Source of the DNA: Bryobacterales bacterium
GTDB taxonomy: Bacteria > Acidobacteriota > Terriglobia > Bryobacterales > UBA6623
Assembly: GCA_965219585.1 (NCBI GenBank)
Contig: CBDCOA010000003.1
Coordinates: forward strand, 1,642,593-1,706,592
Reading direction: 5' to 3'
Length of the DNA stretch: 64,000 nucleotides
The translations under genes were made by a program, and so were the position numbers. Below the pieces are notes generated by a model. It was not told the DNA's origin and searched no databases. It saw only the letters and a program-made list of their open reading frames with translations. The first letter of the stretch is position 1; each line of letters starts with the position of its first letter. This document shows positions 1 through 64,000 of this stretch, piece after piece.

Positions 1-515
1 CCGTCGCTGCCTGTGCTGCGGTACTCCAGCAGTACGCCGTCCGCATCGATCATGCGGACCGCTTCGCCCCCGGCTAGCGGCACCAATGCCACCGGCGCGC
101 GCTCGCGCACAGCCACTCGGACTGCATTCGGCCAGATCTTGGAAACACGGGCCTCCTTGACCCACTCGATAGCCAGCAGCTGCTCACGCCGCTCCGAAAC
201 GTCTACCGAGGCCAGGCTCTGGCCGTGGTCAGGTTCGAAAACAGCCGCCACTTCGGATTCGTCTCTGGTCTCAACCCCGTCGACCGTCAGCCACGACCCG
301 TCCGGGGAAAGCTGGAAGACCGCGGCCCGCAGGACAGCCTCCTGCGCGTGCCACCAAGAGACGCCCAGCACTGCCAGCAGGCAACCGGAGAGCAATACGG
401 CACGCTTGGCCCCCGCGCTGGGCTGCGGGTCGCCGCCAGCGCCCGCTGCTGGCGAGACCTGGCGCGGTCTCGAAATCTTGGCTGTCTTAGCCTTGCTGTT
501 GACCTGTTTCTTCAC
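1..515 (-). CDS. ftsQ: Cell division protein FtsQ (5' part; runs off the window edge, so it is absent from the ORF track)
   Basis: Manual translation from GTG at 515 (GTGA overlap with the murC stop): basic N-tail, one TM (AVLLSGCLLAVLGVSWW), POTRA-type motif EWVKEARVSKIWPNAVRVAVRERAPVA...IDADG; dcw position. Confidence 0.9.
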   Translation of the reverse strand, partial: MKKQVNSKAKTAKISRPRQVSPAAGAGGDPQPSAGAKRAVLLSGCLLAVLGVSWWHAQEAVLRAAVFQLSPDGSWLTVDGVETRDESEVAAVFEPDHGQSLASVDVSERREQLLAIEWVKEARVSKIWPNAVRVAVRERAPVALVPLAGGEAVRMIDADGVLLEYRSTGSD

Positions 516-1966
516 GATCGATCCTTCTCCCTCGTCTGTGGGACGCGAACGCCCGAACCCTTCTCGCCGTCCTTGCGGCGGAGCCGTTTCAACATTTCCT
601 CGCCGGCCATCCAGACGTTCCCGGCACCGAACGTGATGAGGGCCTCGCCCGGCCTGACGGTGGCGAGCGCTTGGTCGACAGCGTCCTCCATCGTGGGACA
701 GTAGTCGACGCTGCGATGCCCGGCTCGCAGGATCTCGCCCGCCAGCCAGGGACTCGACACCCCGGGAATGGGATCTTCCCCGGCGGCGTAGATGTCGACC
801 ACCCAGAGCCGGTCCGCCTGGCCGAAACACTCGGCGAACTCGGCGGCGAGATCTTCTGTGCGGCTGTAGCGGTGCGGCTGGAATATCACGTTGACCGCGC
901 GGAACCCGCACGAGGCGGCCGCTGCAAGGGTCGCCCGGATTTCGGTGGGATGGTGCCCGTAGTCATCGATGACCGCGATGCCACGCTCGACACCACGCGT
1001 CTGGAAGCGCCGGTCGACACCGCGAAAGTCGTCGAGCCCGGCGCGGACCTGATCGGGTGAAATCCCCAGCTCGAGACCGACGGCGATCGCGGCCGTGGCG
1101 TTGCGCACGGTGTGCAAGCCCACCCCGCGGACGCGGAACCGGCCGAGGCTCTGGCCTTCCCGCTCGAGATGGAACGACACCTCGCCGTTGCCAAGCTCGA
1201 CCTGATCGGCCACGAAGTCCGCCGCGGGCGAGACTTCGCGGAGACCGTAGGTCAGGCACCGTCTGCGAACGCGCTCAGCGACATAGCGAGCGCGCGGGTC
1301 GTCCGCGCAGACGATCACGGCACCGTAGAAAGGCACGTTGTTTCCGAAAGCCTCGAAGGCCTCGAGCAGGTCCTCGTCAGTGCCGTAGTGATCCATGTGC
1401 TCGCGGTCGATGTTGGTGATGATGCCAATGATCGGATCGAGCGCCAGGAAGGAGCCGTCGGACTCGTCGGCTTCGACCAACAGGTAGTCGCCTTGGCCGA
1501 GGCGCGCACTGGAGCCGATCGAGGCAACCCGCCCGCCAATCACTACGGTGGGATCCTTGCCCCCTGCGCCCAGAATGGCCGCGCAGATCGACGACGTGCT
1601 GGTCTTGCCATGGCTGCCCGCAACAGCGATGCCGTACTTCACCCGCATCAGCTCGGCCAGCAGCTCGCCCCGGGCAATCACTGGAAGCTTCCGGCGGCGC
1701 GCCTCCGCCAATTCAGGATTGTTGGCCGGAATTGCGGAGCTAGTGACCACGGCTTCGGCGTCGCCGATCTGGCCGGCGCTGTGCCCGACCCAGATCGTGG
1801 CTCCCAGTTCGCGCAGCCGCGCCACAATCGGCGACTCGCGCAGATCCGAGCCGGTCACGGTGTAGCCGAGGTTGAGCAGGATTTCGGCGATCCCGCTCAT
1901 GCCGATGCCACCGATGCCGATGAAATGCAGCCGCCTCTGCTGGAACGCTTCCTTGTTGAAGGGCAT
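512..1966 (-). CDS. murC: UDP-N-acetylmuramate--L-alanine ligase
   Basis: HFIGIGGIGMSG, GSHGKTSTS, EADESDGSF, DDYGHHPTE, FQPHRYSRT. Confidence 0.98.
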   Translation of the reverse strand: MPFNKEAFQQRRLHFIGIGGIGMSGIAEILLNLGYTVTGSDLRESPIVARLRELGATIWVGHSAGQIGDAEAVVTSSAIPANNPELAEARRRKLPVIARGELLAELMRVKYGIAVAGSHGKTSTSSICAAILGAGGKDPTVVIGGRVASIGSSARLGQGDYLLVEADESDGSFLALDPIIGIITNIDREHMDHYGTDEDLLEAFEAFGNNVPFYGAVIVCADDPRARYVAERVRRRCLTYGLREVSPAADFVADQVELGNGEVSFHLEREGQSLGRFRVRGVGLHTVRNATAAIAVGLELGISPDQVRAGLDDFRGVDRRFQTRGVERGIAVIDDYGHHPTEIRATLAAAASCGFRAVNVIFQPHRYSRTEDLAAEFAECFGQADRLWVVDIYAAGEDPIPGVSSPWLAGEILRAGHRSVDYCPTMEDAVDQALATVRPGEALITFGAGNVWMAGEEMLKRLRRKDGEKGSGVRVPQTREKDRS

Positions 1967-1968
1967 CG

Positions 1969-3075
1969 CTAGTTCAGTCCTCCTGACCGCGCGGCGGCCT
2001 GCGCGACCGCGTCGGCCGCGTCCTCGGCCGCTCCTCTCGGAGACAGCTGGGCGAGCGCGCGGGACATTCGCTGCAAGCGGCCGGGGTCCGCGGAGAGGGC
2101 GTCAATCTCGCGCACCATGCGCTCGCCCGTCCATTCCGAGTCGTCGCACAAGAGGGCGCCGCCCGCATCGGCGACCGCGGCCCCGTTCGCCTGCTGGTGG
2201 TTGTCCGCCGCGAACGGAAACGGCACAAGCACCGCCGGCTTGCCGGCGGCGCACAGCTCGGCAATGACCGACGCGCCAGCCCGGCAGACCACGAGGTCCG
2301 CCTGAGCAAACAGCCGCGGCATGTTGTCGAAGAAGGCCGCAGCTTCAGCCTCAACGCCGGCTTCGCGATAGGCAGCCGACACCTCCTCGGCGTCCCGCTC
2401 GCCGGTCTGATGCAGCAAGCGCGGGCAGCGCCGGCCCTCGTCGCGCCAAATTCGGACCGCCTCCAAGGCGGCTTCGTTCAGGCGAACCGCGCCTTGGCTA
2501 CCGCCGAGAATCAGGACCGTAAAGGGCTCGCCCGGCGCCTTTTCCCGCGCTTCGAAGAATTCTTTGCGAACCGGCAGTTTCGCCAATTGGCACGACGCGG
2601 ACCGGAATCTCTTCGCAGCCCTTGGGTGGCATACCAGCGCCCGTCGCGCCACCAGTGCCGCGAGGCGATTGGCCAGACCGGGCCGGGCATTGGGCTCGAG
2701 CAGTACGAGCGGCACGTCCATGAGCGCACTGGCCAGCACCAAGGGGCCGGCCGCATACCCGCCCAAGCTCAGGGCGGCCGCGGGCCGGTACCTGAGAACC
2801 AAGCCCGCCGCTACGGAGAACGCGGCGGGCAACAGCAAGAGCGTGGTCAGGCGCCGGCGCAGCGACACGCGGTTCAACGCTCCGACAGGCACGTACCGCA
2901 GGTCGAATCCGGCTGCCGGGACCAGCCGACCCTCGAAGCCGCGGGCGGTGCCGACAAACACGCACAACCATCCCCGCCGACGCAGCTCCTTGGCCACTTC
3001 CAGGCCCGGAATGACGTGTCCGCCCGTACCTCCGGCGGCGATCAGCACGCACGGCTCTGCAGTGGACATCGTCAT
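1969..3075 (-). CDS. murG: Lipid II GlcNAc transferase
   Basis: AAGGTGGHVIPG, GGSQGA, RAGAS, PFPFAADNHQ. Confidence 0.98.
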   Translation of the reverse strand: MTMSTAEPCVLIAAGGTGGHVIPGLEVAKELRRRGWLCVFVGTARGFEGRLVPAAGFDLRYVPVGALNRVSLRRRLTTLLLLPAAFSVAAGLVLRYRPAAALSLGGYAAGPLVLASALMDVPLVLLEPNARPGLANRLAALVARRALVCHPRAAKRFRSASCQLAKLPVRKEFFEAREKAPGEPFTVLILGGSQGAVRLNEAALEAVRIWRDEGRRCPRLLHQTGERDAEEVSAAYREAGVEAEAAAFFDNMPRLFAQADLVVCRAGASVIAELCAAGKPAVLVPFPFAADNHQQANGAAVADAGGALLCDDSEWTGERMVREIDALSADPGRLQRMSRALAQLSPRGAAEDAADAVAQAAARSGGLN

Positions 3076-4151
3076 GACTGGCTCAACCTGCTGACGGACA
3101 GCAACGCGCCTGAAGCTGCGAGTGTTGTCCAGAGCGAAGACCCGCCGTAGCTAATGAAGGGAAGCGGCATTCCCTTGGTCGGCAGCATCCCCAGCACCAC
3201 GCCCATGTTGAGCATGGCTTGGCTCGCGATCATCACAGTGACCCCGGCGGCCAGATAGAAGCCGAAGCGATCGGGAGCGTTCGTGGCCGCGCGCAGGCCG
3301 CGCCACAAGATAACTGCAAAGCCTGCCACCAGCAGCGCCGTGCCGATCAGGCCGAGTTCCTCGCCAACCATGGCGAACATGAAGTCCGAATGCGCCTCGG
3401 GCAGGAAGTCCATCTTCTGCTTGCCCGCCATCCAGCCCTTGCCCAGCAGCCCTCCCGATCCGACAGCGATCCTGGATTGGATGATTTGGAAGCCACCGCC
3501 CAAGGGATCCGCTTCTGGATCAAGGAACACCAGCAGCCGCTTCACGCGGTAGGGCTCGATCAACACGAACACGCTCAGCAGCGCTATCGCGACGAGCGCG
3601 GCGGAAGCAAGCTTGTGGAGCGGCACTCCGGCCAGAAAGATCAACGTGCCGGCCAAGAGGACCAAGCAAGCGGTCGTGCCAAAATCCCTGCCGACGATGA
3701 TCAGGCCAGCCAGCAGGGAAACCACCAGCAACGGCGCCACCAGCGTTCGTCCGAGATGCATCTTCTCGCGGTAAAGGTCGAAGTAATACGCCAGATACAA
3801 GATGATTGCGGGCTTGGCCAGTTCCGATGGCTGCAGGGAGAGCGGGCCCAATCGCAGGAATCGCCGCGTATTCGCCCCCGTGCCCAAGCCTGCGGCCACC
3901 ACCAGCATCAGCACGGCGATGGCCAATACCGCGAAGACAACCCTGGGATCCTGCAATGATCGGTAGTTGACGAACATCAGCCCGTACATCAGCGCGAGCC
4001 CGATCACAGCGGCGATCAGCTGCTTCGCGAAGTGGGCCGAACCCGAGGTTCCCGTGGAGGCCGTGGCGCTGTAGACCATCAACAGCCCGAAAAGCACCAT
4101 CGAGAGGATCGTCCAGATCAGCACGCGATCGAAGCGAAGCATCAGCGGCAT
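3072..4151 (-). CDS. ftsW: SEDS peptidoglycan polymerase FtsW
   Basis: Polytopic; LQPSELAK, FLPEAHSDF, GMPLPFISYGGSS; start trimmed from ORF 4235 to ATG 4151 (4142 is an alternative). Confidence 0.96.
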   Translation of the reverse strand: MPLMLRFDRVLIWTILSMVLFGLLMVYSATASTGTSGSAHFAKQLIAAVIGLALMYGLMFVNYRSLQDPRVVFAVLAIAVLMLVVAAGLGTGANTRRFLRLGPLSLQPSELAKPAIILYLAYYFDLYREKMHLGRTLVAPLLVVSLLAGLIIVGRDFGTTACLVLLAGTLIFLAGVPLHKLASAALVAIALLSVFVLIEPYRVKRLLVFLDPEADPLGGGFQIIQSRIAVGSGGLLGKGWMAGKQKMDFLPEAHSDFMFAMVGEELGLIGTALLVAGFAVILWRGLRAATNAPDRFGFYLAAGVTVMIASQAMLNMGVVLGMLPTKGMPLPFISYGGSSLWTTLAASGALLSVSRLSQS

Positions 4152-5488
4152 GCTCCACCTCCAAGTCCTGCAACGATCCGGCGGAAGTCGCAGCCGCGCT
4201 GGATGTAGTCCGGATACTGGTCGAAGCTGGCACACGCAGGCGCGAGCAACACCGTGTCGCCAGGTTCCGCCCGGGCTGCCGCGCGCTCAAGCGCCGCCCG
4301 CAGCGTGCGCGCCTCGGCCACGGGAACAGCCCCGCCTAGCTGATCGCGAATCAGCGGCGCGGCTTCGCCGATCAACAAGGCCTCCCGCGCGTTGCGCCGC
4401 AAGACCGGCGCCAGCGGGGTGTAGTCCGAACCCTTGTCGTACCCGCCAAGAATCGCCCACAAGCCGCGGGAGAAAGAGCCGCACGCCTTGACGGCCGCGG
4501 CGACATTGGTCGCCTTGGAATCGTTGTAGTAGTCGACCCCGCGAATCGTGGCGACGAACTCCATGCGATGTTCGACGGGCTGGAACGACTTGAGGGCCCG
4601 GCCGATCACTTCGACGCTCACGCCTGCCAACGCGCACGCCGCGACCGCGGCCAACGCGTTCTCCAAGTTGTGCTCGCCGCGGATCGGCAGGTCTGTCTCG
4701 GCGACGTCTTCTCCCCGATAGCGGATCCGGCCCTCGCTGGCGCAGGCATCAACGCCGTCGGCACAGCGGATTCCGAATCGAACCACCGCACCGCGGGCAG
4801 CCGGCTCCATCGCGCGGCAGTGCGGATCGGACGCGTTGAAAACCGCGGTGTCCCCGGAACGCTGGTTGCGCAATATGCGCGCCTTGGCCGCGGCGTAGTC
4901 CGCAAAGTCGCGGTGTCGGTCCAAGTGATCCGGTGTCACGTTCAGCACGGCGGCGACGTGGCAGCGGAAGGAAGCGGCCGCCTCGAGCTGGAAGCTGGAC
5001 AGCTCGAGCACGTGCCAGTCCTCGGTGCGGGAGCCGGCGGCGATTTCGAGCACCGGAGTGCCGACGTTTCCGGCCAGCCTGCCGGATACGCCGGCTCGGC
5101 GCAGCACATGATCGATCAACGAAACGGTCGTGGTCTTGCCATTGGTGCCGGTCACGCCGATCACGCGCCCGCGCAGTGCGCCAGCTGCAAGTTCAAGTTC
5201 GCCGCACACCGCGACTCCCCGCTGCCGGGCGAACACCAAGCCGGGCAGATCCCACGGCACTCCGGGCGAGGGCACGACCAGATCCTGTTCGACCAGCAGG
5301 GCATCGGGGTGCCCGCCGAAGTGTAGGCGCACCGGCAAGTGCTCCAGCGAGGCCGCGGCGGCCAGTTCGCTCTTCGCGCGAGCGTCCGCGGCCGCGACGA
5401 TGGCGCCGCGCGCAACGAGAAAGCGCACGGCCGCCAGGCCAGACTTGCCCAGCCCCAAGACCAGCGCCCGCTTTCCTTGCAACGTCAT
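4142..5488 (-). CDS. murD: UDP-MurNAc-L-Ala--D-Glu ligase
   Basis: LGLGKSG, VTGTNGKTTT, ELSSFQLE, YNDSKATN, LAPACASFDQ; ATGA overlap with the mraY stop at 5485-5488. Confidence 0.98.
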   Translation of the reverse strand: MTLQGKRALVLGLGKSGLAAVRFLVARGAIVAAADARAKSELAAAASLEHLPVRLHFGGHPDALLVEQDLVVPSPGVPWDLPGLVFARQRGVAVCGELELAAGALRGRVIGVTGTNGKTTTVSLIDHVLRRAGVSGRLAGNVGTPVLEIAAGSRTEDWHVLELSSFQLEAAASFRCHVAAVLNVTPDHLDRHRDFADYAAAKARILRNQRSGDTAVFNASDPHCRAMEPAARGAVVRFGIRCADGVDACASEGRIRYRGEDVAETDLPIRGEHNLENALAAVAACALAGVSVEVIGRALKSFQPVEHRMEFVATIRGVDYYNDSKATNVAAAVKACGSFSRGLWAILGGYDKGSDYTPLAPVLRRNAREALLIGEAAPLIRDQLGGAVPVAEARTLRAALERAAARAEPGDTVLLAPACASFDQYPDYIQRGCDFRRIVAGLGGGACR

Positions 5489-6618
5489 CGCAGCTTGAGG
5501 GTGCTCAAGGCCATCAGCGCCATGATCAAGCCCACGATCCACAACCGCGTGATGATCTTGGACTCGGGCCAGCCGAGCTGTTCGAAATGATGGTGAATGG
5601 GCGACATGCGGAAGATGCGCTTGCCGGTGAGCTTGAAACTGCCCACCTGCAGGATGACCGACACCGTCTCGATCACGAACACGGCGCCGATCAGCAGCAG
5701 CACGACTTCCTGTTTCGCCAAGACGGCCACGGTGGCAAGTGCTCCGCCAAGGCTGAGCGAGCCCACGTCGCCCATGAAGATTTCCGCAGGGTGGGCGTTA
5801 TACCACAGGAACGCCAGGCTGGCTCCGACCAAGGCACCGCAGAAGATCGTCAGTTCCGCCGCCAGCGGGACGCTGGGCACGTCGAGATAGGCAGAGATCT
5901 GGGCGTGTCCGGCCACATACGCGAGAATCGCCAGCGCACCGGCGCAAACGACCGTCAGTCCAATGGCCAAGCCGTCCAAGCCGTCGGTCAGGTTGACGCC
6001 GTTGGCGGTGCCGGCCAGCACGAAGAACAGCCACCCGAAGAAGCCCACATAGGCGAACGGAAGCGTTACCGGGCTGCCCAGCAACGACTGGATGACCAGC
6101 TCTGGCCGGAAGTTCTTCGCGAACGGCAGCGACAGCTCCGTCGAATAGTCCCCGCGGCTGCTCAGCGCGATCAGGACCAGCCCGATGAGCATGGTCAGGG
6201 CGATCTGAAGGCCGAATTTCTGCCTCGATGTCAGGCCCAGATTCTGTTTCTTGGCCAACTTGTTGTAGTCATCCAAGAACCCGATGAGTCCGAATCCGAC
6301 AAACGCCGCCAGCGCGATTCCAACGTACGTGTTGCTCAGGTCGGCCCACAGCAGCGTCGGAACGATGGTGGCCATTCCGATCAGGAGCCCGCCCATGGTC
6401 GGGGTCCCCGCCTTCCACTGGTGCGACTGCGGGCCTTCGGCCCGGATGTACTGGCCGATCTGGGCTGAGCGCAACCGTCGGATCAGCCACGGGCCGATCA
6501 ACAGCCCGATCAGCAAGGCCGTGAAGGTCGCCATGGTCGTGCGGACAGTGATGTAGCCGAAGACGCGCAAAGCTCCGAATACGGAGGACAGCGGCTCGAA
6601 GAGAAGCTCGTAGAGCAT
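5485..6618 (-). CDS. mraY: Phospho-MurNAc-pentapeptide transferase
   Basis: KAGTPTMGG, NGVNLTDGLDGLA, FMGDVGSL, PIHHHFE; start trimmed to MLYELLF (ATG 6618). Confidence 0.97.
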   Translation of the reverse strand: MLYELLFEPLSSVFGALRVFGYITVRTTMATFTALLIGLLIGPWLIRRLRSAQIGQYIRAEGPQSHQWKAGTPTMGGLLIGMATIVPTLLWADLSNTYVGIALAAFVGFGLIGFLDDYNKLAKKQNLGLTSRQKFGLQIALTMLIGLVLIALSSRGDYSTELSLPFAKNFRPELVIQSLLGSPVTLPFAYVGFFGWLFFVLAGTANGVNLTDGLDGLAIGLTVVCAGALAILAYVAGHAQISAYLDVPSVPLAAELTIFCGALVGASLAFLWYNAHPAEIFMGDVGSLSLGGALATVAVLAKQEVVLLLIGAVFVIETVSVILQVGSFKLTGKRIFRMSPIHHHFEQLGWPESKIITRLWIVGLIMALMALSTLKLR

Positions 6619-6623
6619 GCGGG

Positions 6624-7988
6624 CTACGCAGCCTCCCTTCCCTCGGAAGCCGCGGCGCCAAGGCAGCCGCAAACGATGTCCCGCGCGCGCTCGAGCCGCA
6701 CCCCGCGCGATGCCTTGAACAGCACTGCATCGCCCTGGCGCAGCATTCCCGTCAAGGCGGAAGCGGCTGATTCGGGAGACGCGTGGAACTCCGCAGAGAT
6801 CCCTGCTGCCGCGGCGATCTCGGCGGCATCCCCAGCAACCGCGACCAAGTGGTCGATGCCGGCCCGTGCCACGGCCGCCCCTACGCGGCGGTGCAATTCC
6901 CGCGACCGGGAGCCGAGCTCGCGCATCTCGCCCAAGACCGCGATCCGGCGCGACGCCGGTGTGCCGCGCAAGACCTCCAACATGGCTTCCATGGCGGGCG
7001 GGCTCGCGTTGTAGCAGTCGTCGATGAATGTGATGCCTGCGATCTGACGGACGATTCCTCGCATGGTGGAGGGTTGAAGACCTCTCAGCGGCTCGCCGAG
7101 GCGCTCGGGAGCGACGCCCAAGGCGGCGGCAGCAGCGGCAGCAGCCAAGACGTTGTAAACATTGTGCTGGCCGGCCAGCGGCGAACATATCGGATGGCCG
7201 TTAAGCCGGAAGCGCGCGCCATCGGAGCCCAACAGCTCGATGTCCTGGGCCCGCAGGTCGGCAGGGCGCTCAATGCCGTAGGTCACAACCGTTCCGGAGT
7301 GCCGGTCGCGAAACGCCGACACGCGGTCGTCGTCCGCATTGAGCACGGCCGTGCCCGCTGGCGCCAGCGCCTCGACCAAGCGGCCCTTCTCCGCCGCGAT
7401 CTCTTCAACGGAGGCGAAATTCCCGACGTGAGCGGTGCCAACGTTGGTCACCACGCTCACGTCCGGCGCGGCAATCTCCGCGAGCGGGCGCATCTCGCCG
7501 ACTCTGTTGATCCCGATCTCGACCACTGCCGTACGAACTTGATCGGGGATCCTTAGCAGCGATAGCGGTAAGCCGTATTCGTTGTTGAGATTGCCCTGCG
7601 ACTTTGCAACCGTCAGGATGTCCTGCAACAGCTCCGCAAGGATGTCCTTCGTGGTGGTCTTGCCGCTGCTGCCAGTCACGGCGACGACAGTTCCGCCCCA
7701 CCGCCTGCGAGCCCTCGCCGCAAGCCGGCCCAGGGCGAGCGACGTGTCCTCCACCCGTAGCAGCGGGCCCTCACCGCGGTAGTCACTCTGGACAACCGCG
7801 GCAACGGCGCCTTTGGCAAGCGCCTCGGGGACGTAGTCATGGCCATCGTTCGACGGCCCGCGAATCGCGAAGAACAGCTCCCCGGCCTTCACGGTGCGCG
7901 AATCGATCGAACATCCGCGGGCCGTTCCGGAGGCACCCTCTTCAGGCAGGCCCAGCCATGCACGAATCTGGGACAGCTGCAGCGTCAT
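6624..7988 (-). CDS. murF: UDP-MurNAc-tripeptide--D-Ala-D-Ala ligase
   Basis: VTGSSGKTTTK, NLNNEYGLP, DDCYNASP, GEMRELG, KASRG. Confidence 0.98.
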   Translation of the reverse strand: MTLQLSQIRAWLGLPEEGASGTARGCSIDSRTVKAGELFFAIRGPSNDGHDYVPEALAKGAVAAVVQSDYRGEGPLLRVEDTSLALGRLAARARRRWGGTVVAVTGSSGKTTTKDILAELLQDILTVAKSQGNLNNEYGLPLSLLRIPDQVRTAVVEIGINRVGEMRPLAEIAAPDVSVVTNVGTAHVGNFASVEEIAAEKGRLVEALAPAGTAVLNADDDRVSAFRDRHSGTVVTYGIERPADLRAQDIELLGSDGARFRLNGHPICSPLAGQHNVYNVLAAAAAAAALGVAPERLGEPLRGLQPSTMRGIVRQIAGITFIDDCYNASPPAMEAMLEVLRGTPASRRIAVLGEMRELGSRSRELHRRVGAAVARAGIDHLVAVAGDAAEIAAAAGISAEFHASPESAASALTGMLRQGDAVLFKASRGVRLERARDIVCGCLGAAASEGREAA

Positions 7989-9466
7989 GCCCTGAAATAC
8001 CCCTTGGCATGCAGAGCCGCCCGAACGGCCTTGCGGTCGTCGAACGGGAGCGTTCCTTCGCGCGTGGTCTGCGTAGTCTCGTGCCCCTTGCCCGCGATCA
8101 GTACGATGTCTCTGCAGCGCGCCTCGTACAGCACGCCCTTGATGGCTTCCGCCCGGTCAGGGTGGACCGTCCACGCATCGCTGGCCTGTCTCAGTCCGGC
8201 CACCACCTCTTGGATGATGGCTAGCGGATCCTCGCTGCGAGGATTGTCGGAGGTCAGCATCACAAAGTCGCTCAACTCCCCGGCGATATTCCCCATGGGA
8301 GCCCGCTTGGTCCGGTCCCTGTCCCCGCCGCAGCCAAACAAAGTCAAGACTCTTCCGGGCGGGTCCTTGCGCTGAACGATCTCCCTAGCCGCTTCGATCG
8401 AGCGGTGCAGGGCGTCGGGAGTGTGGGCGTAATCCACGACCACCAAGAACGGCTGGCCGCAGTCGACTGTCTCGAAGCGCCCCGGCGCGGGCGGCACCGC
8501 CACCAGCCCCGCTTCAATCTCGGCCGCGCCCAAGCCGTGGCACTGGGCGGCGCCCACTGCGGCGAGGATGTTGTCCACGTTGAAATCGCCGATCAGATTC
8601 GACTCGACTCGAATGCGGCCCGCCGGCGATTCGACGTTGAAGCGGACGCCCTGGGCGTCGGACTGAATCCCCGAGGCCCGCACTTGCGCCTCCGAGGCCC
8701 GGCCGTAGGAAAGCAACCGCGAACCGCCCAGCTTGAGCAGCTCCCGCCCTGCCTCGTCGTCCGCATTAATGACAGCGTTGAGCGGCGGACGCGCGCCGGC
8801 GCCCACGAACAGGCGCCTCTTCGCGGCAGCGTAGGACTCCATGTCTCCGTGGAAGTCGAGATGTTCCCTGGAGAGGTTGGTAAAGACCGCCGTATGGAAC
8901 TCGATTCCGTAGATGCGCGCGAGAGAAAGGGCGTGCGAAGACGCCTCGATGGTGGCGTGGCTGCCACCAATCTCGCGCAGTTCCGCGAGCGATCGAACGA
9001 TATCCAGCGACTCGGGCGTCGTGTTGACCGACTTGGCGGCCCGATCGCCGATGCGCTGCTCAATCGTGCCCAGCAAGGCCGTGGTCTTGCCGACCGACCG
9101 GAGCAGCGCATCGAGCAGATGCACCGTCGAGGTCTTGCCGTTCGTCCCGGTGACAGCTGTGATGCTGACGTCACGGTCCGGACGCCCGTAAGAACGCAGC
9201 GCCGCCATCGCCAGAGCGCGGCGGCCGTGCGACACGCGGGCCCATCGCGTTTCCAGTCCGCCGGGGGCGCTGCGCTCGCTAACGATGGCCGCGGCGCCGT
9301 CGCGGAGGGCGGCGGGCACGAACTCGTGGCCATCGACACGCTCGCCGGGAAACGCAAAGAACGCATCGCCCGCAAGGAGCTTGCGCGAATCGTACTGCAG
9401 ACCGGTGACCTCCAGGTCCGGCACTGGACCGACTGCACTGCCTTCCAACATCGCAGGCAGCCTCAT
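7985..9466 (-). CDS. murE: UDP-MurNAc-dipeptide--diamino acid ligase
   Basis: TGTNGKTST, TTPESLD, VDYAHTPDAL, FGCGGDRD, DNPRSED (meso-DAP-type motif), AGKGHE. Confidence 0.98.
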   Translation of the reverse strand: MRLPAMLEGSAVGPVPDLEVTGLQYDSRKLLAGDAFFAFPGERVDGHEFVPAALRDGAAAIVSERSAPGGLETRWARVSHGRRALAMAALRSYGRPDRDVSITAVTGTNGKTSTVHLLDALLRSVGKTTALLGTIEQRIGDRAAKSVNTTPESLDIVRSLAELREIGGSHATIEASSHALSLARIYGIEFHTAVFTNLSREHLDFHGDMESYAAAKRRLFVGAGARPPLNAVINADDEAGRELLKLGGSRLLSYGRASEAQVRASGIQSDAQGVRFNVESPAGRIRVESNLIGDFNVDNILAAVGAAQCHGLGAAEIEAGLVAVPPAPGRFETVDCGQPFLVVVDYAHTPDALHRSIEAAREIVQRKDPPGRVLTLFGCGGDRDRTKRAPMGNIAGELSDFVMLTSDNPRSEDPLAIIQEVVAGLRQASDAWTVHPDRAEAIKGVLYEARCRDIVLIAGKGHETTQTTREGTLPFDDRKAVRAALHAKGYFRA

Positions 9467-11658
9467 CCGCCACCCTCTCCAGCCAAATGTGAGGCATCGC
9501 GCAATTCAATTCTCTGCGTGCCGAAAACGACCTTGATCGGATCGCCCGCGGACAAGGCCTCGTTGGGCCCGGGGAATTGCTGCTGGGCCAATCCGCTGCC
9601 GTGCGGTTCGATCGGGATGCCGTGCTGGGCTCCCAGCGCAAACACCTCGCGCATCGTTAGCCCCAGCACGTCGGGAGCCGTGAGCGACCCGCCGTACGGC
9701 TCCTGAGCGATAGTCGCTATCGCGACTGATTCTGGCTGCCGCGACACGTCCGCGGCCACAGTTTCGGCGGCGGGAGCCTCCCGCCATGCCGGCCCCGGCC
9801 CTGCCACGTTCCGGCCCGGAAAGATCGGCTCGTCCTCGACGTCATTGGCCCTGCCCTCGATGAAGTCCGCCAGCAGAACCGCGTCGACCTCGGCCGGCGG
9901 GCGCACGGGGAGCGCCGGGATCCGCGACGGCGGCACGTCCAAGACGCGCAGAGCCTGCCGCACGACGGTCGAGAACACCGGCGCCGCGATTCGTCCGCCG
10001 TAGTAGAACTGACCGCGCGGATCGAACAGCATCACCACGCCCACCACGGCCGGATTGTTGACTGGCGCGAATCCGCAGAAGCTGGCCATGTACATGCCGT
10101 CCATGTAAGAACGGGTGACCGGATTGATCATTTGCGCCGTACCGGTCTTGCCCGCCACGCGATAGCCCTGGATCTGCGCGAAGCGGCCGGTGCCGCTCTG
10201 GACCACCTGCTCCAGAATCGCCTGCATCGTCGCGGCGGTGTCCTGGCTGATCACGCGCTCGGCAGGCGATCTCTCTAGCGGCACTTCCTGCGTGCCGCTC
10301 GCCCGAATCGCGCGGACTATCCGGGGCTTGACCCGGACTCCCCCGTTGGCAATGGTCCCGAACAGGCCGGCCATCTGCACTGCGGTCACGCCGATTTCCT
10401 GTCCCATCGAAAGAGACGCCAGCGAGGCATCGGACCATCTCTCCAACGGCCGCACCAGCCCGTGGATCTCGCCCGGGAGGTTGACGCCGGTCTTGACGCC
10501 GAACCCGAAGCGGCGGATGTAGTCGTGCAACTTCTCCGACCCTACCCGGTAGCCGATCTTGATCGTGCCGATGTTGCTCGACTTCATCAGCACCTGCGGC
10601 ATCGTCAGAATTCCGTACGGGTGGTGGTCGCGGATCCGCCGACGGTCGATCCACATGCCACCCATCTCGCAATCGAACTCATCGTCGACGCTCACCAACC
10701 CCTCCTCCAAGGCCGCCGACGCGGTCAGGACTTTGAAGGTGGACCCTGGTTCGACCATGGCGCTGACCGCAAAGTTACGTAGATTCTCGAGATCCTCCTT
10801 GGTTCTCGACAGATCGTTGGGATCGAACCGCGGCCAGCTGGCCATGGCGAGGATTTCCCCGCTGTCAGGACGCATCAGGACAATCGTTCCCGACCGGGAC
10901 TTCGTTTCGCGCACCGCGCGTTCGAGTTCTAGGTCCGCCAGCGACTGCAACTCCAGATCGATGTTGAGCAGCACGTCGCTGCCGGGCTTGGGCGCTTGCA
11001 GCACTTGCCAGCCGTAGCGTCGCTGAAGAGCGTCGTATTGCATCAGGCCGCGTCCGGGCGTGCCGTGCAATTGGCCCTCGAACTTCTGCTCCAAGCCGGC
11101 TTGGCCGGTGTGGTCGATGCCTACGGTGCCCAGCACCTGGGCCGCCACCGAGCCATAGGGATAGTAGCGGCGGCTCTCTTGCTCGAACTGCAGGAAGTCC
11201 AGGCCCAGAGCTCGCGCCCGCTGCGCTTCGGCCAGGGTGACCGTGCGCTTGACCCACTGGAACCCGCCCCGCTCAATCCGCCTGCGCAGCGCATGCTCGT
11301 CCACGGCGACGGCCTCGGCCAGAGCGGCCGCCACAGCCGGTGGGTCGGACACGTGGTCGGAGAAGATCCCGATGGAGTCCATCTGCATGCTCAGGGCCAG
11401 CTCTCGCCCGCGGCGATCGATGAGATGCCCCCTGCGCGCGGGAATGTCCACGCTACCGACGTGCTGGCGCATCGCCTTGGCGTAGAGTTGTTCGTGCTGG
11501 AGGACCTGCAAGTCGACCAGCCTGGCGAGCACGAGCAGGAACCATCCCGCCGCGACGCAGGCCACGGCCAGCACGCGACGCCTGGTCCGCGAGCCGAGCA
11601 GCCGCCTTACAGACGCCGCAGCGCCGCCTGCCCACTGCCCTCTGACCACCAAGTTCAC
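9463..11658 (-). CDS. ftsI: Class B PBP FtsI/PBP3 with a probable C-terminal PASTA-like domain
   Basis: RRGHLIDR, EPGSTFK (SxxK), SSN, KTGTAQ; N-terminal TM. Confidence 0.96.
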   Translation of the reverse strand: MNLVVRGQWAGGAAASVRRLLGSRTRRRVLAVACVAAGWFLLVLARLVDLQVLQHEQLYAKAMRQHVGSVDIPARRGHLIDRRGRELALSMQMDSIGIFSDHVSDPPAVAAALAEAVAVDEHALRRRIERGGFQWVKRTVTLAEAQRARALGLDFLQFEQESRRYYPYGSVAAQVLGTVGIDHTGQAGLEQKFEGQLHGTPGRGLMQYDALQRRYGWQVLQAPKPGSDVLLNIDLELQSLADLELERAVRETKSRSGTIVLMRPDSGEILAMASWPRFDPNDLSRTKEDLENLRNFAVSAMVEPGSTFKVLTASAALEEGLVSVDDEFDCEMGGMWIDRRRIRDHHPYGILTMPQVLMKSSNIGTIKIGYRVGSEKLHDYIRRFGFGVKTGVNLPGEIHGLVRPLERWSDASLASLSMGQEIGVTAVQMAGLFGTIANGGVRVKPRIVRAIRASGTQEVPLERSPAERVISQDTAATMQAILEQVVQSGTGRFAQIQGYRVAGKTGTAQMINPVTRSYMDGMYMASFCGFAPVNNPAVVGVVMLFDPRGQFYYGGRIAAPVFSTVVRQALRVLDVPPSRIPALPVRPPAEVDAVLLADFIEGRANDVEDEPIFPGRNVAGPGPAWREAPAAETVAADVSRQPESVAIATIAQEPYGGSLTAPDVLGLTMREVFALGAQHGIPIEPHGSGLAQQQFPGPNEALSAGDPIKVVFGTQRIELRDASHLAGEGGG

Positions 11659-11735
11659 CGCCGGCTCTTTGCTTGCCCCCTATTGCCTCCAGCGCTCGGC
11701 ACGAATCGTTGGAATCCCGCCGCCTCGCTGAAAAA

Positions 11736-12275
11736 TCACTCGCCCGACCGCAGCAATCGTGCCACGGTCGCATCCGACTCGCCGTCTCCCGGCGGCAGCG
11801 CGAACCAGCTATAGCTGTCTGGCTCGGTCTGTCGCAGCCCCATCTGCTCGGCCAGCGCCGCGACCCGCCGCAGGTCCTCCAACCGCCCGCGCTGCATCTT
11901 CAGCTCGTCGCGCACGGCCTGCAACTGTCCCGCCCGCTGGCGGAGCGCCTCCTGCTTGTAGCCGGATTGGGTGACCAACCTCTGCGGCCCCCACAACAAG
12001 ATCGCCAGAACCAGCAGGAACAGGCAGAGGCTTAGACCGACGCGCCAGACTTCCCGGTCCCGCGGGTCATGCCTGTAGCGGATTCCGCTGTTGTCAATTC
12101 GCTTCGGGTACAGCGGCACGCCGCCGATCGACATCGACTGCGATTGGGCCGCTACAGGCCGGGTGACGCCGCCGGGCGCGGACTGGCTGGGCGTGGCGCG
12201 CTGCTTGGACACGCCACGCCGGCCATGGTGGGACTGCCGTCCCGGCGGCGCCTTCTTCGTTAGTACCTTCTCCAT
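11736..12275 (-). CDS. ftsL: FtsL-like bitopic coiled-coil protein
   Basis: Lies between rsmH and ftsI; single TM (VGLSLCLFLLVLAILLW) followed by a heptad-like helix. Confidence 0.7.
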   Translation of the reverse strand: MEKVLTKKAPPGRQSHHGRRGVSKQRATPSQSAPGGVTRPVAAQSQSMSIGGVPLYPKRIDNSGIRYRHDPRDREVWRVGLSLCLFLLVLAILLWGPQRLVTQSGYKQEALRQRAGQLQAVRDELKMQRGRLEDLRRVAALAEQMGLRQTEPDSYSWFALPPGDGESDATVARLLRSGE

Positions 12276-12293
12276 TGCTAACCGATCCTCTCT

Positions 12294-13202
12294 TTAGGCG
12301 GAAAACGCCATCTCCGTGCGCTGCACCGCTCGCAAGCGGGCGCTTCGGCTGGCTGGATTCCGTCGCACCTCTTCCTCGGACGGGCGCATGACCCGGCGCG
12401 TCAGAAGGCGATATATTCCGGCCTTGGCAAGCTGCCGGAAACTCTGCTTCACCAAGCGGTCTTCTCCGCTGTGAAAGCTCAACACGACGAACCGGCCGCC
12501 CGGAGCGAGCAGGCGCGGCACCTCGGCGAGCAGCTTGCCTAGCTCGCCAAGTTCGTCGTTCACTGCCATGCGCAGTGCCTGAAAAGTCTTGGTTGCGGGG
12601 TGGATGCGTCCGGCCGCGCTGCGCGGCACAGCCCCGGCGACGACCTCGGACAAGTGTGCGGTGTCGCGAATCGGACGCGCTCGGACCACGGCGCGGGCGA
12701 TGCGGCGGCTGAAGCGCTCGTCCGCCAGGCCGTACAGCGTGTCGGCCAGCTCGCCTTCGCCGCCCCGATTGACCAGCTCGTCGGCTTGCAGCTCCTGGCG
12801 GCGGTCGAAGCGCATGTCCAGCGGGCCGGGGTTCCGCAGGCTGAAGCCCCGGCGCCCATCGTCGAGCTGCAGGCGCGACAGGCCCAGATCCGCCAAGATC
12901 CCGGCCAGCGGCAGGCAGCCCTTGGCCGCCTGGGCCAGCTTGGAAAAGCCGCCGTGAAAATACCGCACCCGGCTCCCGAACTCCGACAGCTGCGCCCGGC
13001 AGCGCCGCAGGGCCTCCTCGTCCCGGTCGATCGCGATCAGCTTGCATCCGGCCGCCCGTTGCAGGATGCGCCGCGCGTGCCCGCCCGCTCCGGCAGTACA
13101 ATCGCAGTAGACCCCGCGGGGGATCGCGTCGCCTTGGCCGAACAGGTAGCGTTCCATCTCGTCTGCCATCACGGAGTAGTGTCCGAGACTTGCCTCCATC
13201 AC
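12294..13202 (-). CDS. rsmH: 16S rRNA m4C1402 methyltransferase
   Basis: DCTAGAGGHA, DLGLSRLQLD, PLDMRFD, HPATKTFQALR, SFHSGEDR. Confidence 0.98.
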   Translation of the reverse strand: MMEASLGHYSVMADEMERYLFGQGDAIPRGVYCDCTAGAGGHARRILQRAAGCKLIAIDRDEEALRRCRAQLSEFGSRVRYFHGGFSKLAQAAKGCLPLAGILADLGLSRLQLDDGRRGFSLRNPGPLDMRFDRRQELQADELVNRGGEGELADTLYGLADERFSRRIARAVVRARPIRDTAHLSEVVAGAVPRSAAGRIHPATKTFQALRMAVNDELGELGKLLAEVPRLLAPGGRFVVLSFHSGEDRLVKQSFRQLAKAGIYRLLTRRVMRPSEEEVRRNPASRSARLRAVQRTEMAFSA

Positions 13203-13681
13203 AGTCCCAACTTGTTCGCGCCGTAGGTCAGGTCGTCCGCCGTCGGCTTGTTGGACTCAACGCGCTGCTTGAAGGTCTCCTCGCGCCATACGACCAAGTG
13301 GTGGTTGCGCCACTGGATCTTGACCGGGCCGGTGAAATCCGTCTCGTCGCGCAGTGCCGCGGGCAACAGCAATCGGCCTTGGCCGTCGATATCCTCGGGC
13401 TTGCCGTAGTTGTTTGCCTGCATCAGAATCCTGTTGTTCGCTTGTCCATCGGTGGCGGCATCGCCCGAGGCCAACTGCTCCAGGATCTTGGCCCACTCCT
13501 CGGACGGAAAGACCTTGATCTCCTCGCCGTCCAGGCTTGTGACGAAGACGTCCGTGTCGGCGGCTGCACCGGGCGTGCGCTCGGCCGAGCCACAGCGCTC
13601 CCTGAGCTTGCGATACACCGATGCCGACAGCTTCAGCCGGCCCTTGGCGTCGACTCTGCCTGTCTCCGTGCCCCAGAACAT
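13199..13681 (-). CDS. mraZ: dcw transcriptional repressor MraZ
   Basis: Two DxxGR motifs (VDAKGRL, IDGQGRL); first gene of the cluster. Confidence 0.93.
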   Translation of the reverse strand: MFWGTETGRVDAKGRLKLSASVYRKLRERCGSAERTPGAAADTDVFVTSLDGEEIKVFPSEEWAKILEQLASGDAATDGQANNRILMQANNYGKPEDIDGQGRLLLPAALRDETDFTGPVKIQWRNHHLVVWREETFKQRVESNKPTADDLTYGANKLGL

Positions 13682-13749
13682 CGCGCGATCAGCCTCGTGG
13701 AGGGAGGCGAGCGTGTTCCGCAGGTTCCAACCGCATCAGCGGGCAAGTT

Positions 13750-13793
13750 CCCATTTGGACCACTTTGCTCTACTCCTAACCACTTTCGACCAC
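13750..13793 (-). promoter_or_regulatory. MraZ-binding repeats
   Basis: Minus-strand GTGG/GTAG/TGGG boxes in exact 10-bp phase (+ strand CCCA 13750, CCAC 13760, CTAC 13770, CCAC 13780, CCAC 13790). Confidence 0.8.
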
Positions 13794-13796
13794 AAC

Positions 13797-13826
13797 ATTA
13801 TCGGAAGCGCAAAATCCCTCTGTCAA
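13797..13826 (-). promoter_or_regulatory. sigma70-type promoter of the dcw operon
   Basis: TTGACA (13826-13821), 18-nt spacer, GATAAT (13802-13797), directly upstream of the MraZ boxes. Confidence 0.8.
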
Positions 13827-14054
13827 GGCCAAATCCCAAAGAAAATTCGGCGCCGTGAAGATTTACTAGATATTGGGTGCAATTGACGCCAAACGCCTAT
13901 CAGTAGTACATCTTGTACGCTCAAGCTAGAGTCGAACCCTAGGCTCGGGCCCGGAGCACGACGCCGCGAGGCCCGGCATTGACTATTTGCGACAATGTGG
14001 GCGGCGCATCGAGGCTATTCCAGACCATCGGCGCAGAAGGAGGATCCGACCACC

Positions 14055-14819
14055 ATGAAGCTGGGCCTAGTCACATACAACGTCGGTCGCGACTGGGACA
14101 TCGAGACCATCATCAAGCAGCTCGAGGCGGCGCGCTTCGAAGCTGTCGAACTGCGCAGCACCCATCGCCACGGAGTGGAACCGGGGCTGCCGCAAGCGGA
14201 GGTCGAGCGCGTCCGCTCGCGCTTCCAGAACAGCCGGGTGCGGCTGCTGAGCCTGGGCTCGGCCTGTGAGTTCCACTCTCCCGACGAGGCCGAGCGGCGG
14301 GCGAACGTGGAGCAGACCGCCGGCTTCGTCGAACTCGCGCACGACCTAGGCTGCTGGGGCGTCAAGGTGCGCCCGAACGGGCTGCCGGAGGGAGTGCCCC
14401 ACGATGTGACGATCCGCCGGATTGGCGAGGCGCTGCAGACGTGCGGCGAGCACGCGCTGCGTTACGGGATCGAAATCTGGGTCGAGGTCCACGGCCGCCA
14501 GACCCAGCAACCCGAAGTCATGCGGCAGATCATGGACGCCTGCGGCCACCCGTCGGTCGGGATCTGCTGGAACTCGAATCCGACCGATATCCGCAACGGG
14601 ACCATCAAGCCGGCCTTCGACCTGCTCAAGGACTTCATCCGCAACGTCCATATCGTCGACCTGCCCGACTACCCGCACCGCGAGCTGTTCCAGCTCCTGG
14701 CTTCGATCAACTACGACCGATACACTCTCGTCGAGGCAGCGCAAAGCTGCGAGCCGGAGCGCTACCTGCGCTTCTACCGGGCCCTTTGGCAGGAGCTGGC
14801 GGGCGACGGCCGAGCCTGA
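14055..14819 (+). CDS. Sugar-phosphate isomerase/epimerase family TIM barrel (xylose-isomerase-like)
   Basis: FEAVELR, VELAHDLGC, IWVEVHG, NVHIVD, LVE metal-ligand pattern; start at MKLGLVTY. Confidence 0.8.
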   Translation: MKLGLVTYNVGRDWDIETIIKQLEAARFEAVELRSTHRHGVEPGLPQAEVERVRSRFQNSRVRLLSLGSACEFHSPDEAERRANVEQTAGFVELAHDLGCWGVKVRPNGLPEGVPHDVTIRRIGEALQTCGEHALRYGIEIWVEVHGRQTQQPEVMRQIMDACGHPSVGICWNSNPTDIRNGTIKPAFDLLKDFIRNVHIVDLPDYPHRELFQLLASINYDRYTLVEAAQSCEPERYLRFYRALWQELAGDGRA

Positions 14820-14835
14820 TTGCGCGCTGCGAGGG

Positions 14836-15255
14836 TCAGTTCGGCGCGAAATTGATCGTCGGAGGATCCAACTCGATCCACAGCGGATCGCCGTTGGCGC
14901 CGTTGATGGTGTAGCGCAAGATCACGCCGCCGGGCTGGGTGTAGGAGCGGCCTAGCGAGTAGTGCGAAAGCTCCCCGAACGGCGCTTCCGGCCCCCAGTC
15001 TTCCAAGAACTCCTCGTATGGGTAATAGCGGCAGGGCTCCTCGACAGAACAGCCCCACATGCGGTAGGCGTCCTCGTAGCGGCGCTCCTGGAGCAGCTCG
15101 AAGAAAGCCGTCGCCTGGCGCTCCTCCTGCCAGTTGCGGAAGAACATGTAGTAGAACCCGCCCAGCAGCGCCGCCGCCGCCAAGGCGATCAGCACGGCCT
15201 TGACGATGCGCTCGAACAGAACACTCTGGCTGCCGTAGGCACCTAGGTATTCCAT
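14836..15255 (-). CDS. Hypothetical membrane-anchored protein
   Basis: Single TM, then a soluble domain with a WGCSVEEPC Cys pair; 17 bp downstream of skp, same strand. Confidence 0.7.
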   Translation of the reverse strand: MEYLGAYGSQSVLFERIVKAVLIALAAAALLGGFYYMFFRNWQEERQATAFFELLQERRYEDAYRMWGCSVEEPCRYYPYEEFLEDWGPEAPFGELSHYSLGRSYTQPGGVILRYTINGANGDPLWIELDPPTINFAPN

Positions 15256-15272
15256 GTGAGCGGAGCGGGCAA

Positions 15273-15800
15273 TCAGTTGGCCGGGTGCTTGGCGTCGTAG
15301 GCCTGCGTGGCTTCGGCGGTCAGGTCGATCAAGGGATCGCTGGCCAGCACGCCCGAACTGTCGACGATCAGGTCGAAGCCCTTCTCCGCGCGCAAGCCCT
15401 GGACGATTTCCCGCATGCGGCCGCTGGCGGCGGTGAGGATGTTCTGACGGTCGAACTCGACATCGGACTGGAGGTCCTCCGTCAGCCGCTGGGCCCTGAC
15501 CTGCTTGCGCTGGCCCTCGGCCTGCAGCTGCGCCAGCTCGGCTCCGGCGGCACCTTGGATCTTGGCCTGCAGCTCTTGCAGCTCCGCCGAGAGCGTGTTC
15601 AGCTCCTCCTGGCGGTCCTGGTATTTGGCTTCGAGCGCCGCCGATTCCTTCTGCATGTCAGCGGTCGAGAGCAATGCCTCCTGGAAGTTGATGACAGCCA
15701 CCTTCGCCTGGGCTGCCAGCTGGCTCGGCCAAGCGCAAAGCAACGCAGCCGGTACCAGCAGGAAGGCTCGCATTCGCATAGGATTCCATCGTTGCAACAT
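15273..15800 (-). CDS. skp: OmpH/Skp periplasmic chaperone
   Basis: Signal peptide, KVAVINFQEAL, long coiled coil, GFDLIVD...DLT. Confidence 0.9.
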   Translation of the reverse strand: MLQRWNPMRMRAFLLVPAALLCAWPSQLAAQAKVAVINFQEALLSTADMQKESAALEAKYQDRQEELNTLSAELQELQAKIQGAAGAELAQLQAEGQRKQVRAQRLTEDLQSDVEFDRQNILTAASGRMREIVQGLRAEKGFDLIVDSSGVLASDPLIDLTAEATQAYDAKHPAN

Positions 15801-15915
15801 GGTCGGTGTTCCTCGAATCCCTATTTTGGCATGCCGAGCATGCTCGATTCCACAGGGCCGCCGCGTCCCCGCGCCCGCAGTCCGTTCGGCCGGGCTAGAC
15901 GGGCGGTGGCGGCGA

Positions 15916-17214
15916 TCAAGGCGAAAGGAACTGGCGCGCCAGGTCGTTGTACATCACGACCCCGAACAGGATGATGATGAAGAGCAACCCGGCCTGCGTG
16001 ATGCGCTGCCTGACCTTCATGCTCACGTCGCGCCGCAGCATGGATTCGACGAAAAGCAGCAAGATCTGACCGCCGTCGAGGACCGGCACGGGCGCGAGAT
16101 TGATGACCCCGAGGTTGACGCTGATCAATGCCATGAACTGGACCAAGGCGGCGAGCCCAAAGGACGCCGCGGCCTGGGTGTGCTCGTAGATCCCGACCGG
16201 CCCTTCTAGGTTCGTCACGGCCATGTCGCCCGTGACCAGCTTGCCGAGAGATCGGAAGATGATGCTGGCGAACCCCAGATTCTCCTCGACCGACACGCCG
16301 ACAGCGGCGCCGAAGGACAGCTCCTCTTCGATCCGCTCGCGGATGGGCCGCATTACGATCCCGAGCCGCCATCCTTCCTCGTGCTCTGCCGGCCGAAGTT
16401 CCAGAGACCGCCGCTCGCCCTCCCGCTCGATTTCGAGCAGCAACGGTTTCCCGTCCGAACCGCCAACGATCTCGGCGACTTGCTCCACGGCGATGATCTC
16501 GGACCCGTCGATGCTCGCAAGCACGTCGCCGACCTCGATCCCGGAGCTGGCCGCCGGCGACCCCGGGACCAGCTCGACCAATTCCACCCGATGGGCCGCG
16601 CTCCACCCGGGGTCGGGGACCCCGCGCTCCCCCTGCATCTCGGGAATCGTGATGCGGGTGTCCAGCTCGGCGCCGCCTCGCTCCACCGTCAAGGTCGCCT
16701 CGTTGTCCTGAACGAGCGTCGAAGCGACGATCAAATCCTTCCAAGTCGGCGTCTCCACGCCGTCGATCGAGCGAACCACGTCATTGGTCCGAATCGCGGC
16801 GCGATCCGCCGCCGAACCAGGCCTGACGTAGCCGATCCGGGCGGCTTCCTCCAAGTAAGCGGCCCGCGAGTACTCGTGCATGTAGACGCCGGCCAGAAGG
16901 CCGATCGCGAGGATGAAGTTGAAGGCAGGGCCGGCAGCGAGGATGATCAGGCGCTGCCAGCGCGGCTTCGCCGAGAACCCGTCTGGTTCGTAGACTGCTT
17001 CGTCGGACAGGGCATGGCCGGCCATCTTCACGTAGCCGCCTAGCGGCAGCAGGCAAACCTTGAAGTCCGTGCCGTTGTGGTCGAATCCCAGCAGCTTGGG
17101 GCCGAAACCGATCGAAAACCTCTCGACCTTGACTCCGAAGTATCGAGCCGCCAAGTAGTGCCCCAGCTCGTGAAACACCACCAAGACGCTCAGGACGAGG
17201 ATGAAATTGACCAT
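15916..17214 (-). CDS. rseP: RIP metalloprotease RseP with two PDZ domains
   Basis: HELGH, FSIGFGP, LPLGGYVKM, AGPAFN, NLAPVPVLDGG. Confidence 0.96.
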   Translation of the reverse strand: MVNFILVLSVLVVFHELGHYLAARYFGVKVERFSIGFGPKLLGFDHNGTDFKVCLLPLGGYVKMAGHALSDEAVYEPDGFSAKPRWQRLIILAAGPAFNFILAIGLLAGVYMHEYSRAAYLEEAARIGYVRPGSAADRAAIRTNDVVRSIDGVETPTWKDLIVASTLVQDNEATLTVERGGAELDTRITIPEMQGERGVPDPGWSAAHRVELVELVPGSPAASSGIEVGDVLASIDGSEIIAVEQVAEIVGGSDGKPLLLEIEREGERRSLELRPAEHEEGWRLGIVMRPIRERIEEELSFGAAVGVSVEENLGFASIIFRSLGKLVTGDMAVTNLEGPVGIYEHTQAAASFGLAALVQFMALISVNLGVINLAPVPVLDGGQILLLFVESMLRRDVSMKVRQRITQAGLLFIIILFGVVMYNDLARQFLSP

Positions 17215-17230
17215 TAGGCGACTCCCAGCC

Positions 17231-18424
17231 TCAGGCCGGCACCTGACCTACGCGGGCCGGGGGCGCGCAATTCTCGACCAAGGCCGTCGCGTAGGCGCGG
17301 GCCTCGCGGTCGCACTCCATGACGTCCTCGATTCCGGAAACCGGCCGCGCCGCGCCCCACTCCAAGGTCCGCTCGACCACACCATGAATGTCCAAGTAGG
17401 CGATCCGGCCCGCCAAGAAAGCCCCTACGGCCACCTCGTCGGCCGCGTTGAGCAGGCAGCCGGACGGGCCACCCGCGCGCAAGGCTTCATACGCTAGCGC
17501 CAGCAGCGGGAACTTCGAAAGGTCAGGCGCCTCGAAGTCCAATTGTGGCACGCTGCCCCAGTCCATGCGCTCGCGCGGACTGGGTTCCCGCTCCGGGAAT
17601 GTCAAGGCGTAGCGGATCGGCAGCTTCATGTCAGGCGGGCTCAGCTGCGCAATCATCGAGCCGTCCACGAATTCGACCATGGCATGCACGATCGATTGCG
17701 GATGCACGACCACCTCCACCCGCTCCGGCGGCAGGGCGAACAGGTGGCAGGCCTCGATGACCTCAAAGCCCTTGTTCATCATCGTGGCCGAGTCAACGGT
17801 GATCCGACTGCCCATGTTCCATGTCGGGTGGCGCAGGGCGCTGGCCGGCGTGACATGCGCCAGCTGCTCCACGGGCGTGCTGCGGAAGGGGCCGCCGGAA
17901 GCGGTCAGGATGATCCGCTCCACTTCGTCGGGCCGTCCGGCTCGCAAGCACTGTTGGATCGCGTTGTGCTCGCTATCGACCGGCAACAGGTACGCGCCGG
18001 ACTCCCGGGCGGCCTGCATCACGGCCTCCCCGGCGGCCACAAGCACCTCCTTGTTGGCCAGGGCGACGCGCCGGCCGTCTCGCACCGCCGCGTACGTCGC
18101 CGCCAGGCCGGCGACCCCGACCGCGGCCGAGACCAACACGTCGGAGTCGATCCCGACCGCGGCCTCGTGGTTCCCGTCGGGCCCGCACACGCAGCGCGGA
18201 GAATAGCCCGGAATCCCCGCGACGCTGTCGCGCAACACTGCGAGAGACGCCTGGTCGGCCACCGACAGCAGGCGCGGCCGAAATTCGGCAGCCTGGCGCG
18301 CAAGTTCGGCGACGTTGCGCCCGGCGGCAAGCGCGACCACCTCGACCTCGCTGTCGATCTCGCGCACCACCTGCAGGGTGTTGCGCCCGATCGAGCCGGT
18401 GGATCCAAGCAACGCGAGCCGCAT
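17231..18424 (-). CDS. dxr: 1-deoxy-D-xylulose-5-phosphate reductoisomerase
   Basis: LGSTGSIG, LANKE, PVDSEHNA, TASGGPF, HPTWNMG, DSATMMNKGFE. Confidence 0.98.
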   Translation of the reverse strand: MRLALLGSTGSIGRNTLQVVREIDSEVEVVALAAGRNVAELARQAAEFRPRLLSVADQASLAVLRDSVAGIPGYSPRCVCGPDGNHEAAVGIDSDVLVSAAVGVAGLAATYAAVRDGRRVALANKEVLVAAGEAVMQAARESGAYLLPVDSEHNAIQQCLRAGRPDEVERIILTASGGPFRSTPVEQLAHVTPASALRHPTWNMGSRITVDSATMMNKGFEVIEACHLFALPPERVEVVVHPQSIVHAMVEFVDGSMIAQLSPPDMKLPIRYALTFPEREPSPRERMDWGSVPQLDFEAPDLSKFPLLALAYEALRAGGPSGCLLNAADEVAVGAFLAGRIAYLDIHGVVERTLEWGAARPVSGIEDVMECDREARAYATALVENCAPPARVGQVPA

Positions 18425-18472
18425 CAGGGCTGCACCCCAGGCGCCGCATCCCGCCGACTTGGCATGCCAAGG

Positions 18473-19015
18473 CTAGCCGGGGTCATGGCACAGATCGCAG
18501 TCGTTCGGCGCATTGTTGCGAGCGTGGCATTCCATGCAGGCTGCCATCGTGGTGGGCTTCTCTTGGAACAGGACCTCGCGCTGCGCCACCGGACCGTGGC
18601 ACGTCTCGCACTCGACGCTGGCGTCTTCCACGTGCGAGGCGTGCGAGAACCAGACGAAGTCCGGCACTCGGTAGATCCGGTTCCAGGGCACGGCTGTGCC
18701 CTCGGCGTTGAGCTTGGCCAGCAGTTGGATGTGCGGGCTATCGGTCTTGATCGACGCATGACAGGCCATGCAGGTTGCCTCCGCGGGATAGCCGGCGGCA
18801 AAGCCGGGATCCGCGATGGCATGACAGTCGCGGCACTGGATGCCCAGCGCGACATGCGTCTTGTGGCTATACGGCAGGGGCTGTTCGACTGGCACGGGCG
18901 CGGGCTGCTCGTCGGCCGGAGCTGCGGGTTCCTGGGGAAAGCCCTGCGGCACCGCTGCCAACGCCAAGCCCAGCGGCAGGGCGCAGATTCGCGCTAGGAG
19001 CTCAGCGGTACTCAT
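18473..19015 (-). CDS. Periplasmic pentaheme c-type cytochrome (ActA/c7-like)
   Basis: Signal peptide; CRDCH, CMACH, CETCH, CMECH, CDLCH; QPLPYSHKTH and WNRIYRVPDFVWFSHASH. Confidence 0.88.
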   Translation of the reverse strand: MSTAELLARICALPLGLALAAVPQGFPQEPAAPADEQPAPVPVEQPLPYSHKTHVALGIQCRDCHAIADPGFAAGYPAEATCMACHASIKTDSPHIQLLAKLNAEGTAVPWNRIYRVPDFVWFSHASHVEDASVECETCHGPVAQREVLFQEKPTTMAACMECHARNNAPNDCDLCHDPG

Positions 19016-19029
19016 TCGGCGCCTCTCGG

Positions 19030-20088
19030 TCAGGCATCGCTAGCGCAGCGGAAGCCCAGGTTGGTAGTGGCGCTATCCGGCGTGTTGGACGTGCGCGCGG
19101 CCACGCGATAGCGGTTGCAGTAGGAAGCGTGGCACAGAAAAGACCCGCCGCGCATGATCCTGGCCGTCCCGTTGGACGGACCGACCGGATTGGAGCGCGT
19201 CGCGGTGACATGGTAGACCGGATCGAACCAGTCCGCGCACCACTCCCAGACATTCCCGGTGATGGAATAGATGCCGAATCCGTTCGGCGGAAACGCATCG
19301 ACGGGGCACGGGCCACGATAGCCATCCTCGCCCGTGTCGTGGTCTGGAAAGCGACCTTGCCAGACGTTGCACAGGTGCTTCCCCCCCGGTTCGAGCTCGT
19401 CACCCCATGGATAGAGCTGCTGTTCCAGCCCGCCGCGCGCGGCGAACTCCCACTCCGCTTCCGTGGGCAATCGCTTCCCGGCCCAGCGGCAATAGGCCAG
19501 CGCGTCCGCGTAGGAGATATGGGTGACGGGATGGTCGGGGCGCTGCTCAATGCCGGAATCGGGCCCCTCGGGATGTCGCCAGTCAGCGCCCTCGACCTTG
19601 CACCACCACTCGTGGCCGGCCACGGTGTCCTCGGCCAGATCTCGATACTGCTCGGCGGGCAGTTGCTTGTGGAACACGAACGACCAGCCGAAACGCTCCG
19701 CCTCGCTAACGTAGTCCGTGGCGCGCACGAAGTCCCGAAACGCCTCCACCGTGACCGGGTACCGGTCGACATAGAACGGATCCAGCAGCACTTCCCTGAC
19801 CGGGCCTTCCCCGTCAGCGGGGAAGCCCACCTCGGTCTCGGTGCCCATCAGAAAGCGCCCTCCGGCCATGCGACACATCTCGGCGGTCGAGGCCGCGCGC
19901 GCTACGGGCCGCGACTCCGACATCCTCCTGGACTCTGCCAGCCGCTGCGCCCTAGACACGCTTGGAACGCAGCACGGGCTCGGCGCGAACGGGAGCACGG
20001 GCAAGCTGGATTCGGTTCCCGGACTATCCTGGGCTGGCGCTCGCGAGTGGTGGTGCTGCACCGGCACGGCCGTAGGCGATTTTAACAC
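19030..20088 (-). CDS. Formylglycine-generating enzyme (SUMF1/FGE family)
   Basis: HPVTHISYADA, RLPTEAEWEFAARGG, GNVWEW, RGGSFLCHASYCNRYR with both catalytic Cys; true start may lie downstream of 20088. Confidence 0.92.
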   Translation of the reverse strand: MLKSPTAVPVQHHHSRAPAQDSPGTESSLPVLPFAPSPCCVPSVSRAQRLAESRRMSESRPVARAASTAEMCRMAGGRFLMGTETEVGFPADGEGPVREVLLDPFYVDRYPVTVEAFRDFVRATDYVSEAERFGWSFVFHKQLPAEQYRDLAEDTVAGHEWWCKVEGADWRHPEGPDSGIEQRPDHPVTHISYADALAYCRWAGKRLPTEAEWEFAARGGLEQQLYPWGDELEPGGKHLCNVWQGRFPDHDTGEDGYRGPCPVDAFPPNGFGIYSITGNVWEWCADWFDPVYHVTATRSNPVGPSNGTARIMRGGSFLCHASYCNRYRVAARTSNTPDSATTNLGFRCASDA

Positions 20089-20165
20089 GGTGATCCCCCA
20101 AATACTTGCCCGCGGCGGGGATACGCCAATCCTACGGAACGGCGAAGCGGCCGCGCAGCAATGAC

Positions 20166-21065
20166 TTAAGCTTCGCTCGCTGAAGCCGGCGCGTCTTCCA
20201 CGACCGCCCGCTCGCGGAGGCCGTCCAAGTACCTCTCGACCAGCTCCCTGCGCCGGTTCTCAAGGGCTTCTCGCGTCAGCTCGTCTTGGACTTCGGCGAA
20301 TGGACGCACCCCGGCGGCCTTGCGGTCGGTGAGCTTGACAATGTGGAACCCAAAGACCGTCTTGAATACCCCGCTGACCTCGCCGACCTGCATGTCGAAG
20401 ACGACGTCCTCAAACTCGCTCACCATCTTGCCCCGAGCGAAGTAGCCCAAGTCGCCGCCCCCTCCGGGGCAATCGGATTCCTCGTCGGCGAGCCGCTCGA
20501 AGGGCTCTCCGGACTGAAGGCGGCCGTAGATGCCCTCCGCGGCGCGCTTAGCCTGCTCCTCAGTCACGTCCTTCTCGATGTGCTTGACGATGTGGGACGC
20601 TCGCACCGTCTCCTCGGTGGTGTAGCGCTGCTTGTTGCGCCGGTAGGCTTGCGCGAGTTCCTTGGGCCTTGGCGCCCTGGCCTTCGCCGTTACCGATTCG
20701 ATCAGCCGCTCCACCTTGAGCTGGGTGCGGATATCGCCGCGGAGCGCGTCTTCGTTGACGCCCGCCTCGGCGAGCTTCTTCGCGCCGCCATACCGCTTGA
20801 GGGCGTCGGCGAAACGCTGCTCGGCGGCCTCTTCGTCGACAGGCCGGGAATCCGAGCAGGCCTGCTGCCGCAGCAGGATCTGTTCGATGAGGTTCTCGCG
20901 GCCCCACTCGATCGCGCGCTCCCGGATCCCCGCCTGGTCCAGGCCCATCTCCCCGCGCTGATCCGGTGACAACGTCTCCAAGCGCTGACGGACTGATTCG
21001 GCTTCGCGCGCCAGCGATTCGTCGGAAACCAGTTCACCGTTGACGCGGATCGGCATCGCGGCCAT
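20166..21065 (-). CDS. PpiC/parvulin-type peptidyl-prolyl isomerase (SurA/NifM-like)
   Basis: VRASHI, FERLADEESDC, GGDLGYF, FGFHIVK; start trimmed to MAAMPIRVNG. Confidence 0.9.
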   Translation of the reverse strand: MAAMPIRVNGELVSDESLAREAESVRQRLETLSPDQRGEMGLDQAGIRERAIEWGRENLIEQILLRQQACSDSRPVDEEAAEQRFADALKRYGGAKKLAEAGVNEDALRGDIRTQLKVERLIESVTAKARAPRPKELAQAYRRNKQRYTTEETVRASHIVKHIEKDVTEEQAKRAAEGIYGRLQSGEPFERLADEESDCPGGGGDLGYFARGKMVSEFEDVVFDMQVGEVSGVFKTVFGFHIVKLTDRKAAGVRPFAEVQDELTREALENRRRELVERYLDGLRERAVVEDAPASASEA

Positions 21066-21148
21066 TCTAGCGTGTGCTGCGGGCGGACCGCCGGGGAGCC
21101 GGCTGGCCTGGCCGGGGTTTGGAGGTGGCCCCAGGGACGCGGCGAAGT

Positions 21149-22489
21149 TCAAATGCCCAGCTCTTCAATGAAGCGCGTGTCGTAGCGGCCCTCTGCGAAC
21201 GCTGCAGTCTCCAGAATCCTGCGGTGCAAAGAGATCGAGGTCTTGATCCCATCCAGCCTGCACATCGACAGCGCGCGCTTCATGCGCTGGATCGCCTCGG
21301 GCCGGCTTGCGCCGTGCGCGGTGATCTTGGCAACGAGGGAGTCGTAGTAGGGCTGAACGGTCGAACCTGAGTACGCCGCCGTGTCGACCCTGACTCCAAT
21401 CCCTCCCGGCGCGGAAAAGTCATTGATCTTCCCCGCCGACGGCATGAATGTCTCGGGATCCTCGGCGTTGACGCGGCATTCGATCGCGTGGCCGCGCACC
21501 TCCACAGGCTGGGGCACGACCGAGTCGAGGGGCTCGCCCGCCGCCAGCAAGAGTTGGCTCTTCACCAAGTCGACGCCAGTGACGGCTTCCGTGACAGGGT
21601 GCTCGACCTGGATGCGAGCGTTCAGCTCGATAAAGTAGAGTTCCCCGTCCTCGTCCATCAGGAACTCGACCGTGCCGGCATTCGAATAGCCGATCGCGGA
21701 CAGCGCCTTGGAGAGGATCGCGGCCATCTCTGCTCGTCGGTCGGCGCCGAAGCCATTGGCCGGGGCCTCCTCCAGTAGCTTCTGATGTCGCCGCTGGATG
21801 GAGCATTCCCGCTCCCCCAGCGAGACCGCCTTGCCGTAGTTGTCGCCCAAGACCTGGAACTCGATGTGCCGGGGCCGCTCGACAAATTTCTCGAGGTAGA
21901 CCTCGCCAGCCCCGAACGCCGCCTCGGCCTCGGCTCGCGCCTGCTGGAACGCCCCTTCGAGGTCCTCGGCGCTGCGCACGATGCGCATGCCCCTGCCGCC
22001 GCCACCCATCGACGCCTTGAGAATCACGGGGAACCCGATCTCCTCCGCGTAGCCGCGCGCCTCCGAGGGGGACTGCAGCGGCTCCTGGGAGCCGGGCAGA
22101 ACGGGGATGCCTGCGTCCTGCGCCGCCTTGCGCGCCTGCGCCTTTTCACCCATCAGGCGAATCGCCTCGGGGCTGGGGCCGATGAACTGGATCCCGCAGT
22201 CGCCGCAGATTTCCGCAAAGTGCGCATCCTCGGCCAGGAAACCGTAGCCGGGATGGATCGCGTCCACGTTGGCAATTTCCGATGCGCTGATGATGGCAGG
22301 CACGCTCAGGTAGCTCTGGGAGCTCGGCGCCGCACCGATGCAGACTGCCTCGTCGGCATAGGTGACATGCAGCGAGTCGCGATCCGCCGTGGAGTAGACC
22401 GCGACCGTCTTCACGCCAAGTTCTCGGCAGGCCGCGATGACTCGCAGGGCGATCTCGCCGCGATTGGCTATGAGGACCTTTTCAAACAT
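21149..22489 (-). CDS. accC: Acetyl-CoA carboxylase biotin carboxylase
   Basis: IANRGEIA, HPGYGFLAE, GGGGRGM, ERECSIQRRHQK, ARIQVEH. Confidence 0.98.
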   Translation of the reverse strand: MFEKVLIANRGEIALRVIAACRELGVKTVAVYSTADRDSLHVTYADEAVCIGAAPSSQSYLSVPAIISASEIANVDAIHPGYGFLAEDAHFAEICGDCGIQFIGPSPEAIRLMGEKAQARKAAQDAGIPVLPGSQEPLQSPSEARGYAEEIGFPVILKASMGGGGRGMRIVRSAEDLEGAFQQARAEAEAAFGAGEVYLEKFVERPRHIEFQVLGDNYGKAVSLGERECSIQRRHQKLLEEAPANGFGADRRAEMAAILSKALSAIGYSNAGTVEFLMDEDGELYFIELNARIQVEHPVTEAVTGVDLVKSQLLLAAGEPLDSVVPQPVEVRGHAIECRVNAEDPETFMPSAGKINDFSAPGGIGVRVDTAAYSGSTVQPYYDSLVAKITAHGASRPEAIQRMKRALSMCRLDGIKTSISLHRRILETAAFAEGRYDTRFIEELGI

Positions 22490-22501
22490 GTCGGCGCGGC
22501 C

Positions 22502-22954
22502 CTAGCCGGCAGTAATGCGGAACAGAGGCTGGCCGAATTCCACGCCCTGGGCATTCTCGACCAAGCGCTCGGCGACCACGCCCTCGTACTCGCACTCGAT
22601 CTCGTTCATCAGCTTCATGGCCTCGATGATGCAGACCACCTGGCCCTTCTTCACGCGATCGCCGACCTCGACAAACGGGGGCGCTTCGGGAGAAGACGCC
22701 GCATAGAACGTGCCGACCATGGGGGACTCGATGAGCTGCCCGCCGGCGCTGGCGGCCGCCCGCGCCTCGCTCTCGGCCTTCGGTGCCGTTGCGGCAGTGG
22801 CCTGGGGAGGCGGCGCTGCTGCCACCGGTTGTCCACTTCGAGCCACGCGGACGCGAACTCCGTCGGCCTCGTACTCGACCTCTGTCAGCCCTTTTTCGTC
22901 GAGGATCCCAACGAGCGCTTCGATCGCCGCTCGGTCCAGCTTGGTTCTCGCCAT
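22502..22954 (-). CDS. accB: Biotin carboxyl carrier protein
   Basis: SPMVGTFY, IIEAMKLMNEI. Confidence 0.98.
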   Translation of the reverse strand: MARTKLDRAAIEALVGILDEKGLTEVEYEADGVRVRVARSGQPVAAAPPPQATAATAPKAESEARAAASAGGQLIESPMVGTFYAASSPEAPPFVEVGDRVKKGQVVCIIEAMKLMNEIECEYEGVVAERLVENAQGVEFGQPLFRITAG

Positions 22955-22973
22955 GTCGCTCCGATCTCAACCC

Positions 22974-24056
22974 CTACAACACGCGCAGCTCCCGCGGCGT
23001 GCCGGTCAACACTTCGCATCCGCCCGCAGTGACGGCCACCACGTCTTCGATCCGCACTCCGGCCACCCCCTCCAAGTAGACACCCGGCTCGATAGTGACC
23101 ACCATGCCCTGCCGCAAGCGCTGGCGCTGCCCGGGCGCAATGCGCGGACCCTCGTGGATCTCCAGTCCCAGGCCATGACCCGTGGAATGCACGAACAGCT
23201 CGTCAAGCCGGACGCCCCCCACGTGGGTCTTTTTCAGAACATCGCGCGCCCGACCGTCCACTGTCCTGCACTCTACGCCGGGACGGATTGCGTCGATCGC
23301 AGCCGCTTGGGCCTCTAGGACGGCTCGGACCAATGCTTTCTGTGCGGCGCCCGGATCGCCCAAGGCAATCATCCGGGTCATGTCGCTGCAATAGCCCCCG
23401 AGTATAGCACCTTGGTCCACCACCACGAGCGCCCCCGGCTCGATCCGCTGGTCGCGGGGCTCGGCATGGGGGCGGGCGCCGTGCTCCCCGCTCGCCACGA
23501 TGGTCGGGAACGCAGCGCCCTCCGCCCCGCGCTTGCGCATGGCGAATTCCAGTTCGGCAGCCAGCTCTGCTTCGCTCCAACGGGCGTCCAACCTGTCGAT
23601 GACATCTTCGTGGGAAGCAGAATTCAGCGCTAGCGAATCGCGGATGGCCGCGATCTCGGAAGCGCTCTTGGTCTGGCGCAGTTTCTCCACGACCGAGTCA
23701 ACGGGCATCAGCCGGCAGCGGGACAGTTCGGCACTGAAGTAGGCGTAGGTCCCGTAGTCAATGCGGTTGGCTTCGAAGCGCAAGCGCTTCAAACGCAGTT
23801 TCTTCGCTTCCGCCACCACTTCCGGACGCGCATCTCCGCGAGAGATGCGGACGGCGGCGGAACCGACCTGTTCCCTCGCCTGGGTGGAGTAGCGGCTATC
23901 GGTGAACAGCGTGGCCTCGTCCCTTGTGACCAACAGGTGGCCGGCGGATCCGGTGAAGCCTGTCAGGTAACGGATATTCGGCAGCGCGGAAACATAAAAG
24001 GGCTGGTCGCGTACGCGACTCCGCAGCGCTGCCAGCCGGCTCAAGTGGTCTTGCAT
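22974..24056 (-). CDS. Xaa-Pro peptidase, M24 family
   Basis: RYLTGFTGS, FPTIVASG, YCSDMTR, HSTGHGLGLEIHE, TIEPGVY, RIED. Confidence 0.95.
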   Translation of the reverse strand: MQDHLSRLAALRSRVRDQPFYVSALPNIRYLTGFTGSAGHLLVTRDEATLFTDSRYSTQAREQVGSAAVRISRGDARPEVVAEAKKLRLKRLRFEANRIDYGTYAYFSAELSRCRLMPVDSVVEKLRQTKSASEIAAIRDSLALNSASHEDVIDRLDARWSEAELAAELEFAMRKRGAEGAAFPTIVASGEHGARPHAEPRDQRIEPGALVVVDQGAILGGYCSDMTRMIALGDPGAAQKALVRAVLEAQAAAIDAIRPGVECRTVDGRARDVLKKTHVGGVRLDELFVHSTGHGLGLEIHEGPRIAPGQRQRLRQGMVVTIEPGVYLEGVAGVRIEDVVAVTAGGCEVLTGTPRELRVL

Positions 24057-24116
24057 CAGGCGTCAGCCGCGAGTTGCCGGCTTCCCTGCCAGCCCATCAT
24101 ACGGGCAACCGCGGCA

Positions 24117-26531
24117 TCACCGAAACAGACGCAGCCGCACGCTGGCGGCGAAGGGCTGGAGCACGCGGGTGCCGACGAACACCGACTGGAAGCTGTAAAG
24201 AGCCTCTCGATTCGTCAGGTTCGACACGTGGAACCCAACTTCCCACACGCGCCGGTCGGCGCGATAGTGCTCGTAGCCGAGAGAAGCGTCGATGATGGTA
24301 CGCGGCCGAATCCGCGGTGGATCGCCCGCCAGGTCGACATGCGGCAGCAGGTCGAAATAGTCGGGATCGGCTGCGACCTGCCGCGGATCGGAAGGATTGG
24401 ACACCAAGCCGCTGTCATAGCGCAACTGCCAACTCGTCCACCAGCGCTTCGCTGGGCGATAGATCACATTTCCGCTCATGCCCAAGGCTTGGTCGTGGTC
24501 GATCACGAAGGGGCCCTCAGACAGTGCGCCCAAGCTCGATCTGGCCAGGAACAGGCCTCCGGTGAATGGCGGAGTCACGATCGCTCGGAAGTGAGTCAGG
24601 CTCACAGAGCCCGAAACGCCGCGCCGCTCTGGCAAGACGATGCGCGCATCGACGCCATTCACCCGCGAGAATGCCAGCGAGGTGGGGAATACGATGCCCG
24701 TGTCGAGGAAGTTATCGTTGTCCTGGGGATTCGTCGAATTCTTGTGGTAGTAGGCGGCGTCGACCGACACGACACCCCCGATGCTCTGCTGCAGCCCGGC
24801 CTCGTACACGTTCTGGTACTGCGGCTGGATCGGAATCGATCCGCCGTTCAGGGACCTGCGCACGGCCGGGGGCGCGAGCAGGGCTGCCTGCTCCGAGTTC
24901 GCCAAGAGCAGGTTCTCATTGGGCGGCGTCTGGAAGTTGCGGTTGTAGGAAGCCCGCAGCACCGTGCCCGTGGACTCGATGTGGTAGGCCAGGCCGACCC
25001 GCGGCTGGAACTCGCTGTCGACCACGAGCATGGAATAGCGATCCAGCCTTAGGCCGAGGTCGAGCACGACGTTGCGCCAGCGCACGCGGTCGCGCACGAA
25101 CGCGGTCAGCAGCTGGCCCGAGGCGCTCCGTCGGAATCGGAAGCGCGCCCCTCCGCGGGTCAGGTCGAACGGCAGCAAGTTCGGGTTGAACTCACTCGAC
25201 TGGGGAACGTTCGCGAGCGGGTCAGTCAGGCCGAAGACGAAACTCTCCGACACCGGAAAATACTGGCCGTCAAGCCCCAGAGTGAACTGATGCGAGCCGC
25301 GCTGCCAGCTAAAGCGATTGAAGCTGGCCAGCGTCGAAAGCGACCGGGCCAGCTCCGCCGTGACGGGAGTGTCGCCCGGACTCGGCGTCAGGCGGCCAGC
25401 TGTCGTGCGAAACGACGTGGTGGAATCGAACGTGGCCATCGGCGCCAAGATCCGCACGTAGCCCAGCGAGACGGCCTGATCATCCAGCAGCCGCCTCTGC
25501 TGCTGGCCATTGGCGTGCTGGCTGCGCAGGTTGGCCAGTTGGAACGAAGACCGCCCGCCCATGGCCGTGATGCGGAACAGATCCCCTCTAGGGCGCTGCC
25601 AGTCCAGTCGCAGCGATCCGCGCTGGGCGTTGCCGCCATTGTGCAGGTTGTCAAACGACGGCGAGTCGAGAAATCGATTGGTCTTGACGCTGGAAATCGA
25701 CCCGAACCAGCCCAGCGTGCCGGTTGTCCCGCCGGCCTGCGCCGCCTGCGACAACGTGTCGAATCCCCCGCCCCCTAGGTCAAACTGCCCGAACGTGTGG
25801 CCGCCGCCGTCAAAGCCGGATCGCGTCGTCACCCGCGCAACGCCGGAGACCTTCGCGCCATATTCGGGCGGGATGTTGCCCGTGAACAGTTCCAGAGTCT
25901 CGACCAAGTTGGGGTCGATCGAGGTCGCGAACTGCCCGGAGAACTGGTCGCTGATGGGCATTCCGTCGATCACGTAGGTCATCTGGTTGTGGGCGCCGCG
26001 CGGATGGATCGAGCCGTTGGCGTTAGCGGCGAAGCCCGGGAAACCGAGCAGCACCGACTCCAAGCCCCTGGTGGCGCTACCGATTGGCAGCTTCTCGATG
26101 ATCAGCCGGCTGAGTTGGGCCTGTGTCCCGCTGGCCTCCGGGTCCAGCAGCGTGACGCTCGCGTTGGCACCAACGGATACCGACTCCAGCCGGGCCAACA
26201 ACTCCAGCTGGAGATCAACGCTCACCGGCACGTTGGAGCGCAGTTCCACACGGCGGCTTGACAGCCGAAATCCCGGCTGGGTGGCCCGCAACTCGTAAGC
26301 TTGGAAGGGAACGTTGGTGAAGCGAAAGCCACCCCGATCGTCAGCTGTGACCTCGCGCTCGAAGCCGGACACAGGATGGCTCAGCACCACGGCGGCTCCA
26401 GCTACCGCGGCACCGGAGGGATCGACGACCGTTCCGTTCAGCGTCGCGGCTGCCTGAGTGGCGCTCGCAGGGGATGCCGAAAGAAGAATTAGCACCAGCA
26501 AGATTTGATTCACTGTCATGCTGAAGTTCAT
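24117..26531 (-). CDS. TonB-dependent receptor with an N-terminal carboxypeptidase-regulatory-like domain
   Basis: Signal peptide, GTVVDPSGAAVAGA, plug motif VIDGMPISD...PPEYG...SGV, beta-barrel, C-terminal LRLFR. Confidence 0.9.
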   Translation of the reverse strand: MNFSMTVNQILLVLILLSASPASATQAAATLNGTVVDPSGAAVAGAAVVLSHPVSGFEREVTADDRGGFRFTNVPFQAYELRATQPGFRLSSRRVELRSNVPVSVDLQLELLARLESVSVGANASVTLLDPEASGTQAQLSRLIIEKLPIGSATRGLESVLLGFPGFAANANGSIHPRGAHNQMTYVIDGMPISDQFSGQFATSIDPNLVETLELFTGNIPPEYGAKVSGVARVTTRSGFDGGGHTFGQFDLGGGGFDTLSQAAQAGGTTGTLGWFGSISSVKTNRFLDSPSFDNLHNGGNAQRGSLRLDWQRPRGDLFRITAMGGRSSFQLANLRSQHANGQQQRRLLDDQAVSLGYVRILAPMATFDSTTSFRTTAGRLTPSPGDTPVTAELARSLSTLASFNRFSWQRGSHQFTLGLDGQYFPVSESFVFGLTDPLANVPQSSEFNPNLLPFDLTRGGARFRFRRSASGQLLTAFVRDRVRWRNVVLDLGLRLDRYSMLVVDSEFQPRVGLAYHIESTGTVLRASYNRNFQTPPNENLLLANSEQAALLAPPAVRRSLNGGSIPIQPQYQNVYEAGLQQSIGGVVSVDAAYYHKNSTNPQDNDNFLDTGIVFPTSLAFSRVNGVDARIVLPERRGVSGSVSLTHFRAIVTPPFTGGLFLARSSLGALSEGPFVIDHDQALGMSGNVIYRPAKRWWTSWQLRYDSGLVSNPSDPRQVAADPDYFDLLPHVDLAGDPPRIRPRTIIDASLGYEHYRADRRVWEVGFHVSNLTNREALYSFQSVFVGTRVLQPFAASVRLRLFR

Positions 26532-26532
26532 T

Positions 26533-26565
26533 TTTAGGCTAACCTAAATTTTGTTCTGCAGTCAA
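26533..26565 (-). promoter_or_regulatory. sigma70 promoter overlapped by a DtxR/MntR-like palindromic operator
   Basis: TTGACT (26565-26560), N18, TAGCCT (26541-26536); palindrome TTTAGG-CTAA-CCTAAA at 26533-26548. Confidence 0.6.
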
Positions 26566-27146
26566 TGTAATTCGTCCTTCCAGCGTGCAAGTTGTCGCGG
26601 CTTGCCATTCAGCTATCGGCATTTGTGCCGGACACGGTAAACATCAGCACCCGCCATATCGGACCGGATCGAACTCGCGACGCCCTGCATTCGCCGGACC
26701 GCGGTTTGGACATCTGCCAGTCGATTGCCGTTTCGCGGGCTCGAGGAGAATCGTTCCCGAGCAACGCGTGGACTCGGTCCGGGCGGGCGGTCCGGAACGA
26801 TCCAAGGTAGCCGTGCGGGAGTTTAGGACGGTACGCTTACCCCGTCGATTCCATGCCCACCTCGCCTAGCTGGGCCAGCGTGAAGAGGTTGATCGGGTTG
26901 CGAGTCCAGCTGTCCGGCCTAGCAGGCCTCGGCCTTGGGTTGCGCCTCACGCGACCACTGGACCGTCGGGACCAGCCTCCCGCAGGATCGGTGCCTAGTC
27001 TTGGTCGGTGACAACGACCTACGCCTAGTGGCGCCGCCTATGCGCAAGTTTCAGGGCGATCGCACAATTTTGGTCGAGTATTGCAGTAACAGTTGCGCAT
27101 AGATGGCGTATAACACGCTATAGGCGCAACCAAGGGAGATGCCTTC

Positions 27147-28553
27147 ATGAAGCGTATTGCCGAGGCGAATCTACAGGCAATCGAAGAGGTTGTACGAGGC
27201 CAGTCGGGCGGCACAACTGCAAAGCAGATCGCGGAAGGGCTCGATCCGTCACTGCCGCGCCGGACGCTCCAGTATCGTCTCAAGGCCCTAGTCGACAGCC
27301 AGCGGTTGACTGTCGAAGGTTCGGGGCGCTGGACGCGATATCGAATGCCGGCGACTGTCCAGTTGTCGGCCGAACCGCGCAGCGGAAGACCCACAGCGAG
27401 CGGACGCCTCTCCGCAATGAACCGGCTTTCCAAGGCAGGTGCCGCAGTTCTAGAGCAGGTCCAGTTGCCTCTCAATGAGCGCAAGCCCGTTGGCTATGAT
27501 CGGGATTTCCTCGACTCATATCGACCAAACCAGACCTTCTATCTTTCGGAGGTGTAACGAACTGAGCTTCGGAGAATTGGCTCGGCCGCGCCCGCTGAAC
27601 AGCCGGCGGGCACTTTCGCCAAGCAGATCTTGAGCCGACTGCTGATCGACCTCTCGTGGAACTCCAGCCGTCTGGAGGGCAACACCTATTCTCTGCTCGA
27701 TACGCAGCGCCTTATCGAAGCCGGGGAGGAAGCGGAGGGGAAGGGTGCATGCGAAACCCAGATGATTCTGAACCACAAGGACGCCATCGCGTTTCTTGTC
27801 GACGGGGCCGAGAAGATCGGGTTCAATCGCCACACCATCCTGAGCCTTCACGCCTTGCTGGCGGATAACTTGCTGCCGGACCCGGCAGCGCCAGGCCGGC
27901 TCCGCTACCGAAGCGTTGGCATCGGGGGCTCGGTCTTCCACCCGCTCGCGGCACCGCAATTGATCGAGGAGTGCTTCGACCTGGCTCTCGCGAAGATCTC
28001 GGCGATAGAAGACCCGTTCGAGCAGGCGTTCTTCACGATGGTGCAATTCCCCTATCTACAGCCATTCGACGACGTCAACAAGCGGGTTTCGCGACTTGCC
28101 GCGAATATCCCGTTCATCAAGGCGAACCTGTCGCCCCAATCGTTCGAAGAGGTCCTGCGCAACCAGTATTCCAAAGCTCTGCTGGGGGTGTACGAACTCC
28201 GGCGCCTCGAACTGCTGCGCGATCTGTTCGTCCGGGCTTACAGGCAGTCTGCCGCCCGCTATGCGGCTGTGCGCCAGTCAATCGGCGAACCCGACGCGCT
28301 CCGGATGCGATACCGCAATGCGTTGCGCGAGGTTGTAGCCGCTGTTGTGCGCGCGGCCATGGACAAGAAGCAGGCTGCCGCCCATGTCGCGTCATGGGCG
28401 GGCGAGCACATCGCGGAACCTGACTGCGAACGCTTTCGGTCCATCGCCGAGCGCGAATTGCTGAGCCTGCACCAAGGCAACTTCGCACGCTACCGCGTCA
28501 CGCCCTCAGAATTCGACATTTGGCATGGGGTTTGGATCCGGAAAGGGGCTTGA
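27147..28553 (+). pseudogene. HTH-Fic family gene interrupted by an in-frame TAA at 27555-27557
   Basis: ORFs 27147-27557 and 27630-28553 share a frame; read-through gives YLSEV*RTELRRIG...AKQILSRLLIDLSWNSSRLEGNTYS; Fic motif YLQPFDDVNKRVSR. Confidence 0.85.
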
Positions 28554-28698
28554 GCGCGACGCACCAGAGTGCAGCAGGCCTTGTAATTTGCATTTGCGAG
28601 CGAGAATGGTGGTATTGTGTTGGCGGGCAGTTTGGGCAGGCCGCGCAGCTTTGGGCGCCCGCTCAACTGCGAGAGTTGCGATTGTGGGGGGACTTTGC

Positions 28699-31600
28699 AT
28701 GCATCGAAACGTCTGGCTCCTAGTGGGAGCGCTACTCCTGATGGGCGCGGCCATCGGCCTAGCCCAAACCAACGCCACGCTGACCGGAACTGTCAGCGAC
28801 GGGACCGGCGCGGTGATTCCCGCCGCCGAGATCGTGATCATGAACATGGAAACCGGCGAGTCGTACACAACGACGACGAACGAGACGGGCAGCTACACGA
28901 TCCCGTTCATCAAACCCGGCACGTTTGAACTGATCGTCACCACGGCGGGTTTCAAGCAGTACACGCGCGAGGGCATCCGCCTCGACACCGCTTCGGCGGT
29001 CAGGGCTGACGCGGTAATGGAGCTCGGCGACGTCACGGAGTCGGTCACGGTGGAAGCCGATGTGCCACTGCTCAAGACCGAGAACTCCTCGGTCGGCGGC
29101 GTGATCCAGAACCGGTCCATCGCGAACATGCCGTTGCTCGGGCGGCGAGCGGCCCAGCTAGTGCGCCTCAGCGGCTTCGTCGTTCAACGCGGCAACGGCT
29201 CGCAGTTCCAGATCGCCGGCGGACGAAGCAACAACGCCATGTGGACCTTGGACGGCGGCTCGACGCAGAACATCCTCTTGGGCGTGGCCTCGCTGAACTA
29301 CGACCCGCCGATCGAGGCGCTGGAAGAAATGAACGTCGAAGTGTCGAACTACAAGGCCGAGATGGGCCGCTCGGGAGGCGGCTTCATCCAGATGACCACC
29401 AAGGCCGGCACCAACACGTTTCACGGCGCACTCTACAACTTTCTGCGCAACGACGCGATGGATTCGCGGCAGTTCTTCGCCCGCAACAAGCAGACGCTCC
29501 GCCGCAACCAATACGGCTGGGCGCTCGGCGGCCCGATCGCCAAGGACCGCACGTTCTTCTTTGCCAGCCAAGAGTTCACGACACAGCGCACGGCCAACCC
29601 GAGGATTGAGAACATCCCCGATCCGGCCGAAACGCGCGGAGACTTCTCCGGCCTAGGCACGACGATCCACAATCCCGTGACCATGGAGCCGGTGCCGAAC
29701 AACATCATCCCGGCCGCCGATTTGGACCCGGTCGGTGCGGCCGTGGCGACGTTCTGGCCGACGCCGAACGTGGAGGGACGGCCGTCGCGGAGCCGGAACT
29801 TCCAGAACAACGCCCGCAACACCAACGACGCCAACACCGTGTCGGTTCGGGTCGACCACACCCTGAACCAACGGCACCGCATCTACGGGCGGTACGTGCA
29901 CAATGTCGGCCAGTCCGAACTATTCAAGGGCTTCTGGCCGACACCGGTCCACACCGCTCAGCGCTTGAACGACTTCTACTACTACAACTGGTCGGTCACC
30001 GAGATTTCCAACGTCACCAACAAGCTGGTGGCTGAGAACCGCTTCACGTGGAACAAGCGCAAATGGCACCCCAAGATCACCGCCAAGGGCATGGGCCTGT
30101 CGCAGCAGATCGGCTTCACCGGCAACAACCCCGAGTTCTTCCCGGGGTTCGGGCTGGCCGGAGGCATCCAGCGCATCGGCCGCGGCGGCGGCCAGGAGCG
30201 GCGCCAGTTCCCCATCCGGGACAACCACATCGTCTCAAACTGGACGTACGTCAGCGGCCAGCACACCGTCAAGTGGGGCGGAGAGTTCCGCTGGTCGATC
30301 AACGACGACGTGTTCCTGTCCCAAGCCGGGGGTTCGATGAACTTCAACCAAAACGCGACTGGGGATTCGGTTGCGGCCCTGCTTTATGGCTGGGTGGCGG
30401 GCGGCAGCAGGCAGGAGACCTTCCTGATTCGCAGCCGGGCGAACTCCATGGGCCTGTACGTGCAAGACGATTGGAAGGTCACGTCTAAGCTGGCGTTCAA
30501 CCTCGGCCTGCGCTGGGACTTCGACACTCCGCGGTTTGAAGCCATCGACAATCGCCAGAATTCGTTCGACGCAGCGGGCAACAATCCTGTCTGCGACTGC
30601 CCGGGAGTGATCACTTGGTCGGGGCGCGATGCCCGCAACGGCAGCAAGTACGCCCACAACTTCGTCTACGGCAATATCGGACCGCGCGTGGGCTTTTCTT
30701 ATCGCGCCACCGACGACTGGGTGATACGGGCGGGCGCGTCAATCGTGTACATCGGCCAGTACGACCAAGCGACCCCCATCGTCACCAACGCGGGCTTCTC
30801 GATCCAAGGCACCTTTGGCACGCTACGACCGACCGACGCGGCATTCCTGCTGCGCGACGGCCTGCCTCCGGTAGTCGAGCCGACAGAGGCCGACCTTGTG
30901 CCGGGTTTCGGTGCGGTGCCGATTGGCGACCGTCCAAGATTTTCGCCACAGTTCTTCGAGCCCGAGAACCGGCCGAACCCATACCTGCTGACCTACAACT
31001 TCAACATTCAGCGCCGCCTGCCCGGCGACATGCTGTTCGAGGTCGGCTACCTATCGACCATCGGCAAGAAGCTGACCATTCCCGGGTCTGCGACACAGAA
31101 CCAGATCCACCCGTCACAGATCGGCCTCGTGGACAGCCAAGGCATCGCACCGCAGGTCCTGCGCCCCTTCCCGCAATTCTCGAACGTGGTGATGATCTCG
31201 CCCACCTTCGGTGATTCGGAATACCATGGCGTGAACTTCAAACTTGAGAAGCGCTACTCGAACGGCATCCAATTCCAAACCAACTACACCTGGGCCAAGG
31301 CGATGGACAACGTCGAGGGCCGTAACGAGTTGGGCGGCGAAGATGGCCGCGTCCCGTTTGCGGACCAATACAACCGCCGGATCGCGTGGTCCGTGGGCGG
31401 GAGTCACATCGCCCACCGGGCCATCTTTAGCTTGGTGTACGAACTCCCATTTGGCCAAGGGCGCGCAGTGGCGTTTAGCAGCGGCGTGCTCAACCAAGTC
31501 CTAGGCGGCTGGTCGTTCGGTACTATCGTGGAAGCGCGCACCGGACCTCCCTTCTCGGCGTATTGGGGCAATGCCAGCCAAGTTTACCCGACAGCTGCCC

Positions 31601-31968
31601 GGGTCCGTGCTGATGCAAGCGGAGACTACCAGCGAAACGGCTCTTGGCGCGACAACGTCCGCGGCGAGAAGTTCTTTAACACCTCGGCCTTCCATCGCCC
31701 GGCGCGGTTCACTTTCGGCAACCTCGGCCGGAATGCGTTCATCGCTCCCGGAGCGCTGCGCGCCGATATTTCGATCATCAAGGACATCCGCATGCCGTGG
31801 GAGGGCCACACCCTACAGTTCCGTGGTGAGGTGATCAACCTTCCGAACCGGGCCAACTTCGGCTTGCCCGTCGGCAACGTGCAGAACCGTGCGTTCGGCA
31901 ACGTCACCGGGCTGACCCCAGGTGCTTCCGGCCGCATCCTGCAGCTTGGACTGCGCTACGGCTTCTAG
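28699..31968 (+). CDS. Large TonB-dependent receptor (Oar-like, Acidobacteria type)
   Basis: Signal peptide at MHRNVW, GTVSDGTGAVIP, TKAGTNTFHG, RNQYGWALGGPI, C-terminal RILQLGLRYGF. Confidence 0.93.
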   Translation: MHRNVWLLVGALLLMGAAIGLAQTNATLTGTVSDGTGAVIPAAEIVIMNMETGESYTTTTNETGSYTIPFIKPGTFELIVTTAGFKQYTREGIRLDTASAVRADAVMELGDVTESVTVEADVPLLKTENSSVGGVIQNRSIANMPLLGRRAAQLVRLSGFVVQRGNGSQFQIAGGRSNNAMWTLDGGSTQNILLGVASLNYDPPIEALEEMNVEVSNYKAEMGRSGGGFIQMTTKAGTNTFHGALYNFLRNDAMDSRQFFARNKQTLRRNQYGWALGGPIAKDRTFFFASQEFTTQRTANPRIENIPDPAETRGDFSGLGTTIHNPVTMEPVPNNIIPAADLDPVGAAVATFWPTPNVEGRPSRSRNFQNNARNTNDANTVSVRVDHTLNQRHRIYGRYVHNVGQSELFKGFWPTPVHTAQRLNDFYYYNWSVTEISNVTNKLVAENRFTWNKRKWHPKITAKGMGLSQQIGFTGNNPEFFPGFGLAGGIQRIGRGGGQERRQFPIRDNHIVSNWTYVSGQHTVKWGGEFRWSINDDVFLSQAGGSMNFNQNATGDSVAALLYGWVAGGSRQETFLIRSRANSMGLYVQDDWKVTSKLAFNLGLRWDFDTPRFEAIDNRQNSFDAAGNNPVCDCPGVITWSGRDARNGSKYAHNFVYGNIGPRVGFSYRATDDWVIRAGASIVYIGQYDQATPIVTNAGFSIQGTFGTLRPTDAAFLLRDGLPPVVEPTEADLVPGFGAVPIGDRPRFSPQFFEPENRPNPYLLTYNFNIQRRLPGDMLFEVGYLSTIGKKLTIPGSATQNQIHPSQIGLVDSQGIAPQVLRPFPQFSNVVMISPTFGDSEYHGVNFKLEKRYSNGIQFQTNYTWAKAMDNVEGRNELGGEDGRVPFADQYNRRIAWSVGGSHIAHRAIFSLVYELPFGQGRAVAFSSGVLNQVLGGWSFGTIVEARTGPPFSAYWGNASQVYPTAARVRADASGDYQRNGSWRDNVRGEKFFNTSAFHRPARFTFGNLGRNAFIAPGALRADISIIKDIRMPWEGHTLQFRGEVINLPNRANFGLPVGNVQNRAFGNVTGLTPGASGRILQLGLRYGF

Positions 31969-31988
31969 CCCGGCGACTCGGACGGCTC

Positions 31989-32017
31989 GGCGGGGCAGTC
32001 GCAGGGACTGCCCCGCC
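31989..32017 (+). terminator. GC-rich hairpin, probable terminator
   Basis: Perfect 12-bp stem GGCGGGGCAGTC-GCAGG-GACTGCCCCGCC, 20 bp after the TBDR stop; U-tract weak. Confidence 0.6.
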
Positions 32018-32290
32018 CTTCTCGCAGACGGATTCGAATAGGCGGATCACGAGCCATCTGCCTGAGCCTTCGCAGCTCGGCCAAGAGGCGGGTGATGGCC
32101 TCGATAGTCGAAAGTGTCCTACTACTCCGGCGGCACCCCGGCAGCGGCAGAAACCGATTATTCGGCACGACTTCCCGAATCCCCGCCCCCGGCGCGCGGA
32201 CGTCCCAGCCCAGATGCTTGTCGCGCGGCGCGCAGCCTACTGTAGACGCTCCACCTTTGGGCGGTCGCCACCATGACTGCGGATTCTGGC

Positions 32291-32366
32291 GAAAAGGGTC
32301 AGTAATCCGAAGGAAAAGGGTCAGCGTTCTGGCCGAAAAGAATCACTGTTCTGACGAAAAGGGTCA
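32291..32366 (+). repeat. IS21 right-end transposase-binding repeats (4 copies)
   Basis: GAAAAGGGTCA at 32291, 32313 and 32356; GAAAAGAATCA at 32335. Confidence 0.9.
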
Positions 32367-32462
32367 GTTCGGAGCGCAGCGACGCTGACGGATCCTAGTA
32401 TGCCATCAGGGAGGCACCTCCTTGCATGGATTCCCGGTTCCCGGGAAGATGGGACATCATCA

Positions 32463-33248
32463 TCATTCTGTTCCTCCTGTGTCCGCGGCGGCAGCGTCGA
32501 GTGGCCGGGGCTGCGGCTCTGCCTGTGTCAAATTTGGGCGGGCAGGCGGGCTCCCTGGCCAGCCTCCGTTGCGCGCCCAATGTTGCTCACACCGCAGCAA
32601 GTGCTGGCGCAGGTGCTGCCAGTACTGTGGCGGGTAGGTTTGCGGGGTGGCGGCGAGCACCTCTTCCAGCAGTGGCTGGAAGTAGTGCAGGCTGCGAATC
32701 GGCAGCCCGGCCGGCTGTGCGAGCAGTGTGATGGACTTGCGCGCGCAGCCGAGCAGGATGGCGTTGCGGGCGGTTTCCAGCGGGACTGCGGAACTGTGCC
32801 AGTGCCGCGCCAGGCACTCGTCAGCGGAGTTGAAGCGGCCCTGCACGCAGCTGGGCCGCAAGAAGGCCTGGCGCACGCTGGCGACATAGTTGGCGGCGGG
32901 ATCGGCCGCTGGGGCCAACTCGGAGTCGACCGCGGCATAGGGCCAGAAACGCGCACAGACGGTCAGCCGCGAGCGCCGGTGCTGGTTGGGAGCGGGCTCG
33001 ATCCGGCAGACCCCTTGGCGCACCAGTTCCTGCAAGCAGCGCCCCACAGTCGAGTGGCTCTTGGCCAGCTGGCGAGCCAGCTCGGCCCGCTCGAACTCGA
33101 GCGTGCCGGCCGGGCGCCGGGCTCGCAGACACACGTGCGCGAAGAGTTTGAAGGCCGCGTCGGAGAGCACTCCCAGCGCCCGCTCGAAACCCTCCCCGGC
33201 CGCGAAGAACGCACCGGCCGAGGGCTTGATGTGGAAACGCTCTCTCAT
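32463..33248 (-). CDS. IS21 third ORF: predicted winged HTH plus a DnaD-like C-terminal region
   Basis: ATGA overlap with the istB stop; LSDAAFKLFAHVC...ELARQLAKSHSTVGRCLQELVRQG; C-terminal AILLGCARK...IRSLHYFQPLLEEV. Domain calls are pattern-based. Confidence 0.75.
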   Translation of the reverse strand: MRERFHIKPSAGAFFAAGEGFERALGVLSDAAFKLFAHVCLRARRPAGTLEFERAELARQLAKSHSTVGRCLQELVRQGVCRIEPAPNQHRRSRLTVCARFWPYAAVDSELAPAADPAANYVASVRQAFLRPSCVQGRFNSADECLARHWHSSAVPLETARNAILLGCARKSITLLAQPAGLPIRSLHYFQPLLEEVLAATPQTYPPQYWQHLRQHLLRCEQHWARNGGWPGSPPARPNLTQAEPQPRPLDAAAADTGGTE

Positions 33249-34018
33249 GTCGCGTCCTCCTGCTGGCGATCTTCTTGCAGGCGTTGCGCGGCCTGCGTCT
33301 TACGCAGCGATTCCCCCTCCAGCGGGAAGCTGTGCGCCACGTGCACCAAGCGGTCCAGGATGCTGTCGGCCATGGTCGGATCGCCCATCTGCGCATGCCA
33401 GCTGGCGGGCGGCAGCTGGGAGGTCAGCACCGTCGAGCGCAGGTTGAAGCGGTCGTCGCAGATTTCCAGCAGGTCGCGCCGTTGGGAGTCGCTCAGCGGT
33501 GTCAGCGCGAAATCGTCCAGCACTAGCACGTCGGTGCGCGCCAGCCGGTCCAGCAGGCGCGGGAAGCTGCCGTCGGCGTGGGCCGCCTGCAGGTCCCGGA
33601 ACAGTTGCGTGCAACGCTTGTAGAGCGCGCTGTAGCCGTCCCGGCAGGCCTTGTGCGCCAAGGCGCAGGCCAGATACGTCTTGCCCACCCCGGAGGGGCC
33701 GGTCAGGATCACATTGTGCTTGTTGCGCACCCAGCGCGAATCGTGCGCCAGGCTGACGAAGCGCGACCGCTCCAGCCCGCGCGGGTGGCGGTAGTCGACG
33801 TCTTCCAGCGTCGCCTGCATGTGCAGCTTGGCCAGCGCCAGCCGCCGCGTCAAGGCGCGGCTCTGCTTCCAGCTGTGCTGGGAGTCGACCAGCAGGCCGA
33901 AGCGCTCCTCGAAGCTCAGCTCGGTCGCGCCCGGGTCGGCCAGCTGCTGGCGGAAGGCTTCCGCCATGCCGTTGAGGCGCAGTTGGTAGAGTTGTTCCAA
34001 AATCGGCTCGATCAACAT
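33245..34018 (-). CDS. istB: IS21 AAA+ helper ATPase IstB
   Basis: GPSGVGKT, VLVLDDF, LTSQLP..W, DSILDRLVH, GESLR; start trimmed to MLIEPILEQ. Confidence 0.97.
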   Translation of the reverse strand: MLIEPILEQLYQLRLNGMAEAFRQQLADPGATELSFEERFGLLVDSQHSWKQSRALTRRLALAKLHMQATLEDVDYRHPRGLERSRFVSLAHDSRWVRNKHNVILTGPSGVGKTYLACALAHKACRDGYSALYKRCTQLFRDLQAAHADGSFPRLLDRLARTDVLVLDDFALTPLSDSQRRDLLEICDDRFNLRSTVLTSQLPPASWHAQMGDPTMADSILDRLVHVAHSFPLEGESLRKTQAAQRLQEDRQQEDAT

Positions 34019-35607
34019 GCTGCGCCCTCCTTGGCCTGGCCGGCCCGCTGGGCCGCGGCGCGGAAATACTCCGGCCCGCGGATATTGCCGTGCTCGACCG
34101 GCGCTTGGGCCGAGACCTGCTCCGGCTCGCCGGGCTGGCTGTCCAGGCCGCGCTGCAAGATCTGCTTGACGCATTTGTAGCTGCACTCGCCGTGCGCCCG
34201 CGCGCGCTTGGCGGCCGCCTCCAAGCGCTGGCTACCGTAGTGCTTGCCGAGCCGGATAATCCCCAGGCTGGGCCGGTAGGCCTCGCTCGGGTGTGTCTTG
34301 GAATCCATCAGCTCGCGCACCAGCCGAGCCGTCTCCGGGCCGGCTTTTCCGGCCCACTCCACGATCCGTTCCGGCGGCCAGCCCAAGTGCTCGCGATGGG
34401 CCTTGGGGCGGTGCTGCTCGATGGTGCTGTAGCCGCCCTTGCCGCGCTCGCGGCGGTGCAGCGCCACCCGCTCGCCGCGATGGAACAACTCCACGCTGTG
34501 CGCGCTGAGGCGCACGTCGACCTGCTTGCGCAGCAGGCTGGCCGGGGCCGAGTAGTGCCACTTGCGCACCGTCACGTGATGGTCCACGTTGACCCGCGCC
34601 GTCAGCCATGCGGCGAATTCGTAGTCGCGCTCCGGCAAGGCCAGCAAAGCCGGCCGCTCCAGGCTGGCGAACACGCTCTGGCGCGAGCCCGCGCGCTTTT
34701 GGAACGGCTTGGCGTTGTAGGCCGCCAAGCCCTCCTGCAGCGCCTCGTTCAACTCTGCCAGGCTGCGGCAGCGGCGCTGCTGCCGCAACAGCGGCGTGAG
34801 CAACTCCCGCTCCACCCCCAGCACGGCCGCCTCCACGGCCGCTTTGTCACGCGGTTTGCCCGCTCGCGCCGGCAGCACCGCCGCGCCATAGTGTTGCGCC
34901 AGTTCGGCGTAGCTGCGGTTGACCTCCGGCTCGTAGCGGTCGGCCACGCGCACGGCCGCCTTCAAGTTGTCCGGCACGAACACGCGCGGCACCCCGCCAA
35001 AGAAGCGCAGCGCGTTCACATGCGCCCTCAGGAAACTCTCCAGGTCTTGGCTCCGGCAGGCCTCGGCATAGGTGTACGCGCTCAGCCCGAGCACGGCCAC
35101 GAAGATCTGAGCTTCCCAACTCCCCGACGGCTCGTACACCGTCGCCGTGTCGCCGGCGTAGTCAATGAAGAGCTGCTCGCCGGCCGTGTGATCGTGGTGC
35201 AGCACCACGTCCTGACTCGCGCGCCACTGCTTGTACAGCGCGCAGAACTGACTGTAGCTGTAGCTGCGGCCCGGCTCGCTCGCCGCGCAGTACTCGCTCC
35301 AGAGCTGCTCCAGCGTGACGCGCTTGAAGCGGCGCAACTGATCGTGCACATGTGCAAAGTCTGGCTGGCTGTGCCTCGCCGGCCCAGCGGCCGACGGGTA
35401 CAACTGTGCATACAACTCCGCATCGCTGGCGGCGGGACGGGCCAGCGGCCAGCCCAGCCCGGCTTGGCTGGCCCGTCCCAGCAAGCGCTGGATGGCCGAC
35501 TGGCTCACCCCGGTGGCGCGGGAGATCTCCCGCTGTGTGTGGCCTGCGTCATGGTGCAGGCGCAGGATTTCCTTGATTGCAAACATGGCGATTGGTAGCC
35601 TTGGCAT
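34012..35607 (-). CDS. istA: IS21 DDE transposase IstA
   Basis: IKEILRLH HTH, LFIDYAG, VPDNLKAAV, PRDKAAVEAAV, YSAP; AGGAGG RBS upstream. Confidence 0.97.
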   Translation of the reverse strand: MPRLPIAMFAIKEILRLHHDAGHTQREISRATGVSQSAIQRLLGRASQAGLGWPLARPAASDAELYAQLYPSAAGPARHSQPDFAHVHDQLRRFKRVTLEQLWSEYCAASEPGRSYSYSQFCALYKQWRASQDVVLHHDHTAGEQLFIDYAGDTATVYEPSGSWEAQIFVAVLGLSAYTYAEACRSQDLESFLRAHVNALRFFGGVPRVFVPDNLKAAVRVADRYEPEVNRSYAELAQHYGAAVLPARAGKPRDKAAVEAAVLGVERELLTPLLRQQRRCRSLAELNEALQEGLAAYNAKPFQKRAGSRQSVFASLERPALLALPERDYEFAAWLTARVNVDHHVTVRKWHYSAPASLLRKQVDVRLSAHSVELFHRGERVALHRRERGKGGYSTIEQHRPKAHREHLGWPPERIVEWAGKAGPETARLVRELMDSKTHPSEAYRPSLGIIRLGKHYGSQRLEAAAKRARAHGECSYKCVKQILQRGLDSQPGEPEQVSAQAPVEHGNIRGPEYFRAAAQRAGQAKEGAAC

Positions 35608-35699
35608 CGCGTGCCCTCCTGTCGCCTATGGGGACAGGAAGACACTTGCACCCGCCATCGTCGCCACGCTCTCGGCACTCGACCCCAAGCTCAGGCCGG

Positions 35700-35754
35700 T
35701 GACCCTTTTCAATCAGAACGGTGACCCTTTTCAATCAGAATCCTGATTCTTTTC
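35700..35754 (-). repeat. IS21 left-end repeats (3 copies, 22-bp period)
   Basis: + strand TGACCCTTTTC at 35700 and 35722, TGATTCTTTTC at 35744, each followed by AATCAGAA. Confidence 0.9.
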
Positions 35755-35959
35755 AATCAGAATACGCACCATGACCACTTCAATGCGGGTTTCGACTGGA
35801 CGGTAGACGATTCGATAGTCTCCCGATCACCAGCAATGGAGGCCTCGGAGCGGGAGTTGTAGCGGCTTGCCGCGGTCAGGCTCATCGCGAAGCTGCTCAA
35901 GAGCGGCATAGAGACGCCGCCGAACAGCCGGATCAATCGTCCTGATGGCCCGAGCGGCA

Positions 35960-36238
35960 CTAGCGCTGTACACCAGGGCCCAAGCCATCCCACACCTCCC
36001 CGTGACTCAGCAATCCTCCCGAAGCCGCCTCTTTCAAGCCGAGTTCGATCTGCCTCGAGAAGTCCCGGTCGCCCAGAATCTCCAACGTTTCGAGCAGCCC
36101 TTCGTATTCGGTCAAGGAAAGCAGCACTGCGACCGGGCGTCCGGATCGGGTAATGACCACATCTTCGCCGAGTTCCTCCACCTCGGCTAACAGCTTGGCG
36201 AGGTGCGTCTTGGCTTGCGACAGGGGCACCGCGGTCAT
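35960..36238 (-). CDS. Phd/YefM-family antitoxin
   Basis: VPLSQAKTHLAKLL...VVITRSGRPVAVLLSLTEYEGLLETLEIL; overlaps the toxin start. Confidence 0.93.
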   Translation of the reverse strand: MTAVPLSQAKTHLAKLLAEVEELGEDVVITRSGRPVAVLLSLTEYEGLLETLEILGDRDFSRQIELGLKEAASGGLLSHGEVWDGLGPGVQR

Positions 36239-36433
36239 GAGAACATGCCGTAGGCCATATTAGTCGAATTGATCACCCGGAAATCAAGTACGTCACGTTG
36301 ACTGGCAGCACCGTGACTTAACGCCGATACGGAGTTGGTACCACCAAACGCACCTCCATTCCGGCAGTGGACACGACCTCCGCCCAGACCCTGTCCTTCG
36401 TCACGACAGCAAGCCTGCTTGCCAGAGCTAGCG

Positions 36434-38898
36434 CTACCTAGTAGCCATAAGTATGCTGGACAACGGCCCTCCGCTATCGGCCCAGCACGTAGTTTTTCCC
36501 GCTCTCAAACCCAATTTCGTGTCCCAATGTGGCTCCTGTCAACCGCTCGTATCCGCGCCACATGATCTGATTGCCCGGCTGCGGATCTTGCTTGCGCGCC
36601 CGGTAGCCTCCCAGCCGCGCCACTAGCCGCACCGCCAGTCCCAGCCGTTGCGGTGCGTCCAGCCCGAAGCGTTGCGCATAGTCGCCCAGAAAGGCCAGCT
36701 CCGCCTCGGTGAACAGCAACTCCGCAGCACAGTCGGGCACCTGCCTGCCCAGCAGCGTCATCACCATGATGCGCCAGGCGATCACCGCGTTGATGGCGAT
36801 CGCACGCTGCAGCCGCGCCGCCGTGCGCAACTCCAGCCCCTCAACCTGGCAGCCGGATTTGAGGACCCGGAAGAAGTCCTCCACCCGCCAGCGCTGCAGG
36901 TAGTAGCGCACCACCTGCGTCGCCGCTGCGGCGTCGCCCACAGCCAAACTGGTCAGCAGGTACCACTGCACCGGCTGCTCGCCCTGCGGCGGGTTCGTCT
37001 CCACGACATGCACCCCGCGCAGAGCGACCGGCTCGCCCTGCCCGCCGGTCGCCGGCAGCGTCAACTGGCGGTAGCGCAGCTCGCATGTTGCCAGCCGTTT
37101 CACCCGCTTCGGCCGGGCCTGCTTGCGGCTCGACTTCGGCCGCTGTGTCAGTCCCTCGATCTCCACCTCCAGCGTCCCGTCGGCCGCCCCGCCCGCCAGC
37201 TTCGCGAACAGCTTGCCGTCCGCGCCGCCCAGCCGCCGGTCGTGCTTGGCCCGCACCAGCACCTCCACCCGGCCGCTCCGCCGCTGCTCGTCGAACAATC
37301 CGAAAAAGTCCGCCTCGCGGTCCATCACCGCGATCACGCGCGTCCGCCGCGTCAGCCCCCGCGCCGCTGCGGCGATGTCCCGCCAGCCCTCGATCCAACG
37401 CTGCGACTTGCCCGCCGGCGGCGTCCCGAACCCGCACCGCAACACCCCCAGCGGCAGGCCCCGCGCAGTCGTCGCCAGCGTCAGGTGCAGGTGCAGCCCG
37501 CGCGTCTTGCTCGCCGTCTGGTTGCGCCCCACCACCTCCAAACCCGCGCAGCCCGGCCGCGTCGCGAAATTCAGGTCGCTGCCGTCTTGGATACACAGCA
37601 CCGTCTCCTGCTGCCGCATCCGCTCCACGCTCCGCTCGCGGTGCGGTGCCAAGATCCGCTCCGGCGTCACCTCCCCCTCCTCCGGCTGCTCCAAGAACCG
37701 GTAATAGCCGTCGATGGCCGCATTGTCCGCCCGCGGGTGCGCCGCCAGCCTCCGTCCCGGCACCTCCCCCAGCAACTCCGCGCTGCGCACCAGTCGTGTC
37801 GTCAACCGCTTGTCTCCCATCTGCGCACCCCCAAACTCCTGCGCCGCCCAACTGCTCGCAGCCAGACCCGCGCCCGCTTCCCGCTGCGCTGCCGCTGCCA
37901 CCGGCGGCACCCCCAGTTGCCGCCGCCAGTCCCGCCGCAACTCGTACATGTAGACCGTCTTCACACCGGCCGCGTACTGATTGTCGCGATCCTGCCGCCC
38001 GCGCCCCGCCGTCTGCCCCACCGCCACGAAATTCGCCGCCCGCAGGCTCGTCCCCAACTGCTCCTGCGCCACGAACGTCTCCACCAGCCACGGCTCGTAC
38101 CCATAGCGCTGCCGGAAATCCCCCGGCAGCCGCCGCAGCGCCCGCCCCAGCACGTGGCTGGCCAAGTTCTGACAGCCCCCCCGGATCAGAAACCGGCTCA
38201 GTCCCACCACCAGGTCCAGGTGCGCCCGCCGTTGCGCATCGCTCCACGCCATCCAGCGCTCCCGCGCCGCCAGCCGCAGGGCTGCCGCCGAGAACCCCAA
38301 CGCTGCCAGCCAGCCGTGCTCCGACCCCACCAGGTAGCGCATCTGCGCCCCCGCGAAGGTCGTCAATCCCTGGCGGTGCTCCCGCTCGATCAGTGTGTTC
38401 CAGACCCGCCGTTGCGCCGCCGCTGCCACCGGCTCCAGCGTCAGCCCCTGCACCAAAGCCAACTCGGCCGGCACCGTGGCCGCCAATTCCACCGCGCCCT
38501 CCGCCAGCAGCGCCGGCCGCCCGCTGTTGGGGATGCCTGCCCCAGCCGCCGGCAGCACGATCCGCGCGTCTCGCTCAGCCAGCGTACCCAGCGCCTTGAG
38601 ACAACCGGCCAGCTGCAGCCGCCCGCGCCGGTCACGGAAGCCGAACTCCTCGCAGATGCGCCGTCCGGCCGCTCGTCGGCTGGCGAATGCTTCTTGGGCG
38701 AGAATCGCACCGACGCGCTGGCGTGCCGCCGCGTCGGCGAGCGTACGCTGGATCTGGGACTGCTGCCTCACTTCCTATCGTGTAGCATGGCGGAGGTGGC
38801 GTTGTCCAGTGCTTTTCCAAGGAAAGTTCGGCCTACGCTTGGAAGACTGACGGACAGCGGGGCAGCGTTGCCCAGTGAACCTTATGGCTACTCGGTAG
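36434..38898 (-). mobile_element. Complete IS4-family (IS50/Tn5-like) element, 2465 bp
   Basis: 19-bp TIRs CTACCTAGTAGCCATAAGT / CTACCGAGTAGCCATAAGG; 8-bp TSD AGCTAGCG at 36426-36433 and 38899-38906. Confidence 0.95.
36474..38771 (-). CDS. IS4-family transposase with a ~280-aa N-terminal DUF4338/Mom-like domain
   Basis: WAAQEFGGAQMGDKRL, CIQDGSDL, VMDREADFF, YLQRWRVEDFFRVLK (YREK); N-domain LSRFLI...NLASHVLG...LVETFV...GTSLRAANFVAVGQTAG. Confidence 0.9.
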   Translation of the reverse strand: MRQQSQIQRTLADAAARQRVGAILAQEAFASRRAAGRRICEEFGFRDRRGRLQLAGCLKALGTLAERDARIVLPAAGAGIPNSGRPALLAEGAVELAATVPAELALVQGLTLEPVAAAAQRRVWNTLIEREHRQGLTTFAGAQMRYLVGSEHGWLAALGFSAAALRLAARERWMAWSDAQRRAHLDLVVGLSRFLIRGGCQNLASHVLGRALRRLPGDFRQRYGYEPWLVETFVAQEQLGTSLRAANFVAVGQTAGRGRQDRDNQYAAGVKTVYMYELRRDWRRQLGVPPVAAAAQREAGAGLAASSWAAQEFGGAQMGDKRLTTRLVRSAELLGEVPGRRLAAHPRADNAAIDGYYRFLEQPEEGEVTPERILAPHRERSVERMRQQETVLCIQDGSDLNFATRPGCAGLEVVGRNQTASKTRGLHLHLTLATTARGLPLGVLRCGFGTPPAGKSQRWIEGWRDIAAAARGLTRRTRVIAVMDREADFFGLFDEQRRSGRVEVLVRAKHDRRLGGADGKLFAKLAGGAADGTLEVEIEGLTQRPKSSRKQARPKRVKRLATCELRYRQLTLPATGGQGEPVALRGVHVVETNPPQGEQPVQWYLLTSLAVGDAAAATQVVRYYLQRWRVEDFFRVLKSGCQVEGLELRTAARLQRAIAINAVIAWRIMVMTLLGRQVPDCAAELLFTEAELAFLGDYAQRFGLDAPQRLGLAVRLVARLGGYRARKQDPQPGNQIMWRGYERLTGATLGHEIGFESGKNYVLGR

Positions 38899-39166
38899 AG
38901 CTAGCGAGCGAACGCCTCCGGCGTCAGCCCGTAGCCGCTTGTGCTTTCTCGGATTGGGTCCGTCGCAATGTGCCGAGGTCAGCATCGATGTCGATTGCGG
39001 AGCCGCAGGGTGGCTGTCAACAGTCCGCGGCCGAAGAGCTCGGCAGCGACCCGGGATCGGTTCAGCGCCGGGATCATCGCGTCAGCGAAACGGCCCTGCA
39101 CGCACTCGGAACGCGGGTCTTGGAACATTGTTGCGAGGACTGCCGAAACATCCAGCCCAGCCCCGG

Positions 39167-39410
39167 CCATTTCCGCGCTTCAGCACCGCTGACGCTTTCG
39201 AGGAGAGCGCCCTTCGTGCGGGAGCGATTCGAGCCATCTGCTCTTGTACTGGTCGCAGTCCCTGCCACCAAGTCGTGATTGCGAATTGGGCGTCGACGAC
39301 CTTGATCAACTGGGCTGCCCGACACCCATCCACGTGGAGCAACCTGCTCGGTTGCGCCGGGACCACCATCGGACCGTTCTCCGACATCGCACACTGAACT
39401 GGACACTGCG
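39167..39410 (-). pseudogene. Decayed AbrB/VapB-type antitoxin (boundaries approximate)
   Basis: SVQFSVR / MSENGPMVVPAQ...IKVVDAQFAITT...LRPVQEQMARIAPARRALS resembles SpoVT/AbrB antitoxins; directly upstream of the vapC relic. Confidence 0.5.
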
Positions 39411-39664
39411 GGAGCCCAGCGTGGCTGAGATCCGAGTTTCACAAGGATCCAGCACGATGTTCAGAACATCTTCACAGCGGGAAATAGGTGTTGTCAATGA
39501 CCGCTCGGTTGCGGACTTGAGCCGCTTCGCCGCCGACTGGAACGTGATTCTTGTCAACCTGAGATACTACGCCGACAGCCTGCCGAGACCATGCACTGTT
39601 GGTTGAGTAGCATGGGTGAACGGGGGCTCCTTGAACCAAGCAGACTGCACCAAGAGGAGAAGAA

Positions 39665-42600
39665 GTGACTGATCCAAGGCAGCACCAAGCGCAGGATCGC
39701 TTGTGGGAGCAGTACAAATCACTCGACAGCGAGTCCAAACGAGCATTGGAATTGCTCTCGGTCGTTTACCGTCCGGTCCACAAGACGACAGCGATCAACT
39801 ACCTGAAATCAGCCGAGATCGGCGGGAACGACAAATCCCCGGCAGCGGACACCCGACTAGGTCGCTTGGTCGTTGCCCTTCGGCGCCGACGCTTGCTGGT
39901 TGGCCGCGACTACGAGATTGCCTGCAATGCGCACATCGTTGACAGGGTGACGCGCGAGGCTGAGCGGTGCGGCCGCCTGCAAGGGGCCGTCGAGGCTGTG
40001 GCGCGCCACGAGCGGGGAGAATCTGGCGCCTACGAAGCGCGGAGGAAATTTGGCTATTGGAATAGTTTCGAGTTGATTTCGGACCTGCGGGCGACGGTGT
40101 TCTTGAATGATCCAGAGGAGTTCCTGCGGGTTTTCAAGATGGGCGGAGCTTACGGGGACCACATTGAGGCGGGGGTCGGCGCGCTGATGCAGATTTGCCG
40201 TGACCCGCGGGACGCTGACTGGTTTGCAGCTAGGCATCCTACGATCCGCCGGACTGTCTTGGCCCCAATCATCGCCGCTGCGCAGCTCCAGCTCGCTCCG
40301 GCAGAGACACATGTGGAGATGCTGAGAGGGGTGGCGGGCGATGAAGGACACGATGACACCGAAACGGCCTTGCTCTTCAAGCATGAGCTGCTGTGCGGCC
40401 GCTTGGACCGCTTAGAGTCGCTGAGATTTCGCGAGTCCGAATCGGCTAGCAGCATGCATCGTGGCTGGGAGCGCTGCGTGCGCGGGGATTACAGTGGCGC
40501 GGTCGAGGAATTTGAACGATCGCTGAAGGCGCTCAAGAAGGCTAGCGGGCGGAGGCGCGTCGACTTGCCACAGGAACTTGAGGTCTTCTACATACACGCC
40601 CTGCTGGCGGCGGGCGAGGGCGGCGGGACCGGGCGCGCGGAGAAATATCTCCAAGCATCGAAGGTTCCTGAATGGGTATCTCCTCACCTGAGAGACCTCC
40701 AGCTCAGGGTGGTTGACTTCGTGAACGGCAAGCCCTGGCGTCCGCTCGAATCGCCCACCATGAGCGACGAATTCTCACTGTTGCTGCCCGTGGAGCAGAT
40801 TTATGCGTACGCCGCTCTGTGCTGGGGGGATATCCGCGCCGCTCGCCAGTTCCGCCGCAACATCGAGGATTTGCGCAGGCAGGCCAGTGAGCATGGCTAC
40901 GCGTGGGTCGCTGCGGAGGCCTCGTCGCTGCTGGCTCGATTGAGCGGCGAGGCGAGCCAGGTCGAATCCGCCCGCGAGACCCACGGGCGAATGGGCACGG
41001 TTTCTGTCGTGGATGGCCTTCTGGAGCGGGAGCCGTGGGAGCGGAGCTTGGTCGCCTTGGAGCGCATGACCGATCGGATCGCAATCGGTAGCAGGGCACC
41101 CGCGGGGGAGTCGCGCCTCACGTGGCGCGTCGATCTGTCGGCACCTCACCATCCCAGCGTCCAGCCATTCGAGCAGAGGCGGGGGAAGACAGGACGCTGG
41201 TCGGCAGGGCGGTCAGTCGCGCTCAAGCGCCTGTTCGAGCGTGATGGAGTTGATTACCTCAGCCAGCAAGACAATCTGGTCTGCAAGGCGATCTCCTTGG
41301 ACCAGTACAGCGTATTCGGCGGGAGAGGAGGTTACTTCATCGACGACACGGAGGCGCTGCAGGCGTTGGCTGGGCACCCCTTAGTGTTCCGTGCCGATGC
41401 CCCGAAGACAGCGTTGGAGATCGTGCGCCATGAGCCGCAGCTGCGGGTCGCGAGCGCGGGCAACAAGGTCCGTGTCGAGATCGTGCCGGAACCGCCCGAC
41501 GTCGGCAGCGTGCTGGTGACCGTCGAGGGTGCCAACCGCCTGAGCGTCACGTCGTTCGAAGACAGGCACAGGGAGATTCACGCCGTGCTGGGGGCCGGGG
41601 GATTGGTCGTCCCCGAGGGTTCCAAGGATCGGGTTGCCAAGGCGATTCTGTCCGTCAGCGATCTGGTCACGGTCCACTCCGATATCGAGGGCGCTGCCGG
41701 CGACGCCGCAACAATCGCATCCGATCCCACGCCCGAATTCCACCTCACTCCGTTGGACAGCGGCCTCCGCGTGGAGGCGTACGTGCGTCCGTGCTCGGAC
41801 GATGGGCCAGCCTTCACGCCCGGCGAGGGGGGCACCGTGGTGTATGCGACAGTCGCGGGCAAGCGCTCGCGGGCCAGTCGGGACCTAGCCGAGGAGACTA
41901 GCCGCCATAAGGCGGCGGTGGCGTCATGCCGAACGCTGAAAAAGGCCGCTTGGGACCACTCGGGGTGGACCCTGCCTGATCCGCTCGATTGCTTGGAACT
42001 GGTGGACGAGCTGAAAGGGCTCGGCGATGCGGTCAAGGTGGCCTGGCCGAAGGGCGAGACGCTGCGGCTTTCGCATCGGGCCACTTCTGATCACTTCTCT
42101 CTCAAGATCCGCGAGAAGCGCGATTGGTTCGCCATAGACGGCAAGCTGGAACTCGAGTCCGGGCTGGTGCTGAGCCTGCGCGAGTTGCTCGACCACATGG
42201 AGAACGCCTCGGGCCGGTTCGTGCGGCTGGGGGAGAAGGACTTCATCGCTTTGAGCGACCGCTTTCGCCACCATGTCGAGGAGCTGGCGGCTTACGTGGA
42301 CCGCCACGGAAAGGGCATGCGCTTCCATTCCAGCCGCGCCCACGCTCTGGAAGGGCTGGTGGCTGATGCCGGGGCCGTGGACTCCGACGCGGGTTGGTCC
42401 AAGCGCCTGCGGCAGTTTCAGGAGGCGCTTGCGCTGGACCCGAAGCTTCCCTCGACAATCCAGGCCGACCTCCGCGAATACCAGGCGGAGGGGTACCGCT
42501 GGGCAGCCAGGCTAGCTACTTGGGGCGCGGGTGCCTGCTTGGCTGACGACATGGGTCTCGGCAAGACGCTGCAGGCGCTGACTGTGGCTGTCGCCCGCGC

Positions 42601-43843
42601 CCCCCAGGGCCCTACGCTGGCTGTGGCCCCGACTTCGGTCTGCCCCAACTGGATCGATGAGGCGCGTCGATTCGCACCGACGTTGCGGCCGATCATGCTG
42701 GGCCCTGGCGATCGCGCAAAGACGCTGCAGGCGGCCGGGCCGTTCGACCTGATCATTTCCAGCTACGGCCTGCTTAATCAAGAGGTCGACCTGCTTGCCC
42801 AGGTGAACTGGGAGATGGTCGTCCTGGACGAGGCGCAGGCGATCAAGAACCGCCTGACGATGCGCTCGCGCGCCGCGATGAGACTGAACGGCCGCTTCAA
42901 GATGATCACCACCGGAACGCCCGTGGAGAATCACTTGGGCGAGTTGTGGAATCTGTTCCAATTCATCAATCCCGGGCTGTTGGGCTCTACCGATTCCTTC
43001 AGCCAGAAGTTCGGCACGCCTATCCACCAGCACTCTGACGCGGAGGCGCGACAGCGCCTGAAGCGGCTGATCCAGCCGTTCATCTTGCGACGCACGAAGT
43101 CAGCGGTGTTGGAGGAGTTGCCGGCGAGGACTGAGATCACCATCAAGGTGGCGATGAAGGACGAGGAGCGGGCACTGTACGAGGCAGTGCGGTTGCGGGC
43201 CGTGGAAGCTCTCCAAGACGAGTCTCCGGAGGAGGCGGCGAAGAGCCACATCAAGATCTTGGCGCAAATTATGAAGCTGCGGCGGGCATGCTGCCATCCA
43301 CAATTGGTCATGCCGGAGACGAGCATTCCCGGATCGAAGCTGGAGGCCTTTGCTTACACTGTCGAAGATCTGCTCGCCAACGGCCACAAGGCCTTGGTGT
43401 TCAGCCAGTTTGTTGACCATCTGCGCATCGTAGGAGAGCACCTGGACCAGAAAGGTATCGAGTACCGCTACCTTGACGGAAGCACCCCTTCCAAGACCCG
43501 CAAACAAGAGGTCGATGCGTTCCAAGCCGGTCAGGGGGATCTGTTCCTGATCAGCCTCCGGGCCGGAGGGCAGGGACTGAACCTGACCGCCGCCGACTAC
43601 GTGATTCACTTGGATCCTTGGTGGAATCCGGCGGTCGAGGACCAAGCGTCGGACCGAGCGCACCGCATCGGGCAGACGCGGCCCGTGACGATCTATCGGC
43701 TAGTCATGCGCGACACCATCGAGGAGAAGATCGTAGACCTGCACGGCGCCAAGCGCGACCTCGCTGAGAACCTTCTCGAGGGGGCGGACATGACCGGGAA
43801 GATGTCCGCTGACGAGTTGCTGGCGTTGCTGCGCGAGGGATGA
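39665..43843 (+). CDS. SWI2/SNF2-family ATPase, 1392 aa
   Basis: LADDMGLGKT, DEAQ, TGTPVEN, VFSQF, LDGST, SLRAGGQGLNL, DPWWNPAVEDQASDRAHRIGQ. Confidence 0.97.
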   Translation: MTDPRQHQAQDRLWEQYKSLDSESKRALELLSVVYRPVHKTTAINYLKSAEIGGNDKSPAADTRLGRLVVALRRRRLLVGRDYEIACNAHIVDRVTREAERCGRLQGAVEAVARHERGESGAYEARRKFGYWNSFELISDLRATVFLNDPEEFLRVFKMGGAYGDHIEAGVGALMQICRDPRDADWFAARHPTIRRTVLAPIIAAAQLQLAPAETHVEMLRGVAGDEGHDDTETALLFKHELLCGRLDRLESLRFRESESASSMHRGWERCVRGDYSGAVEEFERSLKALKKASGRRRVDLPQELEVFYIHALLAAGEGGGTGRAEKYLQASKVPEWVSPHLRDLQLRVVDFVNGKPWRPLESPTMSDEFSLLLPVEQIYAYAALCWGDIRAARQFRRNIEDLRRQASEHGYAWVAAEASSLLARLSGEASQVESARETHGRMGTVSVVDGLLEREPWERSLVALERMTDRIAIGSRAPAGESRLTWRVDLSAPHHPSVQPFEQRRGKTGRWSAGRSVALKRLFERDGVDYLSQQDNLVCKAISLDQYSVFGGRGGYFIDDTEALQALAGHPLVFRADAPKTALEIVRHEPQLRVASAGNKVRVEIVPEPPDVGSVLVTVEGANRLSVTSFEDRHREIHAVLGAGGLVVPEGSKDRVAKAILSVSDLVTVHSDIEGAAGDAATIASDPTPEFHLTPLDSGLRVEAYVRPCSDDGPAFTPGEGGTVVYATVAGKRSRASRDLAEETSRHKAAVASCRTLKKAAWDHSGWTLPDPLDCLELVDELKGLGDAVKVAWPKGETLRLSHRATSDHFSLKIREKRDWFAIDGKLELESGLVLSLRELLDHMENASGRFVRLGEKDFIALSDRFRHHVEELAAYVDRHGKGMRFHSSRAHALEGLVADAGAVDSDAGWSKRLRQFQEALALDPKLPSTIQADLREYQAEGYRWAARLATWGAGACLADDMGLGKTLQALTVAVARAPQGPTLAVAPTSVCPNWIDEARRFAPTLRPIMLGPGDRAKTLQAAGPFDLIISSYGLLNQEVDLLAQVNWEMVVLDEAQAIKNRLTMRSRAAMRLNGRFKMITTGTPVENHLGELWNLFQFINPGLLGSTDSFSQKFGTPIHQHSDAEARQRLKRLIQPFILRRTKSAVLEELPARTEITIKVAMKDEERALYEAVRLRAVEALQDESPEEAAKSHIKILAQIMKLRRACCHPQLVMPETSIPGSKLEAFAYTVEDLLANGHKALVFSQFVDHLRIVGEHLDQKGIEYRYLDGSTPSKTRKQEVDAFQAGQGDLFLISLRAGGQGLNLTAADYVIHLDPWWNPAVEDQASDRAHRIGQTRPVTIYRLVMRDTIEEKIVDLHGAKRDLAENLLEGADMTGKMSADELLALLREG

Positions 43844-44239
43844 TCGATTCGCTCCCTTGCCTGCGATAGCCTTCTACGGCGCACACCTCTTCAGAGCTGG
43901 CGCCGAGTCGGTTGGACTCGTGGGGCGGCGCAGGTGCAGAGTCCACCGGCGACCGCCGTGCGTCGCAGCGTCCACATGGCACGCGGCGTTACTCCAAGAA
44001 GGCCCTCACAGCAGCGCGGGCCAAGACCTTCGGCTGCCCGTCGCGGGCGGGTCGGATCTAGTCCAAGACTCCGTCGGCGGGCAGCATGGCTGGAATCAAG
44101 ACCGGAGACTTCCGGATGCGAGAGTCCGCCGAAGACCGTGAATCTCGCAGGCGGACTTGCCTGCACAGGTCACCAGTGAATCGCCTGAATTCGCGTTGCT
44201 AGGCAAAGAGTCTGGCCGACGCCTCGGATATCATGAGGC

Positions 44240-45520
44240 ATGCTCGATCTCAGGCTACGGCGCCCAGTCCTCACGCTTTGCCTAGCCGCAGCGCTGAGTG
44301 CATACGACCTAGCCCCGGCGCAAGTCCTCGCCCCGGCAGTCCCTGAAAGCGAAGCTGTCTCGTCCGAGCGCCTTGGGCGGCTCACTTCCACGCTGCAGCA
44401 ATATGTTGACGACCGGCAACTGGCTGGCGCGGTTGCCCTGATAGCCCGGCATGGTCGAGTCGTCTACCACGAGGCCGTCGGCATGCGTGACATCGAGTCC
44501 AGCGATGCGATGCGGAAGGACGCCATCTTCCGCATCGCGTCCCAGACCAAGGCACTGGTCAGCGTGGCGGTCATTGCCCTGCAAGAGCAGGGCAAGCTGC
44601 TCATCAGTGACGACCTGTCCAAATACTTGCCGGAATTCGAGGCGACGACCGTGGCCGTCAAGCAGGATGACGGCGGCTACAAGGTCGAACCGAGCCGCCG
44701 CCCGATCACGCTTCGCGATCTGCTCACGCATACCGCGGGCATCGACTATGGCACCGGTATTGCCGAGGACCTGTGGGCCAAGGCCGATATCCAAGGGTGG
44801 TATTTCGCCCACCGGGGCGAGGCCGCGCGCGACACCGTCGCTCGGATGGCCTCGCTGCCGTTCGCAGCGCACCCCGGCGAGCGTTTCGTCTACGGCTACA
44901 ACACCGACATATTGGGCGCGGTCATCGAGCGCGTCAGCGGCCAGTCCCTCGACGCTTTCTTGCGCGAGGCGATTTTCGACCCGCTGGGGATGCACGATAC
45001 GCACTTCTACCTTCCTCCCGGCAAGGTGGGCCGGCTGGCAACGGTCTACTCCGCAACCGACCGCGGCCTGAAGCGGGCGCCGGAGCCGGGCCTCGGAATA
45101 GGGCAGGGTCACTACGTCACGGGCCCGCGCGTCAGCTTTTCCGGCGGGGCGGGACTGCTGTCCACCGCAAAGGACTACGCGCGCTTCCTGCAGATGATGC
45201 TAAACGGCGGCAGCTTGGACGGCAGGCGTGTGTTGAGCCGCAAGAGCGTAGAGCTCATGACTGTCGACCACCTGAACGGGATCCCGTTCCGCGCCGGCCA
45301 AGGCTTCGGGCTGGGATTCTCGGTCGTCACGGATCTCGGCGCACGGGGCCAACCGGGCAGCGAGGGCGAGTTCGGCTGGGGCGGGGCCTACCACTCGACG
45401 TACTGGGTCGATCCTCAGGAAGGGCTCGTGGTGGTCTATTTGACCCAGCTCATACCGGCGAATGGGCTCGACGAACACTCGAAGCTTCGGGCACTGGTCT
45501 ATCAGGCGCTCACGGACTAG
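44240..45520 (+). CDS. Exported serine hydrolase, beta-lactamase (class C/EstB-like) family
   Basis: Signal peptide, FRIASQTK (SxxK), LLTHTAG, YGYN, GGAGLLST, FGWGG. Confidence 0.92.
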   Translation: MLDLRLRRPVLTLCLAAALSAYDLAPAQVLAPAVPESEAVSSERLGRLTSTLQQYVDDRQLAGAVALIARHGRVVYHEAVGMRDIESSDAMRKDAIFRIASQTKALVSVAVIALQEQGKLLISDDLSKYLPEFEATTVAVKQDDGGYKVEPSRRPITLRDLLTHTAGIDYGTGIAEDLWAKADIQGWYFAHRGEAARDTVARMASLPFAAHPGERFVYGYNTDILGAVIERVSGQSLDAFLREAIFDPLGMHDTHFYLPPGKVGRLATVYSATDRGLKRAPEPGLGIGQGHYVTGPRVSFSGGAGLLSTAKDYARFLQMMLNGGSLDGRRVLSRKSVELMTVDHLNGIPFRAGQGFGLGFSVVTDLGARGQPGSEGEFGWGGAYHSTYWVDPQEGLVVVYLTQLIPANGLDEHSKLRALVYQALTD

Positions 45521-45718
45521 AGCTCTCGCTGGAGGCATGCGCGACAGATCTCGCTATCCGGAGCCGGTGCCATGCTGACCGTTCGAATCTTGCCATCGGT
45601 TGTGACGAAGCGCATCGCCGCAGCAATGGTCCGCAGCGACCGTCGGCCGGCTCCGCGCCAGCCGGCTACAAGAATGGAACTCGCTCCGTCCCAACTACCG
45701 GTGTTCCACAATGGAGTC

Positions 45719-46693
45719 ATGAAACGTGCGCTGTTGCTGGTGCCGCTGCTGAGTCTCTCGAGCCTGTTCGCGGAGACCGTTTCTCTGACGCGCGATGGCA
45801 ACCGCATCGAAGTGACGATCGACGGACAGCCTTTCACGTCGTTCTACTTCGGCTCCGAGGCAACCAAACCGTACCTGCACCCGCTGCGGTCCTCTGACGG
45901 CACGGTCGTGACACGCGGCTATCCAATGGAGGAGATCGCGGGCGAGCAGACGGATCATCGCCATCACCGCGGCGCGTGGTTCAGCCACGGAAACGTCAAC
46001 GCCATCGATTTCTGGGCCAACGAGCCCGAACAGCGCAACCGAGGCATGAAGAAGGGCATCATCGCCCACAGGTCGATCGACTCGGTCGAGTCCGGCGCAG
46101 ACAGCGGCAGTATCTCAGCCACGTTCGACTGGAATGACCTCAGCGGGAAGACCCTCGTGTCGGAACGTCGAACAATGAACTTCCATCGAGTCGACGGGAA
46201 CAACATCGTGGACTTCGACATTGTGCTCAGCGCGGAGAGCGAAACGGTGAAGTTCGGGGACACCAAGGAAGGCACGTTCGCCGTACGGATGGCTACCGAG
46301 CTCGAAGAGCAGCACTTCCGGGCCAAGGGCATTCCCCGGACCGGCACGATCACGAACGCGCACGACGCCAAAACCGAGGCCAACACCTGGGGCAAGCGCT
46401 CGCCCTGGGTGGACTATGCAGGCAGCATCAAGGGAAAGCCCAAGGGAATCGCCATCTTCGACCATCCGGAGAACCCTAAGCATCCGACCTACTGGCACGT
46501 GCGCGGATACGGTCTGTTCGCCGCCAATGTGTTCGGCGAGCACGACTTTCACGCTGACGCCAGCCGGGACGGCAGTATCACTCTCGCCAAGGGCGAAACG
46601 CTCCGCTTCCGCTACCGCGTCGTCATCCACGAAGGACTGGGTGGTGGCGAGGCGATCAATCGCATGTTTCGGGATTGGGCCGATTCCAAGTAG
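45719..46693 (+). CDS. Exported protein of the DUF6807 ('PmoA family') type
   Basis: Signal peptide at MKRALLL; KPYLHPL, DHRHHRG, DHPENP, WHVRGYGLF. Confidence 0.75.
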   Translation: MKRALLLVPLLSLSSLFAETVSLTRDGNRIEVTIDGQPFTSFYFGSEATKPYLHPLRSSDGTVVTRGYPMEEIAGEQTDHRHHRGAWFSHGNVNAIDFWANEPEQRNRGMKKGIIAHRSIDSVESGADSGSISATFDWNDLSGKTLVSERRTMNFHRVDGNNIVDFDIVLSAESETVKFGDTKEGTFAVRMATELEEQHFRAKGIPRTGTITNAHDAKTEANTWGKRSPWVDYAGSIKGKPKGIAIFDHPENPKHPTYWHVRGYGLFAANVFGEHDFHADASRDGSITLAKGETLRFRYRVVIHEGLGGGEAINRMFRDWADSK

Positions 46694-46725
46694 GACACCT
46701 GGCATCCAGACCTGTCACCGGCGGC

Positions 46726-47103
46726 ATGAGGTACTCAAGGACACGCTTCGAAGAGTGGGTGGATGACGCTTGGGAAAGCATTCCCGAGTCTGTTCGGCAA
46801 GAGTTTTCCAACTTGGTCATCGCGGTGGAGGACGAGCCAAGTCGGGAGCAGCTCGCCAAAGCCAAGGTGCCTCGGGGGGACACGCTGCTAGGGCTCTATG
46901 AGGGCGTGCCCATCAAGCGGCGCGGCTGGTACTACCAGATGGCGCTGCCGGATCGCATCACCTTGTTCCAAGGTCCCTTGGAACGCTCCTCTGGAAGCAA
47001 CATCCGGCAGGCGATTTACGAGACCCTGTGGCACGAGCTGGCCCACCACATCGGCATGAACGAGAAAGAGGTGCGGGCAGCGGAGAGGCGGAAGTTCGGC
47101 TGA
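46726..47103 (+). CDS. Zincin-like minimal metallopeptidase
   Basis: [26 protein letters not shown] (HExxH). Confidence 0.9.
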
Positions 47104-47164
47104 GGGCCGGCGGAGCGGCCAAATCACGGTGGGTACAATGGCAGACGCCGCAAGGCTTTGCCTC

Positions 47165-48367
47165 ATGAACTTCGATTTCAGCCCAAGAGTCCAAGATTAT
47201 CGCCAGCGCTTGCTCGCCTTCATGGACGAGCACATCTATCCCAACGAAGCTCTGTTCCGCCAGCAAATCTCCGAAGGGGATCGCTGGGCGCCGCCGCAGA
47301 TCCTTGAAGAACTCAAGCCCAAGGCCCGCGCCGCAGGCCTCTGGAACCTGTTCCTGCCCGACAGCCAGTACGGGGCGGGCCTGACCAATCTCGAGTACGC
47401 CCCACTCTGCGAAATCATGGGCCGCTCCCCGATGGCCCCGGAGGTCTTCAACTGCTCGGCACCGGACACCGGCAACATGGAAGTCTTGGTGCGCTACGGC
47501 ACTGACGAGCAGAAGGAGCGCTGGCTGAAGCCGCTGCTGGCCGGCGAGATCCGCTCCTGTTTCTCGATGACCGAGCCGGACGTAGCCTCAAGCGACGCGA
47601 CCAACATCCGCTCCACGATCCAGCGCGATGGCGACGAGTACGTGGTCAACGGCCACAAGTGGTGGTCGTCGGGCGCCGGCGAAAAGCGCTGCAAGCTCTC
47701 GGTCTTCATGGGCAAGACAGATCCCAGCGCGCCCAAGCACAAGCAGCAGGCCATGATCCTAGTGCCTCTGGATGCGCCGGGAGTGAAGATCGAGCGGGTC
47801 TTGCACGTGTTTGGCTACGACCACGCGCCGCACGGCCACGCCGAGATCCACTTTGACAACGTGCGCGTTCCCGCGTCGAACATGCTGTTGGGGGAGGGCC
47901 GGGGGTTCGAGATCGCGCAGGGCCGACTGGGGCCGGGCCGGATCCACCACTGCATGCGCTCGATCGGCATCGCCGAGCGAGCGCTGGAAGCCATGTGCCG
48001 CCGGGCAAAGCAGAGAGTGGCATTCGGCAAGACGCTGGCCGAGCACGGCGCGCTGCGCAAGGATATCGCCGATTCGCGGATGGAGATCGAACAATTGCGG
48101 CTACTCGTCTTCAAGGCCGCGTACATGATGGACACGGTGGGCAACAAGGTCGCGCGCCAGGAGATCGCGCAGATCAAGGTGATCGCGCCGAACGTCGCGC
48201 TGCGGGTGCTGGACCGCGCGATCCAAGCTCATGGCGCGCTAGGCGTGTGCCAGGACGCGTTCCTTGCCAGCGCGTGGGCGAGCCAGCGAACCCTGCGGCT
48301 GGCCGATGGCCCGGACGAGGTGCATCGCGAAGCCGTGGCGAAGCTGGAGTTGCGCAAGCACGACTGA
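47165..48367 (+). CDS. Acyl-CoA dehydrogenase
   Basis: [54 protein letters not shown]. Confidence 0.96.
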
Positions 48368-48452
48368 ACCGCTCCTCCGTGAGCGGGCCGCAAGGAACAG
48401 AGCCATCGCTCCGGTCGGCTACGACTCGAACGCAAGCTTCGCGACCGCGAAT

Positions 48453-50165
48453 CTACGTGCCCGCGGCACGCACGACGCCGCCCTCGGACAAGATGATTTC
48501 GCGGTTCGGTTCCAGCCCCTCGAGCCTGTCGACCTGACCGCTCGGCCAGTGCGCTTCGAGAAGATCAATCGCGGTATCGGCCCCGAGCCCAAAGGTGGCG
48601 ACGACCTCGCTCTGCGAGCAATAGCTCGATCCGCCCCGCACGACCTGTCGCTGCTGGCCGGACGCGCTGGCAAGCGTGAGCAGGGTTCCCAATCCTGATC
48701 TATTGGACTCAGAGCCGACTAGCCGGATTCTCAGATAGTTGTTGGCGCTGCCGCCATCGTTGCGTAGCAGTTTGGCCGGACCGTCGTTGGTGGTGATCAA
48801 GACGTCCAAGTCGCCGTCGCGATCGTAGTCTGCATATGCCGCTCCGCGCCCGACCAAGGGTTCCGCCAGATCTTGGCCGGGCGAGGGCGGGATCAGCTCG
48901 AATCCGCCGCGGCCATCGTTGCGGAACAGCTGCGGCGCTTGAGCGAATTTAACCGCGGGCTGGACGATCTCGATCTCCTCGTCGAGGTGGCCGTTCGCGC
49001 AGAAAATGTCCAAGTGTCCGTCTAGGTCGTAGTCAAAGAAGAAAGCCCCGAACGTCAGCGAGAGCAGGCTGTCACGACCGATCTGGCTGGTCGGGGCCTC
49101 GTCGACGAACAGTCCGTTGCCCTCGTTGTGGAACAGGTTCAGCATCTCGTTCGCGAAGTTGCCGACCAGCAGGTGGAAGCGCCCGCTCCGGTCGTAGTCC
49201 GCCGCGTCAACACCCATCGCGCCGCGGGCCTTGCCGTCCTCGGCATAGGCAATCCCAGCCGAGACCCCGTGCTCGCTGAACGTGCCGTCGCCCTCGTTGC
49301 GATACAGCTTGTTGGGCTGGGTGTCGTTGGCTTGGAAGACGTCGGGCCAGCCATCGGAGTCGTAGTCAAAAATGGCGATGCCCAGCGCCTTGGCCGTGGG
49401 GTCGTCCACGCCTGCCTTGGCGCTGACATCTTCAAACGTGCCGTCCCCTCGATTCCGGTACAGCACCGATGGCTGGCCGGCGTACGACTCGGGCGTGCAG
49501 TATGTCTTGGTAGAGCCGTCCATCGAGCACCACAGGTCCTGCTCCGCGGACCATTGCACGTAGTTGGCCACCAGCAAGTCCAAGTGCCCGTCCAGGTCGT
49601 AGTCGAACCAAGCGGCGCTGGTGCCAAAGCGAGCGTTGTCAATGCCCGCCGACTTCGTCACATCTGAGAAAGTGCCGTCGCCTTCGTTGCGAAACAGCTT
49701 GTCGCCGTCCAAGACAGTGACGTACAGGTCACTGAACCCGTCGTTGTCGTAGTCAGCCGCCGCAACGCCCATGCCGTACATGGCCGAGGCGAGGCCAGCG
49801 GCTTCGGTCACATCCTCGAACCGCCCTCCGCCCGCATTGCGATACAGCTTCGAGGTAACGCCCTGGGCGCTGCCGGACCAAGGCTTGGAATTCACCAGGA
49901 AGATGTCGGGCAGCCCATCGTTGTCGTAGTCAAAGAAGGCGCACCCGGATCCAAGCGTTTCCGGCAGATACTTTCTGCCCGACCTCCCGTTGTGATGCTC
50001 GAAGTCAATGCCCGCTTCTTGCGTCACGTCCGTGAAGACAACCGTAGCTGGCGCTTGCCCCAGCGTAGAGCGCTCCGGTTGCGGCGCCGGCTGGCCGCAG
50101 GCCAGCCAGCCGCATACCGCCACAGCAGCGAGGATCCCCTTACGGATCGGCAGAAACGTGTTCAT
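48453..50165 (-). CDS. CRTAC1-like FG-GAP/VCBS beta-propeller with C-terminal ASPIC/UnbV domain, probable lipoprotein
   Basis: WLAC lipobox-like; repeated DYDNDG/DYDLDG/DYDRDG Ca motifs; GGSSYCSQS...FGLG...WPSG; start trimmed to MNTFL. Confidence 0.9.
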   Translation of the reverse strand: MNTFLPIRKGILAAVAVCGWLACGQPAPQPERSTLGQAPATVVFTDVTQEAGIDFEHHNGRSGRKYLPETLGSGCAFFDYDNDGLPDIFLVNSKPWSGSAQGVTSKLYRNAGGGRFEDVTEAAGLASAMYGMGVAAADYDNDGFSDLYVTVLDGDKLFRNEGDGTFSDVTKSAGIDNARFGTSAAWFDYDLDGHLDLLVANYVQWSAEQDLWCSMDGSTKTYCTPESYAGQPSVLYRNRGDGTFEDVSAKAGVDDPTAKALGIAIFDYDSDGWPDVFQANDTQPNKLYRNEGDGTFSEHGVSAGIAYAEDGKARGAMGVDAADYDRSGRFHLLVGNFANEMLNLFHNEGNGLFVDEAPTSQIGRDSLLSLTFGAFFFDYDLDGHLDIFCANGHLDEEIEIVQPAVKFAQAPQLFRNDGRGGFELIPPSPGQDLAEPLVGRGAAYADYDRDGDLDVLITTNDGPAKLLRNDGGSANNYLRIRLVGSESNRSGLGTLLTLASASGQQRQVVRGGSSYCSQSEVVATFGLGADTAIDLLEAHWPSGQVDRLEGLEPNREIILSEGGVVRAAGT

Positions 50166-52917
50166 GGATGGCCTGACGCATGTTGTTGTCTTCCGGGCTG
50201 GCCCGCCGCAACACGGCTGTTCGGGTCTGGGCGGATTCGTCTGCCTTGTAGCGCAAGAACAGCGCCTCCTCTCGCTCGGCGGCTTCCAAGTCGCCCAAAC
50301 CACGGTAGCAGCGCATTCTCGTGTAGTGCATCTGCAGGTCCTCGGGGTCGATCTCCGCCACGCGGTCCAGCACATCGACTGCTGCGGCGTACTCCCGGCG
50401 CAGGAAGAGGATGTTGGCGATCTCGTTCAGCACCACCCGGTCCCGCGGGTACTGGGCCGAAGCACCGCGCAGGTCCTCGAGCGCGCCGTCGTAGTCCCCC
50501 GCTGCCCGCCGTGCCAAGGCACGGAAGTACAGAGCGCGGGGCAGGCCCGGGGAGAGTTCGAGCGCTTTCTCGAGAAACGGCTCGGCCTCCGACGTTCTGC
50601 CTTCCTCGACCATTGAGCGTGCAACGTTGAGCCAGCCATCCGGATGCTCGGGATCGGCGTCGACGGCGCGGCGGAAGGCATGCTCGGCTCCCCTGAGGTC
50701 ACCCTGCAGCAACAGGCCGATTCCGTAGTCGTTCCAACGCTCCCAGTCGGTCGGCTCTACCTGCGGCGACCACTCGTCGCTCCGGTCACCCACATGGATG
50801 ACGGTTTCCGCATTGGCCATTTCGATGATCGGCAACACCGGGATCCGGTCCTTGATCGCCCCCGGCACGTTGTCCGGGATATCCGCCGGGTCGTACGTGA
50901 ACTGGCGGTCGTCGAAGCCCTCTCCGAAGCTGCCCGCTCCTGCCTTGCCTGCGTAGGCAAACGCCGTGTAGGCGTGGGAGAACTTGCGATAGTTCAGCTT
51001 GGCGCGCAGCGTGAGCGGCCCGCTAGCATCGGCCGGCACGGTCAGACGGTAGTGGACGACGTCGGCCGCTCCGGGGGGAATCAGGCGGGCGTACAGCAGG
51101 CCGCGCATGTGGAACGCATTGCGCTTGTCAATGGGATTGCCGTGCGCGTCGACCTGCAAGGCGCGGAAAAAGTGTGCGCCGGGGTCGACAGGACCCGTAC
51201 CGCCAGCCACTCCGCCGCTCCAGAAGATCCGCTTGCCGCCCGCATCGAAGGCCTCGAATTCGACCCAGACATCGAATGCGTCGACCGTGCCGCTGGGGAA
51301 GAAATGGCCCACCTTCCTGGTCCGCACAACCACATCGATCCGGACCGTTTCGCCCGGCCGGACGCGGGGGACCGCCCTGTCCAGGGGAGCTGCGAGGTTG
51401 CCAACCTCGCGCAGCAGGACCGGCCCCCGGCGGGCGCCAGCCTCCTCTCCGACAGCGAAGCTGGTCGCGGCCGAGAGCTGTCCGGACGAGCGCACCATCT
51501 GGGGCGCTGCGGAATCTTCGCTGACCGGCGACAGAGCGAAGATGTCGACCGAGACGATGTCGTCTTGCAGGAATTTCGTGACTTCGTCCAGCTGGCGCTG
51601 GTCCTGGTTTACGTACGGCACGGCCGAGTTGGCGGCCGCGAAGCGATGCGAGCGCACCATGCCATTCTTGCTGCCGGGATCATTCGAGGCCACCAGCGGC
51701 ATGTGGCAGTCGGCACAATCCTGCGCCTGTTCCGGGTAGTAGAACGAGCGAGCTCCCTGCCCCGAGACGCCGCTGGCCTGCCAGTTGTCGTAAGAGTTGA
51801 AGCCGCGCACCCAGCGATAGCTGTTCACCGGCACGTCCAGATGCACTTTGTGGCACGAGGCACAGAATTCGGGGCCGTCCTCGCGCATGAACGGCTTCAT
51901 GAACGCGCGTCGATGCGCCGCCGGCGCCGTGTTGGTCACATAGTTGTGGACCGCACGCACAAACCCGTACTCGCTCGCCGCCAGGCCGTGCAACTTCGGA
52001 TACTGGATGATGAATCCGCCGTTGCCCATGGTGTCGGGCACATGCACGATGGAGTGGCATGACACGCAGGCGAGCCCGGCGTGGGCTTCGGGAGTGTCCA
52101 GCTGGTCGCGAACAGGGTTGTCGAACATGCCATTGAAGAGCATGGCGTGGTCGTGGCAGCCGGCGCACCACTTCGAGGCCTCCACTCCGGCGGTTTCCTG
52201 CATGTACTCGATCGACTTGCGATAGAACTGGTTGTTGAACGACGAGAAATGGTGCATGGACGATTGCCACTGCTCGTACACATCCTTGTGGCACTCGCCG
52301 CAGGCGGCGGACTCGAGGAAGAAATCTGACGGTATCATTCGTCCGGTCGTGGTCTGGGCGGCCGACGGGAAGAAGGGGCTCTCACGGCCGCCACCCTCGT
52401 AGTCCATCGACAGCGGCGCCTGAGTGGGATTGATGATCCGCTGGTCGGCGCTGGGAAACCAGCGGTCCCTAACGGCAGAGTAGGCGGGCAGCAAGAGGGC
52501 CACGGCGGCGCAAGCGGCGATTCGCCGGTCCCGCATGCCGACGGCCAGCAATCCAGCGCCGATAAAGCCGCACGCCGCGTGGATCGCCACGACGGGAAGG
52601 TGCGGGCGGGTGGCGCCGATGACGCACAACACCGCTCCCAGCGCGGCGCACGCAGAAAGGACAACCAGCGCCCGGCGGTTGGAACGAGCCCGTCGAAACA
52701 GCTCGATCCCGGAGAACCACAGCCCGGCAGACAGTGCGACCCCAACCACGACGTGCAGCAACACGTTTGTGACGTAGAAGATGTCAGCCGACGGGAAGGC
52801 TAGCAGCCAGCCCGAATTCAGCAGCAGGACGAGGAATGCTACCCCGACGAGGGAGCGCGCCCGCCCGGGTTTGCTGGCGGAGTCCCTCTCTGCACTGATT
52901 CCCGAACGTGACGTCAC
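50140..52917 (-). CDS. Membrane-anchored pentaheme (c554-like) protein with C-terminal TPRs
   Basis: N-terminal TM bundle; CGECH, CAGCH, CVSCH, CASCH, CADCH; TPR motifs WNDYGIGLL...AEHAFRRA. Confidence 0.88.
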   Translation of the reverse strand: MTSRSGISAERDSASKPGRARSLVGVAFLVLLLNSGWLLAFPSADIFYVTNVLLHVVVGVALSAGLWFSGIELFRRARSNRRALVVLSACAALGAVLCVIGATRPHLPVVAIHAACGFIGAGLLAVGMRDRRIAACAAVALLLPAYSAVRDRWFPSADQRIINPTQAPLSMDYEGGGRESPFFPSAAQTTTGRMIPSDFFLESAACGECHKDVYEQWQSSMHHFSSFNNQFYRKSIEYMQETAGVEASKWCAGCHDHAMLFNGMFDNPVRDQLDTPEAHAGLACVSCHSIVHVPDTMGNGGFIIQYPKLHGLAASEYGFVRAVHNYVTNTAPAAHRRAFMKPFMREDGPEFCASCHKVHLDVPVNSYRWVRGFNSYDNWQASGVSGQGARSFYYPEQAQDCADCHMPLVASNDPGSKNGMVRSHRFAAANSAVPYVNQDQRQLDEVTKFLQDDIVSVDIFALSPVSEDSAAPQMVRSSGQLSAATSFAVGEEAGARRGPVLLREVGNLAAPLDRAVPRVRPGETVRIDVVVRTRKVGHFFPSGTVDAFDVWVEFEAFDAGGKRIFWSGGVAGGTGPVDPGAHFFRALQVDAHGNPIDKRNAFHMRGLLYARLIPPGAADVVHYRLTVPADASGPLTLRAKLNYRKFSHAYTAFAYAGKAGAGSFGEGFDDRQFTYDPADIPDNVPGAIKDRIPVLPIIEMANAETVIHVGDRSDEWSPQVEPTDWERWNDYGIGLLLQGDLRGAEHAFRRAVDADPEHPDGWLNVARSMVEEGRTSEAEPFLEKALELSPGLPRALYFRALARRAAGDYDGALEDLRGASAQYPRDRVVLNEIANILFLRREYAAAVDVLDRVAEIDPEDLQMHYTRMRCYRGLGDLEAAEREEALFLRYKADESAQTRTAVLRRASPEDNNMRQAIHEHVSADP

Positions 52918-55900
52918 TGCGGCGTGCTCTGGGCCACGAGCGGCCGGATCAGACGCATCGCGGGCCGTGTGTGGTAGCGGACGAGGTCCTCTTGGTGGGT
53001 CTCGCTGGTCGGGTAACTTTCGTCCGGGCCGTATGGATAGCCGCTCATCGAATGGAACGGAAGCGGCCGGACCGAGTCCCCGAACGCAGTGTTGGCCTCG
53101 TTCTCCTTGGCCCAGCCATCGACCAGCAGCAGGTAGTTCCGGGTCCAGCCCGACGCCAATGCGGGCAAGCGCGCGGCGCTGAAGCGCAGCTCGAGCTCGT
53201 CTCCGGCGCCCATGATCACGTAGCGGTCATCTATTCGATCCAGCAATTCGTCCACTGCACCGAAGCGCGTGTACCTGCCCGGCGTCGGATTCCAATTGGT
53301 CGTGGCCGACACTTTCTGGTAGTCGAACCGTTCCGGCTGGGTGCGACCGTCCGCAACATAGTTGCGCGAGAAGCCTCGGAAGCGCAGGTTGGCGGTGCCA
53401 GCCTCCAGCGTGGTGACTCGCGCTTCGGCGGCGGAAGGCTGGACGCCGACAAACGCAGCGTCCCAATAGACGCACATGTTGGTCACCAGCCGGACCTTGC
53501 GGGAATCCGACGGGAACCGGCCGCTCAGGTCGACCGGTATCGTACGCAGGGTGCCGCCGGGCAAGCCGACATCGGCGATCGCGGTGACCCATTCGCCGCT
53601 CTCGTCCTGCACCTGCAGGAACGGCGGCTGAACCGCCGCGGACTTGCTCTGCGACGCTGCCACGATGCTGCTGGCAGACGACCAATCGACCCAGCCCTCG
53701 AGGAACAGCACGGCGTCCTCGGCATCGAAGTGCGGGAACTCTAGCGTCAGCGTGTGTCGCTCGGCACGGTTCGCGTAGTCCCGTTCGAACGTTGGGTAGC
53801 GGCGATCGCTGCTGGCCACCAGATCGAGGACGTCCTCACCGCGATGGTTGTGGGCCGCCACGGGCACGATCGGGGAGCGCACGCCGAACAGCTTGAATTC
53901 CGGAAACGGCGGCGCCTTGGCCTTTTCGTTGACGATCACGCGCATGTCTTGCGGGTGATCGACCGCAAGCAGGCGGATCTTGTCGATGTAGGCGGTCTCG
54001 CGCAATTCCTCGGTCACTCGAACGTCGAGGAATCCGTCCCGCTCGGCGAGCTGGTCGCCCCGGATCGTGACGTACTCGTCATGATCCACGGGAAAGTACA
54101 CGCCCCGAGCGAGGCTAGCGCCCAGCGGCGCCACTCCCAGCACTTCGCTGATGTACTCGAACTCCGCGCCGTTCCACGTGAATACCATGGGGCAGGACCC
54201 CGAGAGCCGAGGCGCTTCCTTGATCGAGATCTCGCTTGCCTGTTCCTCCGGCATTTCGTTTTGGATCAAGCCGTTGGCCCATGTGACGCGAACGGTGTCG
54301 AAGGACTCGGCGCTGCCCAGCCCGAAGTGCAGCGGCACGCCGGCGTAGACCTGCTTGGCATACGTGAGCCCAGCCTTGACCTCGACGCGCGCCTCGCTGC
54401 CGATGGCAGGGCTCTTGACTCCCTCGAGCCGGACCGTCAGTCCGCGATTGCTCGTTTCAGTGCGGTTGGCTGCGAAAAGGAGCTGCCCGGCAAGGTCGGC
54501 AATCAATAGATCGGGACGACCGTCTCCGTCGAAGTCCCCGGCAGCGGCGGCACCGGCCCGCGCCACATCGCTGGCGGGCATTGCCAAGAATTCGAAACTG
54601 CCGCGATTCGCCAAGAAGCCAGTCGCTGTCGCGGCGTCGAAGCGCCCGCGGAGTTGGAAGTCGGCCCATGCCCTGATGCGGTCCAGTTGTGGACCGCCAC
54701 GCAAGGTTCCGTGGTGGTTCTCGAGCACGACGGTCCGCTCGGCGGTCGTGACAGCGACATCGAGATAGCTGTCATGGTCGATGTCGATCACATCCAGCCG
54801 CGCCGGTCCGGCCGGCACGGTCACGCCGTCAACAGCAACCGCATTTCCGAAAACGCCAAGCTTGCGGTCTTGGTGGACTGCAACACTCTCGCCATAAACG
54901 GCGATAAAGTCGTGACCGTTGTCCTCGAACAACTCAGCGACCGCCGCTGAGCGGATCGGGCCGTCGCCGAAAGGAAACTGACTTGAGACATCTGCCAAGC
55001 CGCCTTCCCCGTCGTTCTGCAGCAGGCGCTTGTCTTGACCGAGGGCGAACAGGTCGAAGTCGTTGTCGCGGTCGTAGTCGGCGAACAGGCAAGTTTCGAA
55101 GTTGCCGGAAGCCTTGAAAGCGCTTGCGAACGAGCGACCCGCTCGATTCACCAAGACCTCCACCCCGTCCCCGTCCACTCGGCAGAGGTCAGCCAGCCCG
55201 TCACCATCGAAGTCACCCGGCGCGTAGTGAGTGGCGCCAGCCAGGCCAGCGCCGATGGAAGCCGGTCCGCCAGCCGCTCGTCCCGCCACGGCAACCGCGG
55301 CATCGCTTGACCAAGCGATCGCATCGGAGACGCCATCGCCATTGATATCCAGGGGGACGGCACCCAAGGGGTCGCCAGTCAGTTCGCCGATCTGTTCTAC
55401 GCCGAATGCAAACGGTGCGGCCGATGCCGCTTCGCCCGTAGCCAACGACGGGTCATAGAGTTCGGAGTAATAGCTCCAATCCACGTCCTCGCCTACCGCC
55501 GCATCTTCGGTGGCGGCCTTGAGTCCCTTGAAGACATCCAGTTCGCGCATTGCCCTATCGGGGTCGGTCCGGCGCAGGATCCCGAACAACTGGAAGTGCG
55601 GCGCGGCCAAGGATGGATCGAGGCTGATGGTCCGCTCGAATTTCTCGATGGCGCGCCGGATGTTGCCCTGCTGCTTATAGAGCGCCCCTAGGTTGTACTG
55701 CGTCTTGGCCTCGTCCGGTGCCAGCTTTTCCATCTGGAGCAGCTGGTCGAGCGCCATCTCGACCTCGCCTGCCTTCTTGTACTCGATGCCGAGGTTGAAG
55801 TAGGTGTGGGGCAGTGTCCGGTCAAGCTTTTGCGCCTGAACGACTTGGGCGATTCCCTCCTCGCGCTGGCCAGCGCGCAAGAGAGCAAGCCCGTAATTGA

Positions 55901-56132
55901 GGTGCTCCTGTGCGGAGCCGGGATTCAATTCCAGCGCCTTGGCTAGTTGTTCAACAGCCTGCTGAGAAGAGCCGGGCGTCTCGTAGAAAGCCTTGCCCAG
56001 ATTGCGGATCTCTTGTAATTGCAAGTCTTGCGCGTCATTCGGCTGGCTCTGTGCGTCGGCCAGGATCCACAAGGCGGCGCCGGAGCCCAACAGCAGGACC
56101 CACCAACCCACTTGTCGAAGTTCGATCCTCAT
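52914..56132 (-). CDS. TPR + FG-GAP + ASPIC/UnbV protein with an uncharacterised C-terminal domain
   Basis: Signal/TM; TPRs; DINGDG, DFDGDG, DYDRDND; LHFGLG...VRVTWANG; SGSCPMVFTWNG. Confidence 0.88.
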   Translation of the reverse strand: MRIELRQVGWWVLLLGSGAALWILADAQSQPNDAQDLQLQEIRNLGKAFYETPGSSQQAVEQLAKALELNPGSAQEHLNYGLALLRAGQREEGIAQVVQAQKLDRTLPHTYFNLGIEYKKAGEVEMALDQLLQMEKLAPDEAKTQYNLGALYKQQGNIRRAIEKFERTISLDPSLAAPHFQLFGILRRTDPDRAMRELDVFKGLKAATEDAAVGEDVDWSYYSELYDPSLATGEAASAAPFAFGVEQIGELTGDPLGAVPLDINGDGVSDAIAWSSDAAVAVAGRAAGGPASIGAGLAGATHYAPGDFDGDGLADLCRVDGDGVEVLVNRAGRSFASAFKASGNFETCLFADYDRDNDFDLFALGQDKRLLQNDGEGGLADVSSQFPFGDGPIRSAAVAELFEDNGHDFIAVYGESVAVHQDRKLGVFGNAVAVDGVTVPAGPARLDVIDIDHDSYLDVAVTTAERTVVLENHHGTLRGGPQLDRIRAWADFQLRGRFDAATATGFLANRGSFEFLAMPASDVARAGAAAAGDFDGDGRPDLLIADLAGQLLFAANRTETSNRGLTVRLEGVKSPAIGSEARVEVKAGLTYAKQVYAGVPLHFGLGSAESFDTVRVTWANGLIQNEMPEEQASEISIKEAPRLSGSCPMVFTWNGAEFEYISEVLGVAPLGASLARGVYFPVDHDEYVTIRGDQLAERDGFLDVRVTEELRETAYIDKIRLLAVDHPQDMRVIVNEKAKAPPFPEFKLFGVRSPIVPVAAHNHRGEDVLDLVASSDRRYPTFERDYANRAERHTLTLEFPHFDAEDAVLFLEGWVDWSSASSIVAASQSKSAAVQPPFLQVQDESGEWVTAIADVGLPGGTLRTIPVDLSGRFPSDSRKVRLVTNMCVYWDAAFVGVQPSAAEARVTTLEAGTANLRFRGFSRNYVADGRTQPERFDYQKVSATTNWNPTPGRYTRFGAVDELLDRIDDRYVIMGAGDELELRFSAARLPALASGWTRNYLLLVDGWAKENEANTAFGDSVRPLPFHSMSGYPYGPDESYPTSETHQEDLVRYHTRPAMRLIRPLVAQSTPQ

Positions 56133-56453
56133 GCCAAGCCCTCATATTACTTCAGGCTTGCGGAGCGAGTAGCGAGAGCGGGAGGGCGTAAGGACGCTCT
56201 GGATTTCCGGGTTGCTCACAGACCACTCCACAAGACGCGTGCAGGAGTAGAAGGATCTGTTTGTTTCTGCCAACGAGTATGCCTAGATCACCGATTCTTC
56301 GCCTAGAAGTACCGATACTAGGACCCGTAGAATCCGTGCCAGTACTGCATAGCTCCGAGACTTCGCGTCGCGTATGAATAGTCCCGCTCAGCCGCCTTGC
56401 GGCACCATACTGCCGGAAGCGCCAAACCCTTCGCCGCCCCTTAGCGGAGACGA

Positions 56454-64000: not shown

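Follow-up and report, generated by a model that had tools for sequence, protein, structure and literature searches.

An IS21-family element whose third coupled gene encodes a candidate transposition accessory factor

Structural work on the IS21 family (IS21, IS5376) deals with two proteins only, the transposase IstA and the AAA+ regulator IstB (PMC11208146, PMC10122671, PMC12486865). The locus considered here, in a 64,000-nucleotide stretch of DNA from a Bryobacterales genome (the window), raises the question of what a third protein, ORF3, does in an element of this family. A first-pass annotation had suggested a DnaD-like initiator that might act with IstB. No third IS21 gene was found in the papers searched, though a curated ISfinder entry with three ORFs may exist.

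An intact three-gene element in many copies

At this locus lies an IS21-family element that is intact, has been active recently and belongs to a large, apparently undescribed subgroup. Its parts are as follows.

32278..35768, minus strand: complete IS21-family insertion sequence, 3,491 bp, with TG...CA ends, inverted multi-repeat termini, a flanking 7-bp duplication and ~23 genome copies
32271..32277 and 35769..35775, no strand: left and right copies of the target duplication CCATGAC, the same heptamer directly outside each end
35691..35768, minus strand: istA-proximal terminal inverted repeat, three 22-bp spaced repeats (TGACCCTTTTCAATCAGAA twice and TGATTCTTTTCAATCAGAA), from a repeat search
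34012..35607, minus strand: istA, 531-aa DDE transposase with HTH, rve and Mu-transposase C-like domains (NF033546, E 3.4e-79; PF00665; PF22483)
33245..34018, minus strand: istB, 257-aa AAA+ helper (PF01695, E 3e-70; NF038214, E 4e-72)
32463..33248, minus strand: ORF3 ('istC-like', long form), 261 aa, from its ATGA overlap with the istB stop, a family alignment and an AF2 model (pLDDT 85)
32278..32368, minus strand: ORF3-proximal terminal inverted repeat, three GAAAAGGGTCAG repeats (32291, 32313, 32356) and one degenerate copy, from the repeat search and the sequence

The element end at 32278 reads TGCGGATTCTGG... and that at 35768 reads ...CAGAATACGCA, with three copies of a GAAAAGGGTCA-type repeat per end; once the flanks are joined, the reading frame of a ParE/RelE-type toxin is restored. 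BLAST located ~23 copies in the 7.9-Mb genome, the window copy differing from the others by ~0.8%. A typical copy measures 3,469 bp and begins 22 bp further in on the istA side, where the outermost repeat unit of the window copy is extra. Ten of the 11 uninterrupted copies have their own 6–7 bp duplication and one has a duplication of ~15 bp, all GC-rich and with no evident consensus insertion motif, and 20 genome copies encode a full-length ORF3 free of stops. An element present so often, with individual duplications and so many intact third genes, is not a chance arrangement.

Against the curated models, IstA scores 266 bits (NF033546, cut-off 160) and IstB 243 bits (NF038214, cut-off 200), and the TG/CA inverted repeats, the several internal repeats and the short target duplication are likewise those of IS21. 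The element thus shares with canonical IS21 both proteins above the curated cut-offs, TG...CA multi-repeat ends, a 6–7 bp duplication and istA–istB coupling, and differs from it in a length of ~3.4–3.5 kb and in enclosing, between its ends, a conserved and coupled third gene. With that third gene it departs from the istA-plus-istB definition of the family, which makes it a variant rather than a non-member. All structural claims of the first-pass annotation are borne out, including the position of ORF3 (32463–33248) within the terminal inverted repeats.

The genes overlap throughout. The istA stop overlaps the istB start codon (ATG at 34018) as ATGTTGA, with AAGGAGG upstream of istB, and at 33248–33245 the sequence ATGA serves as ORF3 start and istB stop, with AGGAGG 8 nt upstream, in agreement with the translational coupling proposed at first pass. 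Metatranscriptome contigs from a 90–95% identical element cross the istB/ORF3 junction, at low depth and with DNA carry-over possible. The NCBIfam IS66 TnpA model matches the HTH of IstA, not ORF3.

Domains, forms and spread of the third protein

The family alignment of ORF3 contains 18 invariant residues at identities down to 33%, and the protein divides into two domains.

32958..33194, minus strand: winged helix-turn-helix (wHTH) domain, aa 19–97, HTH_36/MarR-like (Pfam; Foldseek against PDB; weak PHROG 186/270 matches)
32565..32906, minus strand: C-terminal five-helix domain, aa 115–228 (domain model pLDDT 94, pTM 0.87; stand-alone homologs behind istB)

The N-terminal wHTH recognised at first pass is well supported: Pfam HTH_36 is recognised in 27 of 41 family members (best E 1.7e-7), and Foldseek aligns the N-domain with the wHTH domains of CodY and MarR in the PDB at probability 1.0 and a target TM-score of up to 0.65. 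By fold and HMM similarity it is a predicted DNA-binding domain. The stretch AILLGCARK...SLHYF..LLEEV, also singled out in that annotation, shows the highest conservation in the family and belongs to what is modelled as its conserved core, a five-helix domain of ~110 aa with no detectable Pfam match and no PDB match by sequence or fold. The best Foldseek hit of the domain model in the PDB has an E-value of 1.1, and the top matches, AAA+ lid-like bundles, are not relied on. Sequence searches found no solved relative, the best E-values being 0.049 (confined to the wHTH) and 0.21 (short form, described below). Derivation of the C-domain from a part of IstA or IstB was considered and rejected (hhalign E 0.14 to 0.65).

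The commonest form of the family is the C-domain only, lacking a DNA-binding domain. In a very large subgroup of IS21 elements this short form, of 107–130 aa, makes up the ATGA-coupled third gene. A saturated search gives at least 7,954 clusters of it at 90% identity, every one labelled 'hypothetical' and without a Pfam domain; for the long form, in which a wHTH precedes the C-domain, there are 841 clusters at 50% identity (E≤1e-10). When co-occurrence with istAB was surveyed, as the first-pass annotation had suggested, ~57 of 80 genome loci with ORF3 homologs lay behind istA–istB, with IstA identity down to 26%, and every short form checked did so. Of the remaining loci, ~14 of the 80 lay behind IS3 orfB and ~7 behind two tyrosine recombinases and a small protein. 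Members occur in 17 of 301 Acidobacteriota genomes, patchily and in up to 14 copies, and in 25 of 61 relatives; the hosts include IS-rich genomes from sponge and marine metagenomes, although many are metagenome-assembled and the taxon assignment of IS-bearing contigs outside Acidobacteriota is uncertain. Searches of 50,697 phage and 72,556 plasmid records returned no homolog.

One of the IS3-type associations lies partly in the window itself.

63785..64000, minus strand: end of a 2,083-bp IS3-family element (genome C3:1706377-1708461; orfB against NF033516, E 4e-80), cut by the window end

Its last gene is an ORF3 homolog of 53–55% identity, and the element is present in 11 copies in this genome. 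A strict tie of ORF3 to IstB was rejected on this paralog, whose element lacks IstB. In a midpoint-rooted tree of the C-domain (111 columns), the short forms group apart in a clade of their own (support 98), the long forms linked to IS21 do not form a single clade but a paraphyletic set, and IS3- and recombinase-linked forms are nested clades (support 89 and 96); the tree is compatible with an ancestral short form or with an ancestral long form that lost its wHTH. On this phylogeny, linkage to IS21 is ancestral for the long form, its capture by IS3-family and two-tyrosine-recombinase elements having come later. Only the long form, with its predicted DNA-binding wHTH, has been captured by other transposons. 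The ATGA overlap with the upstream gene recurs in all four contexts (IS21 long form, IS21 short form, IS3 element, tyrosine-recombinase element), and dN/dS ratios of 0.10–0.49 in the same contexts show that the third gene is under purifying selection in each. Taken jointly, the identity, architecture and evolution of the element can be held with high confidence.

Repressor, initiator or cargo

ORF3 might be the element's own brake on copy number, a repressor of transcription or an inhibitor of transposition, its wHTH binding an operator in the element and its C-domain oligomerizing. The MarR/CodY-like fold of the wHTH, the position of the gene at the end of the transposase operon, which would suit negative feedback, and the tolerance of at least 20 copies by host genomes are consistent with such a role. 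However, the short form, which has no wHTH, is the larger and an equally conserved part of the family, so that the C-domain must do something by itself. Around istA and ORF3 we saw no conserved palindrome that could serve as an operator, and a specific operator would have had to accompany the gene on its way into the IS3 and recombinase elements, which have unrelated ends. We therefore consider repression unlikely.

In the role proposed at first pass, a DnaD or replisome-organiser-like ORF3 would pair with the DnaC-like IstB for helicase loading or for replication of circular or copy-out intermediates. IS3 and IS21 elements move via circular or junction intermediates that require host replication, IstB matches DnaI/DnaC models weakly, and full-length Foldseek alignments connect ORF3 with viral 'replication initiator / replisome organizer' models (E 2e-5 to 5e-3), but these fold matches have a TM-score of ~0.3 and an rmsd of ~20 Å, which means that only one domain is superposed. 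A sub-threshold RepB_primase_C match in eight of 21 short forms is not relied on. The DnaB_2/DnaD HMM (PF07261) matched neither ORF3 (E≤1), nor any of 41 family members (E≤0.1), nor any protein genome-wide (E≤10). An hhalign comparison of the family with a DnaD-domain alignment, built for this analysis as was that of the SPP1 G38P family, gave an E-value of 0.33 across eight columns, and a second query alignment gave 0.7; no DnaD entry was present among the 50 matches listed when the pLDDT-94 C-domain model was compared with the PDB by Foldseek. A DnaD-like C-domain was accordingly rejected by HMM (Pfam/NCBIfam scans and the genome-wide DnaB_2 search), profile–profile and isolated-domain fold tests alike, and of the sequence and structure checks proposed at first pass the wHTH similarity stood and the DnaD similarity fell. 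By these tests, ORF3 is not a DnaD-type initiator.

What remains of the likeness is N-terminal. PHROG 186 and 270 ('DnaD-like helicase loader' and 'replication initiation') match the HTH_36-type wHTH recurrently, each in 13 of 41 members, but weakly (E 5e-4 to 0.06) and within aa 13–90 only. Alignment of the ORF3 and SPP1 G38P families by hhalign spans 93 co-linear columns without significance (E 0.05, probability 1%) and ends at residue 105, and no Pfam match to Phg_2220_C (PF09524) or a DnaD domain was found in the C-terminal part. ORF3 thus shares with phage replisome organisers (SPP1 G38P family, PF09524/PF07261 C-domains; PHROG 186, 270) a two-domain layout, a similar N-terminal wHTH and weak N-domain similarity in sequence and 3Di states, and differs from them in an unrelated C-domain and in having no homologs in phage or plasmid records; only the wHTH, of a kind found in the N-domains of phage and plasmid replication initiators, bears a weak resemblance to those of phage. 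A DNA-binding domain is missing from most of the family, and a repeat search of the element showed no origin-like feature beyond the ordinary terminal repeats. The proposed partnership with IstB is weakened further: a dedicated initiator–loader pair is unlikely because the family, in its long form, is also maintained, under purifying selection, by IS3-family and tyrosine-recombinase elements, neither of which has IstB. Overall, such an initiator role beside IstB is improbable for ORF3.

That ORF3 travels as cargo or as a selfish passenger, benefiting element or host independently of transposition chemistry, perhaps by regulating the host or countering its defences, would suit the movement of the gene among three mechanistically different transposon types and the IS-rich sponge and marine hosts, but is improbable given its ATGA coupling to the last mobility gene in all four contexts, an istAB association that holds down to 26% IstA identity, and its absence from plasmid and phage collections. 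Passenger genes of transporter IS elements usually have expression signals of their own.

A putative accessory role in transposition

We infer that ORF3 is a transposition accessory factor and not cargo, and an apparently undescribed IS21 subgroup whose third protein would act in this capacity is probably the best explanation of the data as a whole. Capture by three transposon classes would likewise be seen for a selfish or cargo gene.

Known systems offer partial parallels. In Tn7 (TnsB/TnsC/TnsD-TniQ) and Tn5053 (TniA/TniB/TniQ), the transposase and AAA+ regulator are joined by a third protein that selects the target. As in these elements, a third protein, here one with a wHTH, is encoded directly after the ATPase; in contrast, TniQ/TnsD is absent from the Pfam matches of ORF3 and of 41 + 21 family members, the C-domain shows no relation to their proteins, the short form lacks any DNA-binding domain and the family is also kept without an AAA+ partner. 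Transposon-specific small accessory proteins are likewise found in IS66 (TnpA and TnpB, encoded before the transposase) and Tn554 (TnpC). These resemble ORF3 as small, coupled proteins kept with mobility genes but have no sequence relation to it, and the ORF3 family, unlike them, crosses transposon families. Translational coupling of the IS66 accessory genes is cited in PMC3469429.

As to mechanism, domain architecture and distribution tentatively suggest an adaptor, in which the C-domain would be a protein–protein interaction module that has to be recruited to DNA. The short form might be recruited by IstB or IstA at the transpososome or target, and the long form by its own wHTH; on this view it is understandable that only the long form could spread to elements lacking IstB. 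Since the family persists without IstA and IstB, IstB is a less likely partner than a host factor or a DNA-processing step common to these transposons; candidates include the processing of circular or replicated intermediates, the repair of gaps, the choice of target and protection from a host activity. A fuller model, which we regard as doubtful, would add this protein ('IstC') to the transposition machinery as its third subunit, across a very large IS21 clade of uncultured soil bacteria and symbionts; its five-helix domain would connect the transpososome with a factor of host replication or repair, or with a particular state of the target DNA, and fusion to a wHTH of the replication-initiator type would have yielded a self-sufficient, portable module since adopted by IS3-family and tyrosine-recombinase transposons.

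The C-domain of ORF3 represents a new family of protein domains that lacks a Pfam entry, a name and a solved relative. IS21 is a structural model for control of a DDE transposase by an AAA+ ATPase and has been described as a two-protein system. A third protein that is kept by selection across thousands of natural IS21 lineages, and that two transposon classes of different mechanism have taken over, points to an unrecognised transposition step or partner, which may lie in target choice, intermediates or host interaction.

An IS21-family element with a third coupled gene

The window contains a complete IS21-family insertion sequence in which istA (DDE transposase) and istB (AAA+ helper) are followed by a third gene, ORF3. 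Its ends are TGCGGATTCTGG... and ...CAGAATACGCA, and a GAAAAGGGTCA-type repeat occurs three times in each, at a spacing of ~22 bp.

Features of the element and its surroundings (window coordinates)
32278-35768, minus strand: complete IS21-family insertion sequence
32271-32277 and 35769-35775: target duplication CCATGAC, a heptamer outside both element ends
35607-34012, minus strand: istA, 531 aa; curated IS21 transposase model, E 3e-79
34018: ATG, real start of istB, 257 aa; IstB model, E 4e-72
33248-32463, minus strand: ORF3, 261 aa
33131-33129, 33008-33006 and 32849-32847: invariant ORF3 cysteines C40, C81 and C134, respectively
36474-38771, minus strand: 765-aa protein, a DruA/DUF4338 domain fused to a complete Tn5-type DDE transposase (Pfam PF14236, PF14706, PF01609, PF02281)
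63785-64000: one end of an IS3-family element copy (C3:1706377-1708461 in genome coordinates), with an ORF3 homolog ATGA-coupled to orfB

The istA stop is overlapped by istB (ATGTTGA), and the istB stop shares ATGA with the ORF3 start, 8 nt upstream of which lies AGGAGG; translational coupling thus runs through istA, istB and ORF3. Every IS21 character tested was found apart from the two-gene organisation, and the three-gene structure proposed in the first-pass annotation is confirmed by the ends, the target duplication, the curated-model matches and the coupled ORF3. Canonical IS21 elements consist of istA and istB, whereas the window element adds a third coupled gene. Structural papers on IS21 describe IstA and IstB only (PMC11208146, PMC10122671, PMC12486865), and a literature search, with ISfinder entries outside its scope, returned no report of a third IS21 gene.

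A BLAST search of the host genome (7.9 Mb, three contigs) with the element as query recovered ~23 copies, 11 uninterrupted and the others split by nested insertion sequences. Ten of the 11 carry their own 6–7 bp target duplication and one a duplication of ~15 bp; ORF3 is full length and without stops in 20 copies. The window-type IS21 is thus an active element, and ORF3 moves along with it. A 2,705-bp insertion sequence with ~30 identical copies in the same genome (e.g. C3:1019304-1022011) has repeatedly inserted into three-gene IS21 copies, producing nested elements. The usual copy measures 3,469 bp; that in the window measures 3,491 bp, is ~0.8% diverged and bears at its istA end (35742-35768) a third 22-bp terminal repeat unit missing from the other uninterrupted copies. 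Its extra unit and divergence suggest either a variant with a duplicated end or a distinct sub-lineage.

In-silico excision of the element together with one duplication restored the frame of a ParE/RelE-type toxin adjoining a Phd/YefM antitoxin. The interrupted toxin gene (35776-35988 and 32180-32277) holds the insertion in its 3' part and already contains an in-frame TGA; the neighbouring antitoxin gene (35960-36238) is intact. In a sponge metatranscriptome, contigs were 90–95% identical to istA, istB and ORF3, and one of 455 nt spans the istB/ORF3 junction, which is consistent with co-transcription, although read depth is low and DNA carry-over possible.

Domain structure of ORF3 and comparison with DnaD

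Eighteen residues are invariant in an alignment of 41 ORF3 sequences with identities down to 33%. The AlphaFold2 model built from it (pLDDT 85) comprises a winged helix (aa 19–97), a five-helix C-domain (aa 117–226) and a disordered tail. HTH_36 matched 27 of the 41 family members (best E 1.7e-7) and Foldseek paired the winged helix with MarR and CodY wHTH domains, confirming the N-terminal wHTH recognized earlier. Modelled alone, the C-domain reached pLDDT 94 and pTM 0.87; it had no significant match in the PDB by fold (Foldseek, best E 1.1) or by sequence, and none in Pfam. Each of the 41 long-form sequences, those with wHTH and C-domain, has the cysteines C40, C81 and C134, whereas the short form, the C-domain alone, does not conserve them; from sequence, they could constitute a metal or redox site bridging both ORF3 domains.

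The first-pass annotation had likened the C-terminal region to DnaD, a resemblance that HMM, hhalign and Foldseek searches against the PDB all failed to support. The DnaB_2/DnaD HMM had no match in ORF3, in its 41 relatives or in the whole genome at E<=10. Relatives of SPP1 G38P were aligned in two sets, A5 with a DnaD domain and A6 with a Phg_2220_C domain. Against A5, hhalign gave E 0.33 over eight columns for the ORF3 profile and nothing for the short-form profile; against A6, ORF3 aligned co-linearly over the N-terminal 93 columns, non-significantly (E 0.05, probability 1%). Weak PHROG matches (‘DnaD-like helicase loader’, ‘replication initiation protein’) were confined to aa 13–90, the wHTH. 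Foldseek against viral models retrieved phage ‘replication initiator / replisome organizer’ proteins (E 2e-5 to 5e-3) with TM ~0.3 and rmsd ~20 Å, so that one domain only superposes. The N-terminal domain thus appears to belong to the type that phage replication initiators employ, and the C-domain showed no likeness to DnaD.

Long and short forms across mobile elements

Besides the window-type copies, the host genome encodes two further ORF3 paralogs. The first (57% identical, six copies) belongs to a second IS21 species; the second (53–55% identical, 11 copies) occupies the final gene position in a 2,083-bp IS3-family element. That element has 3-bp duplications, lacks IstB and encodes an orfB that matches NF033516 (E 4e-80). 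One accessory gene thus occurs in two unrelated IS families within a single genome.

Among 80 loci surveyed in public genomes, the long-form gene lies 3' of istA–istB in ~57, with IstA identity as low as 26%, and 3' of IS3 orfB in ~14. At ~7 loci it is preceded by genes for two tyrosine recombinases (463 and 791 aa) and for a 153-aa protein, a layout resembling Tn554. The upstream stop overlaps the ORF3 start by ATGA in every context, and dN/dS ranges from 0.10 to 0.49 across all four contexts. In the tyrosine-recombinase elements on public MAG contigs (loci L063, L073 and L078), conserved downstream genes encode a DUF7685/7686/7713 protein, a DUF6094 methyltransferase and a HigB/RelE-like toxin. 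Such gene content points to a larger, cargo-bearing integrative element.

Elsewhere in the Acidobacteriota, a protein of 107–130 aa consists of the C-domain and nothing else; its gene directly follows istB and is ATGA-coupled, as in the long form. This gene lies inside a 3,393-bp multi-copy insertion sequence with its own inverted repeats; of the four copies read, at least two are flanked by target duplications of 5–6 bp. Some short-form IS21 elements hold extra genes 5' of istA (locus L125 (G075:C3), 1280-1726; locus L103 (G039), 474-977 and 1015-2121); one encodes a Cys-rich protein of ~150 aa with a C..C...YCS..CR motif, and in one element a further protein appears ParB-like by eye.

A short-form profile matched at least 7,954 clusters at 90% identity, saturating a search that scored 8,000; all are annotated as ‘hypothetical’ and without a Pfam domain; the long form comprises 841 clusters at 50% identity (E<=1e-10). 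As would be expected of insertion sequences, both forms are multi-copy and patchily distributed: they occur in 25 of 61 relatives and, phylum-wide, in 17 of 301 genomes, reaching 14 copies at most. Going by record titles, most hosts are MAGs of Bryobacterales or other Acidobacteriota, and a few contigs have been binned to other phyla. The window-type element is present in sponge and marine metagenome runs. The ORF3 family is much larger than the window locus alone indicates.

In a tree built on the C-domain, the short and long forms fell apart from each other (support 98). Long forms linked to IS21 were paraphyletic and the IS3- and recombinase-linked forms were nested clades, which makes the association with IS21 ancestral and those with IS3 and the recombinases captures.

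Proposed role of ORF3

ORF3 appears to be co-expressed with the mobility genes and is conserved under selection; the DNA-binding-type domain is restricted to the long form, and only this form has spread to transposons lacking IstA and IstB. We propose that the C-domain would be the effector, working via protein contacts, and would have to be at DNA. The short form would be placed there by IstB/IstA, whereas the long form could rely on its wHTH, gaining autonomy and with it portability. Since the long form persists without IstA/IstB, its target would more likely be a host factor, or some step that these elements share, than IstB itself. Tn7- and Tn5053-type transposons encode a trio of transposase, AAA+ protein and selector, which may be the nearest analogy in logic to istA–istB–ORF3; domain scans of ORF3 and family members detected no TniQ similarity.

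The larger part of the family has no DNA-binding domain, which speaks against a pure repressor function. A cargo role is likewise disfavoured, since coupling is invariant and the gene has co-diverged deeply with istAB. The dedicated initiator–loader pair with IstB, advanced in the first-pass annotation, is not supported, since the C-domain was not DnaD-like in the tests run and the family is not tied to IstB, the IS3-family element carrying a homolog without it.

The finding is real and reaches further than first noted: the element is a variant of a known IS21 kind that carries an uncharacterised and very abundant protein family.
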